64,000 nt of DNA from Kordia sp. TARA_039_SRF (lineage in GTDB: Bacteria; Bacteroidota; Bacteroidia; Flavobacteriales; Flavobacteriaceae), in NCBI GenBank assembly GCA_006383075.2, contig SMNH02000006.1, positions 122,174 through 186,173 of the forward strand. Reading direction: 5' to 3'. The notes beneath the pieces were generated by a model. It saw nothing but the letters and a program-made list of their open reading frames with translations. It was not told the origin of the DNA and did not search any database. Below, one piece after another: positions 1 to 64,000 of the stretch (positions within the stretch are counted from its first letter, which is position 1; every line of letters begins with the position of its first letter). A program made the translations under genes and the position numbers.

Positions 1-65
1 GCGTCAAAGTTTTACGTGGGCAAGTAGAGCTAAAATTTGAATTTCGTTTAAAAGAGGTGCTTTGA
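1..65 (+). CDS. 3' end of an upstream gene truncated by the window edge (..VKVLRGQVELKFEFRLKEVL*), possibly a PDZ-type C-terminus
   Basis: Open frame from nt 3 to TGA at 63-65, followed by an intergenic tract and a terminator; identity is a guess from resemblance only. Confidence 0.4.
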   Translation, partial: VKVLRGQVELKFEFRLKEVL

Positions 66-205
66 TGGCAGATTATAAGATTTGTTAGATTTTTTAGAAG
101 CGCTTTGCTTTTAGAAATAATTAGACTTCAACTAAAAAGAAGACAAAAAACAAATCAACAAAAAAAGCGAAGCGCAAAAAGCAAACACAACAAAGAACAA
201 ACAAA

Positions 206-238
206 AAAAACGCCCATCAAAACTGAAAGGGCGTTTTT
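206..238. terminator. Bidirectional intrinsic terminator
   Basis: AAAAACGCCC-13 nt-GGGCGTTTTT inverted repeat with A/T tails between convergent genes. Confidence 0.7.
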
Positions 239-261
239 AAAAAAATATAGGTTCTCAGAAA

Positions 262-687
262 TTACGACTCAATCTCTGATTTATCTTTCATCATAATACT
301 TTTCTGCTTGCTTGGATCAACAATTTTGCCTTTAATCTTAATGGCTTTCGTTGGCTCATCAGCATTTGAGTATACAGTGATTGTTTTTCTAATTGGTCCC
401 ACACGCTTTGTATCGTACTTCACTTCAATAATTCCAGTCTTTCCTGGTAAAATTGGTGCGTCTGGTTTTTTAGGAATAGTACATCCGCAACTCGAATATA
501 CTCGTGTAATTACCAAAGGCGCTGTTCCTGTATTCGTAAATTCGAATACACGCACGCCATCAGCTCCTTTTTCAATCGTTCCGTAATCAATCGTTTCTGT
601 TTTAAACTCAATCTTTGCGGTTTTCTCCTGCGCTTGTAAAGCGATTGTAAATAAACCTACAAATAATATCGTAACTATTTTTTTCAT
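262..687 (-). CDS. DUF1573 domain secreted protein
   Basis: Signal peptide, then F.F.N.G..PL.I..V.SSCGCT...P..PI.PG motif typical of DUF1573. Confidence 0.85.
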   Translation of the reverse strand: MKKIVTILFVGLFTIALQAQEKTAKIEFKTETIDYGTIEKGADGVRVFEFTNTGTAPLVITRVYSSCGCTIPKKPDAPILPGKTGIIEVKYDTKRVGPIRKTITVYSNADEPTKAIKIKGKIVDPSKQKSIMMKDKSEIES

Positions 688-841
688 CTTCTTTGAATTT
701 AGTATTCGTGTAAAATTAGTTGCTTATTTATAATTTTACAAAAATTATTTCACAAAAAACAAAGTAACTCGTATCAAATACACATATTTCGCAATTAACT
801 GCAAAAGTGATAAAACACTTTTTAAATAGTGTAGATATAAG

Positions 842-849
842 TACTTTTG
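842..849 (+). promoter_or_regulatory. Bacteroidota -7 promoter element for valS
   Basis: TACTTTTG matches TAnnTTTG, 31 nt before the ATG. Confidence 0.55.
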
Positions 850-880
850 TCAACTTAAATAATACAAAAACAATACCAAA

Positions 881-3517
881 ATGAGTATTCAGAAAAAGTA
901 TGATCCAAGTAAGATCGAAGACAAATGGTACCAATATTGGATGGAAAACAACTATTTCCATTCAGAACCAGACGAACGTGAAGCGTATACGATTGTAATT
1001 CCGCCACCAAACGTCACAGGAGTCTTGCACATGGGACACATGCTGAATAATACCATTCAAGATGTATTGATACGTCGCGCCAGACTGCAAGGATACAACG
1101 CTTGTTGGGTTCCTGGAACCGATCACGCTTCTATTGCGACGGAAGCAAAAGTTGTGAACAAATTGAAGCAAGAAGGCATCAATAAGTCCGATATTTCGCG
1201 TGAAGAATTTTTAAAGCACGCTTGGGAATGGACGCACAAACACGGCGGTATTATTTTAGAACAACTAAAGAAATTAGGTGCTTCTTGCGATTGGGAACGC
1301 ACTAAATTCACGATGGATGACGATATGTCAGCATCTGTCATCAAGACATTTGTCGATTTATACAATAAAGGCTTGATTTATCGCGGATATCGTATGGTAA
1401 ATTGGGATCCTGAGGCAAAAACGACACTGTCTGATGAAGAGGTAATTTACGAAGAAAAACAAGGAAACTTATACTATCTGTCGTATGCCATTGAAGGAAG
1501 TGACGAAAAAGTTACGATTGCAACAACACGTCCAGAAACAATTTTGGGAGATACTGCTATTTGTATCAACCCAAATGACGAGCGTTATGCACATTTAAAA
1601 GGAAAAAAAGCAATTGTACCGTTGGCAAACAGAGTCATTCCAATTATTGAAGATGAGTATGTAGACATCGAATTCGGTACAGGTTGCCTAAAAGTAACGC
1701 CTGCACACGATGAAAACGATAAAATGCTGGGCGATAAACACAACTTGGAAGTAATTGATATTTTCAACGAAGATGCAACACTCAATAGTTTCGGATTGCA
1801 TTACGAAGGAAAAGATCGTTTTGTAGTTCGTAAAGAAATCTCAAAAGAATTAGAAGAAAAAGGTTTCTTAATCAAAACCGAGCAACATATCAACAAAGTT
1901 GGAACGTCAGAGCGTACCAAAGCGGTGATTGAGCCGCGTTTGTCTGACCAATGGTTTTTAAAGATGGACGATTTGGTTAAACCAGCTTTAAAAGCAGTAT
2001 TAGATGAAGATAGCGATATAAAATTATTTCCTAAAAAATTTGAAAATACCTATCGTCATTGGATGGAGAATATCCGCGATTGGAATATTTCGCGTCAACT
2101 TTGGTGGGGACAACAAATACCTGCCTATTATTTTGGCGATGGTAAAGAGGATTTCGCTGTGGCGGAAACGAAAGAAGCAGCCTTAGCATTAGCAAAAGCC
2201 GCAACTGGAAACGAAGACTTAGCGCTTGATGATTTACGCCAAGATGAAGACGCACTCGATACGTGGTTTTCGTCATGGTTATGGCCAATTAGTGTATTTG
2301 ACGGAATCCGAAATCCTGAAAATGAAGAAATTCAATATTACTATCCAACAAACGACTTGGTGACAGGACCGGATATTTTATTTTTCTGGGTAGCGCGCAT
2401 GATTATTGCAGGATACGAATACCGCGATATGAAACCGTTTACGAATGTATATTTGACGGGATTGGTTCGCGATAAGCAAGGTAGAAAAATGTCAAAATCG
2501 CTCGGAAATTCGCCAGATGCCTTAAAGTTGATTGAAGATTATGGTGCGGATGGTGTTCGTGTAGGATTGTTATTGAGTTCTGCTGCTGGAAACGATTTAT
2601 TGTTTGACGAAGCTTTATGTGATCAAGGAAAGAAGTTTGCCAATAAAATTTTTCAAGCGTATAACTTAACGCAAATTTGGGAAGTAAGCGACGAAGTTGC
2701 ACAACCAGAAGTAGCAAAAATCGCTATTGATTGGTATGAATCCAAATTGCAAAAAGCGTTGGTAGAATTGGAAGACCAATACAGCAAATACCGAATCTCA
2801 GATGCGTTGATGATTAGTTATAAACTGGTTTGGGACGATTTCTGTTCATGGTTTTTGGAAATGGTCAAACCAACCTACGGTTCGCCAATTGATAAAAAAA
2901 CTTATGATAAAGTAATTGCATTGTTTGAAGCGAATTTGAAGATTTTACATCCGTTTATGCCATTCCTTACGGAAGATATTTGGCAACGCATGGCAGCACG
3001 TTCTCCTGAAGAAGCATTGATTGTTGCTAGCTGGCCAGAAACCGGAGCAATTGATGAAACAATCTTAACGGATTTTGAAATGATTCAAGACGTGGTTTCA
3101 GGAATCCGAACAATTCGTAAAGAGAAAAACATCGCGAACAAAGATGCAATCTCGTTAACGATTGTCAACAATGAAAAATCTACGGATTCGCTTGATGCTG
3201 TGATTGCAAAGCTAGGAAACGTAGAAAATATCAGCTACAGCGACGAAAAGTTAGAAGGCGCATTGTCGTTCCGTGTAAAATCGAATGAGTATTTCATTCC
3301 GATGGAAGGCGCGATTGACATCGAGGCAGAAATTGAAAAGTTGACAAAAGAACTAGAATATGTAGAAGGTTCGTTGCGCATTGTTCAAAAGAAACTTTCA
3401 AATGAACGTTTTGTAAACAATGCTCCTGAGCAAGTAGTTGCCAACGAAAAGAAGAAAGAAGCAGATGCTGTCGCGAAGATTGAAACGTTGAAAGCTAGTT
3501 TAGCTGCGCTTCGCTAA
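881..3517 (+). CDS. valS: Valine--tRNA ligase
   Basis: [13 protein letters not shown] (HIGH), [24 protein letters not shown]-terminal coiled coil; 878 aa. Confidence 0.98.
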
Positions 3518-3787
3518 TGTATCAATTTTTTAATGTATCAATGTAGCAGTTCTTAATGTGCTAATTTGATAATTTGAAAATTTTTAATACGATAACGGGC
3601 GTTCGCGTTGCTCACTTGTATGAACATCGCTAGCGCTCGTTTTTTGTTTACTTTTCTTTCAGAAAAATACGCGAAGTGACGGTTATTTTATGAAGTTTAT
3701 AAGTTTAGGAGTTTAGATTTTGAACTAATTCAAAATTTAAAATCCTAAGAGCGAAAAGCAAGTCTAAAGCTTAGCGTTTCTGACAAT

Positions 3788-4045
3788 CTATTCAAAATAC
3801 GAATTCACCAAATCAATATATTCCTGCTTGGCTTCTTCTGGAGAAATGTCTTGCATTTGCAACAATGCATTCATTTTAAAGGCGTTGATGATTGGACGGC
3901 GACTGCTAGGTTTGTCGTCGTTGTTTGTTGCGCGTTTGTAGTAGGCGTATAAACGCAATAGGAAATCTGCTGGAAAAGAATCCGTACAGTTATTAATGCG
4001 CTCAACAGCTTCGTAAAATTCAATATCTAACTTTGAAGTACTCAT
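3788..4045 (-). CDS. Acyl-CoA-binding protein (ACBP family)
   Basis: 85 aa with LLRLYAYYKRAT and EEAKQEYIDLV motifs; ATGA overlap with the psd stop. Confidence 0.8.
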   Translation of the reverse strand: MSTSKLDIEFYEAVERINNCTDSFPADFLLRLYAYYKRATNNDDKPSSRRPIINAFKMNALLQMQDISPEEAKQEYIDLVNSYFE

Positions 4046-4692
4046 GATTTCATTGCTACAACATCAACACCACCTTTTACCGTTTGGTTGAGTTGCACAT
4101 TCAATTTTGTGTCTAATGGTAAAAATAAATCTACACGCGATCCAAATTTGATGAATCCTGCGTCTTCTCCTTGTACAGCGTTTTCGCCTTCCTCAGCATA
4201 GTTGATAATTCTTCGCGCCAACGCACCTGCAATTTGACGGTATAAAACTGGTCCGTACGTATCATTGTCAACCACAATCGTAGTACGTTCGTTTTCTTCT
4301 GACGATTTTGGATGCCAAGCTACCAAGTATTTTCCAGGATGGTATTTGCTGTATTTTATTGTTCCACCAATCGCATAGCGCGTTACATGCACGTTGATTG
4401 GTGACATAAAAATAGAAACTTGCAAACGCTTATCTTTAAAATATTCTTTTTCAAATACTTCTTCAATTACCACTACTTTTCCGTCAACGGGCGCAATCAC
4501 ATGCGCATCGTTTTTGGGAGTGACGCGTTTTGGGTTTCTAAAAAATTGTAAAATCAAGATTAGAAATACAACTGCAACTGCTTGTAGTCCATATTTTATC
4601 CATGCAATATCAATCTTATCAGCGGTTAGCACAATGGCTGCAACAATGATAAAGGTGACAATAATGATTTTATATCCTTCTTTATGAAACAT
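4042..4692 (-). CDS. psd: Phosphatidylserine decarboxylase proenzyme
   Basis: FFRNP, APVDG, IFMSPINVH and FIKFGSRVD self-cleavage motif. Confidence 0.93.
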   Translation of the reverse strand: MFHKEGYKIIIVTFIIVAAIVLTADKIDIAWIKYGLQAVAVVFLILILQFFRNPKRVTPKNDAHVIAPVDGKVVVIEEVFEKEYFKDKRLQVSIFMSPINVHVTRYAIGGTIKYSKYHPGKYLVAWHPKSSEENERTTIVVDNDTYGPVLYRQIAGALARRIINYAEEGENAVQGEDAGFIKFGSRVDLFLPLDTKLNVQLNQTVKGGVDVVAMKS

Positions 4693-5503
4693 AGTGTAAT
4701 ATCTTTAAAAACAAATAAATAAAAGGCGCTGAAAATAGCATGCTATCCAATCGGTCAAAAATTCCGCCATGGCCAGGCATAATAGAGCCGCTGTCTTTTA
4801 CATTTGCTTGTCGTTTAAATTTTGATTGAATTAAATCGCCAATCGTTCCGATAGAACTGATAATAATTGCTAAAATCAGCCAACTCGTAAAACTTAAGGT
4901 TTCTGTAAATTTAAAGATAAAATAGCTAGCAATACAAGAAAAAAGTACGCCGCCTAAAAAGCCTTCTACCGTTTTTTTGGGTGAAATACGTACAAAAAGT
5001 TTTTGTTTTCCAAAGTTTTTTCCCGTAAGGTAAGCAAAAGAATCATTTACCCAAACTAGAATAAAACTGCCTAAAATGATGTACGGTTCGTAGTTATCTG
5101 TCGCGTTCGGAATCAGTAATAAAAAAGCAAAACTACTGCTCATATAAAACGTAACGAGCAAGTATTTTTTGAATTCCGTTTGCGGAATGATTTTTTTACT
5201 GAATAAATCGCGTATTAAAAATAACGACACAAACATGGAAAAAACTAGCAGAATTAGTGTGGCTTCTTCGAGTTTGACTTCGGGTTGTAGTTGTTTCCAA
5301 AATACAAAAACACTTAAGATGGTTAACAGAATGAAATAGTGTATAAAGCCTTTTAAATAAATAAGTTTACTGAATTCGTACATGCACACCAATCCAAAAA
5401 TGGTAAACACAGCAAAAATAGCTGATTGTGAGTAATATACTGAGGAAATCAGTAAGGTTACAAAAATAAGTCCGGTTAAAGATCGGGTTAACAATTCTTT
5501 CAT
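4682..5503 (-). CDS. cdsA: Phosphatidate cytidylyltransferase
   Basis: Multi-TM protein with NDSFAY, ISPKKTVEG, SKFKRQANVKDSG..MPGHGGIFDRLDS; start moved to ATG 5503 just after the upstream stop. Confidence 0.93.
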   Translation of the reverse strand: MKELLTRSLTGLIFVTLLISSVYYSQSAIFAVFTIFGLVCMYEFSKLIYLKGFIHYFILLTILSVFVFWKQLQPEVKLEEATLILLVFSMFVSLFLIRDLFSKKIIPQTEFKKYLLVTFYMSSSFAFLLLIPNATDNYEPYIILGSFILVWVNDSFAYLTGKNFGKQKLFVRISPKKTVEGFLGGVLFSCIASYFIFKFTETLSFTSWLILAIIISSIGTIGDLIQSKFKRQANVKDSGSIMPGHGGIFDRLDSMLFSAPFIYLFLKILHYVS

Positions 5504-5504
5504 T

Positions 5505-6113
5505 CTAGAGGTCTTCCAATAGCAGCAAATATAAGTTTTTTGAGCTACTTCCGTAAGATAAAAAGTCCTTTTCTTCCTGCACTTGAAAATGCTTGATTGT
5601 AGTAATGTTGGATGGAATATTGGATTTGTATTTGTTTTTGATGCCGCGCAAACCTTCGCCAATTGTGGTTACAAGTTGACTTGTTTTGGCTAGAATGACA
5701 AAATTATCAGGTAAATCGTTGAGTTTCTTTTCTTTTATTTGATTGGAACATACTAAAATAGAGCCGTTGTCAGCAATCAAATATTCGCAAGATGATAAGA
5801 AGAAACTTGCGTTCATATTGATACGTGAAAATTTCATGTCAAAATTGTCAAAATGCTCTTGGAGTCCTTCATCAAAGCATAATACTTCTTTTTCTTCCCA
5901 ATGGTTTTCTAAGAGAATATTTTCCAAACTATCGTACACGTCTGTAAACGAATCGCAATACAAAAATTTACCGCCGTTTTTGCGGAAATTGATGGTAAAG
6001 CGTTCGTCAATAGGCAATTGTACTTGTGGCATATATTTTCCGCGCTCTTCCGCAGGATCATTTTCCTGTTGAGGCTTGGATTTGGAGCCGAAAATTTTTT
6101 TGAAAAGACTCAT
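5505..6113 (-). CDS. LUD (lactate utilization B/C-like) domain protein
   Basis: Recalled similarity to the flavobacterial protein normally found after ftsH (CEYLIADNGS, PSNITTI). Confidence 0.6.
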   Translation of the reverse strand: MSLFKKIFGSKSKPQQENDPAEERGKYMPQVQLPIDERFTINFRKNGGKFLYCDSFTDVYDSLENILLENHWEEKEVLCFDEGLQEHFDNFDMKFSRINMNASFFLSSCEYLIADNGSILVCSNQIKEKKLNDLPDNFVILAKTSQLVTTIGEGLRGIKNKYKSNIPSNITTIKHFQVQEEKDFLSYGSSSKNLYLLLLEDL

Positions 6114-6157
6114 AGAGTCAGTTGTAGTTTAGGATTTGGAAAAATTTACGTAAAGAT

Positions 6158-6192
6158 AAAAAATCTCGAATTATCTTTCGTATAATTCGAGA
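6158..6192 (-). terminator. Intrinsic terminator after ftsH
   Basis: 11-bp stem TCTCGAATTAT/ATAATTCGAGA followed by a T run on the minus strand. Confidence 0.65.
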
Positions 6193-6225
6193 CTTTTTAA
6201 GAGTTAATATTTTGTGAATATGTGT

Positions 6226-8163
6226 TTATTCTTCAGAATCGTCTTTCTCTTCTAACTTTTCAAACGGTCTTTTACCGAAAATTACTTCTAAGTCGTCTTT
6301 GAAGATTACTTCTTTTTCTAACAGCAATTCTGCAAGTTTTGTCAGCTTGTCTTTGTTTTGCTCCAAAATTTGAATGGCCCTTTGGTATTGATTTTCGATA
6401 ATCTTCGAGATTTCTTCATCAATCGTTTTTGCCGTTTCTTCACTATACGGTTTTGAGAACGCATTGTCGTTTCCGCTAGAATCGTAATAGGTAAGGTTTC
6501 CAATTTTGTCATTTAAACCATATACGGCAACCATAGCACGCGCTTGTTTGGTTACTTTTTCCAAATCGCTCAATGCACCCGTAGAAATTTTATCAAAAAT
6601 TACTTTCTCTGCGGCACGTCCACCAAGTGTTGCACACATTTCGTCCAACATTTGCTCCGTACGAACCAACATACGTTCTTCTGGCAAGTACCAAGCAGCT
6701 CCTAACGATTGTCCTCTCGGTACAATAGTTACTTTTACAAGTGGTGCAGCATGCTCCACCAACCAGCTTACCGTAGCGTGACCAGCTTCGTGGAAAGCTA
6801 CCGTTTTCTTTTCTTCTGGTGTGATGATTTTATTTTTCTTCTCCAATCCGCCTACAATTCTATCTACGGCGTCAAGGAAATCCTGTTTTTCAACTGCTTT
6901 TTTACCTTTTCTCGCTGCGATTAAAGCTGCTTCGTTACAAACGTTTGCAATGTCTGCTCCAGAGAATCCTGGCGTTTGTTTGGATAAAAAGTCTGTATCT
7001 AAATCTTCCGCTTTTTTCAACGGCTTTAAGTGTACTTCAAAAATTTCTTTACGTTCACGAATGTCTGGTAAGTCTACATAAATCTGTCTGTCAAAACGTC
7101 CCGCACGCATCAAGGCTTTATCTAAAATGTCTGCACGGTTCGTTGCCGCCATCACGATGACATTGGTATTGGTACCAAAACCGTCCATTTCTGTCAATAA
7201 CTGGTTTAGCGTGTTTTCGCGTTCGTCGTTAGAACCTGTAAAGTTGTTTTTTCCACGCGCACGTCCAATCGCATCAATTTCATCAATAAAGATAATTGCT
7301 GGCGATTTTTCTTTGGCTTGTTTAAACAAATCGCGCACTCTTGATGCTCCTACGCCGACAAACATTTCCACAAAATCAGAACCTGAAAGCGAGAAGAATG
7401 GTACTTTCGCTTCTCCAGCGACTGCTTTTGCTAATAAGGTTTTTCCTGTTCCTGGAGGTCCTACAAGCAAGGCTCCTTTCGGAATTTTTCCACCAAGTGA
7501 GGTGTATTTTTCAGGATTTTTCAAGAAATCTACAATCTCTTGTACTTCTTCTTTCGCACCTTCCAAACCAGCTACATCTTTAAAAGATGTTTTCATATCG
7601 GTTTTTTCGTCGAATAATTTTGCTTTCGATTTGCCAATATTGAAAATTTGTCCACCAGCACCGCCAGCGCCACCGCCAGACATTCTTCGCATGAGGAAAA
7701 TCCAAACAACAATTATCAAAACAAACGGAAGTATACTGAAAATGATACTCGAAAAAGTAGTGTCTTGTTGGTCAGAAGCAATCTGGAAATCAAGATTTTT
7801 CTCTTCTTTTACATCATTCAGGTAGTTTTCAAAATTTTCAAGGTCTAGATATTTGATAGAAAAATCGGGATTATTTCCCATCATAAAGATGCTAGGTCTG
7901 TTGTTGACTATTTTTTTGTAAATGTCTTTATCAGCCGCACCTTGCTTTAAATAAACCTTTGCAATTTTTGTATTTGTTATTACTTCAATTTTTTCAATAT
8001 CGTTGTAAGGAACAAGTTCTTTAAATTGTGTAAATGTGACATCATCACCTGCTCCGGAATCGTTCGATAAAATCAAGAAAAGGAGAAAAATTCCAATTAA
8101 ACCATAAATCCAATACGCATTGAATTTAGGTTTCTTAGCCATGTTATTGTTATCTTTTGCCAT
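6226..8163 (-). CDS. ftsH: ATP-dependent zinc metalloprotease FtsH
   Basis: Two TMs, Walker A GPPGTGKT, Walker [17 protein letters not shown] zinc motif. Confidence 0.98.
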
Positions 8164-8181
8164 TAAATCAAAATGTAATTT

Positions 8182-8553
8182 TTAATAATTTGCTTGAATA
8201 GAAGTTACTTTTGCATCACCCCAAAGTCCTTCAATGTCATAAAACTCTCGAATGTGTTTTTGGAAAACGTGTACAACTACATTGACATAATCCATTAAAA
8301 CCCATTCTGCATTTTCAGAACCTTCTACATGCCAAGGCTTATCTTTTAATTCTTTGCTCACCGTTTTTTGAACGGAGCCTACAATGGCATTCACCTGAGT
8401 GTTAGAGGTACCATTGCAAATAATAAAGTAGTCACAAACTGTATTGTCTATTTCACGTAAGTCTAAGATGGTGATATCATTTCCCTTTACTTCTTCTATC
8501 CCTTTTATGATGCCTGTGATCAATTGATCCGTACTTACCTTAGTTTTCGTCAT
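8182..8553 (-). CDS. rsfS: Ribosome silencing factor
   Basis: DYFIICNGTS, WVLMDYVNVVVHVFQ..REFYDIEGLW. Confidence 0.95.
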   Translation of the reverse strand: MTKTKVSTDQLITGIIKGIEEVKGNDITILDLREIDNTVCDYFIICNGTSNTQVNAIVGSVQKTVSKELKDKPWHVEGSENAEWVLMDYVNVVVHVFQKHIREFYDIEGLWGDAKVTSIQANY

Positions 8554-8645
8554 TCAATTATTTATATTTTATACAAAAGTATTACTTTTAAATGTTATTT
8601 GTAACTTCTTTATCATAAGAATCTCTAAAGATTTTAAAACCTGCA

Positions 8646-9377
8646 ATGAAAATAATCAAACTTAATGCCATTGATTCAACGAATTCGTACGTGCGACAGC
8701 TTAGTTTGCAAGAAAAGTTAGTGGATTTTACCATTGTAACGGCTGCCTCTCAGACTTCAGGGCGAGGTCAAATGGGCACTACGTGGAATACAGAAAAGGG
8801 CAAAAACCTTACGTTTAGCGTGTTTAAGAGGGTTTCTTGTTTAGAAAACGATGAGCAGTTTTATATCAGCATGGCAACTTCTTTGGCAATTTACAACGCT
8901 TTAAAGCATTTTCAAATTCCGAGATTAGCCATTAAATGGCCAAACGACATTTTGGCAGAAAATAAAAAAATATGTGGCATTTTGATTGAAAATGTCATAC
9001 AAAATAGCAAAATGACAGCCGCAATTATCGGAATTGGCTTAAATGTGAATCAGACAAATTTTGACACTTTGCAGAATGCTTCGTCTCTAAAAAAAATTAC
9101 GGGAATTCATTACGATTTGAATGAAGTGTTGTTTCAAATAGTAGCACAATTAGAGAAATATGCACGTTTGATTACCGAACGCTCGCTCGAACAACTGAAA
9201 ATGGAGTATGAATCGTTGTTGTTCCGAAAAGATAAACCGTCTACCTTTGAAGATGCCGAGGGAAATTTGTTTATGGGATTTATTCAAGGTGTCGCTGACG
9301 ACGGAAAATTGAACGTATTGCTAGAAGACGAAGTGGTACAAGCATTTGATTTGAAAGAATTAAAGCTGTTGTATTGA
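8646..9377 (+). CDS. birA: Biotin--[acetyl-CoA-carboxylase] ligase (no N-terminal HTH)
   Basis: DSTN, QTSGRGQ, IKWPNDI, KICGILIE, IGIGLNVN. Confidence 0.92.
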   Translation: MKIIKLNAIDSTNSYVRQLSLQEKLVDFTIVTAASQTSGRGQMGTTWNTEKGKNLTFSVFKRVSCLENDEQFYISMATSLAIYNALKHFQIPRLAIKWPNDILAENKKICGILIENVIQNSKMTAAIIGIGLNVNQTNFDTLQNASSLKKITGIHYDLNEVLFQIVAQLEKYARLITERSLEQLKMEYESLLFRKDKPSTFEDAEGNLFMGFIQGVADDGKLNVLLEDEVVQAFDLKELKLLY

Positions 9378-9449
9378 AGCTATGATACCAGTCTGAGACT
9401 CGCATCAGCTTTGTCTTGAAACTTAGTGAGCTTCGCTTACTGAAATTGT

Positions 9450-9474
9450 TTGCGTGAGTTTGCAACTCACGCAA
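9450..9474. terminator. Hairpin between convergent birA and SRPBCC genes
   Basis: Perfect 11-bp stem TTGCGTGAGTT-TGC-AACTCACGCAA; weak U tract. Confidence 0.4.
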
Positions 9475-9499
9475 TATTTGAAGTACAAAACTTTCTACA

Positions 9500-9892
9500 C
9501 TACAACTTACTCATGTTTTCAGCAAGCGTGTTGACAAATTTTCCAATGGGTCCTTTAATCATCATGGACATCATTGGGTTGAATTTGCCTTCAAAAGTTA
9601 ACTGTGCTTCACTTTTTCCTTCACTAATCTCCTGAATGTTTCCAGTTAAGGTAAACGGTAATTTGTCAGAAGCTGCGCCTAAAACTACTTTGTTTGGCGG
9701 TGTGCTTTCTTTTAATTTTAAGATAATTTCTGGCATTCCTTTTAAGGCGAATACAAACTTTCCTTCTTCCAGCACTTCAAATTTGCTGATGTTTTCAGGC
9801 ATTAATTTTTCAAAATTTTCAACATTTGTCAAAAAATCATACAGTTCTTGAGGAGATTTGTCAACCTGTACTTTAGGGCTTTCTATATTCAT
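9500..9892 (-). CDS. SRPBCC/CoxG-like family protein
   Basis: 130 aa; ELYDFLTNVENFEKLMP start and C-terminal helix typical of the START-like fold. Confidence 0.7.
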   Translation of the reverse strand: MNIESPKVQVDKSPQELYDFLTNVENFEKLMPENISKFEVLEEGKFVFALKGMPEIILKLKESTPPNKVVLGAASDKLPFTLTGNIQEISEGKSEAQLTFEGKFNPMMSMMIKGPIGKFVNTLAENMSKL

Positions 9893-9922
9893 GTATACTA
9901 TTTGTTATTTTTTGATAGGTAA

Positions 9923-10567
9923 TCAATTAGCGTTCCAATTTGCAGGATCTTTTCGCCAATTTTCCAGTGTTTCTAATTCGCCAGAAGTAATATAGTTAGT
10001 GTCTAACGCTTGTTCTAGCAGATTTTCGTAATTACTCAATGTATGTAAATTGACCTCAGCTTTTTCAAAATTTTCCTTGGCAATGTCAAAATTATATGAA
10101 AAAATCGCTACCATTCCTTTGACGTTCACTTCTGCAGCTTCGAGTGCTTTTACGGCATTCAAGCTACTTTTTCCTGTGCTGATTAAATCTTCAACGACTA
10201 CCACATTTTGTCCTTTTTGTATAAAACCTTCAATTTGATTTTGTCGTCCGTGCTTTTTGGCTTCTGGACGTACATATACAAAAGGTACACTTAAATATTC
10301 GGCTACCAGAATACCAATTCCGATAGCGCCAGTAGCAACTCCCGCAATAACATCAGGCTTTCCATATTCGTTTTCAATATGCTTGGCAAATTGTTCTCTG
10401 AGGTAATTTCGAATCGGTGGAAAGGACAATGTAATTCTATTGTCACAATAAATTGGCGACTTCCAGCCGGAAGCCCAAACAAAAGGCTCTTGTGGTTGTA
10501 ATTTAATTGCGTTAATTTGCAACAACAATTCGGCAGTCTTTTTGGCTGTATTTTTATCAAAAATCAT
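9923..10567 (-). CDS. pyrE: Orotate phosphoribosyltransferase
   Basis: ASGWKSPIYCDNR, VRPEAKKHG, VVVEDLISTGKS; start placed at ATG 10567. Confidence 0.96.
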   Translation of the reverse strand: MIFDKNTAKKTAELLLQINAIKLQPQEPFVWASGWKSPIYCDNRITLSFPPIRNYLREQFAKHIENEYGKPDVIAGVATGAIGIGILVAEYLSVPFVYVRPEAKKHGRQNQIEGFIQKGQNVVVVEDLISTGKSSLNAVKALEAAEVNVKGMVAIFSYNFDIAKENFEKAEVNLHTLSNYENLLEQALDTNYITSGELETLENWRKDPANWNAN

Positions 10568-10571
10568 AGTG

Positions 10572-10579
10572 CAAATGTA
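10572..10579 (-). promoter_or_regulatory. -7 element 4 nt before the pyrE ATG, overlapping the start codon of the divergent NUDIX gene
   Basis: Minus strand reads TACATTTG-CACT-ATG. Confidence 0.6.
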
Positions 10580-11156
10580 TAAAGTTTTTATCAATGATAA
10601 GGTCATTATTCTATCAAATGAAGTGCAAAAGAATGAAATTTCCGACACTTATGTATTAAAAGATGTTGATTTAGAGTGGCTTATAGGGAAAATGTATGCT
10701 GGAAAAATAGACAAAGCGATACTTTATCACGATAAAAGTGACGATTTACTTCCGTTGCTTTCTTCCAGACTTCCTTTGGTAGAAGCTGCGGGCGGTTTGG
10801 TGAAAAATGATAAAAACGAAACCTTGTTTATTTTTAGAAATGGAAAGTGGGATTTACCAAAAGGTAAAACCGAAAAAGGCGAAAACATGGAAGAAACTGC
10901 CATTCGAGAAGTAGAAGAAGAAACAGGCGTTACAGGATTAACGATTACCGATTTTTTAATGCAAACCTATCATGTTTTCAAAAGAAATGGAGAATATCGC
11001 CTAAAATTGACGCATTGGTACAGCATGAAAACAAGTTACGACGGCGAATTGCATCCAGAAATTGAAGAAGACATCATGGAAGTGGTTTGGAAAAATGATT
11101 CCGCAGTAGAAACTGCTTTACAAAACTCCTATGAGAATATAAAGATGTTGTTTTAG
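10575..11156 (+). CDS. NUDIX hydrolase
   Basis: Nudix box GKTEKGENMEETAIREVEEETG; start placed at ATG 10575. Confidence 0.92.
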   Translation: MYKVFINDKVIILSNEVQKNEISDTYVLKDVDLEWLIGKMYAGKIDKAILYHDKSDDLLPLLSSRLPLVEAAGGLVKNDKNETLFIFRNGKWDLPKGKTEKGENMEETAIREVEEETGVTGLTITDFLMQTYHVFKRNGEYRLKLTHWYSMKTSYDGELHPEIEEDIMEVVWKNDSAVETALQNSYENIKMLF

Positions 11157-11307
11157 CTTCGCTTCGCTCAATTCAAAGATTAAAAATTCAATGATTCAAG
11201 GTTTTTGTTTTTCGTCCTTTGTTTTTTGTAATTATATATGAAAAAAGTTTAGTTTCTTAGAGTGTTTTTAGCTCAAGAAACTTCAAAAAACGAAAAACAA
11301 ACAACAA

Positions 11308-13059
11308 TCAAAAAAGGATCCTAAAAACAGGATAACGCAAATGCGCTTTTTCGTAATGATTGGACTTCATATAAATCCAGCGTAATTGTTGTCGCGCACT
11401 TTCTGAAAATTCTTTATTGGTGGCTTTTAATTGTTCGAATTCGGCTTTCCATTCGGGATTTTTCGCTAACAATTTCTTGGCTTCATCTTCAAAAACATAG
11501 GCAGAAAACCCTTCTTTTTGCTGTAAAACAGTATCAAAAAAGTTCCAGTTGAAAAACGAATCTACTGCTTCTGGCTCTAGTGTTTCTAACAAATAACGAA
11601 ATGCTGCTTGATTGGTATGGACAATAATATCACCTTTTCGAAAACCTATCTTTTCAATGCTTTTGCTGACTTCGGTATTGTAATGCGGATAATGTCCTTC
11701 ATACGGATTGGTGTACGTTTTAAAATCTTTAATATGATATACTTCTACTTCCATAAGCGTATCGTTTTCAATCGTAGAAAAATCAACTTGATTTACTTCC
11801 AATAAGTTAATCACTTCATGCCAACCTTGCGGAATAATATATGCTTTGGGTACTGTAACTTCCTTTGTTGGTTTAAAATAATTGTAATATTCCACTTTTT
11901 TGGTAAAAGGCTTACTAGCGTCGTATTTCAATCGTTTTTGTCCTGTCAGTTCGCTTTCTATAAACTCGCCTTCATACCCTTTAAAGTTTAATATAGATTT
12001 TTGCGTTCTGTCCAGCGACCACTGCACAGGATACGTCTTTCCATTGACAAACGACTCATGAGTTTTATTGCGAATTTCTTTAATCTCTGTGTGATGTTTT
12101 GTTTCAATATTTTGAATCAACGCGTCCATAAGTGCGTATGTGCCTTCCACGCGTGGTTTGTAGGGTTTTAGCATGTGCGTTTCTACCATTAATCCTAGCG
12201 TATTGAACAAGGTTGTATAACCTGTAGAATAGCGTGGCGAGTCCATAAACTGGGAAAAACCACTATCTGGCGTACGCCCAAAAACATTCACATACGGCGT
12301 AATGTCCCAATCGTTTTTTAGTAACGTAGCTTCCAAATCGGGCATCATTTTGTTATGTAGAAAATCACCTGCTTCATGCCCTAATTTGTTGTGCTGTGTA
12401 AACAAATGTGTCAGCGTGTATTGATAATCAGCACCATTACTCACATGATTATCCACAAAAACATCGGGTTGTACTTTGTGAAAAATTTCGGCAAAAGCTT
12501 TGGCATTTTGTGTGTCCGATTTGATAAAATCACGATTCAAATCATAATTGCGCGCATTGCCACGAAAACCATAGGCTTCAGGACCATTTTGATTAGCTCT
12601 CGTACCCGAATTTCGATTCAAACTTCCACCAACATTATACACTGGAATGGCAGTAATTACAACGTTTTCAGGTGCTTTTTTGGTGCCATTTGCCAAATCG
12701 CGCAGTAGCATCATTGTAGCATCAATACCATCACTTTCGCCAGGATGAATACCGTTATTCACCAACAAAATCGTCTTTTCTTTGCGAATTTCATCAAAAT
12801 CAAACTGTCTATCAGGATTATACGTCACCAAATGCAAAGGCTCACCCGCATCTGTCATTCCGATAGTTTTCAAATTGATTTCAGCATAGCGTTCGGCTAA
12901 ATTTTCATAAAAAGCAATCACTTCTGTATAAGTTGGCGTTTGCGTGCCGCCAGATTTCTCAAAAATAGTTGTAAAATCGTAATCGGTTGGTGTTTTTTTC
13001 TTTTCGGAAGAACAAGCAAATAGTATGGAAATACAGAAAACGAATAGCAGTTTTTTCAT
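11308..13059 (-). CDS. M14 family zinc carboxypeptidase-like lipoprotein
   Basis: Lipobox LFAC, GIHPGESDG (HxxE), DLNRDF, VDNH; start placed at ATG 13059. Confidence 0.85.
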   Translation of the reverse strand: MKKLLFVFCISILFACSSEKKKTPTDYDFTTIFEKSGGTQTPTYTEVIAFYENLAERYAEINLKTIGMTDAGEPLHLVTYNPDRQFDFDEIRKEKTILLVNNGIHPGESDGIDATMMLLRDLANGTKKAPENVVITAIPVYNVGGSLNRNSGTRANQNGPEAYGFRGNARNYDLNRDFIKSDTQNAKAFAEIFHKVQPDVFVDNHVSNGADYQYTLTHLFTQHNKLGHEAGDFLHNKMMPDLEATLLKNDWDITPYVNVFGRTPDSGFSQFMDSPRYSTGYTTLFNTLGLMVETHMLKPYKPRVEGTYALMDALIQNIETKHHTEIKEIRNKTHESFVNGKTYPVQWSLDRTQKSILNFKGYEGEFIESELTGQKRLKYDASKPFTKKVEYYNYFKPTKEVTVPKAYIIPQGWHEVINLLEVNQVDFSTIENDTLMEVEVYHIKDFKTYTNPYEGHYPHYNTEVSKSIEKIGFRKGDIIVHTNQAAFRYLLETLEPEAVDSFFNWNFFDTVLQQKEGFSAYVFEDEAKKLLAKNPEWKAEFEQLKATNKEFSESARQQLRWIYMKSNHYEKAHLRYPVFRILF

Positions 13060-13216
13060 GAAAATGGTTTTTAGCATGTCAAACTTAGTCAAAAAAATAG
13101 AAAAATAAGCGTGCTGTGTTGAGTTGACCATTTGATAATCTTTAAAAACTTGCAAGACAAAATAATAGCTGTATTTTTGCCGCTTCTTATTTTTGCAGAA
13201 TTACAAGAGGAATAGT

Positions 13217-14827
13217 ATGACAGAGTTTATTAGAAAACGTGCGGCAAATGCCAAAAATGATATTTTAAGTGGATTAACAGTGGCGTTGGCGTTGGTGCCA
13301 GAAGCTGTAGCATTTGCCTTTGTAGCAGATGTTCCGCCAATGGTGGGTTTGTACGGTGCGTTTATGATGGGATTGATTACCGCAATTTTTGGTGGAAGAC
13401 CAGGCATGATTTCTGGAGCTACAGGTGCAATGGCAGTTGTAATGGTAGCGTTGGTACAAAAAGGAAATGAACTCGGATTGGAAACAGGAATTGAAGATCA
13501 AGGATTATTATTCTTATTTATCACGCTGTTGATGGTTGGTGTCATACAAATGCTGGCAGGAGCTTTTAAGCTTGGAAAATTTGTGCGATTGATTCCGCAT
13601 CCTGTGATGATGGGATTTGTGAATGGATTGGCAATTGTCATCTTTTTATCGCAATTGGAAATGTTTAAAACAGGAAGTGGCGATGCCAAAACTTGGATAG
13701 AAGGTACTGCGTTGTGGATAATGCTTGGCTTGGTTGGTCTAACGATGTTGATTATGTGGGGATTGCCAAAATTGACTAAAAAACTCCCAGAAGCCTTAAT
13801 CGCGATTATTGTCGTTTCAGCGATTGTAATTCTTGGAAATATTGACGACGTCGCTACCGTAAAATCATTTATTGTAGAAGGAAGTAACGGCGATGCCACT
13901 GGCTTAAAAGGCGGATTGCCAACATTTCAAACCGCTATTTTTTCAACTGAATTGTGGAATATGGACAATCTATTAATCATGGCGCCGTATGCGTTTATTT
14001 TGGCAGCTATTGGATTAATAGAATCGCTCATGACATTGAATTTGGTAGACGAATTGACTGAAACACGTGGAAATAGCAACCGTGAATGTTTGGCGCAAGG
14101 TGGTGCTAATATCGTTAACGGATTGTTTGGCGGAATGGGCGGTTGTGCCATGATTGGACAATCTATCATCAACATCAAAGGTGGCGGACGCGGACGATTG
14201 TCTGGAATTGTAGCTGCAGTTGCGTTGTTGTGTTTTATTTTATTTGCTTCAGGATTGATAGAGCAAGTACCTATTGCCGCATTAGTAGGCGTGATGTTTA
14301 TGGTCGTCATCGGTACTTTTGCATGGAGTAGTTTCCGAATTCTCAACAAAATTCCTGTAAGTGATGCTATTGTATTGATTGCAGTGTCGTTGATTACCGT
14401 ATGGAAAGATTTAGCAGTTGCCGTGATTGCGGGAGTTATCATCTCAGCACTTGTGTTTTCATGGGAAAATGCCAAGCGTATTCGTGCGCGAAAGAAAGTA
14501 CTTGAAGACGGAACCAAAGTCTACGAAATATACGGGCCATTATTTTTTGGAAGCATTCAAGCATTTAACAATAAGTTTGATGTAAAAAATGATCCGGATG
14601 TGGTAGTGATTGATTTCATGGAATCGAGAGTTTCTGACCATTCGGCTTTGGAAGCTATTTTCAATCTCACAAAAAAATACGAAGCAGCAGGAAAACAATT
14701 GCGTATCAAACACTTGAGTGACGATTGTAAAGCACTAATGATTAAAGCATCTCCCAAATTGGCAAACGTTATTGAAGATGCGGTAGATGACCCACGCTAC
14801 TACGTAATGGCGGATTTGCAAAAATAA
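13217..14827 (+). CDS. SulP family anion permease with STAS domain
   Basis: PEAVAFA, GGRPGMISGA, GMGGCAMIGQS, C-terminal GPLFFGS STAS; TATTTTTG -7 box at 13172-13179. Confidence 0.92.
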   Translation: MTEFIRKRAANAKNDILSGLTVALALVPEAVAFAFVADVPPMVGLYGAFMMGLITAIFGGRPGMISGATGAMAVVMVALVQKGNELGLETGIEDQGLLFLFITLLMVGVIQMLAGAFKLGKFVRLIPHPVMMGFVNGLAIVIFLSQLEMFKTGSGDAKTWIEGTALWIMLGLVGLTMLIMWGLPKLTKKLPEALIAIIVVSAIVILGNIDDVATVKSFIVEGSNGDATGLKGGLPTFQTAIFSTELWNMDNLLIMAPYAFILAAIGLIESLMTLNLVDELTETRGNSNRECLAQGGANIVNGLFGGMGGCAMIGQSIINIKGGGRGRLSGIVAAVALLCFILFASGLIEQVPIAALVGVMFMVVIGTFAWSSFRILNKIPVSDAIVLIAVSLITVWKDLAVAVIAGVIISALVFSWENAKRIRARKKVLEDGTKVYEIYGPLFFGSIQAFNNKFDVKNDPDVVVIDFMESRVSDHSALEAIFNLTKKYEAAGKQLRIKHLSDDCKALMIKASPKLANVIEDAVDDPRYYVMADLQK

Positions 14828-14907
14828 TCTCGGGCAATCAGATGAAATCGTAAAAAAGCTACACGAATTTTTGTATCTTTTCGGCAGATTAAGCTCGCTA
14901 ACTTACC

Positions 14908-17127
14908 ATGACTGCCATACGCGTCTTTTTATTGCTTTTTGTTGTAGCTACTGCAATGCATGGACAAACGAATGATGTCCTAGCGAAAGACAGCATTATT
15001 CAACTACAGGTAGCCGCAAGAAAAATGACTTCCAAGCAGAAGTTTAGTGAAGCCATTCGGTATAGTCAACGCGCATTAGATCAGTCAGTTTTAGTGGAAA
15101 ACGATAGTCTTATTGCAGAGAGCTATTGCATACTTGGCGCTGCATACATACAAATGCGCTTCAAAGAACGCGCTATTGAAAGCTATAACAAAGCCATTGA
15201 ATATTTTACCAAGAAAAACAATGAAAAACGCTTGATGCAAATTCACAGCAATCTTGGATATTATTTATTTCAAAACAATCAATTAGAAGTCGCTGAAAAG
15301 AACTTACAACGCGGTTTGGCTCTTTCCGAAAAGTTTCGCGAGGAACTGAGTTCCATCAAACCAAAATATTACATCGGGCAATTATTTTTGAACAAAGGTG
15401 AATACGAAAAAGCCAAGGAATGTTTTTCAAAAGTGATTTCCTACTGTGAGAATCATCCCGATTATTCTACGAATGAAGATATGCTACAAGGAGCGTATTA
15501 TTTTAGTGGAAATGCTTCTTTTTTACAAGATAATACTTCGGAAGCCATTAATTATTACAAAAACGCAGTTGCTATTTGTGATACTTCCCAAAAAAAACAT
15601 TTAAAACTTTTAGCATCGGCAAATAAAAAACTTTCAGAAATTTATGCAGAAAACGGTGATAGAGAAGCTGAATTGGCAGCTTTACAGCAGCATATAAAAG
15701 CTTTTGAGGCGGATAATTTGAACAAGAAAGAAGCGTTGCTTTCTAAAATTTTATCAAAATACGGAATCGACGAATATGAAGGGCGTTTGGAAAGCATTGA
15801 AGAAGAGCAAGAAACCAAAGAAATTTACATTAATAATTACCAGCGATTGACGACCATTTTGGTGGTGATTTTGGTAGTTTTAGTGTTGCTAACGGGAATT
15901 TTTTACTTAAATCAACGTGCCAGAGTGCGCACAAATGCTTTATTGAGCGGACAAAATAGGGAATTGATTGAAGCTAAAAAGCAAATTGAAAATGTTTCAA
16001 AAATTCGCACCAATTTCTTTTCATTAATCAGTCACGAATTGCGTACACCTTTGTATGCCATTATCGGAATGACCAATTTATTGCTGTTAGAAAAACCCGA
16101 AAAATTTCAAGAACGCTATTTAAAATCCTTAAAATTTTCAGGAGAACATTTATTGGCAATCATCAACAATATTCTGCAAATGAACAAAGTGGAAGCCAGT
16201 AAAATGAAAGCCATTGAAGAAAATATTGATTTGCGCAAAAACGTTAAAAATGTCATCACTTCCGTAGATTTTTTAGTGAAGGAAAACCGTAACCACATCG
16301 ATATTAAAATTGACGAAAACATTCCAAATCTGTTGTTGGGTGATAGTTTAAAAATTTCCCAAATACTTTTCAATTTGTTAGACAATGCAGTTCGTTACAA
16401 TATGGAATCTGACATTCGTTTGCGCATCAAACTTGTAACAGAAACTGCCGAAACAGTGCATTTAAAATTTTCTGTAAAAGACAACGGCTTGGGAATTCCG
16501 CAGCAAAAAAAGCATGTAGTTTTTGAGAATCTTGCCAAAGGAATTATTCTGACGGAAGATAACGGATATTTGGATTTAGGTTTGGGATTATCTACCGTAA
16601 ATAATTTACTCAAAGTACTAAAATCTAAACTGCATTTGCGCAGCGTTTTAAACAAAGGTTCTGAATTTTACTTTGAATTAACACTTAAAAAAGTAGAAGT
16701 CACGCCGATTGAAGACGATATCGAATTTGATCACAAAAAAACGTACAACTTTGAAGGCTTGAGCATATTAATTGTAGATGATAATGCCGTAAATGGTTTG
16801 TTAACACAAAAGATTCTGGAGCGACAACACATACAAACCAAAGTGGTACACAGTGGATTTTCCGCATTAGATATCATTGAAAAGCAACAATTCGATTTGA
16901 TTCTGATGGACATGTTTATGCCAAAACTAAACGGTTTGGAAACCATTGAGAAAATTCGTGAAAACAATAACAATATTCCTATCATTTTATTGACAGCGAT
17001 GGAAGTATCGGATGCGTACGCCAAAGCCGTAAACACCAACATTAGCGGTGTTATAAGCAAACCGTTTGAGCCAGAAATGCTCTATGATAAAATTGATGAT
17101 GTAATGAATCAGCCACGTGAAGAATAA
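14908..17127 (+). CDS. Hybrid sensor histidine kinase 1 (periplasmic TPR, TM, HisKA, HATPase with atypical motifs, REC)
   Basis: Signal peptide, TPR-like helices, TM, SHELRTP, DNGLGIP, receiver VDDN..LMDMFMP..KP. Confidence 0.9.
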   Translation: MTAIRVFLLLFVVATAMHGQTNDVLAKDSIIQLQVAARKMTSKQKFSEAIRYSQRALDQSVLVENDSLIAESYCILGAAYIQMRFKERAIESYNKAIEYFTKKNNEKRLMQIHSNLGYYLFQNNQLEVAEKNLQRGLALSEKFREELSSIKPKYYIGQLFLNKGEYEKAKECFSKVISYCENHPDYSTNEDMLQGAYYFSGNASFLQDNTSEAINYYKNAVAICDTSQKKHLKLLASANKKLSEIYAENGDREAELAALQQHIKAFEADNLNKKEALLSKILSKYGIDEYEGRLESIEEEQETKEIYINNYQRLTTILVVILVVLVLLTGIFYLNQRARVRTNALLSGQNRELIEAKKQIENVSKIRTNFFSLISHELRTPLYAIIGMTNLLLLEKPEKFQERYLKSLKFSGEHLLAIINNILQMNKVEASKMKAIEENIDLRKNVKNVITSVDFLVKENRNHIDIKIDENIPNLLLGDSLKISQILFNLLDNAVRYNMESDIRLRIKLVTETAETVHLKFSVKDNGLGIPQQKKHVVFENLAKGIILTEDNGYLDLGLGLSTVNNLLKVLKSKLHLRSVLNKGSEFYFELTLKKVEVTPIEDDIEFDHKKTYNFEGLSILIVDDNAVNGLLTQKILERQHIQTKVVHSGFSALDIIEKQQFDLILMDMFMPKLNGLETIEKIRENNNNIPIILLTAMEVSDAYAKAVNTNISGVISKPFEPEMLYDKIDDVMNQPREE

Positions 17128-19303
17128 CGTTATTGCACATATCGCCTTTTGCTTACTTGCTTGTTTGTCAGTTAACGCACAACGCATTTCTTCGGACAGT
17201 ATAAAAAAACTCAATGACGAAGCGTTCGGTTTGTCGCGTGACTATAAGTTTGGACAAGCACTATCGTACAATTATCTTTCCATACAACACGCATTAAAAA
17301 ACGAAGATGATAACTCGCTGGCGTCTTCATATTATACTCTGGCAAACACGTACAGACGTATGCAATATTTTGACAAAGCTGAAAAATATTTTAAAAAATC
17401 ATTGGCGATTCATCAAGAGCTACGGAACAAGCGTGACATTTTATTGGTATATCAAGATTTGGCACGCATGTGCATGAATCAAGTTAAATATGCAGCTGCG
17501 CATCATTATTTGCAAACAGGTTACGAGTTGGCAGCAACTTCAAATAAAGTAGAAGATATTATGTTGCTCGATTGGGCAAAAATAGCACTATTACAAGCGG
17601 AAGAACGCTATGATGATGTGCTCACTTTTGTGGAAGAGGTAAAAAAGAGAGTAGAAGCATCCACAGATAGTGAACTATTTTATACCGCTCGCATGAATTA
17701 TTTAGAATTTACACAAGGTGATGCATATTTTCACTTGGACGATTATGAAAATGCGCTAACTTTCTTGGAAAAGCACATCAAAAACGAATACGTGCATGTA
17801 AACGATTTAGCGACTTCCTATCATCAATTGGGAATTATCTATAAATCGCAAGGAAACTTTACAAAACAACGAGAAGCAGAACTTAAATATCAGCAAAACC
17901 TTAAAGAGCAACTTGAAAGTGATCAACAGCGTTTGGAAGAAGAATTACAAACCGATTACAGCTTAAGCAAAGATCAAATACAGCTTGACGTTTTAGAAGA
18001 AGAAAACTATCAAAAAAGCATTATTGTTAACCGATTTAAAGTAGTATTAGTCATTATTATTCTATTGCTAATTGGTTGTGTGATTTTGGGAACGCTCATC
18101 ATTAAAGCCATTTATAAAAAGATAAAAAGTAACCGACTCTTACGCATCAAACACAACAAATTGGAAGAAGCAAAACTGAAAGCCGAAATGACTTCCAAAA
18201 CAAAATCAAATTTCTTCTCCATGATGAGTCATGAATTGCGTACACCTTTGTATGCGGTTACTGGAATTACACATTTACTCTTAGAAGAAAATCCGAGACC
18301 ATCGCAACAACAATATTTAAAATCGTTAAAATTTTCGAGCGATCATTTATTGTCTTTGGTGAATAATATATTGCAAGTCAATAAGCTAGAGGATAATACC
18401 ATTACCATTGGCGCATCAACGTTCAATTTAAAAGCAAATATTGATAATATTATTAAGTCGTTCGATTTGTTGATAAAAGATCGTGAAAACGAGTTACATA
18501 TTGCGTACGATAGCGAAATTCCAGAATTGTTGGTAGGAGATAGTTTGAAGATATCTCAAATTTTAATCAACCTCATCAGTAACGCGATTAAATTCACCAA
18601 AAAAGGAACCATTCGGTTAAGTGTGGAAAAAGTAGCAGAAACGGAGCATGATGTGCAATTGCATTTTTGCGTACAAGATACCGGAATCGGAATTCCAAAA
18701 GAAAAGCAGGAAAAAGTATTTGAAATGTTTTCACAAAATCACAATGTTGTGAACGAAGAATATCAAGGTTCTGGCTTGGGCTTGTCTATTGTGAAGAAGT
18801 TATTACAGTTGTACGATAGCGAAATTCATTTGGAAAGTACTGAAAATGTCGGTACTACATTTACATTTGACATTCGTTTTCCAAAAGCTACCGAAAATAC
18901 AGATGCAAAAGCCGAATTGGACATTGAAGACGTCGATTTTAGTCATTTAAAAATGTTGGTTGTGGACGATAATAAAATCAACCAAATGCTGACCAAAAAA
19001 ATACTTTCGACCAAAAAAATTGCGACAGATATTGTGGCAAGTGGCGCTGAAGCTATTGAAATTGTAAAAAATAATCATTACGATTTAATTTTGATGGACA
19101 TTCACATGCCGGAAATGGACGGTTACGAAGCGACTTCCGCCATTCGAAAATTCAACAAAAAAGTACCAATTATTGCGTTTACCGCAGTTTCTTTAGATGA
19201 TAGTCTGCCTAAAATCATCAACTCAGGCATGAATGATATGATTATCAAACCGTTTGTAGCATCGCAGTTATTTGCTTTGATACGGAAGTATATGGAAGTT
19301 TAG
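17117..19303 (+). CDS. Hybrid sensor histidine kinase 2 (periplasmic TPR, TM, HisKA, HATPase, REC)
   Basis: GTG start overlapping the kinase 1 end; SHELRTP, NAIKFT, DTGIGIP, GSGLGL, receiver VDDN..LMDIHMP..KPF. Confidence 0.92.
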   Translation: MKNNVIAHIAFCLLACLSVNAQRISSDSIKKLNDEAFGLSRDYKFGQALSYNYLSIQHALKNEDDNSLASSYYTLANTYRRMQYFDKAEKYFKKSLAIHQELRNKRDILLVYQDLARMCMNQVKYAAAHHYLQTGYELAATSNKVEDIMLLDWAKIALLQAEERYDDVLTFVEEVKKRVEASTDSELFYTARMNYLEFTQGDAYFHLDDYENALTFLEKHIKNEYVHVNDLATSYHQLGIIYKSQGNFTKQREAELKYQQNLKEQLESDQQRLEEELQTDYSLSKDQIQLDVLEEENYQKSIIVNRFKVVLVIIILLLIGCVILGTLIIKAIYKKIKSNRLLRIKHNKLEEAKLKAEMTSKTKSNFFSMMSHELRTPLYAVTGITHLLLEENPRPSQQQYLKSLKFSSDHLLSLVNNILQVNKLEDNTITIGASTFNLKANIDNIIKSFDLLIKDRENELHIAYDSEIPELLVGDSLKISQILINLISNAIKFTKKGTIRLSVEKVAETEHDVQLHFCVQDTGIGIPKEKQEKVFEMFSQNHNVVNEEYQGSGLGLSIVKKLLQLYDSEIHLESTENVGTTFTFDIRFPKATENTDAKAELDIEDVDFSHLKMLVVDDNKINQMLTKKILSTKKIATDIVASGAEAIEIVKNNHYDLILMDIHMPEMDGYEATSAIRKFNKKVPIIAFTAVSLDDSLPKIINSGMNDMIIKPFVASQLFALIRKYMEV

Positions 19304-19335
19304 ATTTGCTTCGCTTTTAGATGTTTAATTTTAGA

Positions 19336-19741
19336 AAAAATCTCAATACTCATATCTCAATACTATCCTATTCCACAGCACGTCAGTTCGAGTATTTTCT
19401 GAAGAAAAAATGTATCGAGAACAGCTATGGTTTCCTAAAGTTTAAGAGTTTGCCTAATTCAAAATTCAGCATTTAATATTCAAAATTTAAAGTTTCAAAG
19501 CACTTCTCGATACAAATTTGCTTCATTTCGGCAAGCTCAATGAGCAGCAAATCCACTCGAAGTGACGCTTTGTTATATGAAGTTTAAGAGTTTATACGTT
19601 GAATAGTTTGGTTTTGAAAAAATCTCAATACTCACTACTAATATCTCAGTACTATTCCTAGTTCCACAGCACGTCACTTCGAGTATTTTTCAAAGAAAAA
19701 TATATCGAGAACAGCTATGATTTTCTAAAGTTTAAGAGTTT
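19336..19741. repeat. Composite REP-like cluster: two ~120-bp direct repeats flanking an inverted REP
   Basis: CGTCASTTCGAG..TATCGAGAA elements at 19381-19422 (+), 19503-19567 (-) and 19672-19712 (+), with shared CTCAATA and AAAGTTTAAGAGTTT flanks. Confidence 0.85.
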
Positions 19742-19763
19742 ATATTCACTAAAATATTCAACA

Positions 19764-20216
19764 TCAAACCCGAACCGAATCAGGAACTAACAAGGTATAA
19801 TCACCATTATGGCGAATGACTTCACGAACGATGGAAGAAGAGATGTAGGAAGTTTTTGCGGCTGTTAAAAGAAAAACTGTTTCTACAGGAGCCAAATCGC
19901 GATTGGTATGTGCAATGGCTTTTTCAAACTCAAAATCAGCAGGATTTCGCAGTCCGCGCAGAATAAAATCTACTTTGTGTTTCATGCAAAAATCAACGGT
20001 TAATCCTTCGTAGGTAACTACTTTTACACGCGGTTCATCTGCAAACGCAGCTTCAATGAATTCTTTACGTTGTTCTAAACTAAACATATATTTTTTTGCA
20101 GAATTCACGCCAATAGCAACAATGACTTCATCAAACAATCGGATGCCACGTTTGATAATATCATAATGTCCTAAAGTAATTGGATCGAAAGATCCTGGGA
20201 AAATAGCTCGTTTCAT
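19764..20216 (-). CDS. coaD: Phosphopantetheine adenylyltransferase
   Basis: [32 protein letters not shown]. Confidence 0.97.
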   Translation of the reverse strand: MKRAIFPGSFDPITLGHYDIIKRGIRLFDEVIVAIGVNSAKKYMFSLEQRKEFIEAAFADEPRVKVVTYEGLTVDFCMKHKVDFILRGLRNPADFEFEKAIAHTNRDLAPVETVFLLTAAKTSYISSSIVREVIRHNGDYTLLVPDSVRV

Positions 20217-20251
20217 GTGTTTAATTTGAGATGAAAATCGTTGACAAGGTA

Positions 20252-21232
20252 CTATTTTTTAGCCAAAGCTACGGCAATAGCATTTCCAAACAAGGCTTCT
20301 AACGAAATTCCGGCAGCTTTTGCTTGTTGCGGTAAAATACTTTCTTCCGTCATTCCAGGAACGGTATTTACTTCTAACAAATACGGTTCATCATTTTTAA
20401 AAATAAATTCACTTCGCGAAAAGCCTTCCATTTTTAAAACTTCATAAATATACTTTGCGACTTTAGAAACTTTCTCGGCTAACTCTGATGAAATTCGCGC
20501 AGGCGTAATTTCTTGCGATTGCCCTAAGTACTTAGCTTCATAATCAAAAAAGTCATTTTCGGAAACAATTTCTGTAATCGGCAATACTTTCGTTTTTCCT
20601 TCATAATTAATCACACCGACAGAAACTTCCACACCATCCAAAAACGATTCAATAATCACCTCATCATCTTCTTTTAAAGCGACAGCAATGGCTTCTTGCA
20701 ATTCAGAAGTTTTGTAGACTTTAGAAATCCCAAAACTACTTCCTGCTTTGTTCGCTTTTACAAAACATGGCAAGCCAACAGTTTCAATAATGGCGGTTTC
20801 GTCAATAGCATCGCCAGCGTTTAAATAGTAAGAAGTGGCACTTTTAATACCATACGGTTTCAACGCCGCCAACAAATCACGTTTATTAAAAGTCAATGCC
20901 GCTTGATACATACCACAACTCGTATGCGGAATTCCCAATAAATCTAAATAGCCTTGCATATAACCATCTTCGCCAGGCGTTCCGTGAATGGCGTTAAAGA
21001 CACAATCGAACGTAATTTTAACAGCGTTAATCGTCACGGAAAAATCATTTTTATCAATAGGAAACTCTTCGTCAAAATCGGTCAAACAAACCCACTTTTC
21101 CAGAAAAATATGCACTTTAAAGACATTATATAATTCTTTGTTTAAATGTTTGTAAACAACATTTCCCGTTTTTAACGAAATGGCGAATTCACTAGAATAA
21201 CCGCCCATGATAATGGCAATATTTTTCTTCAT
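20252..21232 (-). CDS. ddl: D-alanine--D-alanine ligase
   Basis: GGYSSE, HGTPGEDG, GSSFGISKV, YDYEAKY-like FDYEAKY, LEVNTVPGMT. Confidence 0.96.
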   Translation of the reverse strand: MKKNIAIIMGGYSSEFAISLKTGNVVYKHLNKELYNVFKVHIFLEKWVCLTDFDEEFPIDKNDFSVTINAVKITFDCVFNAIHGTPGEDGYMQGYLDLLGIPHTSCGMYQAALTFNKRDLLAALKPYGIKSATSYYLNAGDAIDETAIIETVGLPCFVKANKAGSSFGISKVYKTSELQEAIAVALKEDDEVIIESFLDGVEVSVGVINYEGKTKVLPITEIVSENDFFDYEAKYLGQSQEITPARISSELAEKVSKVAKYIYEVLKMEGFSRSEFIFKNDEPYLLEVNTVPGMTEESILPQQAKAAGISLEALFGNAIAVALAKK

Positions 21233-21395
21233 TCCAATAAGAAATAACTCAAATAAACGTTATAAAACGAAAGTAAATGTATTTGCGGACAAATCAAAGT
21301 AGAATAGTAGCAGAATCTTAGTATTTTTTTGAAAAGGAAAAGTCAAGATGAGTTCAATAATAGTATGTATATTTGTCCTTTAAAACGGATTGTAA

Positions 21396-21992
21396 ATGGA
21401 TTTTTTAAAGTTTCTGACGTCAAAAGTATTTTTAAAACAACTAGGTATTGCGATTGGAATCGTCATTGTATTGGTGTTTATCATCACAAAATGGCTTGAT
21501 TTTTCGACTAATAACGGTGAATTTAAAACAGTTCCTGATTTGGCAAAACTTTCGTTTGAAGACGCCAAAGCAAAGCTAGAAGAAAACGACTTAAACTATT
21601 TATTGCAAGATACGGTAAACTACAATCCCGATTTTCCTGCCTACTCTATCATTGAACAATATCCGTATGCGGGAGACAAAGTAAAAGAAGGACGAAAAAT
21701 CTATCTAAAAATCAATCCATCAAAGTACCGTGAAGTAACCATTCCGTATGTGATTCAAATTACGAGAAGAACGGCAGAATCTACCTTAAATGCTGTCGGA
21801 TTTGAGGTGGAAAAAGTAACGTACAAAGATAATATTGGAAAAGATATGGTTTTAGGATTGAAATATAAAGGCAAACCAATTCAGCCAAATGAGCGACTTC
21901 CAAAAATGTCCAAACTCGAATTGATTTTAGGAAATGGAAAACGTCCAGGTGCTAGCAATACAGACGAAAACGATAACAATGCAGGAGAATAA
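21396..21992 (+). CDS. PASTA domain membrane protein
   Basis: N-terminal TM then VPDL..LSFEDA..L and Q.P..GDKVK PASTA motifs; TATATTTG at 21368-21375. Confidence 0.85.
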   Translation: MDFLKFLTSKVFLKQLGIAIGIVIVLVFIITKWLDFSTNNGEFKTVPDLAKLSFEDAKAKLEENDLNYLLQDTVNYNPDFPAYSIIEQYPYAGDKVKEGRKIYLKINPSKYREVTIPYVIQITRRTAESTLNAVGFEVEKVTYKDNIGKDMVLGLKYKGKPIQPNERLPKMSKLELILGNGKRPGASNTDENDNNAGE

Positions 21993-23019
21993 TTTTCCAC
22001 AACCACAAGACGAATCAGACGATTTATACGAACACTATTCATTTACTGCCGAAAAAGGACAGCAACCCTTGCGTGTTGATAAATATTTGATGAATTTTAT
22101 TGAAGGTGCGACGCGAAATAAAATTCAACAAGCGGCAAAAGATGGCAATATTTATGTGAATGACAAACCTGTAAAATCGAATTACAAGGTAAAAGGAAAC
22201 GATGTAATTAAAGTATTGTTTGAATATCCGCCGTACGAGCATTTGTTGGTGGGAGAAGACATTCCGATTGATGTCGTATATGAAGATGACGATTTGTTAG
22301 TTGTAAACAAACCCGCGGGAATGGTAGTGCATCCAGGACATGGAAACTACTCTGGAACATTGATTAACGCGTTGATTTATCACTTTGATAATCTCCCAAA
22401 AAACTCCAACGAACGTCCAGGGTTGGTACACAGAATTGACAAAGATACGAGTGGATTGTTAGTTGTTGCCAAAACTGAAGAAGCCATGACGCACTTGTCA
22501 AAGCAATTCTTTGATAAAACGTCGGAGCGTTTGTATTATGCGCTAGTTTGGGGAAATGTGGAAGAAGATGAAGGTACTGTAGAAGGAAATATTGGTCGTC
22601 ATCCAAAAAATAGACTTCAAAATACAGTATATACAGGCGATGATTCCGAAAAAGGAAAACCTGCGGTAACACATTACAAAGTCATTGAACGATTTGGCTA
22701 TGTTACGCTAGTTTCGTGTCAATTAGAAACAGGTCGTACGCATCAAATTCGCGTGCACATGAAGCATATTGGTCATACATTATTCAATGATGAACGTTAT
22801 GGTGGCGAGCGCATTTTAAAAGGAACAACCTTTTCAAAATACAAGCAATTTGTAGAAAACTGCTTTAAAATTTTACCGCGACAAGCCTTGCATGCAAAGA
22901 CTTTAGGTTTTGTACATCCAACTACGGGAGAAAAGATGAGTTTTAACTCAGAAGTTCCACAAGACATGACCGAGTGCATTGAAAAATGGCGCAACTATGC
23001 CAAGCATGTGGATATGTAG
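21979..23019 (+). CDS. rluD: RluA family pseudouridine synthase (RluD-like, with S4 domain)
   Basis: RVDKYL S4 domain, VNKPAGMVVHP, HRIDKDTSG, LETGRTHQIRVH, RQALHA; symbol by similarity only. Confidence 0.88.
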   Translation: MQENNFPQPQDESDDLYEHYSFTAEKGQQPLRVDKYLMNFIEGATRNKIQQAAKDGNIYVNDKPVKSNYKVKGNDVIKVLFEYPPYEHLLVGEDIPIDVVYEDDDLLVVNKPAGMVVHPGHGNYSGTLINALIYHFDNLPKNSNERPGLVHRIDKDTSGLLVVAKTEEAMTHLSKQFFDKTSERLYYALVWGNVEEDEGTVEGNIGRHPKNRLQNTVYTGDDSEKGKPAVTHYKVIERFGYVTLVSCQLETGRTHQIRVHMKHIGHTLFNDERYGGERILKGTTFSKYKQFVENCFKILPRQALHAKTLGFVHPTTGEKMSFNSEVPQDMTECIEKWRNYAKHVDM

Positions 23020-23025
23020 GTTTTG

Positions 23026-23050
23026 CATCTCGACTGCGCTCGATGTGACA
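23026..23050 (-). repeat. TGTC..TCGAGCGCAGTCGAGATG palindromic repeat (family D)
   Basis: Similar copies at 31400-31424 (-), 39193-39217 (+) and 50377-50401 (+). Confidence 0.8.
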
Positions 23051-23192
23051 GGTTTTAGGTGTTTGGTTTTGGGTTTTAGGTAGTTTTTAGATATTAGTAT
23101 TGAGGATTGAGATGTTTTTCGGTTGTGTATAAGTTTACTTTCGAAATCACGAAAAACAAATAACAAAGAACAAAACACAAACAACAAAGAAA

Positions 23193-23633
23193 CTACTTCA
23201 CATCATACAAAAGCGCTTTCTTTTTAAAGCTCAATTGAATTTGATTGTATTTTTTCTTCTTGATAAAGTTTAATTCTTTCTTGGAGATTTCCACGCTGAT
23301 TTGTGTTAACCAACGGTTGAAAATGTCTGAAAATTCAGAGTTTATTTCTTTCGTGTCTGATTCAAGCGTTAATTCGTTTTCGCCTAAAAAAGTAACGGTA
23401 ATTCCTTTAAACGTCTTAATTTTAGTCGTGTCAAGAATAATCAATTCCATAAACACATAGCCATTCAATTCTTGAATTCCTGCCCAAATACCACCAGCTT
23501 CCGAAACGCCCAGTTGCTCTCCAGGAATTTGTTGTATCATTTCTGCGGTTAAAGGTTCATTATACGCACGTTCAGTAGCTTTTGAACTTCCCATACGCGC
23601 CAATACTTTATCTACGGATTTCAATAATTTCAT
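23193..23633 (-). CDS. Hypothetical protein
   Basis: 146-aa ORF filling the space between repeat-rich spacers; no motif recognised. Confidence 0.65.
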   Translation of the reverse strand: MKLLKSVDKVLARMGSSKATERAYNEPLTAEMIQQIPGEQLGVSEAGGIWAGIQELNGYVFMELIILDTTKIKTFKGITVTFLGENELTLESDTKEINSEFSDIFNRWLTQISVEISKKELNFIKKKKYNQIQLSFKKKALLYDVK

Positions 23634-23817
23634 ACGTTCAAATTTTTAGGGCTGCAAGATAGTGTTTTTTTGTTAGGTGTTAGTTTTTGGGTGTTGGATG
23701 GTTGGTGTTTGGTGTTTGGTGTTGGGTTTTAGGTGGAGATTTTTTTCATCGGTTTAACAAATTCATTCATGAAACCAAGAATAACGAAAAACAAAAAACA
23801 AAAAACAAAGAACAAAA

Positions 23818-24372
23818 TTAAAGTTCAAGAAGCTTATCCAAAATCTTAAAATAATGAAGTTCACAACGCAATTCAATGATGACTCTATTGTTTTTAATTT
23901 GAAGTCGGTAAATTTCCTCAGAAACGAAAAGTGATCGCAAAATATCAAAAACCTGACAAAGCAATTCTGTTTCTTTTGTATTGGACTTAATGACGTAGCG
24001 TTTGTAATGTTTAAATTGCTTAAATCGTGGGCTGAATCGGTCAGCGGTTCTTTTTTTTCGGATAAAAATTCTAGAATCGCTTGTATGGATAGCTTCACAA
24101 GTCCAAGTAACGGACGTAAATAAGCTTTGCGATTTAGCAGAACGCCATAAACTCACAGGAGTTCCTGAAAAAGTGGCTTTTTTATACTTAATGGTCCATG
24201 GTTTTTCAACTTCAATCTTTCCTGAAATAGAATACGTCCACGCATTATAACTGCCTTTCACTTTTCCATTTTTAGAAGCGACGTATCGCTCAAAATCTTC
24301 ACAAAACTTCCGATTAACCTCGTAATGTGGCGAATCGTATTCTTTTGGTAAGGCGTTGGACTTTATTTTCAT
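23818..24372 (-). CDS. Hypothetical protein
   Basis: 184-aa basic ORF; no motif recognised. Confidence 0.6.
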   Translation of the reverse strand: MKIKSNALPKEYDSPHYEVNRKFCEDFERYVASKNGKVKGSYNAWTYSISGKIEVEKPWTIKYKKATFSGTPVSLWRSAKSQSLFTSVTWTCEAIHTSDSRIFIRKKRTADRFSPRFKQFKHYKRYVIKSNTKETELLCQVFDILRSLFVSEEIYRLQIKNNRVIIELRCELHYFKILDKLLEL

Positions 24373-24540
24373 GAATGGAAGTTTTTTATAAGTTCCGAAA
24401 ATTTGTCCGTAAAGTTGTTATTGAAACGTTAAAGTTGAGGAATTACTTTATTTTCAAATGATAAGCAATGTCTATTTTTCTATAAATGATAACTGTTTGA
24501 ATCGCTATTGTAGCTCACGAAATTATAGTAATTTTAAACT

Positions 24541-25197
24541 ATGAAAATTAGCGAACTCACTCTTTTTACTACAAATTTAGAGGCGCAGCAGCATTTTTAC
24601 ACAAAAGTGTTGGAATTGCCTTTGATGGCTGCCGACGCGGAAAAATTTACGGTAAAATTGGGCGTTTCTTCTCTCACGTTTGTAAAATCAAATCACAGTC
24701 AGCAAGCACATTTTGCGATTAATATTTCGTCGTATAAAATTCAACAAGCGTTGCAATGGATTCAAAAGCGAACCAATATTTTACTGTGTGATGGCGAAAC
24801 TATTGCAGACTTTTCTGGTTGGAATGCGGAAGCGTTGTATTTTTATGACAAAGACCGAAATATTGTCGAATTCATCGCGCGAAAAGATATAGATGTGATG
24901 AATACACATCCTTTTTCGACAGCAGATTTGTTAAGCATCAGCGAAATCGGAATCGTTTCCACAGATAATAAAGCCATATATCATCAAATTAATGAGATGC
25001 GTCCTATTGAAATTTATGATGGCGATTTTGATAAATTCTGCGCTTTGGGAAACCCTGAAGGTTTGTTCATTTTGGTAAATCACACCAAGAAAAAATGGTA
25101 TCCAACGTTGGAAGAAGCATTTCCAGTCGATTTTCATATCACAGGTGATTATAACTTTGCGTTTATAAACGGAAACATAGTCGCCAAAAAACCGTAA
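24541..25197 (+). CDS. VOC/glyoxalase family protein (two-domain)
   Basis: LEAQQHFYTKVLEL, HFAINI, YFYDKDRNIVEFIAR, ISEIG. Confidence 0.8.
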   Translation: MKISELTLFTTNLEAQQHFYTKVLELPLMAADAEKFTVKLGVSSLTFVKSNHSQQAHFAINISSYKIQQALQWIQKRTNILLCDGETIADFSGWNAEALYFYDKDRNIVEFIARKDIDVMNTHPFSTADLLSISEIGIVSTDNKAIYHQINEMRPIEIYDGDFDKFCALGNPEGLFILVNHTKKKWYPTLEEAFPVDFHITGDYNFAFINGNIVAKKP

Positions 25198-25226
25198 TTT
25201 TAACACTCAAAAAAAGAAATTGAAAC

Positions 25227-25985
25227 ATGAAAATAGTCATATCTCCTGCAAAATCTCTAGATTTAGAAAGTAGTCTTCCAACCCAAAAACACACAGAAGC
25301 TTGTTTTTTGAAAGAAGCAGAACGATTGAATAAAATTTTAAAGAAAAAATCGCGCAAGCAATTGTCAAACTTGATGAGCATTTCGGATTCTTTGGCAGAT
25401 TTAAACTATCAACGAAATCAAGAATGGGAATTGCCGTTTACTACTGAAAATGCGCGTCCGAGTATTTACACGTTTAGTGGGCAAGTGTTTCAAGGACTAG
25501 ATGCGTTTACACTTCCAGAAGATAAAATTGATACACTTCAAAACACGTTGCGCATTCTTTCAGGGCAATATGGATTGTTGAAACCGTTGGATTTGATGCA
25601 ACCGTATCGTTTGGAAATGGGCACAAAATTACCTGTTGGAAAAAATAAAAATCTCTACGAATTCTGGAAAAAGAAAATCACGACGCAATTGAATGACGAA
25701 TTAGAAGATGATGAATTATTTGTGAATTTAGCCAGCAACGAATATTACAAAGCAGTTGATTCCAAAACATTGAAAGTTCCGGTCATTACGCCTGTTTTCA
25801 AAGATTTTAAAAATGGAAAGTACAAAACCATCATGACCTATGCGAAATTGGCAAGAGGTTACATGACGCGCTATATTATTGAAAAAGACGCTAAAACACT
25901 CGACGATTTAAAAGGATTCGATTACGAAGGTTATGGCTACAGCGAAGAACTTTCAAACGGTAACGAATTGGTGTTTACGCGTTAA
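25227..25985 (+). CDS. yaaA: Peroxide stress protein YaaA
   Basis: [41 protein letters not shown]. Confidence 0.95.
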
Positions 25986-26692
25986 TGTTTTTTCACAAGC
26001 ACCCATACGCACCATTTATTCACAACGATACTGAAAAACTCATTGTAGGAACCTTGCCGCCTCCGCGATTTTCTACGGGCGATTTGCTCGAAAAAGATGT
26101 GGATTTCTGCTATGGAAGTTATTACAATTCGCTGTGGTTGTTTTTGGATAAAATTTACGATTTGAACTTACGCTACGACAATTCGCAAGAAGCGATTAAT
26201 CAGCGAAAAAGCTTTTTAATACAGCATAAAATTGGCGTTTGTGACATTGTAGATAGCTGCGAACGTGAAAAAATTGATGCTTCCGATTTAGGCATGCAAA
26301 ACATACAATTGCGCGATGTTATTAGTTATTTGCAACAATATCCGAGCATTCACACCATATTATTTACAGGCGGAAACTCCAAAAACGGACCAGAATATTT
26401 CTTCCGAAGACACATCAAACAATACAACTTAAAATTAGAAGTCGTTTCGGATGAAGTTCCAAGAATCCACCAATTTGATTTGAGTTTAGTTGATAAAACA
26501 CGTCATGCTGAACTTGATTCAGCATCACATCTAAGTTCAACACGAATTATCAAAACCGTTTCTTTAACGTCATCTTCTGGCGCAGCCAATCGCGCTATTG
26601 GAAGCATTCCACTTTATAAAAAGCTAAAAAAACAAAACCCGAAATTCACAACTTTTGACTTTCGGGTTTTGCAGTATAAGGAGTTTTTTTAG
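25985..26692 (+). CDS. Uracil-DNA glycosylase superfamily protein with an internal REP-derived segment
   Basis: HPY.PF, LIVGTLPP, FCYG, ILFTG motifs; TAATG overlap with yaaA. Confidence 0.75.
   Translation: MFFHKHPYAPFIHNDTEKLIVGTLPPPRFSTGDLLEKDVDFCYGSYYNSLWLFLDKIYDLNLRYDNSQEAINQRKSFLIQHKIGVCDIVDSCEREKIDASDLGMQNIQLRDVISYLQQYPSIHTILFTGGNSKNGPEYFFRRHIKQYNLKLEVVSDEVPRIHQFDLSLVDKTRHAELDSASHLSSTRIIKTVSLTSSSGAANRAIGSIPLYKKLKKQNPKFTTFDFRVLQYKEFF
26501..26526 (+). repeat. CGTCATGCTGAACTTGATTCAGCATC palindrome (family B), in frame inside the CDS
   Basis: Identical 26-mer at 31364-31389; variant at 28806-28830. Confidence 0.9.
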
Positions 26693-26718
26693 CGTAAAAA
26701 AGGATGCTGATGTATCAT

Positions 26719-26754
26719 AAAAAAACCTCTAAAATTATGTTTTAGAGGTTTTTT
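26719..26754. terminator. Bidirectional intrinsic terminator
   Basis: AAAAAAACCTCTAAAA-TTATG-TTTTAGAGGTTTTTT between convergent genes. Confidence 0.8.
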
Positions 26755-26771
26755 CATTTTTTGTAATGAAA

Positions 26772-28550
26772 TTATTTCTTCACACTTTCAATCCAAGCGT
26801 TAATCTTATCTTCCAACAATTGCAACGGAACACAACCAGTCTCCAACACTTGATTGTGAAATTGTTTGATGTCAAACTTTTCTCCCAATTCTTTTTCTGC
26901 TTTAGCGCGTAATTCGCGAATTTTTAATTGTCCAATTTTGTACGATAACGCTTGTCCTGGCATTGCCATATAACGCTCTATTTCAGAAATGATACTTGCT
27001 TCACTTTCAGCTTCGTTGTTGAGCGAATATTGAATTGCTTGCTCACGTGTCCAGCCTTTGGCGTGCAATCCAGTATCTACGACCAAACGAATGGCGCGGT
27101 GCATTTCCGCACTCAACATTCCGAAATATTGATACGGGTCTGTATACAAGCCTAATTCCTTTCCTAACGATTCCGAATACAATGCCCAACCTTCGCCATA
27201 CGCGCTGTACCAAAGTGTTTTTCTAAAATCTGGCAAGGCTTCATTTTCTTGCGTTAACGAAATTTGATAGTGATGTCCAGGAATCGCTTCGTGCAAAAAC
27301 AACGCTTCATCCGAAAACACATTATAACTTGCCGCATCAGGAATGGGCACGTAAAAAATACCTGGTCGTGTACCATCTAACGAGCCTGGATTGTATTCTG
27401 CACTAGCAGAAGCTTCCCGGAAGGCTTCCGTACGACGCACTTCAAACGGTGTTTTGGGTTTTACATCAAACAATTGATTGATTTGCGGCTTCATTTTGTC
27501 ATGAATCGCATTGAAATTGTCAATAATTTCTTGTGGTTGCGAATATGGCATCAAATCTTTACGTTCGCGTACATGATTAAAAAACGATTTCAAATCGCCT
27601 TTAAAACCAACTTGCTGTTTCACTTTTTCCATTTCGCTTAAAATTCGTGCGACTTCTTGCAAGCCTAATTCGTGAATTTCATCGGCTGTCATGTCGGTAG
27701 TTGTATATTTTTTGATGGAAAATTCGTAATACGCATCTCCGTAAGGTGTATCCGAAATTCCGCTACTTTCTCTACCAGCATTGAGGTAATCTGTCTTTAA
27801 AAATTGATACATTTCATTAAAAGAAGGTACCAAGGTTTCCGTTAAAAACTTACTATACGCTTTGGTTAATTTGTCTTTGTTTTCGCTTGAAAAATCAGCA
27901 GGAAAATTGTTGATAGGCGTGTAAAACAAATGCGCATTCAATGGAGTTGTCGCCAACACTTCAAATTGCGGAATTACTTTCTTAATCAACGATTTTGGCA
28001 ATACAAAACCTTCTTCAATTCCTTCTTGCATGTTGGTTTTTGCGGTTTGCAACCAGGTATTAAAACCTCCCAAACGCTTGAGCCAATTTTCGTAATCTTC
28101 CACAGTATTAAACGATTGTGCAGAAGCGCCACTTGCAAATTGTCCCACTACTAAATTAATAGACCACATTTGATCAATAGGGAAAAGACGACTGTTTTGA
28201 AAGCTTAGTTCTCTCAAATTCATATCGCATTCCCAATACAAAATATCTTTGCTAAGTTGCTCACTTTCGGTGAGATTGGTGTCGTCAAAATTCTGTAACG
28301 TATCTCTAAACTTGTGGTAATGCGCTTTTAATTTGTCTTGATATGCATCTGATAAAAAATTCGGAAACTGGTCATTATAGCTCGTATCGCCAGCAGCCGT
28401 CGCATTGATAGGATTTAACGCTAAACTTTGGTCGTGATATGCTTCTAAAACGCCCGCAAACGAAAGTTCACTTTTTGGAATTTCCTTTTTTTCGTCGCTT
28501 CCGCAAGAAATTAAGGTAAGAAACGCAAGTAGTAGTACGATTTTTTTCAT
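26772..28550 (-). CDS. DUF885 family lipoprotein (putative metallopeptidase)
   Basis: Lipobox LISC, LHEAIPGHHYQ, EGWALYSE, RAIRLVVDTGLH, PGQALSYKIG. Confidence 0.92.
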   Translation of the reverse strand: MKKIVLLLAFLTLISCGSDEKKEIPKSELSFAGVLEAYHDQSLALNPINATAAGDTSYNDQFPNFLSDAYQDKLKAHYHKFRDTLQNFDDTNLTESEQLSKDILYWECDMNLRELSFQNSRLFPIDQMWSINLVVGQFASGASAQSFNTVEDYENWLKRLGGFNTWLQTAKTNMQEGIEEGFVLPKSLIKKVIPQFEVLATTPLNAHLFYTPINNFPADFSSENKDKLTKAYSKFLTETLVPSFNEMYQFLKTDYLNAGRESSGISDTPYGDAYYEFSIKKYTTTDMTADEIHELGLQEVARILSEMEKVKQQVGFKGDLKSFFNHVRERKDLMPYSQPQEIIDNFNAIHDKMKPQINQLFDVKPKTPFEVRRTEAFREASASAEYNPGSLDGTRPGIFYVPIPDAASYNVFSDEALFLHEAIPGHHYQISLTQENEALPDFRKTLWYSAYGEGWALYSESLGKELGLYTDPYQYFGMLSAEMHRAIRLVVDTGLHAKGWTREQAIQYSLNNEAESEASIISEIERYMAMPGQALSYKIGQLKIRELRAKAEKELGEKFDIKQFHNQVLETGCVPLQLLEDKINAWIESVKK

Positions 28551-28612
28551 TCGATTGATTTGGATTGGTGAGGTTTAAAAATAGTGTTTTTTTGACTTTT
28601 AAATTCACAAAA

Positions 28613-28893
28613 TGTCACTTTGAGTGATTATTGATAATGCAAACGTCAGATTGAGTGAAATCTTGAAAAGATTTTGTATCGAAATCTGCTAAGAAACACT
28701 AGATTTCAAACTACTTCTCGATACAAATTTGCTGCGCAAATCCACTCGAAGTGACGATTTTTTTAATGTACCAATGGTTTTTATTTTGAATTGAAAATAT
28801 ATTTCCGTCAAGCTGAACTCGATTCAGCTTCTCACAAATAGCTAAAGTTTTCACCAAAGATGAATTGCTTTTGTCATAGAAATCGAAGTGACG
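28613..28893. repeat. Cluster of CGTCA-tagged palindromes
   Basis: Family A-like at 28644-28686 (+), 28714-28756 (-) and a partial at 28883-28893; family B at 28806-28830. Confidence 0.8.
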
Positions 28894-28921
28894 TCTAGAA
28901 AATGATAAAGAAATAAAACTA

Positions 28922-29689
28922 TCATTTCCCTAAAACACCATCCACAAACGCTTTGATACTTTCCGTACCATTTTTAGTGAGATACTTGATAAACGCGCTT
29001 CCAATAATAGCACCTTTTGCTTTGTTGGTAGCTTGTGTAAAGGTTTCATGATTGGAAATTCCAAAACCGACAATTTGCGGATTTTTCAAATTCATCTTTC
29101 CAATGCGGTCAAAATAGGTTTCTTGTGCATTTCCAAAGCTGTTTTTTGCACCTGTAGTTCCCGCAGAACTAACCATATAGATAAATCCGTTTGAAATACT
29201 GTCGATAAATCGGATGCGTTCTTCCGATGTTTGCGGCGTGATTAAAAACACATTCAACAAACCGTATTTTTCAAAAATCGCTTGGTATTGCTCGTGATAC
29301 ACATCCACAGGCATGTCTGGAATAATCAATCCGTCAACACCAACTTCCTTACATTTGGCGCAAAACGCTTCAATTCCGTACTGCATCATCGGATTCAAAT
29401 AGCCCATAATAATCAATGGAATGGAAACGGTTTCGCGAATATCTGCAATTTGCTCGAACAGCAATTCGCTTGTCATTCCGTTTTCCAATGCTTTCGTAGA
29501 ACTCTCTTGAATGGTTGGTCCATCCGCCAACGGATCGCTAAATGGCAAGCCAATTTCAATCATATCTACGCCATTTTTTTCCAACTCTTTAATCACACCA
29601 GCTGTATCATCCAAACTCGGATAGCCCGCCGTAAAATAGATAGAGAGTAGTTTTTTATCTTCTTGTAATTTTTGGTTTATTCTGTTCAT
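28922..29689 (-). CDS. trpA: Tryptophan synthase alpha chain
   Basis: YFTAGYP, EIGLPFSDPLADGPTIQ, VGFGIS; start placed at ATG 29689. Confidence 0.97.
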   Translation of the reverse strand: MNRINQKLQEDKKLLSIYFTAGYPSLDDTAGVIKELEKNGVDMIEIGLPFSDPLADGPTIQESSTKALENGMTSELLFEQIADIRETVSIPLIIMGYLNPMMQYGIEAFCAKCKEVGVDGLIIPDMPVDVYHEQYQAIFEKYGLLNVFLITPQTSEERIRFIDSISNGFIYMVSSAGTTGAKNSFGNAQETYFDRIGKMNLKNPQIVGFGISNHETFTQATNKAKGAIIGSAFIKYLTKNGTESIKAFVDGVLGK

Positions 29690-29771
29690 GTCAATAGTAT
29701 TGAGTATTGAGTTTTTAGTATTGAGATGGTGTTTTTTTCTTGTCTCACATCTCAATACCCACGTCTCATAG

Positions 29772-30959
29772 CTAAAGTTTAAAATAATCAATATACGTGT
29801 TCAAATCCTTATCACCGCGACCTGAGAGATTCAACACTACAATGTCATCTTCTTTGAATTTTCTTGTATCAAAAACTGCCAGTGCGTGCGAAGTTTCTAT
29901 TGCTGGAATGATACCTTCTAGTTGCGATAATTCCAATCCAGCAGTCATGGCTTCATCATCTGTGATGGAAATGAATTCTGCGCGTTTGCTTTTGTACAAA
30001 TGTGCATGCATTGGACCCACGCCAGGATAATCCAATCCAGCAGAAATTGAATACGGTTCTGTAATTTGTCCGTCTTTGGTTTGCATCAACAAGGTTCTAC
30101 TTCCGTGAATAATTCCGTCTTCGCCTAATGCAGAAGTTGCCGCACTTTCTCCGGAGTGAATTCCTTTTCCGGCTGCTTCCACCGCGATTAAATTGACGCG
30201 TTCATCATCCAAATATTGATAAAAAGCACCTGCGGCATTGCTTCCGCCACCGACACAGGCAATGACATGGTCAGGGAAGGAGCGACCTTCTTTTTCCTGC
30301 AATTGCCATTCTATTTCTTCCGAAATCACCGCTTGGAAACGCGCTACCATGTCTGGATACGGATGCGGTCCAACTACCGAACCGATGATGTAATGTGTAT
30401 TTACAGGATTGCTAATCCAATCGCGAATAGCTTCATTGGTAGCATCTTTCAATGTTCTACTTCCCGATTTTGCCGCACGCACCTCAGCGCCCAACATTTT
30501 CATACGCGCTACATTCGGAGCTTGTCGCGCAATGTCAATTTCGCCCATATACACAATACATTCCATGCCCATCAATGCGCACACTGTTGCTGTAGCCACG
30601 CCGTGTTGTCCCGCGCCAGTTTCTGCAATGATTCGTGTTTTCCCAAGTCGTTTTGCCATCAAAATTTGTCCGATGGTATTGTTCACTTTATGTGCGCCTG
30701 TATGGTTTAAATCTTCTCGTTTTAAGTAGATTTTTGTGTTGTATTTGGCAGATAAGCGTTCCGCATAAAACAGTGGAGATGGACGACCCACGTAATCTTT
30801 TAACAACTGTTTGAATTCTTTTTGAAAAGAATCTTCATACATAATTTCCAAATACTGTTGACGCAGCTCTTCCACATTTGGATACAACATTTCAGGAATA
30901 TACGCGCCGCCAAAAGTGCCGTAGTATCCTTTTTCATTTACGTGATAGGTTTTTTTCAT
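29772..30959 (-). CDS. trpB: Tryptophan synthase beta chain
   Basis: [14 protein letters not shown] (PLP Lys), [25 protein letters not shown]. Confidence 0.98.
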
Positions 30960-30969
30960 AGTCTTTCTG

Positions 30970-30987
30970 TTCCCGCGCAGGCGGGAA
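30970..30987. repeat. TTCCCGC-GCAG-GCGGGAA palindrome (family E) in the trpF-trpB spacer
   Basis: Same architecture as GTCATTCCTGCGAAGGCAGGAATC at 32574-32597. Confidence 0.75.
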
Positions 30988-30992
30988 TCTTT

Positions 30993-31706
30993 TTATTTCT
31001 TGATAATTGTCTCTTTAAATACTTTCAAATCTTCAATATTCTTCAATCCCGGAACGATTTCAAATTTACTATTTACATCCAAAGCATAACAATATGTTGA
31101 TGCGTTACTTTTTACAAAATCATTCAATTTTGTGATGGTTTCCAAACCAATGCCGCCACTGAGAAAAAAAGGTTTGGTAGACGGATAGTGTTCCAATACT
31201 TTCCAATCAAACGTCACGCCGTTTCCGCCAGGTAATTTCCCTTTCGTATCAAACAAAAAATAGTCAACAAAAGGCTCATACGGTTTCAAAACTTCAAAGT
31301 CAAACGTATCTTTTATTGAAAATACTTTGATAATTTCAATTGGCGCAACGTGCAAATTGAAATCGTCATGCTGAACTTGATTCAGCATCTCATCATGAGC
31401 ATTTCGACTGCGCTCGATACGACATCTTTCTTTTAATTCTTTACAAAATGCGAAACTTTCATTGCCGTGCAATTGAATCGCTTGCAAATCATGTAATTGT
31501 ATTTTTTGCATGATGTCATCCAAAGAACTATTCACAAAAACACCAGTTTTCTTAATGTCTTGAGGAATTTTTGGAATTACAGAATCAAAAAAACGAGATG
31601 ATTTTCTGTAAAATATAAAGCCCAAATAATCTGGCTGCAATTCACTTACAGCATTGATATTGTCTTCGTATTTCATTCCGCATATTTTGAGTTTCAAGTT
31701 TTTCAT
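30993..31706 (-). CDS. trpF: Phosphoribosylanthranilate isomerase with a ~28-aa repeat-derived insertion
   Basis: KICGM, DYLGFIF, QLHGNES, LFDT, GGNG..FDW, LSGGIG, LDVNSKFE; 237 aa, longer than the ~205-210 aa I recall as typical. Confidence 0.95.
   Translation of the reverse strand: MKNLKLKICGMKYEDNINAVSELQPDYLGFIFYRKSSRFFDSVIPKIPQDIKKTGVFVNSSLDDIMQKIQLHDLQAIQLHGNESFAFCKELKERCRIERSRNAHDEMLNQVQHDDFNLHVAPIEIIKVFSIKDTFDFEVLKPYEPFVDYFLFDTKGKLPGGNGVTFDWKVLEHYPSTKPFFLSGGIGLETITKLNDFVKSNASTYCYALDVNSKFEIVPGLKNIEDLKVFKETIIKK
31364..31424. repeat. Family B and family D palindromes in frame inside trpF
   Basis: 31364-31390 CGTCATGCTGAACTTGATTCAGCATCT; 31400-31424 CATTTCGACTGCGCTCGATACGACA. Confidence 0.9.
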
Positions 31707-31743
31707 TGAATAATTAAAAGATTGAATGATTAATTACTAACAC

Positions 31744-32535
31744 CTAACGCCCAAGACCTAATTCCTTAATAAACTTCAACGCACTTTCGCCTGGATTGTC
31801 TGTTTTCATAAAATTTTCTCCAATCAAAAATCCTTGATAACCGTATGGTTTCAAATCTTTAATCGCTTCAACGGAGCTGATGCCACTTTCCGATACTTTT
31901 ACAAAATCATCTGGAATGTGGGTTGAAAGTTCTTTGCTGATGTCGGTGCTGACTTCAAAGGTTTTTAGGTTTCTGTTATTTACTCCTAACATATCCAGCG
32001 ACGGCATGATGGATTTTTGCAGTTCTTCCAAATTGTGTACTTCAAGCAATACATCCAAACCAAGACTTTTTGCGGTTTCCGAAAGCGTTTTGATTTCTTC
32101 ACGAGTCAAAACCGCTGCGATGAGTAGGATGACATCCGCACCATACGATTTGGCTTCTATGATTTGATATTCATCTATGATAAATTCTTTCCGTAAAATA
32201 GGCAATTGTACGCTTGCGCGTGCTAACAAAACATCTTCAAGCGAACCGCCAAAATATTTTCCGTCTGTCAATACCGACATGCCGCAAACACCAGCTTTTT
32301 CATAGCCTAAAGCCACATCATATACGCTGGCTTTTTGATTAATAACAGCTTTGGATGGCGAACGACGCTTAAATTCGGCAATGATTCCTGTCTCACTAGC
32401 TCTCAATGCCGCAGATAAAGAAGAAGTTTCACAATCGAATAATGCCGAACGCTCCAAAATCGACACGGGTACGATGCTTTTTTTTAGTGAAACTTCTTTG
32501 TGTTTATCTGCTATAATTTTGTCTAAAATGGTCAT
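31744..32535 (-). CDS. trpC: Indole-3-glycerol phosphate synthase
   Basis: IAEFKRRSPSK, SVLTD..YFGGS, LRKEFIIDEYQI, GVNNRNL, VSESGI. Confidence 0.97.
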   Translation of the reverse strand: MTILDKIIADKHKEVSLKKSIVPVSILERSALFDCETSSLSAALRASETGIIAEFKRRSPSKAVINQKASVYDVALGYEKAGVCGMSVLTDGKYFGGSLEDVLLARASVQLPILRKEFIIDEYQIIEAKSYGADVILLIAAVLTREEIKTLSETAKSLGLDVLLEVHNLEELQKSIMPSLDMLGVNNRNLKTFEVSTDISKELSTHIPDDFVKVSESGISSVEAIKDLKPYGYQGFLIGENFMKTDNPGESALKFIKELGLGR

Positions 32536-32573
32536 CTCAATATTTCTTTTTGTCGTTCCTGCATTTCTTTTTT

Positions 32574-32597
32574 GTCATTCCTGCGAAGGCAGGAATC
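32574..32597 (+). repeat. GTCATTCCTGCGAAGGCAGGAATC palindrome (family E) in the trpD-trpC spacer
   Basis: ATTCCTGC/GCAGGAAT stem; variants at 30970, 37563-37608, 39289 and 39334. Confidence 0.8.
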
Positions 32598-32668
32598 TAT
32601 TTTCTCTTTTTGTGTGATGCTGAATCAATACCCAACCAAATTGAGCATAAGGTTTTGCATGATGATAA

Positions 32669-33661
32669 CTATCTACTCAGCTCCTGCAATGTTTTTAAAA
32701 CTTTTAATGCTTTCCCAGATTGCAACGATTCTCTGGCAATTTCGAAACCTTCTTTTGCGTTCAAACCTTTTACGGTTGCAATTGCCATTCCTGCATTGGC
32801 ACATACGACATTGTTCTGCGGATTGGTTCCGTTGCCTTCTAAAATATCAGTGAATATTTTGGCTGCCGAAGCTACTGAATCGCCGCCGTAAATGTCTGCT
32901 TGTGTATGTTGTGGAACACCGAAATCGGCAGCAGTTAACATTTCTTCCGAATGGTTTCTAATAGCTTTGGTCGCGCCAGTTAGTGAAATTTCATCATAAC
33001 CATCAAGCGCATGTAGAATGGTGTAATTTTTATCTGTGTTTTGATATAAATAGCCATACATTCGTGCCAATTCTAAATTGAAAACTCCTACCATTTGATT
33101 TTTAGGAAATGCGGGATTTACCATTGGACCGAGCATATTAAAAAAGGTTTTGACACCTAATTCGCGTCGAATTGGCGCCACATTTTTCATGGCTGGATGA
33201 AATAATGGTGCATGTAATACACAAATTCCTGCTTGTTCAATACATTTCTCTAAGAAATCGGTGTCGTTGGTAAATTTGATACCTAAATATTCCATCACGT
33301 TTGATGAACCACTGACCGAAGAAACGCCATAGTTTCCGTGTTTGGCAACATGTACGCTAGCTCCAGCTGTAATGAAAGATGCCAAAGTTGATATGTTAAA
33401 GGTGTCTTTTCCATCGCCGCCCGTTCCGCATAAATCAATAGCGTTGTAGGCTGATAAATCCACAGGAATGCATAATTCGAGTAATGCGTCGCGGAAACCT
33501 TTGAGTTCTTCTAAGGTCACACTTCGCATCATAAAAACCGTTAGAAAAGAAGCTATCTGACTCGGATTGTACATGTCTTTTGAGATATTGACCAAGACTT
33601 GTTTGGCTTCTTCTTCTGAGATGCTTTCGTGGTTGATGAGTCTGTTTAGTAGTTTTTTCAT
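32669..33661 (-). CDS. trpD: Anthranilate phosphoribosyltransferase
   Basis: DLCGTGGDG..TFNIST, KHGN..VSS.SGSS, FNMLGP..NP, DGYDEIS. Confidence 0.97.
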   Translation of the reverse strand: MKKLLNRLINHESISEEEAKQVLVNISKDMYNPSQIASFLTVFMMRSVTLEELKGFRDALLELCIPVDLSAYNAIDLCGTGGDGKDTFNISTLASFITAGASVHVAKHGNYGVSSVSGSSNVMEYLGIKFTNDTDFLEKCIEQAGICVLHAPLFHPAMKNVAPIRRELGVKTFFNMLGPMVNPAFPKNQMVGVFNLELARMYGYLYQNTDKNYTILHALDGYDEISLTGATKAIRNHSEEMLTAADFGVPQHTQADIYGGDSVASAAKIFTDILEGNGTNPQNNVVCANAGMAIATVKGLNAKEGFEIARESLQSGKALKVLKTLQELSR

Positions 33662-33795
33662 GTAGTTTGATTAAAAGATTGAAACATTCAATGATTGAAT
33701 GATTCAAGTTTTATTTTTTTAGTATTGAGGCTTTAGTATTGAGAATTGAGACGAGTTCAAAAAAAATCTAAATATTCAATTCTAATATCTCACAG

Positions 33796-34362
33796 CTAGT
33801 TTTTTACCCAATTTTCTAGTATTTGTTTTCCGTGTGGCGTGAGTACAGATTCTGGATGATATTGCACGGCGCGCACATCGTATTCTTTGTGGCGTAGCGA
33901 CATGATTTGTCCGTTTTCATCATACGAAGTCGCTTCTAGTGTTTGGGGAAGCGGACTTGCGACAATCCATGAATGGTAGCGTCCGACCTCAAAAGTTTCA
34001 GGTAAATTTTTAAAGAGCGATTCGTCATCCACCGTAACTTTTACTTTTGTGGCAACACCGTGATACACTTGCTCTAAATTGGTAAGCGAACCTCCAAAAA
34101 CTTCTCCAATGGCTTGCTGTCCCAAACACACACCTAAGATACTTTTGGTTGCCGCGTATTTTTCAATGATAGGTTTTAGTAAACCTGCTTCATCTGGAAT
34201 TCCAGGGCCTGGCGACAGAATGATTTTTTCATACGCTGCAACTTCTTCTAGCGACAATTGGTCGTTTCTTTTGACCGTGACATCACATTCCAAATCTTCC
34301 AAATAATGGACAAGATTGTAGGTGAAGCTGTCGTAATTGTCTATGACTAATACTTTTTTCAT
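33796..34362 (-). CDS. trpG: Anthranilate synthase component II (glutamine amidotransferase)
   Basis: IDNYDSFTYNL, LSPGPG, LGVCLGQQ, RYHS, QYHPES; start placed at ATG 34362. Confidence 0.95.
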   Translation of the reverse strand: MKKVLVIDNYDSFTYNLVHYLEDLECDVTVKRNDQLSLEEVAAYEKIILSPGPGIPDEAGLLKPIIEKYAATKSILGVCLGQQAIGEVFGGSLTNLEQVYHGVATKVKVTVDDESLFKNLPETFEVGRYHSWIVASPLPQTLEATSYDENGQIMSLRHKEYDVRAVQYHPESVLTPHGKQILENWVKN

Positions 34363-34441
34363 TTTGTTTGTTGTTAGCATTGAGGTTTTAGTATTGAGTA
34401 TTGAGACAAGTTTGATTTATACTTGGTGTTTTTAGAGAAAC

Positions 34442-34578
34442 AGATTGCTTCGGCTTTTGCCTCGCAATGACGTTTCATAATAATCTCAATATTCAATACT
34501 CATATCTCACATCTAATTATATTTTTTTCAAAGTACTTCTCGATACAAAATTCTTTCAGAATTTCACTCGAAGTGACG
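34442..34578 (-). repeat. Two CGTCA-tagged palindromes in the trpE-trpG spacer
   Basis: Family C CGTCATTGCGAGG..GAAGCAATCT at 34442-34472; family A at 34536-34578. Confidence 0.8.
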
Positions 34579-34609
34579 TTTTTGTTTCGAATAGTTTTTT
34601 TAATTTTTA

Positions 34610-34672
34610 TTCAACATTCAACATTCAACATTCAACATTCAACATTCAACATTCAACATTCAACATTCAACA
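34610..34672 (+). repeat. Perfect heptamer tandem repeat (TTCAACA)9
   Basis: Nine exact units counted, starting 4 nt beyond the trpE stop codon. Confidence 0.97.
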
Positions 34673-34676
34673 TTCC

Positions 34677-36071
34677 CTAGATGGTTTCTGCGATTTCTAG
34701 GGCTTTGTTTAAGGCTCTTAGTTTGTTATATACTTCTTGGTTTTCGTTTTCTTCGTTTGATTTTGCTACAATTCCCGCGCCTGCTTGATAGTGTAATTTG
34801 TGGTTTTTGCTTAGAAATGTTCGAATCATGATGGCATGATTGAAGTTTCCTTGAAAGTCCATAAAACCAATGGCGCCACCGTAAAAATCGCGGTTAGAGG
34901 TTTCGTACTTTTCTATCAATTGCATGGCTTTGTGTTTTGGTGCGCCGCTAAGCGTTCCCGCAGGAAAGGTGTCTGCCACAACTTGCATGGTTGGTACATT
35001 TTCATGCTTTTGCGCTGTGACTTTTGATACCAAATGAATCACGTGTGAAAAGAATTGCAATTCTTTATACGTTTCAACATTGACTTGATTTCCGTTTCGA
35101 CTTAAATCGTTTCGCGCCAAATCGACCAGCATCACGTGTTCGGCATTTTCTTTTGGATCGTTGAAAAGTCTCTTCGCGGAAGCGGCATCTTCTTCATCAT
35201 TTCCAGTACGTTTAAAGGTTCCTGCAATTGGGTGAATTTCGGTGTGACCTTCATGAACAACCAATTGCGCTTCTGGAGAAGAACCAAAGATTTTGAAATC
35301 GCCATAGTCAAAATAGAACAAATATGGCGACGGATTGATACTTCGCAATGCGCGATATACATTGAATTCATCTCCTTTAAATTTTTGAATGAATCTTCGC
35401 GATAGCACTAATTGAAATACATCACCACGATAACAGTGTTTTTTTGCCAACGCCACATTTTGCTTGAACTGTTCATCGTCCATATTGGATTCGCGTTCGC
35501 CGTCAATAGTAAAGTTGTATGTGGTAAAGTTTCGGGAATTTAATAAGTGTTCAATGGCTGCAATATTATTTTCTTTTTCATAGCAATGTGAAAAGATATA
35601 TGCTTCGTTTTTAAAGTGATTGAATGCAATGATATTTTGGTAAATCGCGTAGTACATGTCAGGAATGTGAAGCGATTGTTCTTTTTTAGAAATTTCGACC
35701 GATTCAAAGTAGCGAACCGCATCGTAGGCAATGTAGCCAAATAAGCCATTGTTGATAAATTTAAAATCGTTTTCGTCAGTTTCAAACTGTTGCGAAAACT
35801 CGTGAATCAACGCAGGAACATTGGTAGTTTCCGTGATTGGCGTTGTGTCTGATGCACCATCTGGAAATTCTCGCGTAAGCGTTTCATTTTCCACCTTAAT
35901 ACTCGCAATCGGATTGCAACATACATACGAAAAACTGTTGTCGCTGGCGTGATAGTCACTACTTTCCAACAGCAGACTGTTTGGGAATTTATCTCTGATT
36001 TTTAAGTAGACACTTACGGGCGTTATGGTGTCTGCTAGTATTTTTTTATGTGTTGTTTTTAGTTTGTACAT
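34677..36071 (-). CDS. trpE: Anthranilate synthase component I
   Basis: DTITPVSVYL, LLES, GDVFQLVLSR, NPSPY, KENAEHVMLVDLARND, FPAGTLSGAPK, AGAGIV; ATG 36071 preferred over TTG 36077. Confidence 0.96.
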   Translation of the reverse strand: MYKLKTTHKKILADTITPVSVYLKIRDKFPNSLLLESSDYHASDNSFSYVCCNPIASIKVENETLTREFPDGASDTTPITETTNVPALIHEFSQQFETDENDFKFINNGLFGYIAYDAVRYFESVEISKKEQSLHIPDMYYAIYQNIIAFNHFKNEAYIFSHCYEKENNIAAIEHLLNSRNFTTYNFTIDGERESNMDDEQFKQNVALAKKHCYRGDVFQLVLSRRFIQKFKGDEFNVYRALRSINPSPYLFYFDYGDFKIFGSSPEAQLVVHEGHTEIHPIAGTFKRTGNDEEDAASAKRLFNDPKENAEHVMLVDLARNDLSRNGNQVNVETYKELQFFSHVIHLVSKVTAQKHENVPTMQVVADTFPAGTLSGAPKHKAMQLIEKYETSNRDFYGGAIGFMDFQGNFNHAIMIRTFLSKNHKLHYQAGAGIVAKSNEENENQEVYNKLRALNKALEIAETI

Positions 36072-36085
36072 GTTCAATTTGTTTC

Positions 36086-36124
36086 AAAAAAAAGAAGACT
36101 TGTCGTGATTGACAAGTCTTCTTT
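36086..36124 (-). terminator. trp attenuator terminator
   Basis: Minus strand GAAGACTTGTC-AATCAC-GACAAGTCTTC followed by a long T run; an antiterminator partner TCGTGA..AAGTC overlaps the trpL stop. Confidence 0.9.
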
Positions 36125-36156
36125 GATATCTATTATTTATAAATAGGGGACTTTCC

Positions 36157-36213
36157 TCACGATTTTGAAGTTCGTAAGTTCCACCACCAAGTATTTACAA
36201 AATTAGTTTTCAT
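36157..36213 (-). CDS. trpL: trp operon leader peptide MKTNFVNTWWWNLRTSKS
   Basis: 18-aa ORF with three consecutive TGG codons between a -7 promoter and the attenuator hairpin; not in the ORF track. Confidence 0.92.
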   Translation of the reverse strand: MKTNFVNTWWWNLRTSKS

Positions 36214-36230
36214 TATCTTTTTGTGTTGCA

Positions 36231-36238
36231 CAAATATA
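36231..36238 (-). promoter_or_regulatory. -7 promoter element of the trp operon
   Basis: TATATTTG on the minus strand, 17 nt before the trpL ATG. Confidence 0.75.
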
Positions 36239-36279
36239 AAAACGAATATTTGAATTAAAAAAAGATTTTTTATAAAAAA

Positions 36280-36846
36280 TTAATACTTTAACGTAACTGC
36301 TAAGTCAAATTCGTCGTTGATGGCTTTGTCTTTCAATCCGTCAATGAATGTAGCAGAACCATATTTGATACCAAATTTTGTACGGTCTACTTTTAAAGTA
36401 GTTTCTGCTGAGCTGTTCTCCAATTCAATGTCAAAAGCTACGCGCGACGTACTTTCCTTAATTTTTAAGTCGGCTGCAACTCTGTATACATTGTCGTCAG
36501 TTTCAACAACTTTTTTGAATGTTAAGGTTGCTGTAGGATACTTTGCTACACCAAAAAAGTCGTCAGATTTTAAATGTCCGTCTAAATTTTGCTTGCTTTC
36601 GCCGCTTAAATCTGTAGTGTTGATGGATGACATGTCAATTACGAATGTTCCGCCAACTAACTTTCCATCATTAAACTTTAACGTTCCAGATTTGAAATCG
36701 ATAGTTCCTTCGTGTTGTCCAGTTACTTTATAACCTGTCCAGTTTACTTTGCTTTCTTTTGTGTCAATTTGTTTGTTTTGTGCAACGCTTGTTGCTACTG
36801 TAGCGAACATAAATACAGCTACCAATGTTAAAATACGTGTTTTCAT
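36280..36846 (-). CDS. YceI family secreted lipid/polyisoprenoid-binding protein
   Basis: Signal peptide, SKVNWTG, HEG, LDGHLKSDDFF...YPTA, DRTKFGI. Confidence 0.92.
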   Translation of the reverse strand: MKTRILTLVAVFMFATVATSVAQNKQIDTKESKVNWTGYKVTGQHEGTIDFKSGTLKFNDGKLVGGTFVIDMSSINTTDLSGESKQNLDGHLKSDDFFGVAKYPTATLTFKKVVETDDNVYRVAADLKIKESTSRVAFDIELENSSAETTLKVDRTKFGIKYGSATFIDGLKDKAINDEFDLAVTLKY

Positions 36847-36887
36847 TTTCTTGTTTTTAATAAATGTCGATTTGTTTTAGGGCAATT

Positions 36888-37352
36888 TTACTCGGATTGC
36901 GAACCTCTTAATTTTTCCAATAATATATTGAGCGTTTCTGCTTCATTAATTGTTAATAATCGCGTCATGCTATCTTCTAGTGCTTCCAGTTTAGGATTGA
37001 TAGTATCTAGTAGCTCCAAACCATTTTCAGTAATGATAATTTCTACTTTTCTACGATTTTCTGGACAGATAGAACGTTCTACCAAGTCTTTTGTAATCAA
37101 TTTGTCAATCAATCGTGTGGTGTTGCTATTTTTATGTACCATGCGCTCTTGAATCGTAGCCAAATTGGCAGGTTTTCCTTTTTGACCTTTCAAAATACGC
37201 AACACATTAAACTGTTGTAATGAAATATCGTACTGTTTGAAGAAACTTGTGTATTTCTCCATAAAAATATTATTCGTCACAAAAAAGTTGATTGCGGTTC
37301 TTTTAGATAAAGGCAATACGGCATCACTTTTTAAAACGTCTTCTAATTTCAT
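36888..37352 (-). CDS. MarR family transcriptional regulator
   Basis: ISLQQFNVLRIL, NTTRLIDKL..KDLVER...ENRR...I.IT..G; TACATTTG at 37379-37386. Confidence 0.92.
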   Translation of the reverse strand: MKLEDVLKSDAVLPLSKRTAINFFVTNNIFMEKYTSFFKQYDISLQQFNVLRILKGQKGKPANLATIQERMVHKNSNTTRLIDKLITKDLVERSICPENRRKVEIIITENGLELLDTINPKLEALEDSMTRLLTINEAETLNILLEKLRGSQSE

Positions 37353-37455
37353 AGTTGTCTGTACAATATTTGTATATACAAATGTAGTGATATTTTGTTC
37401 TTGAAAAAGTAGAGTAGTGTTAAAATTTTATTAATTTTTTTTGATAGACACGCTT

Positions 37456-37608
37456 CACTTCGACAAGCTCAGTGCAAGCGCTTATGGAATCGCTTTGCTC
37501 TTAGATACGCTTCGCTTTGGAATTTTAGTATCGCTTTGCTTTTGTATTTTAAAGTTTACGTTGTCTTTCCTGTGGCTTGTGCAGAGCTCGCCGAAGTAAG
37601 GCAGGAAT
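37456..37608. repeat. Inverted pair of CACTTCGACAAGCTCAGTGCAAGC-type elements (family F); the second sits inside a family E palindrome
   Basis: 37456-37479 versus the reverse complement of 37575-37598: 18/24 identical. Confidence 0.7.
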
Positions 37609-37778
37609 TCATTGTTTTTTCAAAATAAATTCATAAACAAGTACAAAATTACTGTCAAACACATTAGCGCATTACAAAAATCTCAATACTCAATACTAAC
37701 ATCTCAAATCTACCAACAAAAACATACCAAATTAAACCTTCACAACGTTTTGTAAGTCATACAACAAACGAATTAACT

Positions 37779-39155
37779 ATGACTGTTTCAGAGATCGTGC
37801 ATTTGTACAACAGAGTTGGGTTTGGAATTTCAGCTAAAAAAGTCCAATCGCTTCAAGGGTTGTCGCGAGTGGAATTTGTTTCGCAATTGTTTGAGGCTTC
37901 TCAAAAAGTTGAACCGTTGACAATCAATCTTACAGAATTGCGCAATAGTTTGAATGGACTGAATTTGAAAGACCGAAAGAAGATTCGTTCGCTTATTAAA
38001 GACAGTGTAAAAAAAGTACACGAATTGAATATTGCTTGGTTGTACAAACTCGGAACGACTGAGCAGTTACTTCGCGAAAAAATGACGCTTTTTTGGGCAA
38101 ATCACTTTGTGTGTCACGATAAAAATATACTGCATTTTGAACAGTACAACAATACGCTTCGCACACATGCTTTAGGTAATTTTAAAGAATTTGTCATTGC
38201 CATTTCGAAAGAAGCTTCCATGATTAAATATCTTAATAACAAACAAAACAAGAAGCAAAAACCGAACGAGAATTTTGCGCGTGAGTTGTTGGAATTGTTT
38301 ACGCTTGGACGTGATAAGGAATACACTGAAAAAGATATTAAAGAAGCCGCACGCGCATTTACAGGCTGGAATCATGATTTGCGTGGAAATTTCCGTTTGC
38401 GACGTTTTCAACACGATTATGGACAAAAAACGTTTCTTGGAAAAACTGGTAATTTTGACGGTTCAGACATTATTGACATCATTTTACAGCAAAAACAGTG
38501 CGCACAATTTATCTGCGAGAACATCTATCGTTATTTTGTGAATGATAAAATAGATGCTTCCTGCGTAAGCGAAATGACGGACATTTTTTATAAAGATTAC
38601 AATATTGAAAATTTGATGCGTTTTGTGTTAACTTCTGATTGGTTTTATGACCAAAAAAATATTGGCACAAAGATAAAATCGCCTGTAGAATTTCTCATCG
38701 GAATGCACAGAGTTGTACCCATGAAATTTGAAAAAGAGCGTGAATTGGTGTATTTACAAAAACTTTTGGGACAACATTTATTGTTTCCGCCGAATGTAGC
38801 AGGATGGAAAGGCGGCAGAAATTGGATTAATCCGAACACGATGATGTTGCGCCTGCGATTGCCTTCTGTCTTATTAGCAAATGGAGAAATTGCATTAGAC
38901 GAAAAAGGCGAATTTGAAGACGATTTTCAGCGTTTTAACAACAAACAAAATCGTCAACGGAGATTGAAAGTGACGCCCGATTGGAATGCATTTTACAAAA
39001 ATCATAAAAATATAACCGAAACACAATTGCAGCAAAGCTTGCTTGCAAGTCCTATAAATAAAGGAACAGAAACGTATTTGGAAAAATTAGCGAATCAAGA
39101 TTTGAAAGAAACTTGTATTCAGTTGATGTCGTTGCCAGAGTATCAGTTGTGTTAG
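37779..39155 (+). CDS. DUF1800 family protein
   Basis: LREKMTLFWANHF, PNENFARELLELFTLG, PPNVAGW, SLPEYQL. Confidence 0.93.
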   Translation: MTVSEIVHLYNRVGFGISAKKVQSLQGLSRVEFVSQLFEASQKVEPLTINLTELRNSLNGLNLKDRKKIRSLIKDSVKKVHELNIAWLYKLGTTEQLLREKMTLFWANHFVCHDKNILHFEQYNNTLRTHALGNFKEFVIAISKEASMIKYLNNKQNKKQKPNENFARELLELFTLGRDKEYTEKDIKEAARAFTGWNHDLRGNFRLRRFQHDYGQKTFLGKTGNFDGSDIIDIILQQKQCAQFICENIYRYFVNDKIDASCVSEMTDIFYKDYNIENLMRFVLTSDWFYDQKNIGTKIKSPVEFLIGMHRVVPMKFEKERELVYLQKLLGQHLLFPPNVAGWKGGRNWINPNTMMLRLRLPSVLLANGEIALDEKGEFEDDFQRFNNKQNRQRRLKVTPDWNAFYKNHKNITETQLQQSLLASPINKGTETYLEKLANQDLKETCIQLMSLPEYQLC

Positions 39156-39192
39156 TTCGTTGTAATTATGAACAAAATTAATATTATAGAAA

Positions 39193-39351
39193 TGTCAGTT
39201 AGAGCGCAGTCGAAAACAGCTGAGAAACGAAGATTTTGATAGTTTGATGATATCCGATTTTCTAACAAAACAAAAGTAATTCAATGTGATTCCTGCTTTC
39301 GTAGGAATTTGAAAATGTAGTGTTAGTATGAGGTTCCCGTTTTCACGGGAA
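39193..39351. repeat. Palindromic repeats between DUF1800 and DUF1501
   Basis: Family D variant at 39193-39217; family E-like ATTCCTGC..GTAGGAAT at 39289-39308 and TTCCCGT..ACGGGAA at 39334-39351. Confidence 0.7.
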
Positions 39352-39366
39352 TAAAAACAAGTTTTT

Positions 39367-40557
39367 ATGAACAGAAGAGATTTTATAAAACAAGCTTCCT
39401 TAGCAAGTACCGCGATGTTCTTGCCAAAATTCGTTTCGGGTTTTAATTTGATCGATTCCGCCGTAGCGACAGGAAAAAAATTGGTCATAATCCAATTATC
39501 AGGTGGAAATGATGGATTAAATACCGTCGTGCCCTTTCGAAATGATATTTATTTTGAAAAACGACCGTCGTTGGCGCAGCAAAAATCGAATTTGATTGGC
39601 ATTACGGATGATATTGGTTTTCATGAAAGTCTCATAGCGCATAGCGATTTGTATCATAATGGAGAATTGTGTGTGGTGAATAATGTAGGATATCCGAATC
39701 CGAATCGTTCACATTTTCGTGCTACCGATATTTGGCATACGGCGAGCGACGCTAATGAATACCTGCAATCGGGTTGGGTTGGGCGTTATTTAGATGTTAC
39801 CAAAAGTAAATCGTTAGACGCCATTGAAGTAGATGATACGTTGTCACTATTGTTGAAAGGCGAACAAACGGATGGTATTGCGACGAAAAATCCGAAGTTG
39901 TTTTTTAGAACCACACATGCACCGTATTTTAAGAAAGTGGTGCAGCATCACGATGATGCACATTTGAGCGAACACAATTTGGGATATTTGTACAAAACGA
40001 TGGTGACAGCTTCCAATTCTGCAAAATATCTATACGAAACTTCCAAAACTTATGCTTCTAAAATTGAGTATCCGAATAATGAATTTGCCAAGCAGCTTAA
40101 GCAAGTCGCGCAATTTATCAATTCAGGTTTGCAGACAAAAGTGTATTACACGTCGCTTGGTGGATTTGACACGCATGCAAATCAGGTGAACAAACAAAAA
40201 CGCTTGTTAAAGGTCTATGATGAAGCCATTGCAGCATTTATCAAGGATTTAAAACAGCAAGATTCGTTTAAAGACACGTTGATTATGACCTTTTCTGAAT
40301 TTGGGCGTCGCGTGCAACAAAACGCTGCTAATGGAACTGACCACGGAACGGCGAATCAGGTGTTTTTGATTGGAAAGCAGTTAAAAAAAGCAGGATTTTA
40401 CAATGCTATGCCCAATTTGTCCAACTTAGACGAGAATGGCGATTTAAAATTTGACGTAGATTTTAGAAAGATTTACGCATCCATTTTGAACAACTGGTTA
40501 GATGTAGATGCTACAAAAGTGATGCGTAGTTCTTTTATCGATATGAAAATCGTTTAA
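39367..40557 (+). CDS. DUF1501 family protein with twin-arginine signal
   Basis: MNRRDFIK, LSGGNDGLN, SHF, GGFDTH, SEFGRR, GTDHG, DFRKIYA. Confidence 0.93.
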   Translation: MNRRDFIKQASLASTAMFLPKFVSGFNLIDSAVATGKKLVIIQLSGGNDGLNTVVPFRNDIYFEKRPSLAQQKSNLIGITDDIGFHESLIAHSDLYHNGELCVVNNVGYPNPNRSHFRATDIWHTASDANEYLQSGWVGRYLDVTKSKSLDAIEVDDTLSLLLKGEQTDGIATKNPKLFFRTTHAPYFKKVVQHHDDAHLSEHNLGYLYKTMVTASNSAKYLYETSKTYASKIEYPNNEFAKQLKQVAQFINSGLQTKVYYTSLGGFDTHANQVNKQKRLLKVYDEAIAAFIKDLKQQDSFKDTLIMTFSEFGRRVQQNAANGTDHGTANQVFLIGKQLKKAGFYNAMPNLSNLDENGDLKFDVDFRKIYASILNNWLDVDATKVMRSSFIDMKIV

Positions 40558-40563
40558 ATGACT

Positions 40564-40719
40564 TTAAGCGCAGCAAACTCTATTGGTGCCAGCGTTGCAT
40601 TTGCTCACTTCAGATTTTTGCTCTGCTGGCGAACGAAATCCGCCAAATAAAATTGCGGTATCTAACGTAGAAATGGTTTGCTTATTCAGTTTGATGGTTT
40701 GTAAATTTCTTTTCTTCAT
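40564..40719 (-). CDS. Putative RiPP precursor, 51 aa: MKKRNLQTIKLNKQTISTLDTAILFGG-FRSPAEQKSEVSKCNAGTNRVCCA
   Basis: Translated by hand, ATG 40719 to TAA 40564; A-rich initiation region; KLNKxTISxL..GG leader; Ser/Thr/Cys core. Confidence 0.75.
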   Translation of the reverse strand: MKKRNLQTIKLNKQTISTLDTAILFGGFRSPAEQKSEVSKCNAGTNRVCCA

Positions 40720-40874
40720 GATTATAACATTTTTAGTTTTTTGAAAGGTATCAAACCAACGTGAAATTTTAGTATGGTAAAACCGTAGATGTCACAGTAT
40801 AAATCTTAAAATGTGTTAAATAGAAAAGCTTTCCGGGAGACTTTTAGTATTTTTAATCTTTATTAAAAACCGTT

Positions 40875-41426
40875 ATGAAAAAAGTCAGTTATATTCTTTT
40901 ATTAATTATTTTAATCTCTTGTAAAAGCGAAACAAAATCTTCTAAAGTTGTTGCTGAACATGTAGATGAAACGGAAAAAGTGAAAACGAATTCTACGACC
41001 AAAACAGCATCACAAACGGATATTCCTGTGTTGAATTTTGAACAGTTTGAAAAATACCTCAACATTGAAGATGATAATATTCACGTTGTCAATTTTTGGG
41101 CAACTTGGTGTGCGCCATGTGTGAAAGAATTGCCATACTTTGAAGCTGTTAACAAAGAATACAAAGACAAAAATGTAAAAGTGTTGCTAGTAAGTTTGGA
41201 TTTTAATCTAAAAAAGCTCAATGCATATTTGGCAAAAAACAAGCTGCAATCTGAACAAGTATTATTAGATGATCCAGACCAAAACGCGTGGATTCCGAAA
41301 GTATCCGAAGAATGGTCAGGCGCTATTCCGGCAACGGTGATTTACACTAAAAACAAGCGAAAATTTTACGAAGGTTCTTTTACGAAAGAAGAGCTAGAAA
41401 CTGAAATACAAAAATTTATTAAATAA
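40875..41426 (+). CDS. TlpA-like thioredoxin-fold lipoprotein
   Basis: Lipobox LISC; VVNFWATWCAPC; AIP. Confidence 0.9.
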   Translation: MKKVSYILLLIILISCKSETKSSKVVAEHVDETEKVKTNSTTKTASQTDIPVLNFEQFEKYLNIEDDNIHVVNFWATWCAPCVKELPYFEAVNKEYKDKNVKVLLVSLDFNLKKLNAYLAKNKLQSEQVLLDDPDQNAWIPKVSEEWSGAIPATVIYTKNKRKFYEGSFTKEELETEIQKFIK

Positions 41427-41444
41427 CAAATAAAACTCACCAAA

Positions 41445-42116
41445 ATGAAAACAATAAAAGTAGCCTTATTGGCATTGCTTTTCGTCGCAGTTTCTTGTGA
41501 AGAAAAGAAAAAAGAAAAAAGCAATACCGATTCGAAAGTAGTTGCGGAAAACACTGAAAAACCAACAAAAGAAGTTGCAAATGGTTATCAAGTAGGTGAT
41601 ATCGTTGAAGATTTTAAGCTGAAAAATGTAGATGGAAACATGGTTTCTATGAGCGACTTTAAAGACGCAAAAGGATTTATTTTAACCTTCACATGCAATA
41701 CGTGTCCGTTTTCAGTTGCGTATGAAGACAGATTGGTTGCTTTAGATAAAAAATACGCAAGCAAAGGATATCCTGTAATTGCTATCAATCCAAACAATCC
41801 AGAAACAAAGCCTGGTGACAGTTTTGAAGCGATGAAAGTGCGAGCAAAAGAAAAAGGATTTACCTTTCCATACATGTTAGATGAAGGACAAAAAGTATAT
41901 CCAAAATTTGGCGCAACACGTACGCCACACATGTACGTAATTGCAAAAACACCTAAAGGACATCAAGTAAAATATATTGGAGCAATTGACGATAATCATA
42001 AAGATGCTTCTTCGGTTTCAAAACGTTATGTAGAAGACGCTGTTGACGCACTGTTGGAAGGAAAAGAAATAGAAGTAAAAACAACAAAAGCGATTGGTTG
42101 TTCAATTAAAGTTTGA
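41445..42116 (+). CDS. Thioredoxin/AhpC-TSA family lipoprotein
   Basis: Lipobox AVSC; FTCNTCPF, AINPN, GATRTP, YIGAIDD, IGCSIK. Confidence 0.88.
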   Translation: MKTIKVALLALLFVAVSCEEKKKEKSNTDSKVVAENTEKPTKEVANGYQVGDIVEDFKLKNVDGNMVSMSDFKDAKGFILTFTCNTCPFSVAYEDRLVALDKKYASKGYPVIAINPNNPETKPGDSFEAMKVRAKEKGFTFPYMLDEGQKVYPKFGATRTPHMYVIAKTPKGHQVKYIGAIDDNHKDASSVSKRYVEDAVDALLEGKEIEVKTTKAIGCSIKV

Positions 42117-42220
42117 TGCTTGAATTGTTAGCATTTTAGACTGATTAGACATTTAGACTTTTTTAGAAGTCGAAGTGGTTTAAACTTTTTGTTTTGTAGC
42201 GAAAATTATAGATTTTTTGA

Positions 42221-42284
42221 CCTGACGAAGCCTTTTTTGAGTAGCATAGCTGTAGCTACGTTACGAAAAAAAAGCTTCGTCAGG
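42221..42284. repeat. Long imperfect hairpin after the thioredoxin gene
   Basis: CCTGACGAAGC..TTTTTT / AAAAAA..GCTTCGTCAGG arms enclosing GTAGC..GCTAC. Confidence 0.6.
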
Positions 42285-42295
42285 GCGAAACAAGA

Positions 42296-42377
42296 TAAAT
42301 TTGCAGCCATAAGAAAAAGTTTAAATCACTTCGTCACTTTAATATATAGAAACCGAAGTTTTTTGCTTCGGTTTTTT
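42296..42377 (+). ncRNA. Candidate ~70-nt small RNA (promoter plus terminator, no ORF)
   Basis: TAAATTTG at 42296-42303; terminator AAACCGAAG/CTTCGGTTT plus T run at 42350-42377; next gene has its own -7 box at 42439-42446. Confidence 0.45.
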
Positions 42378-42472
42378 ATTTTTTGTTGTGGAAATCAATA
42401 GTTGCAGTTTTTTGAATTTTTTTATGAAACGAAATGTGTACCTTTGAAGCAAATACTATTTACAAAAAAACT

Positions 42473-42784
42473 ATGGCAGATTTAACCCAACAAGAATGGC
42501 AAGAGCAATTGGCAAATGATAACAATGCAGTAATCATCGATGTTCGTACGCAAGATGAAGTTGACGAAGGTCACATTCCCAATGCAAAACATATTGATAT
42601 CTTTTTAGGACAAGGTTTTATTGATGAGGTAAAAAAACTCGATCCTGCAAAAAACTACTATGTATATTGTCGCTCAGGCGGACGAAGCGCTCAGGCTTGT
42701 GCCGTGATGAACAGCATTGGTTTTGAAAACACCTACAATTTGATGGGCGGATTTATGGAATGGGAAGGCGAAAAAACAAACTAA
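42473..42784 (+). CDS. Rhodanese-like domain protein
   Basis: IDVRT..E...GHIPNA, YCRSGGRS; start placed at ATG 42473. Confidence 0.92.
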   Translation: MADLTQQEWQEQLANDNNAVIIDVRTQDEVDEGHIPNAKHIDIFLGQGFIDEVKKLDPAKNYYVYCRSGGRSAQACAVMNSIGFENTYNLMGGFMEWEGEKTN

Positions 42785-42794
42785 AACAACAACA

Positions 42795-43199
42795 ATGAAT
42801 CTTAGAAACGCAATTTTTAAAGTAGGCTTTTTATCACTCTTGTTGTCTTTTTTTGGATGTAGCAATTCTCCCAAAGAAAATGATGTCACTGTAACAGAAC
42901 TTCATGAATTGTTACAAAATGAAGATGTCATTGTGTTGGATGTGCGCACACCAAAAGAAATTGCAGACGGGAAAATAAAAAGTACTGCTTTAGAAGCTGA
43001 TTTCTTTGAAGAAAATTTTATTGAACAAGCCACTACAAAAATTCCAAAAGATACAGATGTATACATATACTGTCGCGGTGGCAATCGAAGTGCGAAAGCT
43101 GTTATCAAGCTTAGAGAATTAGGCTATACCAAAACGCACAATGTTGCTGGCGGAATTAAAGCGTGGAAGGCAGAAGGATATGAATTGGAAAAGCCTTAA
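42795..43199 (+). CDS. Rhodanese-like domain lipoprotein
   Basis: Lipobox FFGC; LDVRTPKE, YCRGGNRS, GGIKAW. Confidence 0.9.
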   Translation: MNLRNAIFKVGFLSLLLSFFGCSNSPKENDVTVTELHELLQNEDVIVLDVRTPKEIADGKIKSTALEADFFEENFIEQATTKIPKDTDVYIYCRGGNRSAKAVIKLRELGYTKTHNVAGGIKAWKAEGYELEKP

Positions 43200-43311
43200 T
43201 TTTCAATATTTCGGTAAAACTCCCAAAAAGTATATTTTTGTAGTATACAACTCGTAGAATCATAAACCACCACTTCTCATTGAAATTATTAGCAATCTAA
43301 TAATTATCAAT

Positions 43312-44613
43312 ATGACCATACGAGAAGACTTTTTGTATTATTTGTGGAAATTTGGCAAACTGCATCTGCAAAACCTTCAAACTTCACAGGGAGAAACGGT
43401 AGAAATTATTCAATTAGGAACGCGTAATCAACATGCGGGACCGGATTTTTTTAATGCGCAATTGCGAATTGGCAATCAATTGTGGGCTGGAAACGTGGAA
43501 ATGCACGTAAACTCTTCAGATTGGTTTGTGCATCATCATGAAAACGATGCCAATTATGACAACGTAATTTTGCATGTGGTGTGGCATCACGATATGGACA
43601 TTCACCGAAAAGACAATTCTGTCATTCCGACCATAGTTCTCAAAAACTACTGCGATGCGGCGATGTTGACACGCTATCAAAAACTGCTACATCAATCGCC
43701 GAAATGGATACATTGCGAAGCAGATTTTCCTGTATTGGATGATTTTTTACTTGAAAATTGGTTGGAACGCGTGTATTTGGAGCGATTGGAAACAAAAGCT
43801 GCTGCAATTGAAAAACTCGTTAAGGAAAGCAATTACGATTGGGAAGCTGTATTATTCCGTTTGATGGCAAAAGGTTTCGGACTCAAACTCAACAGTCAAG
43901 CATTCTTTGAAGCCGCATGTTCGGTAGAATTTAGCTTGCTGCGAAAACTAAGCAATTCACAACAAACGCTAGAAGCTTTCTTATTTGGAATCGTGGGTTT
44001 GCTTTTGCGAGAATCATCTCAAGAACAGTATCATGCCACATTGCAAAAGGAATTTGCCTATCTCTGTCACAAATTTCAATACACAAAAACGCCGACAATT
44101 CCCTTACAATTCTTTCGAACGCGTCCTGCCAATTTTCCTACCATTCGGATGTCGCAATTGGCAACTTTGTATCACCAACAGCACCATTTGTTTTCCAAAG
44201 TAATCAGCACAACTTCGCTGGAGCAGTTATACAGAATATTGCAGGTCAACACGAGTTCATTTTGGGAAACACATTACACTTTTGAAAAGCAATCGCCCAA
44301 ACGCATCAAAAAAGTTTCTAAAAGCTTTATAAATGTATTGCTGATCAACAGCATCATTCCGTTACAATATTGTTATCAAAAGTATCAAGGAAAATTAGCG
44401 GTGGATGATATTTTACAATTACTTCGTACCATTTCTCCCGAAAAAAATGCCATCATTCAAAAATTCACCACCAAAAATATATCTGTTGAAAACGCGCTAC
44501 AAACTCAGGCGTTGCTTGAGCTCAAAAAAAATTATTGCAATCGCGATAAGTGTTTGGAATGTGCCATTGGGAATACATTATTAAAGCAATCTTATAACTC
44601 AACGGAGAATTAA
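43312..44613 (+). CDS. DUF2851 family protein
   Basis: EDFLYYLW, GPDFFNA, GNVEMH..SSDW..H.H..D..YDNVILHVVW, RPANFPTIR, C..CAIG. Confidence 0.92.
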   Translation: MTIREDFLYYLWKFGKLHLQNLQTSQGETVEIIQLGTRNQHAGPDFFNAQLRIGNQLWAGNVEMHVNSSDWFVHHHENDANYDNVILHVVWHHDMDIHRKDNSVIPTIVLKNYCDAAMLTRYQKLLHQSPKWIHCEADFPVLDDFLLENWLERVYLERLETKAAAIEKLVKESNYDWEAVLFRLMAKGFGLKLNSQAFFEAACSVEFSLLRKLSNSQQTLEAFLFGIVGLLLRESSQEQYHATLQKEFAYLCHKFQYTKTPTIPLQFFRTRPANFPTIRMSQLATLYHQQHHLFSKVISTTSLEQLYRILQVNTSSFWETHYTFEKQSPKRIKKVSKSFINVLLINSIIPLQYCYQKYQGKLAVDDILQLLRTISPEKNAIIQKFTTKNISVENALQTQALLELKKNYCNRDKCLECAIGNTLLKQSYNSTEN

Positions 44614-44720
44614 TATCAAATCAGGCTAGCTTCTAAAGTCGCATTATAAATTTCGATTATTGGGCAACATTCTGTTAAAATACGTATCTTGCAACTCATA
44701 AAAAAAGCAAGCAATTACAG

Positions 44721-44948
44721 ATGAAATTTGTATACAAACTTCGTTATTTTTTTGAAAAATACGGTTTCGGCGTACTGTCACGATTGGCAGAACGTTTAGG
44801 AATGCGCGCTAAAAATGTGCGTTTATTCTTTGTGTACGTTACGTTTGCGACCTTAGGTTTTAGTTTTGCATTATATCTTACCTTAGCTTTTATATTAAGA
44901 TTAAAAGACTTAATTTACACCAAAAGAACTTCTGTATTTGACCTATAA
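44721..44948 (+). CDS. PspC domain protein
   Basis: FGVLSRLAERLG...VRLFFVY; 75 aa. Confidence 0.8.
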   Translation: MKFVYKLRYFFEKYGFGVLSRLAERLGMRAKNVRLFFVYVTFATLGFSFALYLTLAFILRLKDLIYTKRTSVFDL

Positions 44949-44950
44949 CC

Positions 44951-45958
44951 ATGTATAGATTTTTTAAGTCGAAATTTTACATTGCGCTTTCACTCTTGTT
45001 CCTAGTTTTAATAATTGGAATCATTGGGTTTATGGCGATTACTGACTGTACATTTATTGACGGCGTGTACATGACGGTCATTACAGTAACCACAGTAGGT
45101 TTTCAAGAAGTAGTTCCGTTGGACGACAACGGAAAATTATTCACGGTCTTTTTAATCATTATTAGTGTATTTGTATTTGCGTATGCTATTTCTGTAATTA
45201 CCGAATTTATTTTAAGTAGAAGTACACTAAAAAATATTATACAACGCAAAACGCTAAAAACAATCAGACGTATGGACAATCATATCATTATATGTGGATT
45301 TGGACGTAATGGAAAAGAAGCTGCGGAAAAACTGCAAACGCACAATCAGGAATTTGTCATTATTGAAAGAGATAGAAACGTTATTGAACGGTTTGAAAAT
45401 TCGGATTTGTTTTTTGTGGAAGGAAATGCCAGTGAAGACGAAGTGTTGGAAACTGCCGGTATCCATAATGCGAAATGTTTAATTACGGCGCTTCCGAGCG
45501 ATGCAGACAATCTGTTTGTGGTATTGTCAGCACGTCAAATCAATAGTAAGTTGTTGATTATTAGTAGAGCTTCTCAAGAATCTTCCTATAAAAAACTCAA
45601 ACTTGCAGGCGCAGACAACGTTATCATGCCTGATAAAATTGGCGGTGAACACATGGCGTCTTTAGTAGTAGTGCCTGATTTGGTTGAATTTATAGACAAT
45701 CTCTCTATTGGTGGAAAAAACACCAACAATGTTGAAGAATTACGTACAGAAGACATTACAAGTTCGGACAAAGAAATTACACTGAAAGAATTGGATTTGC
45801 GTCACCAAACTGGTTGTACGGTTATTGGCTACAAAACTCCTGAAGGCGAATACATTATCAATCCTGGTGCGGAATTAAAACTTGTAAAAAACTCCAAAAT
45901 CATTGTTTTAGGTCGCCCAGAGCAGATTAAATCGCTCAAACAAAAATACAATCTTTAA
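44951..45958 (+). CDS. Potassium channel with RCK (TrkA-N and TrkA-C) domains
   Basis: TM-pore-TM with TTVGFQ filter, ICGFGRNG, GNASEDEVL..AGI, AGADNVIMP. Confidence 0.9.
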   Translation: MYRFFKSKFYIALSLLFLVLIIGIIGFMAITDCTFIDGVYMTVITVTTVGFQEVVPLDDNGKLFTVFLIIISVFVFAYAISVITEFILSRSTLKNIIQRKTLKTIRRMDNHIIICGFGRNGKEAAEKLQTHNQEFVIIERDRNVIERFENSDLFFVEGNASEDEVLETAGIHNAKCLITALPSDADNLFVVLSARQINSKLLIISRASQESSYKKLKLAGADNVIMPDKIGGEHMASLVVVPDLVEFIDNLSIGGKNTNNVEELRTEDITSSDKEITLKELDLRHQTGCTVIGYKTPEGEYIINPGAELKLVKNSKIIVLGRPEQIKSLKQKYNL

Positions 45959-46067
45959 GCGTGGCGAAAAACTGTATTTAAGACGCAAAATTTGATTAAG
46001 CAATTTTTTTTTAGCATCTTGCTGTCCATTACACCCAAAAATAAATATTAACTAACTAAAAAATATC

Positions 46068-47657
46068 ATGAAGAAATATCTTCTTTCAGTATTTTCAATC
46101 TTATTACCATTACTAACTTTTGCACAAGATGTAGCCGAAAAAGGACTCGATGAACAAATTGATGAAGCTTTTGGAGATGCAACCGGATGGTTTGTACAAG
46201 CAATCTTCTATCAAATACCATTTACAGAAGACATCAAAGTGTATTGGGTATTATTTCCGTTAATACTAGGAGCATTGTACTTCACGGTATATTTTAAATT
46301 CATCAACTTTAGAGGCTTTTTTACATCTGTAAATATTGTACGAGGAAAATATGATGAAATTGACCATCATGAGTCTATGGTGGCTGCCGGAGATTCAACG
46401 CCAGGAGGCGATGCTATTGAAACAATTGCTATTGAAGGTCACGAAGGAGAAGTATCGCACTTCCAAGCCTTAACAGCAGCTTTATCTGCAACAGTAGGTT
46501 TAGGAAATATCGCTGGTGTTGCTATTGCAGTTTCTATTGGTGGAGCTGGAGCTACATTTTGGATGATTATCGCTGGATTGTTAGGAATGGCGTCTAAATT
46601 TGTAGAATGTACACTTGGTGTAAAATATAGAGATGTCGGAGAAGATGGAACCGTTTACGGTGGACCAATGTATTACCTAACCAAAGGATTGAAGAGCAAA
46701 GGAATGGGCGGATTAGGTAAAATATTAGCTGTATTGTTTGCCATTTTCGTAATTGGAGGTTCCTTTGGAGGTGGAAACATGTTCCAAGTAAACCAAGCCT
46801 TTCAATTAGTACAAAATATTACAGGAGCAGAAAACTCTTTCTTAGCAGGTTATGGATGGGCTTTCGGTGTAGTAATGGCAGTTTTAGTTGGAATTGTTAT
46901 TATTGGTGGAATCAAATCCATTGCTAAAGTAACGGACAAAATTGTACCTTTCATGGTAGCGATTTACGTAATAGCTGCTTTGTTTGTAATCTTTTCAAAC
47001 TTCGGAATGATTGGAGATGCTTTCGGACAAATTTTCTCAGGAGCATTCAGTCCAGAAGGAATTGCTGGTGGTGCCATTGGAGTTTTAGTACAAGGATTTA
47101 GAAGAGCGGCATTCTCTAACGAAGCCGGAATTGGTTCTGCTTCTATTGCGCACTCTGCTGTAAAAACAAAATATGCAGCTAGTGAAGGAATGGTAGCATT
47201 GTTGGAGCCATTCATTGATACGGTAGTTGTATGTACTATGACAGCATTGGTATTAATCATTACAGGAAATGTAGATCCTACGAATGCAGGATTAAATGAT
47301 GCAGATGCGATATTATTAACTTCTGGAGCTTTTGAATCTGCTATTTCTTGGTTCCCTTATGTGTTAACAGTCGCAGTTGTATTATTTGCATTTAGCTCTA
47401 TGATTTCTTGGTCATACTACGGATTCCAAGGATGGTCTTTCCTTTTCGGAAGATCTAAAAAAGCTGAGTACACATATAAAGTTATTTTCTGTCTGTTTGT
47501 AGTTGTAGGAGCAGCGGCAAGTTTAGGTTCTGTTATTGGATTCTCAGATGCCATGGTATTTGCGATGATGGTTCCAAACATGGTAGGACTTGTGTTATTA
47601 GCACCAAAAGTAAAAGGAGAACTTTCAAGGTATCTGAAAGCGATTAAAGCAAAATAA
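46068..47657 (+). CDS. Alanine/glycine:cation symporter (AGCS family)
   Basis: SATVGLGNIAGVA, GGPMYY, FSNEAGIGSA.IAH, LEPFIDT. Confidence 0.95.
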   Translation: MKKYLLSVFSILLPLLTFAQDVAEKGLDEQIDEAFGDATGWFVQAIFYQIPFTEDIKVYWVLFPLILGALYFTVYFKFINFRGFFTSVNIVRGKYDEIDHHESMVAAGDSTPGGDAIETIAIEGHEGEVSHFQALTAALSATVGLGNIAGVAIAVSIGGAGATFWMIIAGLLGMASKFVECTLGVKYRDVGEDGTVYGGPMYYLTKGLKSKGMGGLGKILAVLFAIFVIGGSFGGGNMFQVNQAFQLVQNITGAENSFLAGYGWAFGVVMAVLVGIVIIGGIKSIAKVTDKIVPFMVAIYVIAALFVIFSNFGMIGDAFGQIFSGAFSPEGIAGGAIGVLVQGFRRAAFSNEAGIGSASIAHSAVKTKYAASEGMVALLEPFIDTVVVCTMTALVLIITGNVDPTNAGLNDADAILLTSGAFESAISWFPYVLTVAVVLFAFSSMISWSYYGFQGWSFLFGRSKKAEYTYKVIFCLFVVVGAAASLGSVIGFSDAMVFAMMVPNMVGLVLLAPKVKGELSRYLKAIKAK

Positions 47658-47737
47658 CAAACTATCACGAATAGATTATTGTAGAATAATAACCAACCCA
47701 AAATATTCATGTGACGATTCATTAAAACATCGAAAAC

Positions 47738-48616
47738 ATGAAAAACATCAAATCTCACTTTACGTTTCTCAAAGCAGAACGAAGTGGGATTTTGTGTATT
47801 ATAATCCTAATCTTTATAGTGCAAGGCATTTATTTTTACACAAATCCCGCAACAACTTCCGAAAGCCTATTTTCAACTACAGAAGTAGCGCAATATCAAC
47901 AACAAATTGATTCACTCAAATTGTTAGCGCTCAACACGAAACCAAAACGCTATCCGTTTAACCCAAATTTCATCTCTGATTATAAAGGATTTACGTTGGG
48001 AATGTCTACCTTAGAAATCGATAGACTTCACGCATTTAGAGCAGAAAACAAGTATGTCAATTCTGCGGCGGAGTTTCAAAAGGTAACAAAGGTTTCCGAT
48101 TCATTACTCAACGATATCAAGCCCTATTTCAAACTCCCCGAATGGGTTAACAAAAAGAAGAAGAAAAAAAGACAATACACCTCAAACTATAAAACTAAAA
48201 AAGAGCCTATTGTCGTTAAAAAGATTGACATCAACAAAGCTACTGTGGAAGAACTGCGAAAAGTCTATGGTATTGGCGAAAAACTCTCGGCACGAATTGT
48301 AAAATATAGAACAAAACTCAACGGATTTGTGACAGAATCGCAACTCAATGACGTGTACGGACTCAAACCCGAAGTCATTGAAAATGTGTGGAAACGGTTT
48401 TACTTAGAAAAGCCCATCATTACGCCAATATATCTAAATACCTGTACGATAGATGAATTGCAAAAAGTACCATACATACATTACGAACTTGCGGACGAAA
48501 TTGTAAATCAACGAATACTACGTGAAGGTTTTAAGAAAATTGAAGAATTGACAAAAATTCAAAACTTTCCATCGGATAAATTAGAGATAATTAAATTATA
48601 TTTGCAAATACAATAA
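47738..48616 (+). CDS. ComEA-like helix-hairpin-helix DNA-binding protein
   Basis: N-terminal TM; IDINKATVEELRKVYGIG and LNTCTIDELQKVP HhH modules. Confidence 0.85.
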   Translation: MKNIKSHFTFLKAERSGILCIIILIFIVQGIYFYTNPATTSESLFSTTEVAQYQQQIDSLKLLALNTKPKRYPFNPNFISDYKGFTLGMSTLEIDRLHAFRAENKYVNSAAEFQKVTKVSDSLLNDIKPYFKLPEWVNKKKKKKRQYTSNYKTKKEPIVVKKIDINKATVEELRKVYGIGEKLSARIVKYRTKLNGFVTESQLNDVYGLKPEVIENVWKRFYLEKPIITPIYLNTCTIDELQKVPYIHYELADEIVNQRILREGFKKIEELTKIQNFPSDKLEIIKLYLQIQ

Positions 48617-48637
48617 AAAAACTAAAAATTGCTATAT

Positions 48638-49804
48638 ATGGAAAGCTTATACTTCAATGAAGAACACCATCTTTTTAGACAAAGTTTACGAGATTTTTTA
48701 AAGAAAGAAGTCGTTCCACATATTGAAAAGTGGGAAGAAACTGGAACCATTGAACGTTTTATTTGGGAAAAATTTGGTGAAATGGGCTATTTCGGATTAG
48801 CCTATCCTGAAGCATATGGCGGAATGGATTTAGACCTTTTCTATACAGTAATCCTTTTAGAAGAACTACAACGCATCAACTCTGGCGGATTTGCAGCAGC
48901 GATTTGGGCACATGCTTATCTTGCCATGACACATATCAATAAAGAAGGAAATCACGACATTAAACAACGCTATTTAGCGCCAAGTATTACAGGCGAAAAA
49001 ATTGGTTGTTTGTGTATTACGGAGCCTTTCGGCGGATCGGATGTTGCTGGAATGCGAACTACTGCTGTAAAACAAGGTGATAAATACATTATCAATGGCT
49101 CAAAAACGTTCATCACAAACGGTGTGTACAGTGATTACTTAGTCGTGGCAGCCAAAACAAATCCTGAATTAGGAAATAAAGGAATCAGCATTTTTGTGTT
49201 GGATAGAGACATGCCAGGAATATCAGCAACCAAGTTAGACAAATTAGGTTGGCGAGCTTCCGATACAGGCGAAATTGCGTTTGACAATGTAGAAGTTCCT
49301 GTAGAAAACTTAATGGGAGAAGAAAACATGGGATTCCCGTACATCATGCAGCATTTTGCTTTGGAGCGACTCATCATGGGGATTAATGCGCATGCACGTT
49401 CGGAATTTGCTATTGAATATGCTTTGCAATACATGTCAGAACGTGAAGCCTTTGGAAGAACAATTGATAAATTCCAAGCATTACGTCATACAATGGCAGA
49501 CTTGGCTACAGAAGTAGAAATCTGTAAAACCTTTAACTACGCCATTGCTTACAGACTCGACAAAAAAGAATACGTTGTAAAAGAAGCGACCATGTCTAAG
49601 CTACAATCTACCAAAGTAGCCGACAAAGTAATTTACCAATGTTTGCAAATGTTAGGTGGTTACGGATACATTGAAGAATACCCAATGGCGCGTTTGCTTC
49701 GCGACAGTCGCTTAGGACCTATAGGAGGCGGAACTTCTGAAATTCTCAGAGAAATCATCGCCAAAATGATTATTGACGGAAAGGATTATAAACCTGCAAC
49801 GTAG
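48638..49804 (+). CDS. Acyl-CoA dehydrogenase
   Basis: TEPFGGSD, NGSKTFITNG, KLGWRASDT, LGGYGY, IGGGTSEI; ATG 48638 preferred over TTG 48629. Confidence 0.96.
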   Translation: MESLYFNEEHHLFRQSLRDFLKKEVVPHIEKWEETGTIERFIWEKFGEMGYFGLAYPEAYGGMDLDLFYTVILLEELQRINSGGFAAAIWAHAYLAMTHINKEGNHDIKQRYLAPSITGEKIGCLCITEPFGGSDVAGMRTTAVKQGDKYIINGSKTFITNGVYSDYLVVAAKTNPELGNKGISIFVLDRDMPGISATKLDKLGWRASDTGEIAFDNVEVPVENLMGEENMGFPYIMQHFALERLIMGINAHARSEFAIEYALQYMSEREAFGRTIDKFQALRHTMADLATEVEICKTFNYAIAYRLDKKEYVVKEATMSKLQSTKVADKVIYQCLQMLGGYGYIEEYPMARLLRDSRLGPIGGGTSEILREIIAKMIIDGKDYKPAT

Positions 49805-50021
49805 TTTTTAGAAGTGAGATTTTAGTATTGAGTATTGAGATTTTTTGGCGAAAATTCCATTTTCATCGCCAAAATGATTATTGACGGGAAGGACTATAAG
49901 CCAGCAACATAGTTTGTAGAAGTGAGATTTTAGTATTGAGTATTGAGATTTTTTTGGCGAAAATTCCATTTTCATCGCCAAAATGATTATTGACGGGAAG
50001 GATTACAAGCCTGCAACGTAG
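49755..50021 (+). repeat. Tandem triplication of the acyl-CoA dehydrogenase 3' end (units of 108 and 109 bp)
   Basis: Copies start at 49755, 49863 and 49972; each encodes MIIDGKDYKPAT*. Confidence 0.95.
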
Positions 50022-50061
50022 TTTTTAGATTTTTTTTAAAGCTAAACTTCAAACATCAAAC

Positions 50062-50249
50062 CGTCACTTCGAGTAAATTTGCTGCTCATTGAGCTTGTCG
50101 AAATGCAGCAAATTTGTATCGAGAAGTACTATGAAACTTAAAATTTTGAATCCTTATAAACTTTAGCAATTCTTAGCTGTTCTCGATACAACGAACTACG
50201 TTCGCCACTCGAACTGGCGTGCTGTGAAACTTAGATGATTTTGAGATGT
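50062..50249. repeat. Inverted pair of family A palindromes; the second has the composite flanks seen at 19336-19741
   Basis: 50062-50126 (+) with a family F insert; 50179-50220 (-) flanked by GCTG and TGCTGTG. Confidence 0.85.
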
Positions 50250-50376
50250 TAGTACTGAGATTTTTTTATGTGACTTCCTAAGCTTGTATAAAAAATGTCA
50301 TTCAAATTTTATGACAAAAGTGAATAACAAACCATTGGTGCATTTTCAAATTATCAAATTGACACATTAAAAAAAC

Positions 50377-50401
50377 TGTCGCATCGAGCGCAGTTGAGAT
50401 G
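50377..50401 (+). repeat. Family D palindrome
   Basis: TGTCGCATCGAGCGCAGTTGAGATG. Confidence 0.8.
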
Positions 50402-50526
50402 CTTGCGAAACTAATAACTTTGTAAGAAGCTATCTCAATACTCAATACTAACATCTCAATACTTGATAAAAGGTTGTCACCCTACGTTTGTACGGTAAAA
50501 CCTTATAAATGTTAAACTTATCAACA

Positions 50527-50540
50527 CGAAAACGTTTTCG
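50527..50540. promoter_or_regulatory. Candidate LacI-family operator upstream of the amylase
   Basis: Perfect palindrome CGAAAACGTTTTCG with central CG, 83 nt before the ATG. Confidence 0.55.
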
Positions 50541-50623
50541 CTGATTTCATGATTACGTTCGGTAGGAATAAATGGTTAATTTAAAAAAGAACAATAACCT
50601 TTTTTAAACCAAAAAGTACAATT

Positions 50624-52006
50624 ATGAAAAAAAATCAACTATTTTATTTTCTGCTGATCAGTCTTTTCATTGTAAGCTGTTCAAAAGATGACATTGCTCA
50701 AGAAAATGAACAAAGTAAAGAACCTATAAAGCAAACGGTTACTGCAAAAAATCGTTCTAACTTAAAACCAATTGGTTCTGGTGTGATGATGCAAGCATTC
50801 TATTGGGATGTACCTGCTGGCGGAACATGGTGGAATGTTGTCAAAGGAAAAGTAGCCGATTGGAGCAACGCAGGAATCGATGCTATATGGCTTCCACCAG
50901 CTTCTAAAGCACAAAATGGTCCGTTCTCTATGGGATACGATCCATTTGACTATTTTGACTTTGGCGAATACAACCAAATGGGAAGTATAGAAACACGTTT
51001 TGGCTCTACAACTGAATTGCAAAGTTTAATCAATACTGCGCATACCAATCGTTTAAGTGTCATTGCTGATATTGTGTTAAATCACAACAGTGGAGGCGAT
51101 AGTGAGTACAATCCGTACAAAGGCACTAACACGTACACCGATTATCAACCATTATCTGGAAAATTCTACAGAAGTTATAATGACTTTCATCCTAACAATG
51201 TTCAAAATAATGATGAAGGTGTTTTTGGTGGATTTGCTGATTTATCACATGTTAAGGGCTATGTGCAAGATTGGTTATGGAGAACACCTAACTCAGTGGC
51301 GCAATACTATAAAAACGTAGTAGGATTTGACGGCTGGCGATTTGATTATGTAAAAGGATTTGGTCCTTGGGTAGTTAAAGACTTTAAAAATGCTGCTAGT
51401 GGATTCTCTGTGGGAGAATATTGGGACGGAAATGCTGCTACGTTAGAATGGTGGGCAAATCAAGCTGAAGTGAGTGCGTTCGACTTTGCATGTTATTACA
51501 GAATGCGAGATGCTTTTCAAGGAAATGATTTAAATCGATTAAACGACGACATGTTATGGAAGCGCAATGCATCAAAAGCAGTGACTTTTGTGACAAATCA
51601 TGATACGGATGAAATCGTCAACAATAAAATTCTCGCGTATGCGTATATCTTAACACATGAAGGATATCCAACTATTTTCTATCGCGATTATGAAGAATGG
51701 CTCAACAAAGAGCGTATGAACAACCTCATTTGGATTCACAACAATTTAGCCAGTGGAAACACTTCAATTCTCTACACAGATAATGACGAATACGTAGCAA
51801 GAAGAAATGGTTACAACGGTCCAGGATTGGTAGTGTATATCAACAACTCTAACAACTGGCAAGAGCGTTGGGTTGAAACCAATTGGTCTAGCACACGCAT
51901 CAAAGATTACACAGGGCATTCCAATTGGGAACCTGTAACGCAAGGCGGACGTTGGGTAAAAATTCAAGCACCGCCAAAAAGTTACTCTGTTTGGTCTGTC
52001 AAATAA
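50624..52006 (+). CDS. GH13 alpha-amylase lipoprotein
   Basis: Lipobox IVSC; MQAFYWDVP, ADIVLNH, DGWRFDYVKG, GEYWD, FVTNHD. Confidence 0.92.
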   Translation: MKKNQLFYFLLISLFIVSCSKDDIAQENEQSKEPIKQTVTAKNRSNLKPIGSGVMMQAFYWDVPAGGTWWNVVKGKVADWSNAGIDAIWLPPASKAQNGPFSMGYDPFDYFDFGEYNQMGSIETRFGSTTELQSLINTAHTNRLSVIADIVLNHNSGGDSEYNPYKGTNTYTDYQPLSGKFYRSYNDFHPNNVQNNDEGVFGGFADLSHVKGYVQDWLWRTPNSVAQYYKNVVGFDGWRFDYVKGFGPWVVKDFKNAASGFSVGEYWDGNAATLEWWANQAEVSAFDFACYYRMRDAFQGNDLNRLNDDMLWKRNASKAVTFVTNHDTDEIVNNKILAYAYILTHEGYPTIFYRDYEEWLNKERMNNLIWIHNNLASGNTSILYTDNDEYVARRNGYNGPGLVVYINNSNNWQERWVETNWSSTRIKDYTGHSNWEPVTQGGRWVKIQAPPKSYSVWSVK

Positions 52007-52033
52007 AAGATAACTTCTCACGTTAAAAATTAT

Positions 52034-52072
52034 AAAAATGCATCAGTAGTTACTATTGGTGTATTTTTTTTT
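52034..52072 (+). terminator. Intrinsic terminator after the amylase
   Basis: AAAAATGCATCAGTAG-TTA-CTATTGGTGTATTTTT stem with G-U pairs and a long T run. Confidence 0.75.
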
Positions 52073-52217
52073 TGAGTCAGGAATCAGGAAATAGGAAATA
52101 GGAGTTAAGATTTAGGATTGACAAACAACAAACAACAAATAACAAATAACGAATAACGAATAGACGAACAACAAATAAACAAATAGACACACCAACCAAA
52201 CAAAAACCAAAAAACAA

Positions 52218-52275
52218 TTTGTAAATTAAAAATAGTATGTATATTTGCAGCCACAAAATCTAAAAGAGAGGAGGT
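52218..52275 (+). promoter_or_regulatory. rpsU promoter (-33 TTTG, -7 TATATTTG) and extended Shine-Dalgarno
   Basis: TTTG 52218-52221, TATATTTG 52240-52247, AGAGAGGAGGT 52265-52275, 8 nt before the ATG. Confidence 0.8.
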
Positions 52276-52283
52276 TAAGGACT

Positions 52284-52478
52284 ATGTTAATAATACCAGT
52301 TAAAGAAGGAGAAAATATAGACAGAGCGCTGAAACGTTTCAAAAGAAAATTTGATCGTACCGGAGGAATGCGTCAACTAAGAGCAAGAAAGCATTTCACA
52401 AAGCCATCAGTAGCTCGCCGTGCACAAATCCAAAAAGCACAATATATCCAGCGCCTTAGAGATCAAGAAGAGATTTAA
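52284..52478 (+). CDS. rpsU: 30S ribosomal protein S21
   Basis: MLIIPVKEGENIDRALKRFKRKF..FTKPSV; start placed at ATG 52284. Confidence 0.97.
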   Translation: MLIIPVKEGENIDRALKRFKRKFDRTGGMRQLRARKHFTKPSVARRAQIQKAQYIQRLRDQEEI

Positions 52479-52495
52479 GATGCTCACACAAAATC

Positions 52496-52527
52496 AAAAA
52501 GGTTTCCATATCGGAAACCTTTTTTTT
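52496..52527 (+). terminator. Intrinsic terminator after rpsU
   Basis: AAAAAGGTTTCC-ATATC-GGAAACCTTTTT plus T run. Confidence 0.85.
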
Positions 52528-52666
52528 ATGCCATAATTTTGGGTTCAGCCACAAGTTTAGTAGTTTTAGATGTTTAGATGTCTCTAAATAAAACTTTACA
52601 AAAACATTAAACAAACAAATACACAAATTAACGAATAAACAAAGAACAAACAACAAACAACAAAAA

Positions 52667-53554
52667 ATGCCCTTCACCGCTTTCATAGAATATCTACAAC
52701 TCGAAAAGAACTACTCGCAGCATACGGTAACAGCGTATGAAAACGACTTGCGTTCTTTTTCGGAATTCTGTGCGAAAGAATATGATGACGATGCTATTGT
52801 TACTATACATTATGTGCAAATTCGAAACTGGATTGTTTCTTTGGTAGAAAGCGGTTTGCAAAATGCGACTATCAATCGGAAAATATCATCGCTCAAAACC
52901 TATTATAAATTTCTTCTTAAAACAAAACAAATAGAGGTGAATCCTTTAGCAAAGCACAAAGCGTTAAAAACCTCTAAAAAAGTACAAGTGCCTTTCTCAG
53001 AAAGCGAAATGGAAAAGGTGTTGGCAGATATGACATTCACCAACGATTTTGAAGGCGTACGAGACAAAACTATTATAGAAATGCTATATGCTACAGGAAT
53101 GCGTAGAGCGGAATTAATCAATCTAAAGCAAACGGATATTGATTATGCGGCAAAAACCATTAGAATTTTAGGAAAAAGAAACAAAGAACGCATTGTTCCA
53201 CTCTTACAAAAGTTAGAAATACAATTGCAAAAATACCAATCATTCAGAAGTCAAGTAGATTCTCTTCAAAAAGAAGAGTTATTCATAACGGCAAAAGGAA
53301 ATAAAATCTATCCGAATCTTGTTTATCGTATAATAAATGACTATTTTAGTGTAGCATCAACAAAAGTAAAAAAGAGTCCGCATATATTAAGACACACCTT
53401 TGCGACTCACTTACTCAATCAAGGTGCAGACTTAAATGCTGTAAAAGAATTACTTGGTCACGCTAGCCTTGCTTCAACACAGGTGTATACACATAATAGT
53501 TTAGCAGAACTTAAAAATGTATACGCCAAAGCACACCCTAGAAACAAAAAGTAA
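52667..53554 (+). CDS. xerC: Tyrosine recombinase XerC-like
   Basis: SAM-like N-terminus, YATGMRRAEL, ILGKRNKER, SPHILRHTFATHLL, GHASLASTQVYTH; xerC versus xerD not resolvable by eye. Confidence 0.85.
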   Translation: MPFTAFIEYLQLEKNYSQHTVTAYENDLRSFSEFCAKEYDDDAIVTIHYVQIRNWIVSLVESGLQNATINRKISSLKTYYKFLLKTKQIEVNPLAKHKALKTSKKVQVPFSESEMEKVLADMTFTNDFEGVRDKTIIEMLYATGMRRAELINLKQTDIDYAAKTIRILGKRNKERIVPLLQKLEIQLQKYQSFRSQVDSLQKEELFITAKGNKIYPNLVYRIINDYFSVASTKVKKSPHILRHTFATHLLNQGADLNAVKELLGHASLASTQVYTHNSLAELKNVYAKAHPRNKK

Positions 53555-53605
53555 TCTTCTTGATAAAGCACTAAAACCTAAACAAAAACCTTAAAAGTAC
53601 CGCGT

Positions 53606-53905
53606 ATGAAAGTAAACATGCAGTCCGTAAACTTTACGGTAGATCGTAAGTTAGTAGATTTCATTCAAAGAAAGATGGATAAACTAGAAACGTATTATGA
53701 CAAAATCATAGATGCTGATATTTATTTAAAGGTAGCAAACACAAGTGCAAAAGAAAATAAAATTGCCGAAGTGAGAGTAAACATTCCTGGAGATGATATA
53801 ATAGTGAAAAAGCAATGCAGAACGTTTGAAGAGGCAACTGATGAAGCAACAAGTTCACTGCAAAGAGCCTTACTAAAACGAAAAGAAAAAGTACGAGCAC
53901 ATTGA
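53606..53905 (+). CDS. hpf: Ribosome hibernation promoting factor (short HPF/RaiA)
   Basis: 99 aa; MQSVNF..D.KL..FI, KKQCRTFEEATD. Confidence 0.9.
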   Translation: MKVNMQSVNFTVDRKLVDFIQRKMDKLETYYDKIIDADIYLKVANTSAKENKIAEVRVNIPGDDIIVKKQCRTFEEATDEATSSLQRALLKRKEKVRAH

Positions 53906-53929
53906 TGATAAAAAAAAATAAAAAATAGT

Positions 53930-53988
53930 TTTGTTTAAAAAAAATAATCTATACATTTGCAGTCCGTTAGAAATAGCGGACTTTTTTT
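53930..53988 (+). promoter_or_regulatory. tRNA/tuf operon promoter followed directly by a terminator-like hairpin
   Basis: TTTG 53930-53933, TACATTTG 53952-53959, AGTCCGTTA-GAAA-TAGCGGACT plus T run at 53961-53988. Confidence 0.7.
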
Positions 53989-53998
53989 ATGAATAAAA

Positions 53999-54072
53999 GC
54001 CGATGTAGCTCAGCTGGCTAGAGCAGCTGATTTGTAATCAGCAGGTCGTGGGTTCGAGTCCCTCCATCGGCT
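53999..54072 (+). tRNA. tRNA-Thr(TGT)
   Basis: GCCGATG/CATCGGC acceptor stem, anticodon loop TTTGTAA, GTTCGAG T-loop. Confidence 0.97.
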
Positions 54073-54145
54073 CAAAAACAACAGAATAAGTGAAGTGAAA
54101 AGCTTGTTGAGTTGTTGAAAAACTTTGAAATATTGAACATTTATT

Positions 54146-54228
54146 GGGGAGATACTCAAGCGGCCAACGAGGACAGACTGTAAATCTGTTGGTTTTTACC
54201 TTCGCAGGTTCGAATCCTGCTCTCCCCA
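54146..54228 (+). tRNA. tRNA-Tyr(GTA)
   Basis: GGGGAGA/TCTCCCC stem, loop CTGTAAA, long variable arm, GTTCGAA. Confidence 0.97.
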
Positions 54229-54238
54229 CTAAATAAAA

Positions 54239-54311
54239 GCGAGAGTAGCTCAGTTGGTAGAGCGTCAGCCTTCCAAGCTGAATGTCGCCGGTTCGAACCC
54301 GGTCTCTCGCT
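54239..54311 (+). tRNA. tRNA-Gly(TCC)
   Basis: GCGAGAG/CTCTCGC stem, loop CTTCCAA, GTTCGAA. Confidence 0.97.
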
Positions 54312-54324
54312 CTATATATTTCTT

Positions 54325-54396
54325 GCCGATGTAGCTCAGGGGTAGAGTGTTTCCTTGGTAAGGAAGAGGTCACGGGTTCAAATCCCGTCATTGGCT
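54325..54396 (+). tRNA. tRNA-Thr(GGT)
   Basis: GCCGATG/CATTGGC stem, loop TTGGTAA, GTTCAAA. Confidence 0.96.
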
Positions 54397-54453
54397 CATA
54401 GAATGTATAAATTGAACACTAATATATAACTAAGATTAAAAAATTATTAAATC

Positions 54454-55641
54454 ATGGCAAAGGAAACTTTTGATCGTTCCAAACCGCACTTAAATATTGG
54501 TACTATTGGACACGTGGATCACGGTAAAACTACTTTAACAGCTGCTATTACTAAAGTATTAGCTGACGCTGGTCTTTCTGAAGCAAGAGATTTCGATACT
54601 ATCGATAACGCTCCTGAAGAAAAAGAAAGAGGTATTACAATTAATACATCTCACGTAGAATACCAAACTGCAAATCGTCACTACGCGCACGTTGACTGTC
54701 CAGGTCACGCCGATTACGTAAAGAACATGGTAACTGGAGCTGCTCAAATGGACGGTGCTATCTTGGTAGTAGCTGCTACAGATGGGCCAATGCCACAAAC
54801 TCGTGAGCACATCTTATTAGGACGTCAGGTTGGAGTTCCAAGAATTGTTGTATTCTTGAACAAATGTGATATGGTAGATGATGAAGAATTATTAGAGTTG
54901 GTTGATATGGAAGTAAGAGATTTACTTTCTTTCTACGACTATGATGGTGATAACGGACCAGTTATTCAAGGATCTGCTTTAGGAGCTTTAAATGGTGAGA
55001 AGCAGTGGGTTGATACAGTTTTAGAATTAATGGAAGCTGTTGATAACTGGATTGAATTACCAAAAAGAGATGTAGATAAAGATTTCTTAATGCCAATCGA
55101 AGATGTATTCTCTATTACAGGTCGTGGTACAGTAGCAACTGGACGTATCGAAACTGGTGTTGCAAACACTGGAGATCCTGTGGAAATCATTGGTATGGGA
55201 GCTGAGAAATTAACTTCTACAATTACAGGAGTTGAGATGTTCCGTAAAATCCTTGATAGAGGAGAAGCTGGAGATAACGTAGGTATCTTATTAAGAGGTA
55301 TTGAAAAGACTCAAATTAAAAGAGGTATGGTAATCTGTAAGCCAGGTTCTGTAACTCCACACAAAAAATTCAAAGCTGAGGTATATGTATTGAAGAAAGA
55401 AGAAGGTGGTCGTCACACTCCTTTCCACAATAACTACCGTCCACAATTCTACGTGCGTACAACGGACGTAACTGGTACTATTTCTTTACCAGATGGAGTT
55501 GAGATGGTAATGCCTGGAGATAACTTGACAATTACTGTTGACTTAATCAACACTATTGCAATGAATGTAGGTTTACGTTTTGCAATCCGTGAAGGTGGTA
55601 GAACAGTAGGTGCAGGTCAGGTAACTGAAATTTTAGAATAA
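54454..55641 (+). CDS. tuf: Elongation factor Tu
   Basis: [22 protein letters not shown]. Confidence 0.99.
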
Positions 55642-55662
55642 TCTCTATAGATTTTAAATAAC

Positions 55663-55694
55663 AAGAGGTGTCCCGATATTCGGGACGCCTTTTT
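55663..55694 (+). terminator. Terminator-like hairpin after tuf
   Basis: AGGTGTCCCGA-TAT-TCGGGACGCCT plus T run. Confidence 0.7.
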
Positions 55695-55701
55695 ATGAAA
55701 T

Positions 55702-55774
55702 ACGGGTTTAGCTCAGTTGGTAGAGCACTGGTCTCCAAAACCAGGTGTCGGGAGTTCGAGTCTCTCAACCCGTG
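55702..55774 (+). tRNA. tRNA-Trp(CCA)
   Basis: ACGGGTT/AACCCGT stem, loop CTCCAAA, GTTCGAG. Confidence 0.97.
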
Positions 55775-55790
55775 CTAATAACATCGCAAT

Positions 55791-55991
55791 ATGGCTGGTA
55801 TAGTAAATTACGTAAAAGAATCTTTCGAAGAATTAAGAACAAATGTCACATGGACGCCTTGGGCGGAAGCACAACGTTTAACTATTGTGGTGGCAGTGTT
55901 CTCTATAATTTTCTCATTGGCTATTTGGGGAGTAGATGAAGCATTTGCTTGGCTGCTAAGTTCTATCTATAAGATAGTATTAGGAATTTAA
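55791..55991 (+). CDS. secE: Preprotein translocase subunit SecE
   Basis: YVKESFEELRTNVTWTPW plus a single TM; lies between tRNA-Trp and nusG. Confidence 0.93.
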   Translation: MAGIVNYVKESFEELRTNVTWTPWAEAQRLTIVVAVFSIIFSLAIWGVDEAFAWLLSSIYKIVLGI

Positions 55992-56025
55992 TAATCACTC
56001 TCAAAAAAAACTATTGAAAAAAATT

Positions 56026-56577
56026 ATGGCGGATTCTAATGTAAAGAAATGGTATGTTGTGAGGGCTGTCAGTGGACAGGAAAATAAAGTGAAGGCGTAT
56101 ATCGAAACTGAAATCTCGAGATTAGGTCTTGAAGACTTTGTAGAAGAAGTACTAGTTCCTACTGAGAAAGTGATTCAAATTCGCAATGGTAAAAAAGTAA
56201 ACAAGGAAAGAGTATATTTTCCGGGTTACATTATGATTAAAGCGAATTTAGCTGGAGAAGTAACACATGTTATTAAGTCAGTGACGAATGTAATTGGTTT
56301 CTTGGGAGAAGTAAAAGGCGGTGATCCAGTTCCATTACGTCAGTCAGAAGTAAATAGAATGTTAGGTAAGGTGGATGAATTAACAGTGAAAACTGATAAT
56401 GTTGCGATTCCATTTACATTAGGAGAAACTGTAAAGGTAATTGATGGACCTTTCAATGGATTCAATGGAACTGTTGAAAAAATCAATGAAGAAAAACGTA
56501 AGTTAGAAGTAATGGTGAAAATTTTTGGAAGAAAAACTCCATTAGAACTAAGTTACATGCAAGTAGAAAAAATATAA
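56026..56577 (+). CDS. nusG: Transcription termination/antitermination factor NusG
   Basis: WYVVRAVSGQE, FPGY, KOW GPFNGFNG, IFGRKTP; ATG 56026 preferred. Confidence 0.98.
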   Translation: MADSNVKKWYVVRAVSGQENKVKAYIETEISRLGLEDFVEEVLVPTEKVIQIRNGKKVNKERVYFPGYIMIKANLAGEVTHVIKSVTNVIGFLGEVKGGDPVPLRQSEVNRMLGKVDELTVKTDNVAIPFTLGETVKVIDGPFNGFNGTVEKINEEKRKLEVMVKIFGRKTPLELSYMQVEKI

Positions 56578-56650
56578 TTGTTACACATTATATAAGTAGT
56601 GCTTTTTTAGCTTCCAATCAGAAAAGCGCTGCGAAATCAAAAACAAGAAA

Positions 56651-57088
56651 ATGGCAAAAGAATTAAGTAAAGTAGTTAAGCTACAAGTTAGGGGAGGTGC
56701 TGCGAATCCGTCGCCACCGGTTGGACCCGCTTTAGGTGCTGCCGGAGTGAATATCATGGAGTTCTGTAAGCAATTTAATGCAAGAACTCAAGATAAGCAA
56801 GGGAAGGTAGTTCCAGTTGTTATTTCTGTATACAAAGACAAGTCATTTGACTTTGTAGTGAAAACAGCGCCAGCGGCAGTTCAGCTATTGGAAGCGGCAA
56901 AGATTAAAAAAGGATCAGGAGAACCAAACCGTAAAAAGGTAGCAAGCGTTACTTGGGAACAAGTAAAAGCGATTGCTGAAGACAAAATGCAAGATTTAAA
57001 CGCATTTACAGTAGAATCAGCAATGAGTATGGTTGCAGGAACTGCAAGATCTATGGGATTAACAGTATCTGGTGATAAACCTTTTTAA
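56651..57088 (+). CDS. rplK: 50S ribosomal protein L11
   Basis: [29 protein letters not shown]. Confidence 0.98.
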
Positions 57089-57101
57089 ATCGTAAGAACA
57101 A

Positions 57102-57791
57102 ATGGCACGAGTAACAAAAAAGCAAAAAGAAGCTTTGGCTAAAGTGGATAAGAATAAATTATATTCTGTCGCTGAGGCATCAAGCTTAGTAAAAGAAATA
57201 ACAAATGTAAAATTTGATGCATCTGTAGATCTTGCGGTACGATTAGGAGTTGATCCACGTAAAGCAAATCAAATGGTTCGTGGTGTTGTAACATTACCAC
57301 ACGGAACAGGTAAAGATGTAAAAGTTTTGGCATTGGTAACTCCAGACAAAGAAGCTGAAGCAAAAGAAGCAGGAGCTGACTATGTTGGATTAGACGAATA
57401 CCTTCAAAAAATCAAAGGTGGTTGGACAGATGTTGATGTTATCATCACTATGCCAAGTGTAATGGGTAAATTAGGACCTTTAGGTAGAATATTAGGACCA
57501 AGAGGATTAATGCCAAACCCAAAAACTGGTACAGTAACTATGGATGTAGCAAAAGCTGTAAGTGAAGTAAAAGCTGGTAAAATTGACTTTAAAGTTGATA
57601 AAACAGGAATTGTTCATGCAGCCATTGGTAAAGCATCTTTTTCAGCAGAAAAGATTGAAGGAAACGCAGCTGAATTATTACAAACATTAATCAAATTAAA
57701 GCCAACTGCGGCAAAAGGTACATACATTAAAAGTATTTACATGTCTAGTACTATGAGCCCTAGTGTAGCTGTTGATCCAAAAACAGTTTAA
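57102..57791 (+). CDS. rplA: 50S ribosomal protein L1
   Basis: [36 protein letters not shown]. Confidence 0.98.
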
Positions 57792-57814
57792 TTGGTAGTT
57801 AAAAAGATTTTATC

Positions 57815-58336
57815 ATGACTAAAGAAGAAAAATCAGTAGTAATAGAAGAATTAACTGCACAGTTAGCTGAAAATACAAATATTTACTTAACAGACATCTC
57901 AGGATTAAATGCTGACACAACTTCAGCTTTACGAAGAGCTTGTTTTAAAGAAAATATCAAACTTGCAGTAATTAAAAACACATTGCTTGCAAAGGCAATG
58001 GAGGCTTCTGATAAAGATTTTGGAGAACTTCCTGAAGTATTAAAAGGAAACACTTCATTAATGTTATCAGAAACTGGAAATGCTCCTGCAAAACTAATTA
58101 AAGACTTTAGAAAGAAAAGAAAAGCTGAAAAGCCAATCTTAAAAGGAGCTTTCATTGAGTCAGCAGTTTATGTTGGAGACGATCAATTAGATGTGTTAGT
58201 TGATATCAAATCTAGAGAAGAACTTATTGGAGAAATTGTTGGATTATTACAATCTCCTGCGAAGAACGTTGTTTCTGCGCTTCAATCTGGAGGTGGCAAA
58301 TTAGCCGGTATCTTAAAAACATTATCTGAAAGATAA
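57815..58336 (+). CDS. rplJ: 50S ribosomal protein L10
   Basis: VIKNTLL, LKGAFIE, SREELI...LLQSP. Confidence 0.97.
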   Translation: MTKEEKSVVIEELTAQLAENTNIYLTDISGLNADTTSALRRACFKENIKLAVIKNTLLAKAMEASDKDFGELPEVLKGNTSLMLSETGNAPAKLIKDFRKKRKAEKPILKGAFIESAVYVGDDQLDVLVDIKSREELIGEIVGLLQSPAKNVVSALQSGGGKLAGILKTLSER

Positions 58337-58400
58337 TTTAAAAAGTACGCACTTAACAAAACAAATATTTAACAAAAACATTATTTTAAAACGATAGAAA

Positions 58401-58775
58401 ATGGCAGATTTAAAAGAATTCGCAGAACAATTAGTTAACTTAACAGTTAAGGAAGTTAACGAATTAGCAGACATATTAAAAGAAGAGTACGGTATTGAGC
58501 CTGCTGCTGCAGCTGCAGTTGCTGTTGCTGCTCCAACTGACGGAGACGGTGGTGGAGATGAGCAAACTGAGTTTGACGTAATCTTAAAAGCTGCAGGTGG
58601 TTCTAAATTAGCAGTAGTTAAATTAGTAAAAGAATTAACTGGTTTAGGTCTTAAAGACGCTAAAGGAATTGTTGATTCTGCACCAGCTCCAATTAAAGAA
58701 GGAGTATCTAAAGACGAGGCTGAAGGTCTTAAAGCATCTTTAGAAGAAGCAGGAGCAGAGGTTGAGCTTAAATAA
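58401..58775 (+). CDS. rplL: 50S ribosomal protein L7/L12
   Basis: [40 protein letters not shown]. Confidence 0.98.
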
Positions 58776-58797
58776 GCTTACCAAGCTAAGAAAACTT

Positions 58798-58839
58798 GGT
58801 TTAGGTCTTTGGGAACGTCCCTAAGACCTAAACCCTTTT
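58798..58839 (+). terminator. Terminator/attenuator hairpin between rplL and rpoB
   Basis: GGTTTAGGTCTT..GGGA-ACG-TCCC..AAGACCTAAACC followed by CTTTT. Confidence 0.75.
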
Positions 58840-58896
58840 GTGTATATAAGCGTGAATACGTTTTATTTTATTTTATTTTAATCATAATATTGTCCA

Positions 58897-64000
<5,104 letters not shown>

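Follow-up and report, generated by a model that had tools for sequence, protein, structure and literature searches.

Two palindromic repeats and a locus-specific hairpin form an in-frame and probably tolerated insert in a loop of Kordia TrpF

The repeats described here are best compared with the CGTC REPs, which carry a CGTC tag (or its TGTC and CCTC variants), an 8–9 bp stem starting A-T, a 4–5 nt loop and a CCA-like tail, and which have no known dedicated transposase (PMC3733652). CGTC repeats are listed in Bacteroidetes in the same paper. REPs within ORFs are known, more than half of the inserts being dimers that encode 20–30 residues (Di Nocera, De Gregorio, and Rocco 2013, PMC3733652), and different REPs were found at about one recB site in two Xanthomonas species (PMC3733652). 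The RPEs of Rickettsia (Ogata et al. 2000), as summarised in PMC3733652, are palindromic in-frame inserts that add a surface peptide while the genes stay functional. RPE-4 and RPE-6 are CGTC REPs (PMC3733652), and RPE-1 units, going by the same summary, are much longer than the 25–30 nt units of Kordia.

The insert in the trpF gene of Kordia sp. TARA_039_SRF resembles the RPEs in behaviour: it is a palindromic in-frame insert in a gene that appears to be under purifying selection. The hosts differ, as Rickettsia are obligate intracellular alphaproteobacteria and Kordia is a free-living marine flavobacterium, in which about 8 genes carry in-frame REPs. One of the two Kordia families, B, is like the published CGTC REPs in layout, in high copy number, in its mostly extragenic location and in being one of several families per genome. 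The other, D, has a 4-bp covarying stem around a 12-nt core instead of a regular stem. The pair in trpF is a tail-to-tail heterodimer, an arrangement that PMC3733652 calls rare for CGTC elements, and the locus adds a non-REP hairpin formed on native codons. Occupation of one protein loop across many genera is a feature of Kordia and other Flavobacteriaceae TrpF, unlike the cases of PMC3733652, and the apparent in-place inversion and the in-gene core conservation of the trpF REPs are not described there. REPIN/RAYT systems and the gamma-proteobacterial BIMEs likewise have an inverted REP doublet as unit and a single-copy RAYT in the genome, but their tag is GTAG, whereas the Kordia elements carry CGTC or TGTC. 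MITEs have 15–30 bp terminal inverted repeats, a target-site duplication and a length of 70–300 bp; the units in trpF, at 25–30 nt, do not belong to that class.

The window analysed is a stretch of 64,000 nucleotides of contig SMNH02000006.1 from a genome of 4.59 Mb (27 contigs, 35.8% G+C). The trpE-G-D-C-F-B-A operon is complete in the window on the minus strand (36077–28922, ORF list), and trpF is single-copy, being the sole trpF match in the genome. The gene and its upstream control element are as follows.

30993–31706, minus strand: trpF (phosphoribosylanthranilate isomerase), 237 aa, from the ORF list, with PF00697 precomputed for the protein
36111–36233, minus strand: Bacteroid-trp leader RNA, 5′ of trpE (Rfam RF01692, 56.7 bits; gathering score 49)

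Among 75 homologues Cys9 is nearly invariant and Asp153 invariant; both are kept in Kordia TrpF, which has the catalytic Cys on β1, the catalytic Asp on β6 and the (βα)8 fold of PRAI. In a comparison of seven insert-bearing Kordia species (dS 0.5–1.4), omega was 0.12 outside the insert and ~0.5 inside it, and the reading frame was open in all 7. These values indicate that trpF is under strong purifying selection while it bears the insert. Because Cys9 and Asp153 are kept, the gene is single-copy, the operon is intact and leader-controlled and omega is 0.12, the insert-bearing enzyme looks functional. The statement of the first-pass annotation that catalytic motifs and frame are intact and that the remaining operon is complete was thus borne out.

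A ~28-aa in-frame insertion had been reported at 31342–31428. The insertion is real and comprises 29 codons, and its coordinates were one base off. Compared with the minimal 25-residue QLHG..KVF segment of 31 other genera, it adds 28 residues. Its parts are given below.

31341–31427, minus strand: 29-codon in-frame insert R94–P122, RCRIERSRNAHDEMLNQVQHDDFNLHVAP, between FCKELKE and IEIIKVF
31399–31424, minus strand: D element (repeat family), TGTC tag plus core, TGTCGTATCGAGCGCAGTCGAAATGC, read C-R-I-E-R-S-R-N-A
31364–31392, plus strand: B element (repeat family), CGTC ATGCTGAA CTTGA TTCAGCAT C TCA, antisense to trpF
31333–31363, no strand assigned: third hairpin, with arms 31333–31341 and 31355–31363, from folding (9–13 bp with the IEII codons)
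31341–31394, minus strand: 54-nt (18-codon) unit consisting of the B REP and the third hairpin, defined from the loop alleles of 19 Kordia genomes

The coding strand reads TGTC-D-tail, then tail-B-GACG, and then 23 nt (ATTTCAATTTGCACGTTGCGCCA). D and B therefore lie tail to tail with their tags outward, in agreement with the earlier description of B as oppositely tagged beside D. The B element is translated as (D)EMLNQVQHD. Both pieces match dispersed families nearly base for base, which upholds the repeat origin first proposed for the insert. The terminal 23 nt (ATTTCAATTTGCACGTTGCGCCA) fit neither family. Their first 9–13 nt are an inverted copy of the IEII codons just downstream, so the insert region is predicted to fold into three adjacent hairpins; one arm of the third is made of native β5 (IEII) codons, and its other arm and its loop are insert-specific. 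This folding prediction had z = −2.2 for RNA and −2.8 for DNA, in line with the view that the insert places hairpins in the mid-operon mRNA. The first-pass annotation had built the insert from two repeats; D and B are indeed present, and the third, locus-specific hairpin had been overlooked.

The third hairpin had no second copy anywhere in the genome. A hairpin adjoins the tag in just 6 of 128 tagged B-like REPs, so that tag-adjacent hairpins are atypical of B copies, and a dispersed element was rejected on both counts. It may have arisen when template switching copied the flank, or it may be what is left of a third element. No Rfam family was found over the insert, where matches were at chance level only (E >3). 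The 54-nt unit is flanked by at most 1–3 nt of microhomology (tgc). Another Kordia genome has a comparable D-B dimer, again tail-to-tail and with a similar spacer, in sequence that looks non-coding (apparent context only).

The search for B-like hairpins allowed one mismatch in the 8-bp stem and required a CTYGA loop; it gave 159 copies genome-wide, with a CGTC tag in 111 and a TGTC tag in 17. Their stems covary with compensatory changes around the form A[AT]N6 (for example ATGCTGAA, AAGCTGAA, ATTCTGAA and AAACCGAA), the loop is CTTGA or CTCGA, and a C-NCA tail (C-TCA, C-CCA or C-ACA) follows in 114 of the 159. Intergenic status, taken from the output of a simple gene caller (3579 genes called, 86% coding), applied to 141 of the 159 copies; for random 25-mers 84% in CDS and 12% intergenic are expected. 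Family B thus shows the tag, the stem and loop, the CCA-like tail and the many mainly extragenic copies of a CGTC REP. The tags themselves were more frequent than in shuffled sequence (CGTC 161 vs 41, TGTC 166 vs 56, GTAG 82 vs 66). The exact B 25-mer occurs 11 times in G000 and, with at most 1 mismatch, in 35 of 151 Flavobacteriaceae genera.

For family D, 82 copies were found genome-wide, with 75 intergenic (random 25-mers: 84% in CDS). A covarying 4-bp stem NATY/RATN surrounds the conserved 12-nt core GAGCGCAGTCGA. The TGTC tag is present in ~65 of the 82, invariably on one side of the core. The geometry departs from that of CGTC REPs in that the stem has only 4 bp and the core allows alternative 4-bp pairings. 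Close copies of both families in the window are these.

26500–26526, plus strand: second in-frame copy of B, read RHAELDSAS, within a DNA-deoxyinosine-glycosylase-like gene (25985–26692), 1 mismatch
23025–23049, plus strand: intergenic D copy, immediately past a stop codon, 3 mismatches to the trpF copy
50378–50402, minus strand: intergenic D copy, 3 mismatches to the trpF copy

The B 27-mer at 31363–31389 differs from 26500–26526 by 1 mismatch, and the D 25-mer at 31399–31423 has the two 3-mismatch relatives at 23025 and 50378; in both cases 0 were expected in shuffles. Of the three D relatives proposed at first, these two stood, on the plus strand at 23025 and on the minus strand at 50378, and the one at 39193 has merely the tag and the GAGCGCAGTCGA core.

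Genuine in-frame copies in the genome are few. The genes concerned include trpF, the deoxyinosine-glycosylase-like gene (TIGR04274 match of 47.7 bits, under its cut-off), LeuRS, 3-hydroxyacyl-CoA dehydrogenase, an RND pump, HisA and methylmalonyl-CoA mutase, and trpF is the only one with two in-frame copies. Two spacers of the trp operon hold further elements.

30966–30990, no strand assigned: REP-like palindrome TTCCCGCGCAGGCGGGAA in the trpF-trpB spacer, from the sequence
32573–32598, plus strand: TGTC-tagged REP (TGTC ATTCCTGC GAAG GCAGGAAT C) in the trpD-trpC spacer, from the sequence

The REP complement of the trpF-trpB spacer is different in each Kordia species, and nearly every trp operon spacer differs among them.

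One RAYT gene was found in the genome (NF047646, 100.9 bits). It is flanked by AGTTGGAGCGAGTTTGCAACTCGTTCCAACT, whose 2 genome copies both lie there, and by a TGTC-CGAGTT hairpin, which belong to neither B nor D. A cognate RAYT in REPIN/RAYT systems is flanked by the same REPs, whereas B and D are absent from the flanks of the Kordia gene. As the RAYT-flanking hairpins differ in sequence, this gene was rejected as mobiliser of B or D. A DUF559 gene was not found in the genome.

The AlphaFold model of TrpF (75 homologues) had a mean pLDDT of 88.8 and a pTM of 0.86, with a confident barrel. Helix α4 spans residues 85–109 and extends across the D-encoded part, where confidence declines; residues 110–122 are disordered (pLDDT <50 at 112–118 and <60 over 101–122), and β5 follows at 124–131. 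The best Foldseek matches were the structures of T. maritima PRAI (1dl3, 1lbm and 1nsj; target TM 0.81–0.83). Kordia TrpF shares with T. maritima PRAI (1NSJ/1LBM) the (βα)8 barrel, the catalytic Cys and Asp and the trp operon context, and differs from it by 29 extra residues between α4 and β5. The model and these structural matches therefore put the insert on the side of the barrel that faces away from the catalytic face, in an alpha-beta loop of the N-terminal face. The α-β loop position named by the first-pass annotation agrees with this model.

A D element or a recognisable remnant of it lies at the TrpF loop in 19 of 19 Kordia genomes, in either orientation. The 54-nt unit is present in 7 and missing from 12; loop alleles that include the unit measure 81 or 87 nt, as against 27 or 33 nt for those lacking it. 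The states are distributed as follows.

Tag, D1 core and 54-nt unit: G000, G002, G018, G015, G017, G014
Tag-less D and 54-nt unit: G010
Forward D alone: G004, G003, G005
Reversed D alone (ISTPLNA, not IERSRNA): G006, G011, G012, G013, G009, G007
Decayed: G001, G008, G016

Relatives that carry no element, one or two at this site, for which the first-pass annotation proposed to look, do exist. Carriers of the unit are scattered on the trpCFB, gyrB and rpoB trees alike, in which several nodes have support <70, so that the species tree is poorly resolved. Even the well-supported tight clade of G005, G014 and G009 shows three different loop states.

The D element of G005 is the exact reverse complement (24/24) of that of G006, and G007 has kept the TGTCAC tag on the left with the core flipped. 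Because of these two observations, the simplest reading is that D was inverted in place, between its palindromic arms, in some Kordia lineages. Independent insertion of a reverse-tagged subfamily was rejected, as G000 has no D copy with the tag beside a flipped core; the abundance of the CGGAG-core D subfamily in other Kordia genomes, where a few copies are tagged at both ends, weakens this rejection. Since that subfamily is abundant in the very genomes that carry flipped elements, re-insertion or conversion might still account for some of them. An association between the CGGAG and CGCAG subfamilies was seen, which is a lead towards gene conversion. G005 has its left flank and tag-less D in common with G010 and not with its own sister G014, and recombination of alleles between Kordia species is likely.

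Mean pairwise divergence among carriers was 0.36 in the third-hairpin part, 0.10 in the B core and 0.14 in the D core. For comparison, third codon positions elsewhere in trpF stood at 0.35 and 25-nt coding windows averaged 0.18. Inside trpF, the REP cores are specifically maintained, which gene conversion by further copies of the repeats, or selection on DNA, RNA or peptide, could explain. Such conservation, at 0.10 and 0.14 against a neutral 0.35, would not be expected of a purely neutral passenger. The 54-nt unit appears to be old, because its third-hairpin part has diverged to the neutral level between carriers; for the same reason, a recent spread of the unit by recombination was rejected as the sole cause of its distribution. 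The ancestor of crown Kordia probably carried the unit, with at least 4 or 5 losses since. With a poorly resolved tree and likely recombination, the case for ancestry followed by losses is made by parsimony and by the divergence of the third hairpin. The two insertions proposed by the first-pass annotation correspond to the D and B pieces, and the scheme was too simple, since D is genus-wide and flipped in places and the second piece is a 54-nt unit that is probably ancestral.

The same loop was surveyed in one genome per genus of 150 Flavobacteriaceae and could be read in 111. The QLHG..KVF segment was most commonly 25 residues long (31 genera), reached at least 36 residues in 19 genera, and is 53 residues long in insert-bearing Kordia. 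Intact tagged REPs were present in the TrpF α4-β5 loop of 8 other genera, and at least 5 further genera had REP dimers of further families or decayed copies there. The number of other genera with REPs in this loop is therefore at least 8 and probably about 13. The following loops illustrate their variety.

G104: CGTC-ATGCTGAA REP and an inverted REP, read RHAELDSAS...LKQFQID
G123: one forward B
G086: at least 3 elements in a 66-residue segment
G146: D-like element nested inside the loop of another REP
G132: D-D dimer

REP matches occurred at 2.1 per kb in the TrpF loop versus 0.12 per kb in the remaining trpF. In the TrpF tree, closely related genera with the minimal 25-residue loop alternate with ones whose loop is occupied, and the left junction of the inserts shifts by one to three codons; both point to repeated independent entry of REPs. 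Different REP families thus seem to have occupied the TrpF loop independently in other genera. Forward copies are always translated in the RH/CH frame, whereas ...LNQVQHD is the frame of every inverted copy; judged by eye from the B sequence, these frames have no stop codons. The trp operons of these genera are REP-rich, and the nearest relatives of the loop dimers in G104, G086 and G146 were found 0.5–1.7 kb away within the same operon.

Most probably, the insert is a tolerated REP dimer, selfish or structured DNA that is predicted to be translated, in an enzyme that still works. Under this explanation, D would have entered the loop ahead of the Kordia radiation, and some lineages would later have inverted it in place. 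The unit of 54 nt, made of B and the third hairpin, would also be old and would have been lost repeatedly through in-frame deletion. The repeats would be read in one of few stop-free frames, and the insert would lengthen helix α4 and add a disordered surface loop while the enzyme keeps working. Recurrence in other genera would be due to an attraction of REPs to the site, or to its being one of the very few harmless positions for inserts in the operon. We infer the order of these events, the tolerance or neutrality of the insert and the involvement of a mobilising enzyme.

The main rival reading, in our view improbable on balance, has the hairpins retained mid-operon as DNA or RNA elements that act in cis, with the peptide as a by-product. 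They might adjust the balance between trpEGDC and trpFBA message as an exonuclease barrier or a processing site, make translation pause ahead of β5, or bind a REP-recognising protein. The low divergence of the cores (0.10–0.14) beside the adjacent 0.36 and the 0.35 of third positions is consistent with such a role, as is the synonymous divergence, which in most species pairs is lower in the insert than in the remaining gene. The three predicted hairpins, the REPs in the same loop of many genera and the REP-rich trp operon spacers add to this, and many REPs have been argued to act as RNA elements (Di Nocera et al., PMC3733652). However, substitutions in the B stem are uncompensated in 4 of 7 alleles (L002, L004, L006 and L007), which argues against strong selection for pairing. 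The unit is missing in 12 of the 19 Kordia genomes and in most genera, and the unrelated REP types, singles, dimers and remnants found from genus to genus suggest turnover rather than a conserved device. The region has no Rfam family, and gene conversion from dozens of identical copies explains the conservation of the cores equally well.

Recruitment of the inserted peptide as a new surface on the N-terminal face, for instance for oligomerisation or docking to a Trp enzyme, is much less plausible. T. maritima PRAI dimerises via the N-terminal face of its barrel, the omega of the insert is ~0.5 and not 1, and the D-encoded part is modelled as a continuation of α4, all of which would fit a recruited peptide. 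Against it, pLDDT stays below 60 over 101–122, the peptide is wholly different between genera and absent from most relatives, and within Kordia IERSRNA flips to the unrelated ISTPLNA. That trpF is a decaying pseudogene inactivated by the insert, or the segment an ancestral loop unrelated to the repeats, is barely credible. In its favour, NCBIfam equivalog scores fall short of the cut-offs (124 against 216 bits), the insert splitting the match; an omega of 0.12 over seven insert-bearing species, open frames, kept catalytic residues and the lack of a second trpF in the genome oppose decay, just as the near base-for-base match to dispersed families and the absence of the segment from the 31 minimal-loop genera oppose an ancestral loop.

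The tolerated REP dimer remains our preferred reading for Kordia. Recurrent use of the loop and conservation of the cores are not explained by simple neutral decay, and targeting or gene conversion could contribute to them. A bolder proposal, which we regard as possible and less than probable, is that the α4-β5 codons are a preferred REP nest across Flavobacteriaceae, where families enter, nest inside one another, flip and get deleted, and where cores are held near consensus by gene conversion or by selection at the DNA or RNA level. If this were true, the population dynamics of REPs, and perhaps a cis function, would act inside a translated enzyme gene.

As translated REPs inside ORFs are already published, the trpF finding extends the existing picture and does not change it. 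What goes beyond that picture is the recurrent occupation of a TIM-barrel loop, the in-place inversion that the Kordia alleles suggest, and the near-consensus REP cores in a translated gene. The 19 congeners and ~110 genera form a natural series of empty, single, dimer, nested, flipped, decayed and deleted states, which can be used to measure rates of REP gain, loss, inversion and homogenisation and to test how well the α-β loops of TIM barrels tolerate insertions. Base by base, the trpF case documents how new protein sequence is made and reshaped by short palindromic repeats in an enzyme of core biosynthesis in a free-living bacterium.

The D repeat subfamilies were compared with the core carried by trpF across the Kordia genomes (G000–G018, G000 being that of the window). 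CGGAG-core D elements were present in 9–33 copies each in G009, G012, G005, G011, G007, G006, and G013, and trpF itself has a CGGAG core in these seven. In G000, G002, G015, G018, and G004 the same subfamily had 1–4 copies each, and the trpF core was CGCAG. This match of the trpF core with the abundant D subfamily is compatible with shared ancestry, and equally with the copy in trpF having been converted by whichever subfamily dominates the genome.

Further REP-associated features were as follows.

Window 30960–30992, trpF–trpB spacer; 32536–32668, trpD–trpC spacer (operon on the minus strand)
L106, contig C1 of G086 (another Flavobacteriaceae genus), trpF–trpB junction: stop-free REP dimer, spacer read through
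Window 26500–26526, in-frame B REP copy in ORF 25985–26692 (+), translated RHAELDSAS
G000 C4:201158–201913, outside the window: HisA with D-derived segment VTSNAVEKS
L031, G000 C5:263006–266242: the one RAYT gene of the genome, with a product of 181 aa and HLH as its HUH motif

At the G086 junction, TrpF and TrpB are joined in a fusion ORF of 675 aa, and the linker between them (RSVITTRESDEVISS...SRNDEKENN) is encoded by the REPs. The homologous dimer of a second genus (G146) contains stops, and trpF and trpB are separate; in a third (G104) the two genes are fused directly, without a REP. The REP sets of the trpF–trpB and trpD–trpC spacers differed in nearly every Kordia species (loci L001–L021), and among these spacers G014 showed a D element nested inside the loop of another REP. 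An extra small ORF begins at the trpF stop codon in four Kordia species (G017, G009, G007, and G012).

The ORF with the B REP showed a weak likeness to DNA-deoxyinosine glycosylase (TIGR04274, 47.7 bits, under the family cut-off), and a Pfam search gave no match. HisA is, like TrpF, a (beta-alpha)8 phosphoribosyl isomerase, and its D-derived segment directly precedes the beta strand IKLIASGG, as the trpF insert precedes a beta strand. In-frame REPs were also observed in the LeuRS, RND pump, and methylmalonyl-CoA mutase of G000, and in its 3-hydroxyacyl-CoA dehydrogenase, where the REP lies between the two C-terminal domains of the protein.

The RAYT gene was flanked on both sides by AGTTGGAGCGAGTTTGCAACTCGTTCCAACT in direct orientation, with no further copy of this sequence in the G000 genome, and a TGTC-tagged CGAGTT/AACTCG hairpin follows the stop codon of the gene.

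The B 25-mer GTCATGCTGAACTTGATTCAGCATC was found with at most one mismatch in 35 of 151 Flavobacteriaceae genera, CTTGT being the commonest loop among the matches. The TrpF proteins of these 35 genera are just ~50–65% identical, so a single type of REP sequence has been either conserved or shared among members of the family.

What the first reader, a model, noticed from the sequence alone, without database searches (positions are those of the whole stretch)
40564..40719. Hidden orphan RiPP-like precursor with a double-glycine leader and Cys-rich core
Seen: a 51-aa minus-strand ORF below the track cutoff, with an A-rich initiation region. The leader is MKKRNLQTIKLNKQTISTLDTAILFGG and the core is FRSPAEQKSEVSKCNAGTNRVCCA (3 Ser, 1 Thr, 3 Cys). 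Known: KLxLxKxTIxxL..GG leaders typify Bacteroidota class I lanthipeptide and other GG-type precursors, normally next to LanB/LanC, radical SAM or peptidase-ABC transporter genes. None of these is in this 64 kb. Inference: a stand-alone substrate for machinery encoded elsewhere, that is, a dispersed peptide library, antimicrobial or signal.
Basis: partly seen in the sequence, partly recalled or inferred. Interest (0 to 1): 0.72.

Follow-up and report, generated by a model that had tools for sequence, protein, structure and literature searches.

The report
Dispersed Kordia double-glycine peptide precursor
This 51-codon gene is real and conserved, and it is one of about 120 scattered genes in this marine Kordia genome that encode secreted-peptide precursors with a shared leader and unrelated cysteine/threonine-rich ends, most likely matured and exported by a single enzyme/transporter cluster elsewhere in the genome.

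Summary
In detail: window 40564-40719 (-) encodes MKKRNLQTIKLNKQTISTLDTAILFGG|FRSPAEQKSEVSKCNAGTNRVCCA. It is a real gene. Orthologues occupy the same DUF1501/TlpA spacer in at least 7 other Kordia species, with dN/dS 0.03-0.6 and a conserved core motif [ST]-x-[VI]-S-x-C-x-x-G-[ST]-x-x-x-C-C-A.

It is not a lone orphan. A leader HMM built without it scores it at E=1.8e-8 and finds 121 paralogues at 80 loci, 56 of them solitary. Leaders are 48% identical; cores are unrelated. The leader pattern occurs 56-154 times in each of 18 other Kordia genomes (81 in this one) and essentially never in 38 other genera.

No maturation or export gene of the five Pfam families searched lies in the window, but the genome has them elsewhere. 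One split LanB/LanC/C39-ABC/HlyD cluster is single-copy in 18 of 19 Kordia genomes. There is also a second C39-ABC exporter.

Three results favour thioether (lanthipeptide) chemistry over disulfides: Cys parity, Thr enrichment and Ser/Thr conservation. None is proof.

A new observation is a palindrome, TACGG-N5-CCGTA, centred about 61 nt upstream. It is conserved in all orthologues and shared by 33 peptide genes plus several secreted-peptidase and type IX secreted-protein genes.

RNA data were unavailable. This scan has already noted the same family in two other Kordia genomes.

The parts
40564..40719 (-). 51-codon precursor gene including the stop codon (MKKRNLQTIKLNKQTISTLDTAILFGGFRSPAEQKSEVSKCNAGTNRVCCA)
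   Evidence: Syntenic orthologues and purifying selection.
40639..40719 (-). Leader, residues 1-27. It carries the IxLxKx5L motif (I9, L11, K13, L19) and ends in Gly26-Gly27, the predicted C39 cleavage site.
   Evidence: Family leader HMM E=1.8e-8. NF038153 lant_leader_L1a at E=0.0047, below its cutoff. Motif described in PMC7268733.
40567..40638 (-). Core, residues 28-51 (FRSPAEQKSEVSKCNAGTNRVCCA). Conserved tail: [ST]-x-[VI]-S-x-C-x-x-G-[ST]-x-x-x-C-C-A. Unmodified monoisotopic mass is 2584.194 Da.
   Evidence: Alignment A1. Mass. No paralogous core in the same genome; best match is 31% identical.
40773..40787 (.). Palindromic box, TACGGTTTTACCATA on the gene strand (consensus TACGG-N5-CCGTA, 1 mismatch), centred 61 nt upstream of the ATG.
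   Evidence: Enrichment. Conserved at the same distance in all orthologous loci while the flanks diverge.
40743..40750 (-). Putative Bacteroidota -7 promoter box (TACCTTTC, compare TAnnTTTG). This is an inference; it would place the palindrome centre about 41 nt upstream of the transcription start.
   Evidence: Read from the sequence. A similar TAnnTT(T)G sits at the same place in the orthologues. No transcript data.
40720..40742 (-). A-rich untranslated leader (AAAAAACTAAAAATGTTATAATC), with the family-wide AAC(C/T)AAAA-like element and no Shine-Dalgarno sequence.
   Evidence: Position-specific consensus of 121 upstream regions.

Best explanation
The ORF is a functional gene for a ribosomal peptide precursor. 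It belongs to a Kordia-specific family of roughly 120 genes per genome. Family members share a conserved N-terminal leader (MKK+NLKSLKLNKKSISxL...GG, the Bacteroidota class I lanthipeptide-type LxLxKx5L...GG leader) and have hypervariable Cys/Thr/Pro-rich cores.

Proposed path (inferred, not shown):
1. Transcription starts from a promoter whose upstream half is the palindrome TACGG-N5-CCGTA. An unidentified dimeric regulator probably binds there; it also controls about 33 other peptide genes and several secreted-peptidase and type IX secreted-protein genes.
2. The leader docks the precursor on the genome's single split LanB dehydratase and a LanC cyclase (contig C1, 275-280 kb). These dehydrate the conserved Ser/Thr of the core tail and link them to the three conserved Cys as thioether rings.
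3. A C39-peptidase ABC exporter cuts after Gly27 and exports the 24-residue core. The candidates are the exporter in the same cluster (C1:266281) and the second one (C4:22946), each with its HlyD-type partner.

Shown here: the gene is real, it belongs to the family, the genome holds the machinery, and the cis-element is shared. Inferred: the modification, the exporter used, the regulator, and the biological role (antagonism or signalling).
For: Gene reality:
- Syntenic orthologues and dN/dS 0.03-0.6.

Family:
- 121 members at E<0.01; the query ranks 48th; the reversed control gives nothing below 0.37.
- Leader identity is 48% and core identity 19%, against a shuffled baseline of 17%.
- The leader DNA pattern is 98% precise in this genome. 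It occurs 56-154 times in each of the 18 other Kordia genomes (81 in this one), zero times in 41 of 42 genomes of 38 other genera, and once in the remaining one.

Machinery:
- One LanB (751 aa) with a separate Lant_dehydr_C protein (302 aa), a LanC (405 aa), a C39-ABC exporter (735 aa, intact DCGPTC motif), HlyD, and four precursors with LxLxKx5L...GG leaders, all at C1:266-280 kb.
- One of those precursors ends its leader in ILFGG, as the query does.
- LanB is single-copy in 18 of 19 Kordia genomes and lies 8-12 kb from this exporter in the 14 genomes where both are on one contig; it occurs in only 4 of 42 other relatives.

Thioether rather than disulfide chemistry:
- The only NCBIfam models hit by the query or by nine of the ten scanned paralogues are class I lanthipeptide leader models; two paralogues score above the cutoff.
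- Family cores have odd Cys counts in 49 of 120 cases. A second double-glycine family in the same genome has even counts in 23 of 25 (Fisher p=0.0012).
- Cores are 12% Thr, and Ser/Thr is enriched 3-5 residues N-terminal of Cys (z up to +5.4); S+T is at least equal to Cys in 118 of 120 cores.
- In 55 orthologue-like pairs, Ser/Thr is retained at 82%, ranking just after Cys, Trp and Pro.
- The query's orthologues keep exactly 3 hydroxyl positions (with S/T interchange) and 3 Cys.

Regulation:
- 7 of the 20 perfect palindromes in the genome lie 58-68 nt upstream of family members, against 0.09 expected.
- 24 of 121 family-1 and 9 of 25 family-2 genes have the box; control windows give 0-1.
- The box is conserved in all orthologues.
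Against:
- The query's match to the curated lanthipeptide leader model is below cutoff (17.1 vs 22 bits).
- The precursors encoded inside the LanBC cluster match the dispersed-family leader HMM only weakly (E 0.02-8), so recognition by the same LanB is an extrapolation.
- No modification enzyme is adjacent to this gene or to most family members.
- The S-x-C spacing in the conserved tail would give an unusually small ring.
- The genome holds other peptide-maturation systems that could act instead: LanM, three more LanC-like genes, grasp-with-spasm, and VKOR/thioredoxin fusions.
- The parity, enrichment and conservation statistics are indirect.
- One enzyme pair serving more than 100 substrates is known for class II enzymes (ProcM, SyncM) but not for class I.
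Confidence: 0.5

Rival explanations
1. Unmodified (or only disulfide-bonded) double-glycine peptide, a class II microcin/bacteriocin-like or signalling peptide. It would be cleaved and exported by a C39-ABC transporter with no lanthipeptide chemistry. The conserved leader would serve export only.
For: There is a GG leader and there are two suitable exporters. No enzyme is adjacent. The curated lanthipeptide leader model is hit only below cutoff. The same promoter box precedes a second GG family that looks disulfide-bonded (even Cys in 23 of 25) and sits next to C39-like/VKOR/thioredoxin fusion proteins.
Against: Three invariant Cys is an odd number. Family-wide there is no strong even-Cys bias, unlike family 2. 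The best-conserved leader segment, LKLNKKSISxL at positions -19 to -9, lies far from the cleavage site; that is where class I LanA recognition motifs lie (my reading, set against the classical hydrophobic -4/-7/-12 C39 positions, which I know from general knowledge). Ser/Thr are conserved and positioned relative to Cys as in thioether rings.
Confidence: 0.3
2. A RiPP precursor matured by a different system in the genome: LanM, one of the LanC-like proteins that lack a LanB partner, the unassigned radical SAM/SPASM enzyme, or an unrecognised enzyme.
For: The genome encodes a LanM (C5:126767-129640), three further LanC-like genes, a DUF4135 protein, two SPASM proteins and two VKOR fusions. Gao 2024 (PMC11118758) predicted many Kordia precursors as rSAM-type and noted LanC with a nucleotidyltransferase.
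Against: LanM has its own adjacent precursor with an unrelated leader, which does not match the family HMM. One SPASM protein belongs to the grasp-with-spasm system (TIGR04193), which I expect, from general knowledge, to have its own substrates. The rSAM-target leader model TIGR04149 is not matched (best E 0.92 in 1 of 10 paralogues).
Confidence: 0.12
3. A chance ORF or decaying pseudogene with no product.
For: It is short, listed only as 'hypothetical protein' in public records, and there are no expression data.
Against: dN/dS is 0.03-0.6. Orthologues keep the frame through whole-codon indels. The core motif and promoter box are conserved across species whose flanking spacer has diverged.
Confidence: 0.02

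Closest known systems
Bacteroidota class I lanthipeptide precursors with LxLxKx5L...Gly-Gly leaders (NCBIfam NF038153 lant_leader_L1a; Walker et al. 2020, PMC7268733; pinensins of Chitinophaga pinensis)
   Same: The leader architecture is the same (IxLxKx5L, then GG at 26-27). The core is rich in Ser/Thr/Cys. The genome encodes LanB/LanC and a C39 protease-exporter whose cluster precursors carry the same leader type.
   Different: The gene is not next to LanB/LanC. The curated leader model is matched only below cutoff. The family is about 120 genes per genome, mostly solitary, whereas described clusters have one to a few precursors.
Prochlorosins / SyncA peptides of marine picocyanobacteria (one promiscuous class II ProcM/SyncM; up to 79 precursors; many genes far from the enzyme)
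   Same: It shares a conserved leader with hypervariable cores, dozens to hundreds of precursor genes scattered over the genome, a single conserved synthetase locus per genome, and a marine host (PMC7268733 and the abstract of PMC9872173).
   Different: It has a different leader family (not Nif11) and a different enzyme class (split LanB plus LanC, class I, if used at all). It is found in Bacteroidota, has a GG/C39 exporter in the cluster, and a subset shares a palindromic promoter box. No biochemical evidence exists here.
Double-glycine peptides exported by peptidase-containing ABC transporters (class II bacteriocins and microcins, competence and quorum peptides)
   Same: There is a GG cleavage motif after a roughly 27-residue amphipathic leader, a hydrophobic residue at -4, and C39-ABC exporters with the catalytic Cys motif in the genome.
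   Different: Leader conservation is concentrated at -19 to -9 rather than next to the cleavage site. The core has an odd, invariant Cys count and conserved Ser/Thr.
Kordia as a 'RiPP-rich genus' (Gao et al. 2024, Microbiome, PMC11118758)
   Same: It concerns the same genus and the same general statement that Kordia encodes many predicted lanthipeptide- or rSAM-type precursors.
   Different: In the text I could read, that study shows clusters with co-located enzymes or transporters. It does not describe the single leader family of roughly 100 or more dispersed genes, its restriction to Kordia, the single-copy LanBC-exporter cluster, or the shared palindrome.

Membership tests
Class I lanthipeptide precursor (LanA), Bacteroidota L1a leader type | Leader matches the curated leader model NF038153 at or above its cutoff (22 bits) | tested here: not met
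   17.1 bits, E=0.0047. Of ten paralogues scanned, two pass (25.2 and 22.3 bits) and the rest score 12.9-18.5 or nothing.
Class I lanthipeptide precursor (LanA), Bacteroidota L1a leader type | LxLxKx5L motif followed by a Gly-Gly cleavage site | tested here: met
   The query has I9-x-L11-x-K13-x5-L19 and G26-G27. The first position is Ile here but Leu in over 90% of paralogues (PMC7268733).
Class I lanthipeptide precursor (LanA), Bacteroidota L1a leader type | Core contains Ser/Thr and Cys able to form (methyl)lanthionine | tested here: met
   The core has 3 Ser, 1 Thr and 3 Cys. Three hydroxyl positions and three Cys are conserved in all 9 orthologues/paralogues of A1.
Class I lanthipeptide precursor (LanA), Bacteroidota L1a leader type | Encoded beside LanB and LanC | tested here: not met
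   The only LanB (C1:276200-278455) and its LanC are on another contig. None lies in the 64 kb window.
Class I lanthipeptide precursor (LanA), Bacteroidota L1a leader type | Dehydration and thioether rings in the mature product | not testable with these tools
   Needs mass spectrometry or heterologous co-expression. Only indirect statistics are available.
Double-glycine (GG) peptide, substrate of a C39-peptidase ABC exporter | Gly-Gly (or Gly-Ala/Ser) at -2/-1 after a 15-30 residue non-hydrophobic leader, with a hydrophobic residue at -4 | tested here: met
   G26-G27, L24 at -4, I16 at -12, and no hydrophobic signal-peptide core.
Double-glycine (GG) peptide, substrate of a C39-peptidase ABC exporter | A C39-ABC exporter with an intact catalytic Cys in the same genome | tested here: met
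   C1:266281 (735 aa, DCGPTC) and C4:22946 (731 aa, DCGPAC), each followed by a HlyD-type gene. A third exporter (C2) is of the NHLP type.
Double-glycine (GG) peptide, substrate of a C39-peptidase ABC exporter | Cleavage and export shown | not testable with these tools
   No proteomic or genetic data.
Prochlorosin-like combinatorial lanthipeptide library | Many precursor genes with a conserved leader and hypervariable cores, many far from the enzyme | tested here: met
   121 genes at 80 loci, 56 solitary. Leader identity 48%, core 19% (shuffled 17%).
Prochlorosin-like combinatorial lanthipeptide library | Nif11-type leader and a class II LanM (ProcM) synthetase | tested here: not met
   The leader is of the L1a type. 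The genome's LanM has its own unrelated precursor.
Prochlorosin-like combinatorial lanthipeptide library | One synthetase shown to process the many substrates | not testable with these tools
   Only co-occurrence is shown: a single-copy LanB in 18 of 19 Kordia genomes that all carry the family.

The most novel reading that the evidence does not exclude
Kordia runs a class I counterpart of the prochlorosin system. One conserved split-LanB/LanC/C39-exporter cluster would mature well over 100 dispersed, individually conserved precursors per genome. A sizeable subset, including this gene, would be switched on together with secreted peptidases and type IX secreted proteins through a common palindromic promoter box. 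That would make it a co-regulated extracellular arsenal, possibly linked to the genus's regulated algicidal behaviour.
Probability: 0.35. Interest if true: 0.85.

Novelty: new variant of a known kind. Interest (0 to 1): 0.62.

Why it matters
Substrate-tolerant lanthipeptide enzymes that process large natural peptide libraries are so far known only as class II enzymes, from picocyanobacteria. They are prized for peptide engineering.

This genus may offer a class I example. All 19 sampled Kordia genomes carry about 60-150 or more leader-matched precursor genes, and 18 of them a single LanB (the exception is only 82% complete). That would give a second, independent case of such a library, in heterotrophic marine Bacteroidota, and a ready-made set of hundreds of natural cores to test.

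The work also has practical lessons. Cluster-centred genome mining, which looks a few genes either side of an enzyme, misses nearly all of these genes. Public records call them hypothetical proteins.

The shared promoter box gives a handle for finding the regulator and the conditions of expression. It links the peptides to secreted peptidases in a genus known for killing algae.

Tried and rejected
- Pfam gave no hit for the peptide.
- Rfam gave nothing in 40000-41200.
- The sigma-70 promoter and intrinsic-terminator scans were at chance level or empty. The sigma-70 consensus is not the Bacteroidota one in any case.
- A single-sequence search of the 5.8-billion-protein set found only 3 orthologues, all unnamed.
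- A 7-mer enrichment search for a second shared upstream motif, run over the upstream regions of all 121 family members, found only the A-rich start-proximal element.
- A search for other palindromes at the same upstream position found only rare alternatives: AGGGGAATTTTCCCCT twice and several singletons. I could not establish a set of regulator-specific boxes here.
- I considered the neighbouring TlpA-like thioredoxins and rhodaneses as dedicated partners of this Cys-rich peptide and rejected that. Those genes are present in Kordia species whose spacer lacks the peptide gene or holds unrelated genes.
- I considered a Sec or lipoprotein signal and rejected it, because the leader has no hydrophobic core.
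- I considered the radical SAM route. One SPASM protein belongs to the grasp-with-spasm system and the other is unassigned. Neither is near a family member.
- I did not run the representative-protein search or structure prediction. A 51-residue peptide with a roughly 20-bit leader signal cannot reach significance in 1.8 billion sequences, and a fold would not discriminate between the hypotheses.

Full report
**1. The observation**

Window 40564..40719 (minus strand) holds an ATG-initiated ORF of 51 codons. It encodes MKKRNLQTIKLNKQTISTLDTAILFGGFRSPAEQKSEVSKCNAGTNRVCCA, exactly as reported. It lies in a 317-nt spacer between a DUF1501-like gene (39367..40557, +) and a TlpA/thioredoxin-like lipoprotein gene (40875..41426, +). 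In the genome assembly the window is contig C6:122174-186173. The assembly is 4.59 Mb, 36% GC, in 27 contigs.

**2. It is a real gene**

A DNA search of relatives found the same DUF1501-TlpA arrangement throughout the genus. A leader-HMM scan of those loci found a homologous small ORF in the same spacer in seven other genomes, with two tandem copies in one of them. A genome-collection scan named the genus as Kordia: K. periserrulae at 96% amino-acid identity, K. zhangzhouensis at 80%, plus several Kordia MAGs.

The orthologues are 43-52 aa and differ by whole-codon indels. They share an invariant core tail, [ST]-x-[VI]-S-x-C-x-x-G-[ST]-x-x-x-C-C-A. dN/dS is 0.03 for the closest pair (dS 0.61, dN 0.02) and 0.08-0.63 for the other unsaturated pairs. 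Public records call the orthologue a hypothetical protein, for example WP_156168384.1.

**3. It is one of a very large family**

phmmer of the peptide against all ATG-initiated ORFs of 25-130 aa in the genome gave 108 distinct ORFs at E<1. All have a MKK(R/K)NLKSLKLNKKSISxL...GG leader and unrelated Cys-rich tails.

An HMM of the first 24 residues of 59 paralogues, built without the query, scores the query at E=1.8e-8 (rank 48). It finds 110 ORFs at E<1e-3 and 121 at E<0.01. Reversed sequences give nothing better than 0.37.

The 121 genes lie at 80 loci, 56 of them solitary. Mean pairwise identity is 48% in the leader and 19% in the core, against a shuffled baseline of 17%. The query's core has no paralogue in its own genome; the best match is 31% identical.

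A degenerate DNA pattern for the leader is 98% precise with 65% recall in this genome. It occurs 81 times in this genome and 56-154 times in each of the 18 other sampled Kordia genomes. It is absent from 41 of 42 genomes of 38 other genera and occurs once in the remaining one. The backwards control pattern gives zero everywhere except a single match in one non-Kordia genome.

A profile search of the large protein collection returned 291 hits. The named ones are almost all Kordia 'hypothetical protein', with two UniRef labels, 'Bacteriocin' and 'Natural product'.

**4. Machinery elsewhere in the genome**

None of the searched enzyme families has a hit inside the window. On contig C1, at 266-281 kb, the following lie together:
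- a C39-peptidase ABC exporter (735 aa, catalytic DCGPTC motif) and a HlyD-type protein;
- three precursor genes with LxLxKx5L...GG leaders;
- two membrane TPR-AraC regulators;
- a fourth precursor;
- a separate Lant_dehydr_C protein (302 aa), a LanB (751 aa) and a LanC (405 aa);
- an anti-sigma/ECF-sigma pair.

One cluster precursor ends its leader in ILFGG, as the query does.

A second C39-ABC/HlyD pair sits at C4:22946. It follows a different GG peptide and two TPR proteins. A third exporter, on C2, is of the NHLP type and lies beside an NHLP-leader peptide.

The genome also has:
- a LanM with its own unrelated precursor;
- three more LanC-like genes;
- a grasp-with-spasm maturase;
- two fusion proteins of about 520 aa (518 and 520), the one scanned with Pfam combining a degenerate C39-like domain with VKOR.

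Across the genus, LanB is present exactly once in 18 of 19 genomes; the exception is only 82% complete. In the 14 genomes where both genes are on one contig, LanB lies 8-12 kb from a 738-743-aa C39-ABC exporter. Only 4 of 42 non-Kordia relatives have a LanB. So the family expansion and a conserved single LanBC-exporter cluster coincide at genus level. That is correlation, not proof of coupling.

**5. Modified or not?**

The only NCBIfam models hit by the query are class I lanthipeptide leader models. The query itself scores below cutoff (17.1 vs 22 bits). Of ten paralogues scanned, two score above the cutoff; one also gave a non-significant match (E 0.92) to an rSAM-target leader model. Walker et al. 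2020 describe exactly this leader type, LxLxKx5L ending in GG with a C39 protease in the cluster, for Bacteroidota class I LanAs.

Four indirect tests favour thioether over disulfide chemistry:

- **Cys parity.** The genome has a second GG-leader family of 25 genes (MLKNIxxLxGxxxLxKxEQxxIxGG). Its cores have even Cys counts in 23 of 25 cases (p=2e-5), are Gly/Tyr-rich and contain only 5% Thr. Family 1 cores have 49 odd and 71 even counts and 12% Thr (Fisher p=0.0012).
- **Ser/Thr position.** In family 1, Ser/Thr is enriched at -5, -4 and -3 relative to Cys (z +5.4, +3.1, +2.6). S+T is at least equal to Cys in 118 of 120 cores.
- **Ser/Thr conservation.** In 55 orthologue-like pairs of family 1 cores, conservation is Cys 98%, Trp 92%, Pro 85%, Thr 77% and Ser 75%, with Ser/Thr kept as a hydroxyl residue in 82%. 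The overall figure is 71%. Ser and Thr are normally among the most exchangeable residues (general knowledge of substitution matrices).
- **The query's own motif.** It keeps three hydroxyl positions, two of them interchanging S and T, and three Cys.

Against this, the cluster-encoded precursors match the dispersed-family leader HMM only weakly (E 0.02-8). No class I enzyme is known to serve so many substrates. I put lanthipeptide maturation at about one half.

**6. A shared promoter box**

Aligning the 121 upstream regions on the ATG showed an A-rich AAC(C/T)AAAA element at about -20 to -12. Several members also have a palindrome further upstream.

TACGG-N5-CCGTA occurs 20 times perfectly in the genome. 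Seven of those are centred 58-68 nt upstream of family members, against 0.09 expected. Of 110 one-mismatch sites, 15 are so placed, against 0.5 expected. With up to 2 mismatches at 55-72 nt, 24 of 121 family-1 genes and 9 of 25 family-2 genes carry the box. Control windows give 0-1.

The query's box is TACGGTTTTACCATA at window 40773-40787, centred 61 nt from the ATG. The box is present at the same distance in every orthologous locus, although the surrounding spacer has diverged. In the tandem pair it precedes the first gene only.

A TAnnTT(T)G-like element about 22 nt downstream resembles the Bacteroidota -7 box. If it is one, the palindrome is centred about 41 nt upstream of the start site. 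That is the position of class II activators, but this is an inference from general knowledge, with no transcript data.

The same box precedes several other genes:
- at 65 nt: three paralogous type IX secreted proteins (endosialidase-chaperone domain plus Por tail) and an M14 carboxypeptidase;
- at 52-87 nt: an M57 metallopeptidase lipoprotein, a NusG paralogue and a TPR-AraC regulator.

A perfect copy also lies 162 nt upstream of the peptide gene that heads the C4 exporter locus.

The regulator is unknown. The genome has 16 membrane TPR-AraC proteins. Six have a GG-peptide gene within 3 kb, against a random expectation of 2.0. None is in the window.

**7. The site is variable**

In other Kordia species the same DUF1501-TlpA spacer varies. 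It is nearly empty (24-86 nt) in some. In others it holds an unrelated family-1 peptide, a 145-aa secreted protein or a 196-aa gene. The neighbouring thioredoxin and rhodanese genes are therefore not dedicated partners of this peptide.

**8. Prior knowledge**

- Gao et al. 2024 (PMC11118758) call Kordia a RiPP-rich genus. They show clusters with co-located enzymes or transporters and a similarity network of precursors.
- Silva et al. 2023 (PMC10734526) state that knowledge of Kordia metabolites is scarce.
- I found no description of the single dispersed leader family, its genus restriction, or the palindrome.
- Earlier agents of this scan reported the same family in two other Kordia genomes. 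One report gave about 320 members and 46 TPR-AraC sensors. This is therefore a repeat observation within the scan, on different DNA. The dependence of the family on a distant LanBC-exporter cluster was reached independently here.

**9. Verdict**

The gene is a new, conserved member of a known kind of precursor. The system it belongs to is a class-I-type, genus-wide library with a shared promoter box, which makes it a new variant of a known kind. The chemistry and function remain to be shown.

Noticed in passing
window 50491-50505: Another copy of the box (TACGGTAAAACCTTA, 1 mismatch) lies 126 nt upstream of a 460-aa lipoprotein that looks like a GH13 alpha-amylase, judged from the sequence only (50624..52006). 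The distance differs from the 58-68 nt seen at peptide genes, so this may be chance.
   Followed up: partly
window 40722-40730 (minus strand): A three-codon mini-ORF (ATG TTA TAA) sits 2 nt upstream of the precursor's ATG.
   Followed up: no
G000 contig C4:18001-26456: A perfect palindrome is followed by a 48-aa GG peptide of another type (…EAMKKVMGG|GGYGAHCCIPKNMN) with its own terminator-like hairpin. Then come two TPR proteins of about 750 aa, a C39-ABC exporter and HlyD. It looks like a peptide-signal or export module and may belong to the same regulon.
   Followed up: partly
G000 contig C3:446530-448608 and C7:124529-126091: Two proteins of 518 and 520 aa carry a VKOR domain; the C3 one, scanned with Pfam, also has a degenerate C39-like domain lacking the catalytic Cys motif, and its C-terminal part looks thioredoxin-like by eye. 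The C3 one directly follows a box-preceded family-2 GG peptide. This suggests a dedicated disulfide-forming partner for the even-Cys family.
   Followed up: partly
G000 contig C3:479662-484123: A LanC-like gene (420 aa) lies with two genes of about 350 aa, one kinase-like by eye. Upstream is a 290-aa Cys/Thr/Gly/Pro-rich repeat protein (…GPTGTYGCTQPGHCVGPTGTQGCTQP…). This may be the LanC-plus-nucleotidyltransferase module mentioned by Gao 2024.
   Followed up: no
G000 contig C6:107869 (14 kb before the window start): A grasp-with-spasm SPASM peptide maturase (TIGR04193, E=1e-108), which marks yet another RiPP system in this genome.
   Followed up: no
L017, L020, L026, L019, L027 (orthologous DUF1501-TlpA spacers): The spacer is a variable spot. 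Different Kordia species hold this peptide, a tandem pair, a different family-1 peptide, a 145-aa secreted protein, a 196-aa protein, or almost nothing.
   Followed up: partly
G000 contigs C1:602530, C1:604313, C7:160527, C4:357992, C3:247399, C8:141104: The same box, mostly 65 nt from the ATG, precedes three type IX secreted paralogues (one scanned with Pfam), an M14 and an M57 peptidase, and a NusG paralogue that lies inside a peptide-rich region.
   Followed up: partly
G000 contig C21:14150-14718: Two family members have cores made of 9-10 repeats of T-x-x-C-P (for example DTLACP, ETIACP). These are the most lanthipeptide-like cores of the family and are good first candidates for biochemical tests.
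   Followed up: no

Follow-up and report, generated by a model that had tools for sequence, protein, structure and literature searches.

The 64,000-nucleotide stretch of Kordia DNA analysed here (the window) contains an acyl-CoA dehydrogenase gene whose last codons are repeated, head to tail, beyond its own stop codon. The canonical fold of this enzyme extends to about residue 381 and is followed by a flexible, conserved tail (residues 382-391); the alignment to PDB 2pg0 stops at residue 380, and in the AF2 model the last helix spans residues 370-381 and the tail has a pLDDT of about 32. Within the tail Y387 is invariant and K388, P389 and A390 are at least 90% conserved, so the tail is disordered yet conserved. 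The neighbours of the gene are a ComEA-like protein, a Na/Ala symporter, an alpha-amylase or a CarboxypepD_reg-like protein, and a tyrosine recombinase gene (52667-53554) lies 2.6 kb from the array in an xerD/hpf/tuf neighbourhood that we take to be of the housekeeping type. The tandem array itself occupies 49755-50029 on the forward strand and comprises 2.5 units of 108/109 nt by direct reading and repeat search (TRF: period 108, 2.5 copies, 92% matches, score 494). Its components, all on the + strand, are the following.

48629-49804, +: acyl-CoA dehydrogenase gene, 391 aa, Pfam Acyl-CoA_dh_N/M/1 (N, M and C domains).
49755-49804, +: copy 1, the true gene end, with start-region box ATCATCGCCAAAATGATT, tail codons and stop TAG; the Met380 codon is at 49766-49768.
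49766-49804, +: the 12-codon stretch of copy 1 with its stop, ATGATTATTGACGGAAAGGATTATAAACCTGCAACGTAG.
49805-49873, +: spacer 1, made up of a dispersed heptad-repeat element, an inverted box, a loop and the 5' part of direct copy 2.
About 49813-49847, +: the dispersed heptad-repeat element of spacer 1, whose heptad core has 76 loose copies in the genome.
49843-49856, +: inverted box TTTTGGCGAAAAT in spacer 1, located by inverted-repeat search.
49839-49879, +: hairpin 1, with the AUG of mini-ORF 2 in its 3' arm; MFE -11.1 kcal/mol, z -2.5.
49874-49912, +: mini-ORF 2, MIIDGKDYKPAT and stop, with 5 silent differences from copy 1; it ends GGG AAG GAC TAT AAG CCA GCA ACA TAG.
49913-49982, +: spacer 2, with the same components as spacer 1 and 2 differences in 73 aligned columns.
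49947-49988, +: hairpin 2, with the AUG of mini-ORF 3 in its 3' arm; MFE -12.7 kcal/mol, z -2.8.
49983-50021, +: mini-ORF 3, MIIDGKDYKPAT and stop, differing silently from copy 2 at 4 sites and from copy 1 at 3; it ends GGG AAG GAT TAC AAG CCT GCA ACG TAG.

Mini-ORF 3 is followed by TTTTTAGATTTTTTTT and then by the original downstream flank. The gene end and both extra copies encode the same MIIDGKDYKPAT and stop, and the six sites at which they vary are all third-position and silent: in the order copy 1/2/3, Gly GGA/GGG/GGG, Asp GAT/GAC/GAT, Tyr TAT/TAT/TAC, Lys AAA/AAG/AAG, Pro CCT/CCA/CCT and Thr ACG/ACA/ACG, with changes of the A/G, T/C and T/A types. A first-pass annotation made from the letters alone had described these three copies, and rereading, the repeat search and TRF all recover the array; its variable sites are the same six. 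Its account of the spacers was likewise reproduced, the two differing by one substitution (TTTTTAG/TTTGTAG) and one extra T (T6/T7). The spacers are near-identical because they hold a conserved heptad element and a conserved hairpin, which leaves the silent codon positions as the only free sites. Taken for the window only, six silent changes out of six would arise by chance with a P of about 2e-4 to 3e-3, for a neutral silent fraction of 0.23-0.38.

The first-pass annotation had proposed scanning for other duplicated gene ends, and genome-wide TRF found no other gene-end array in this Kordia genome; its two other candidates are an N-gap artefact and an intergenic palindromic tandem. Rfam returned only sub-threshold chance matches at the array, to eukaryotic miRNA and snoRNA models. 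That the assembler joined up variants from different strains of a locus with one or two copies, an artefact already feared in the first-pass annotation, has some background in the quality of the data, as the genome is a 27-contig draft with 3.3% contamination, a gap-flanking duplication artefact occurs at another locus and an N run lies inside the array of one MAG (L015). Such an origin is nevertheless barely credible, because each unit carries unique, linked variants, the spacer-to-copy junction proves at least one true duplication, identical copy-specific variants occupy the same array positions in two independent assemblies, and complete isolate genomes, e.g., K. algicida OT-1, have arrays as well.

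Arrays of this kind recur across Flavobacteriaceae, in 37 of 160 distinct orthologous loci (about a quarter), complete isolate genomes included, and contain 2-9 copies, that is, one to eight extra ones. They occur in 10 of 19 Kordia species and in 20/80 named and 11/80 metagenome loci; at least 8 genera have them, and outside Kordia the copy number reaches 9. The repeat unit ranges from 83 to 109 nt overall and is uniform at 83-90 nt in many genera, with spacers of 45-70 nt composed of a hairpin and a linker. The consensus of the mini-ORFs, M-I/V-I-D-x-K-D/E-Y-K-P-A-T, corresponds to the last turn of the final helix plus the roughly 10-residue tail, and lineage-specific tails (KPAVKE, KPAAK, DNK, DQK, DEK) are echoed in the copies of the same lineage. 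The distribution is very patchy, since a tree of 157 leaves requires at least 23 state changes, and the array has been lost from K. periserrulae, the nearest relative; any function of the array is therefore dispensable. Methionine occupies the start-region position in 36/37 array-bearing against 104/123 array-less loci, a difference that we rejected as evidence of start use, being too weak and drawn from loci that are not phylogenetically independent.

The arrays track the acyl-CoA dehydrogenase gene and not its neighbours. A ComEA-like gene lies upstream in 128/128 loci, whether or not an array is present, which removes the connection to ComEA suggested in the first-pass annotation. In about half of the loci the array sits between two closely spaced genes on the same strand, and in Kordia relatives a conserved terminator lies 3' of it, which bears indirectly on whether gene and array share a transcript. 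A role of the array as leader or regulator of the downstream gene was considered and rejected, since arrays are about equally frequent in front of different downstream genes (18/76 vs 18/82). An enzyme lengthened by read-through or frameshifting was also discarded, as the copy offsets (74-109 nt) fall in all three frames and stops intervene.

The main evidence on the nature of the extra copies comes from their divergence. When extra copies are compared with neighbouring copies and the results pooled, 123 codons differ silently and 35 by replacement (P = 2e-24 against a conservative null of 38% silent), and among internal copies the proportion is 46:3. The first locus set had given 43 silent and 6 replacement variant codons (P = 2e-21 against a neutral 23%), and the silent excess pooled over the family has a P below 1e-20. 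By site class, divergence amounts to 14.4% at third positions, 3.3% in spacers and 1.9% at first and second positions. The start codon is retained in 71/75 extra copies and the stop in 72/75. A neutral scar should diverge without regard to codons and in a single lineage; the divergence observed, pooled over the 37 arrays, is codon-periodic, and arrays occur in at least 8 genera. The alignments show what is expected of a functional small-protein gene, namely purifying selection on the amino-acid sequence and retention of both start and stop.

Age can be judged from the same sites. Between the window's copies 27-45% of third positions differ, which matches the 26-39% found for whole Kordia orthologues between species; the copies are therefore old, yet peptide-perfect. 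The terminal copy of one genome (G035) is unlike every other copy in its own genome and differs from the copy of a sister species by 4 silent and 0 replacement changes, the silent sites of the gene itself having diverged by 42%. Some terminal copies are decaying. Neutral decay, with 3/3 replacements in one locus (L148) and an internal stop in another (L145), is visibly unlike the copies that are kept. Two copies of the K. algicida group have no ATG, and their hairpins are weak.

These patterns have to be weighed against a history in which the array is an untranslated duplication scar across the stop codon, kept codon-perfect by recombination, both through intragenomic conversion from the true gene end and through foreign gene-end alleles that arrive by homologous recombination between lineages, so that the differences between copies are snapshots of real alleles. 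Recombination does touch the arrays: conversion from copy 1 to copy 2 is seen in L154 vs L147, a breakpoint falls between copy 1 and copy 2 in L113 vs L102, both genomes being mosaics, and the copies of the K. algicida group follow their own gene end. The patchy presence and the decaying terminal copies also fit a scar, and gene conversion together with recombination between lineages supplies some silent differences without any selection on the copies. However, conversion alone should leave a per-site replacement-to-silent ratio of about 0.5, whereas the alignments give about 0.13 for all copies and about 0.03 for the internal ones, and even among copies 2-4 of one block of 97-100% identity the differences are silent only. 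Unselected tandem repeats should not last to the silent divergence seen in the window, and the scar leaves the covarying, sense-biased hairpin and the conservation of the spacers unexplained. We regard this history as unlikely. A variant in which the constraint comes from a backup copy exposed by conversion was rejected, because conversion erases silent and replacement changes alike and again predicts a ratio of about 0.5.

The second of two readings offered in the first-pass annotation, the hairpin-guided capture of allelic gene ends from relatives, of which the scar just discussed is a version by ordinary recombination, is not supported: simple conversion or capture models expect far more replacement changes than were found, there is no integrase or element between the copies, and the genome holds no second array of gene ends. 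What survives of the imported alleles is that homologous recombination between lineages may bring in some of the differences between copy 1 and copy 2, as the breakpoint inside the array in L113 vs L102 indicates. A metagenome search for strain-level relatives gave no match above 94% amino-acid identity, and because the variants comprise only about 7 two-state silent sites, some agreement with real alleles would be expected by coincidence. A related scenario is capture or site-specific integration at the gene's 3' end by a mobile element, in the manner of icd/e14; the element would supply its own gene end in place of the old one, and the array would be a remnant of repeated integrations. The icd/icdC pair is typified by silent-only differences between the working gene end and the displaced one, and long arrays have their most diverged copy in last position. 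Against this, the stretches between copies contain neither an integrase nor a trace of an element and the nearby tyrosine recombinase lies at some distance, the units have a uniform length in many genera, no other gene of the genome has such an array and the hairpin behaves as a sense-strand RNA structure, so that we consider integration very improbable.

This hairpin is the second conserved feature of the arrays. Every spacer contains an inverted copy of the start-codon region, and the pairing of spacer and next copy that the first-pass annotation had drawn for the window is real, with the energies listed above, and modest; here too the AUG lies in the 3' arm. All junctions fold, at computed energies of -11 to -30 kcal/mol, and the start codon is fully paired in 38/52 MFE structures, so that across junctions the computed folds enclose the downstream start codon in a structure of the inhibitory kind. 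Homologous stems covary across genera: 8/17 pairs change on both sides, 77% of cells pair as against 43-52% with the partner slid, and the covariation score was reached by 0/500 shuffles. The sense strand is more stable than the antisense strand in 26/29 arrays (P = 4e-6), and G-U makes up 12% of hairpin pairs, which disfavours a DNA cruciform in place of RNA, although the hairpins of the window, among the weakest, are equally stable on both strands. A function as intrinsic terminators was rejected, since no U tract follows the hairpins; a simple terminator scan of the + strand found none. The stem starts 0-10 nt past the preceding stop in 47/51 junctions, usually 3-7 nt; in the window it starts 40 nt past the stop instead of about 5, because the dispersed heptad repeat is inserted there.

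It is conceivable that this RNA is all that matters, whether it blocks 3' exonucleases, is processed by RNase III or keeps cistrons apart, with the coding copy serving as 3' arm and flank and the peptide neither made nor needed. The strong covariation and the sense-strand bias are what such an element would show, as are the near-perfect 24-nt palindromes of G035 (-30 kcal/mol), spacers that are better conserved than silent sites, and the position of about half of the arrays between close genes on the same strand. Yet only about 15-25 nt of each copy lie in the stem, and the roughly 30 nt left unpaired (codons 4-12 and the stop) are codon-periodic with free third positions, which a constraint on RNA would not produce; moreover, the inverted box is absent altogether from single-copy species. 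An element of RNA only thus appears improbable to us. A stable hairpin that covers the AUG could equally mean that the mini-ORFs are never translated.

Taken together, the mini-ORFs are probably real, hitherto undescribed mini-genes rather than duplication scars, since their start codons lie in a conserved RNA hairpin and their peptide has been preserved in evolution. Our best explanation, to which we give about an even chance, is that they are hairpin-gated, translationally coupled mini-ORFs making free copies of the enzyme's disordered tail motif. It extends the first of the readings in the first-pass annotation, translated micropeptides that mimic the tail, under purifying selection and with initiation controlled by a hairpin. 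The comparative data favour this reading and support it indirectly, through the silent bias in 37 arrays with ATG and stop kept as regards purifying selection, and through a covarying sense-strand hairpin as regards the start codon; co-transcription, translation, coupling and a function of the peptide are what we infer from these. The acyl-CoA dehydrogenase mRNA would then carry a series of tiny genes in its 3' untranslated region, each unit a stand-alone 12-codon ORF with its own stop that re-encodes the end of the enzyme. With the AUG and two or three opening codons sequestered in its 3' arm, the hairpin would keep the mini-ORF silent, as is to be expected because the ribosomes of Bacteroidota respond to structure around the start codon and make no use of Shine-Dalgarno pairing; initiation in this phylum is tuned by mRNA structure, without SD pairing (PMC6847099). 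A ribosome that ends the enzyme or the previous mini-ORF would melt the hairpin and so pass translation on, since the distance from the stop to the 5' arm is only 3-7 nt in most arrays. This would be coupling by RNA unfolding, of the rpmI-rplT type, with a spacing of about +45-50 nt, such coupling having been described at +52 nt (PMC12548453). Synthesis of the peptide would then keep pace with that of the enzyme, each enzyme chain being accompanied by n copies, and because the peptide equals the conserved motif in the disordered tail, the free form would most likely act as a soluble mimic or competitor of the tail's docking motif. In the window the coupling geometry is absent, the stem being 40 nt from the stop, and because this gap is combined with weak hairpins, gating and coupling are probably looser here.

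Translated mini-ORFs might also act in cis, the nascent chain tuning termination or pausing, and hence the fate of the mRNA or of the downstream gene, with the free peptide inactive. The evidence for coding constraint is the same as for hairpin-gated mini-ORFs releasing a tail mimic, the ORFs are very short, like known arrest leaders, and a hairpin follows directly downstream of each stop. Arrest peptides, however, rely on their last residues, and here the residues next to the stop vary by lineage (T, TK, VKE, AAK), while the arrays are indifferent to the identity of the downstream gene; action in cis thus seems to us quite improbable. Returning to the tail mimic, we can propose, tentatively and with less confidence than for the explanation of the arrays as such, that it represents a previously unrecognised gene class of Flavobacteriaceae: tandem hairpin-gated mini-ORFs derived from the 3' end of an enzyme gene and relayed from the enzyme's stop, which would release a free C-terminal docking motif at a peptide:enzyme ratio set by copy number (1-8). 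Literature searches by peptide strings and by topic returned no description of such an arrangement, and we know of no partner or precedent for a 12-residue cytosolic peptide of this sort.

If the mini-ORFs are translated, they document the birth of a small-protein gene through partial tandem duplication across a stop codon, its wiring to the parent gene through a hairpin opened by the terminating ribosome, and a dosage that can be adjusted through copy number. Their 12-residue product would join a very short list of functional bacterial micropeptides and provide a handle on the binding partner of the conserved flexible tail of a widespread dehydrogenase, and a true class of tail mimics would point to a general bacterial route to trans-acting versions of functional protein tails. 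There is a lesson for annotation as well, as 12-codon ORFs are invisible to gene callers and arrays of this kind are regularly written off as repeats or lost when an assembly collapses them. Even without a peptide, a conserved covarying RNA structure and an unusual concerted evolution exist at the end of a housekeeping gene, and the quantitative argument against simple conversion models, which cannot hold a spare gene end codon-perfect, is relevant to comparable cases that lack an explanation.

Several known kinds of repeat were compared with the arrays and set aside. A RiPP precursor array was rejected for want of adjacent peptide-modifying enzymes and of a leader/core layout, the downstream neighbour varying while the arrays persist; a diversity-generating retroelement (TR/VR), as the differences are not adenine-specific and no RT is found among the neighbours; a CRISPR array, as the spacers are repeated rather than unique and no cas genes are found among the neighbours; and integron or IMEX-type capture, whose defining features are absent. 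Closer parallels exist in translational coupling by RNA unfolding, as in rpmI-rplT of E. coli, MS2 coat-lysis and f1 genes VII-IX, where a hairpin likewise covers the downstream start and the upstream stop lies, as in most of the arrays, at or just before its 5' arm, and the stop-to-start distance of about 45-50 nt is similar to the +52 nt of rpmI-rplT (PMC12548453). Here, in contrast, the downstream ORFs repeat the end of the upstream gene itself in 12 codons, in chains of up to eight, and coupling is read from geometry alone, a geometry loosened in the window by a 40-nt insertion. The icd/icdC pair of E. coli (prophage e14 or phage 21) likewise has a spare gene 3' end downstream that differs mainly at silent sites, but a whole prophage with its integrase separates the copies and the spare end is a one-off relic, whereas the present arrays are family-wide, with 2-9 copies in tandem units of 83-109 nt, and they combine a conserved RNA hairpin with the lack of any element. 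The scars of slippage or unequal crossover, neutral tandem duplications that span a stop, likewise place the last codons and downstream sequence head to tail; codon-periodic divergence in 37 arrays and a covarying hairpin are not predicted by neutrality. Small regulatory proteins such as SgrT, MgtS and AcrZ, and the microProteins of plants and animals, are very short products that bind the partner of a larger protein, as is proposed here for a peptide equal to the enzyme's tail motif, but they are encoded by single genes positionally unrelated to their target, whereas here a tandem partial duplicate of the target's 3' end lies in its 3' UTR, and translation as well as function is putative. Finally, leader-peptide attenuators and minigenes (trpL, hisL, lambda bar, the axe-txe minigene) are likewise tiny ORFs with nearby interacting hairpins; they lie upstream of the genes they regulate and only a few of their codons matter, whereas the mini-ORFs of these arrays lie downstream, and their whole peptide is conserved and identical with the tail of the enzyme.

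The acyl-CoA dehydrogenase gene of the window runs into a tandem array at 49755-50029, whose 108/109-nt units number 2.5 by TRF (score 494; a direct-repeat search agrees) and in which the last 50 nt of the gene are repeated at 49863 and 49972. The coding features are:

48629-49804, forward strand: acyl-CoA dehydrogenase gene (Pfam N, M and C domains), inside which the array's first unit starts
49874-49912 and 49983-50021, forward strand: the two extra mini-ORFs of the array

All three copies read (IAK)MIIDGKDYKPAT followed by a stop codon, and the six variable sites listed in the first-pass annotation are exact, every one of them third-position and silent. A single substitution and an additional T distinguish the two spacers, as it had claimed, and in both of them the spacer end TTTTGGCGAAAAT pairs with ATTTTCATCGCCAAAA of the next copy; the hairpins obtained by local folding (-11.1 kcal/mol, z = -2.5; -12.7 kcal/mol, z = -2.8) place the AUG within the 3' arm. 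The observation as a whole is thus borne out, and it is much stronger than the window alone could tell.

In 10 of 19 Kordia species, the end of the orthologous gene recurs once or twice behind it (period 74-88 nt), and a back-translated pattern for KDYKPAT plus stop, run against 401 genomes of the family, found this tail in 100 of them, with tandem arrays also in other genera and up to 8-9 copies (genomes G166 and G035). Arrays are present at 20 of 80 named loci (Kordia, Psychroserpens, Winogradskyella, Lacinutrix, Aquimarina, Planktosalinus, Oceanihabitans, Ichthyenterobacterium), at 11 of 80 metagenome loci, and at 37 of 160 loci when both sets are pooled and de-duplicated; gene end included, these 37 arrays hold two (18 loci), three (9), four (8), eight (1) or nine (1) copies. 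Complete isolate genomes, e.g., K. algicida OT-1, carry them too, and two related Aquimarina assemblies share identical copy-specific silent variants at identical array positions, so the phenomenon is real and not the assembly artefact that had initially been considered. Tail variants peculiar to a lineage (KPAVKE, KPAAK, DNK, DQK, DEK) are repeated in that lineage's extra copies. Arrays are scattered very unevenly over the gene tree, where 157 leaves require at least 23 state changes; the array is therefore dispensable and often lost, and may also have been gained repeatedly. The copies of the K. algicida subgroup, which are shorter, have weak hairpins and lack the ATG in two of three cases, look like relics.

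The bias towards silent changes noticed in the window extends to the other arrays. A first set of variant codons in extra copies comprised 43 silent and 6 replacement changes (P = 2e-21 against a neutral silent fraction of 0.23), and the comparison of each extra copy with the preceding one, pooled over the 37 arrays, gave 123 silent and 35 replacement codons (P = 2e-24 even against 0.38, the value expected if only one of the two copies were constrained), divided as 46:3 in internal and 77:32 in terminal copies. Of 75 extra copies, 72 retain the stop and 71 the ATG. Divergence between neighbouring units amounts to 14.4% at third codon positions and 1.9% at first and second positions, with the spacers at 3.3%. 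Neutral decay, a pattern quite different from that of the other copies, is seen in a minority of terminal ones, such as those of the orthologous loci L148 (three changes, all replacements) and L145 (an internal stop). In G035, the gene's own end is now KPST and seven extra copies retain KPAT; its terminal copy is unlike every other in that genome, and differs from the sister species' copy by four silent changes and no replacement, while the gene's third positions have diverged by 42%.

The main rival explanation, which we consider rather unlikely, is that of an untranslated scar kept codon-perfect through gene conversion and allele import. Conversion from the gene end does happen: the extra copy at locus L154 equals its own gene end, whereas at L147, a close relative, the two still differ at four silent sites. 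Recombination between lineages can also break inside the array, as seen between the Aquimarina loci L113 and L102 (locus positions ~2640-2690), where identity is ~90% upstream and through the gene and 97-100% from copy 2 on, across the array and 1.4 kb downstream. However, copies that evolve neutrally between overwrites should show a replacement/silent per-site ratio of ~0.5, as should a backup copy exposed by conversion, because silent and replacement differences would be erased at an equal rate; the observed ratio is ~0.13 overall and ~0.03 for internal copies. Even within the 97-100% identical block, the differences among copies 2-4 are silent only. As to the recombination itself, the L113/L102 breakpoint lies exactly at the array, and the Kordia loci are also mosaics, with blocks of 80-90% and 96-99% identity.

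Among the window's three copies, 27-45% of third positions differ; for whole dehydrogenase orthologues, the figure is 26% (fourfold sites: 35%) between the window species and K. periserrulae, its nearest relative, and 32-39% for other Kordia. The three copies are hence old paralogues, as divergent as whole orthologous Kordia genes, and neither recombination model explains how tandem repeats, which are inherently unstable, could have lasted long enough to reach such silent divergence. In K. periserrulae, only one copy is present; the same heptad element comes immediately after it, and then the flank found after copy 3 in the window, an arrangement that would be expected from deletion between AGATTTTTT repeats. 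The heptad-bearing array is therefore older than the split, and the sister species has lost it.

An inverted copy, ~15-24 nt long, of the surroundings of the Met codon sits in each spacer and is absent from single-copy species, and every junction between a stop and the next copy folds so that the start codon lies in the 3' arm (-11 to -30 kcal/mol; the G035 structure is a nearly perfect palindrome of 24 nt). When 13 junctions (13 arrays) are aligned, both sides have changed in 8 of 17 stem pairs, a covariation reached by none of 500 shuffles, and 77% of cells pair versus 43-52% with the partner slid. CACCAU is the partner of AUGGUG in one genus, and AAUCAU that of AUGAUU in Kordia; changes at the wobble base of the Ala codon (GCC/GCA/GCT) are accompanied by changes in its stem partner; and where the Met codon has become AUC (genome G289), the partner now reads GAU. 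Across 52 distinct junctions, the sense fold is stabler than the antisense fold in 26 of 29 arrays (-15.6 versus -11.7 kcal/mol, P = 4e-6) and G-U makes up 12% of pairs, which indicates that the hairpin is probably an RNA structure of the enzyme transcript and argues against a DNA cruciform. Neither conversion nor the backup-copy model explains this covarying sense-strand hairpin or the conserved spacers. In 47 of 51 junctions, the stem begins 0-10 nt after the stop, typically 3-7; the geometry is loosest in the window's array, whose two junctions are outliers, with the stem 40 nt past the stop because of the heptad insertion and with sense and antisense folds equally stable. At locus L042 of G289, the enzyme has Ile for Met at the start position and the extra copies share the change; an in-frame ATG within the hairpin loop gives a predicted 19-residue product, MVFPFAKIIIDKKDYKPAT. 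In-frame loop ATGs occur in G166 (predicted product MLKEIIAKMTLDGKDYKPATK) and in genome G010 as well.

An intergenic repeat of the heptad type, AGTGAGATTTTAGTATTGAGTATTGAGAT plus a T run, which is dispersed over the genome, forms the middle of both window spacers, and the remainder consists of the inverted box and a short loop. The repeat matches six times in the window against none expected:

19622-19650, reverse strand: TTAGTATTGAGTATTGAGAT then T run
34379-34407, forward strand: the same
37680-37708, reverse strand: the same
49813-49841, forward strand: the same
49921-49949, forward strand: the same
50432-50460, reverse strand: the same

It has 46 BLAST matches outside the array in the 4.59-Mb genome (76 by loose matching) and is found in 19 of 19 Kordia genomes, usually directly past gene ends and adjoining REP-like palindromes; only at the dehydrogenase locus are heptad and inverted box joined to coding sequence. 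Between the window species and K. periserrulae, the element at the dehydrogenase stop differs at 2 of 28 positions, against 26-35% of silent sites, and the hairpin part of the window spacer has hardly changed relative to more distant Kordia species. Since both parts are conserved, silent codon positions are the unit's only free sites, which resolves the puzzle of the near-identical spacers. The ~600-nt spacer 5' of the alpha-amylase gene (50040-50620) is dense in REP-like palindromes (GTCACTTCGAGT...TATCGAGAAGTAC; CTCGATACAACGAACTACGTTCGCCACTCGAA) and includes an inverted heptad element at 50432-50476.

Capture by integrating elements of the icd/e14 type is contradicted by the uniform units (83-109 nt) and by intervals between copies that contain neither an element nor an integrase, and the suggested link to ComEA falls away, a ComEA-like gene lying upstream at 128 of 128 loci, arrays or not. 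Arrays are equally frequent before a CarboxypepD_reg-like protein (18 of 76) and before others (18 of 82), and are therefore no leader for a particular downstream gene; variable frames rule out read-through or frameshift extension of the enzyme. Rfam gave no match to the array, and genome-wide TRF found no other gene-end array in the window's genome. Two candidates were dismissed: a 127-nt exact duplication flanking an N run inside a lipoprotein-like gene (contig C2, 196999-197246), a scaffolding or gap-closure artefact, and an intergenic set of 2.5 tandem 118-nt units, each with the palindrome GTCATTCCTGCGCAGGCAGGAATC, 3' of a GIY-YIG-like gene (contig C10, 45796-46087). Downstream of the array lie:

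52667-53554: XerC/D-type tyrosine recombinase, 295 aa (Pfam), 2.6 kb from the array
53606-53905: 99-aa ORF, between the recombinase and EF-Tu (Pfam)

We take this region to be a housekeeping neighbourhood, and no link between the recombinase and the array was found. A conserved terminator follows the array in Kordia relatives (GATCACT...AGTGATCTTTTTTT, ~150-300 nt 3' of the dehydrogenase gene at loci L016, L019-L027 and others), and after it, upstream of the alpha-amylase gene, come two conserved palindromes, TTACGGTAAAACCGTA and AACACGAAAACGTTTTCG, which probably serve a sugar-responsive regulator as its operator. In Aquimarina, a lipoprotein gene with a thiol-activated cytolysin family domain (L113, 3050-3890; PF01289, E = 2e-27), unrelated to the array, lies 3' of it.

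The most likely reading, to which we give about an even chance, is that the conserved array consists of hairpin-gated, translationally coupled mini-ORFs for the enzyme's tail motif. The canonical dehydrogenase fold stops at ~residue 380 (alignment to PDB 2pg0), and in the AlphaFold model the last helix (370-381) is followed by a low-confidence coil (382-391, pLDDT ~32), in which Y387 does not vary and K388, P389 and A390 are each conserved to at least 90%; a conserved yet flexible tail has the profile of a putative short docking motif. The mini-ORF product is the same sequence as the enzyme's end, and the mini-ORFs are therefore proposed to supply free copies of this motif. We infer their co-transcription, translation, coupling and peptide action. 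Bacteroidota ribosomes are described as disregarding Shine-Dalgarno sequences, with mRNA structure and A residues further upstream modulating initiation (PMC6847099), and a hairpin over the AUG should therefore keep the mini-ORF silent. A ribosome terminating a few nt before the 5' arm would open it, in translational coupling by RNA unfolding, so that the array could act as a relay from the enzyme to mini-ORF 2, mini-ORF 3 and onward. Literature searches found no description of such arrays. A precedent for the coupling is rpmI-rplT, where it operates at +52 nt (PMC12548453), with similar spacing in the arrays; small ORFs, coupling hairpins and gene-end duplications are kinds already known, and we rate the dehydrogenase array as a variant of these.
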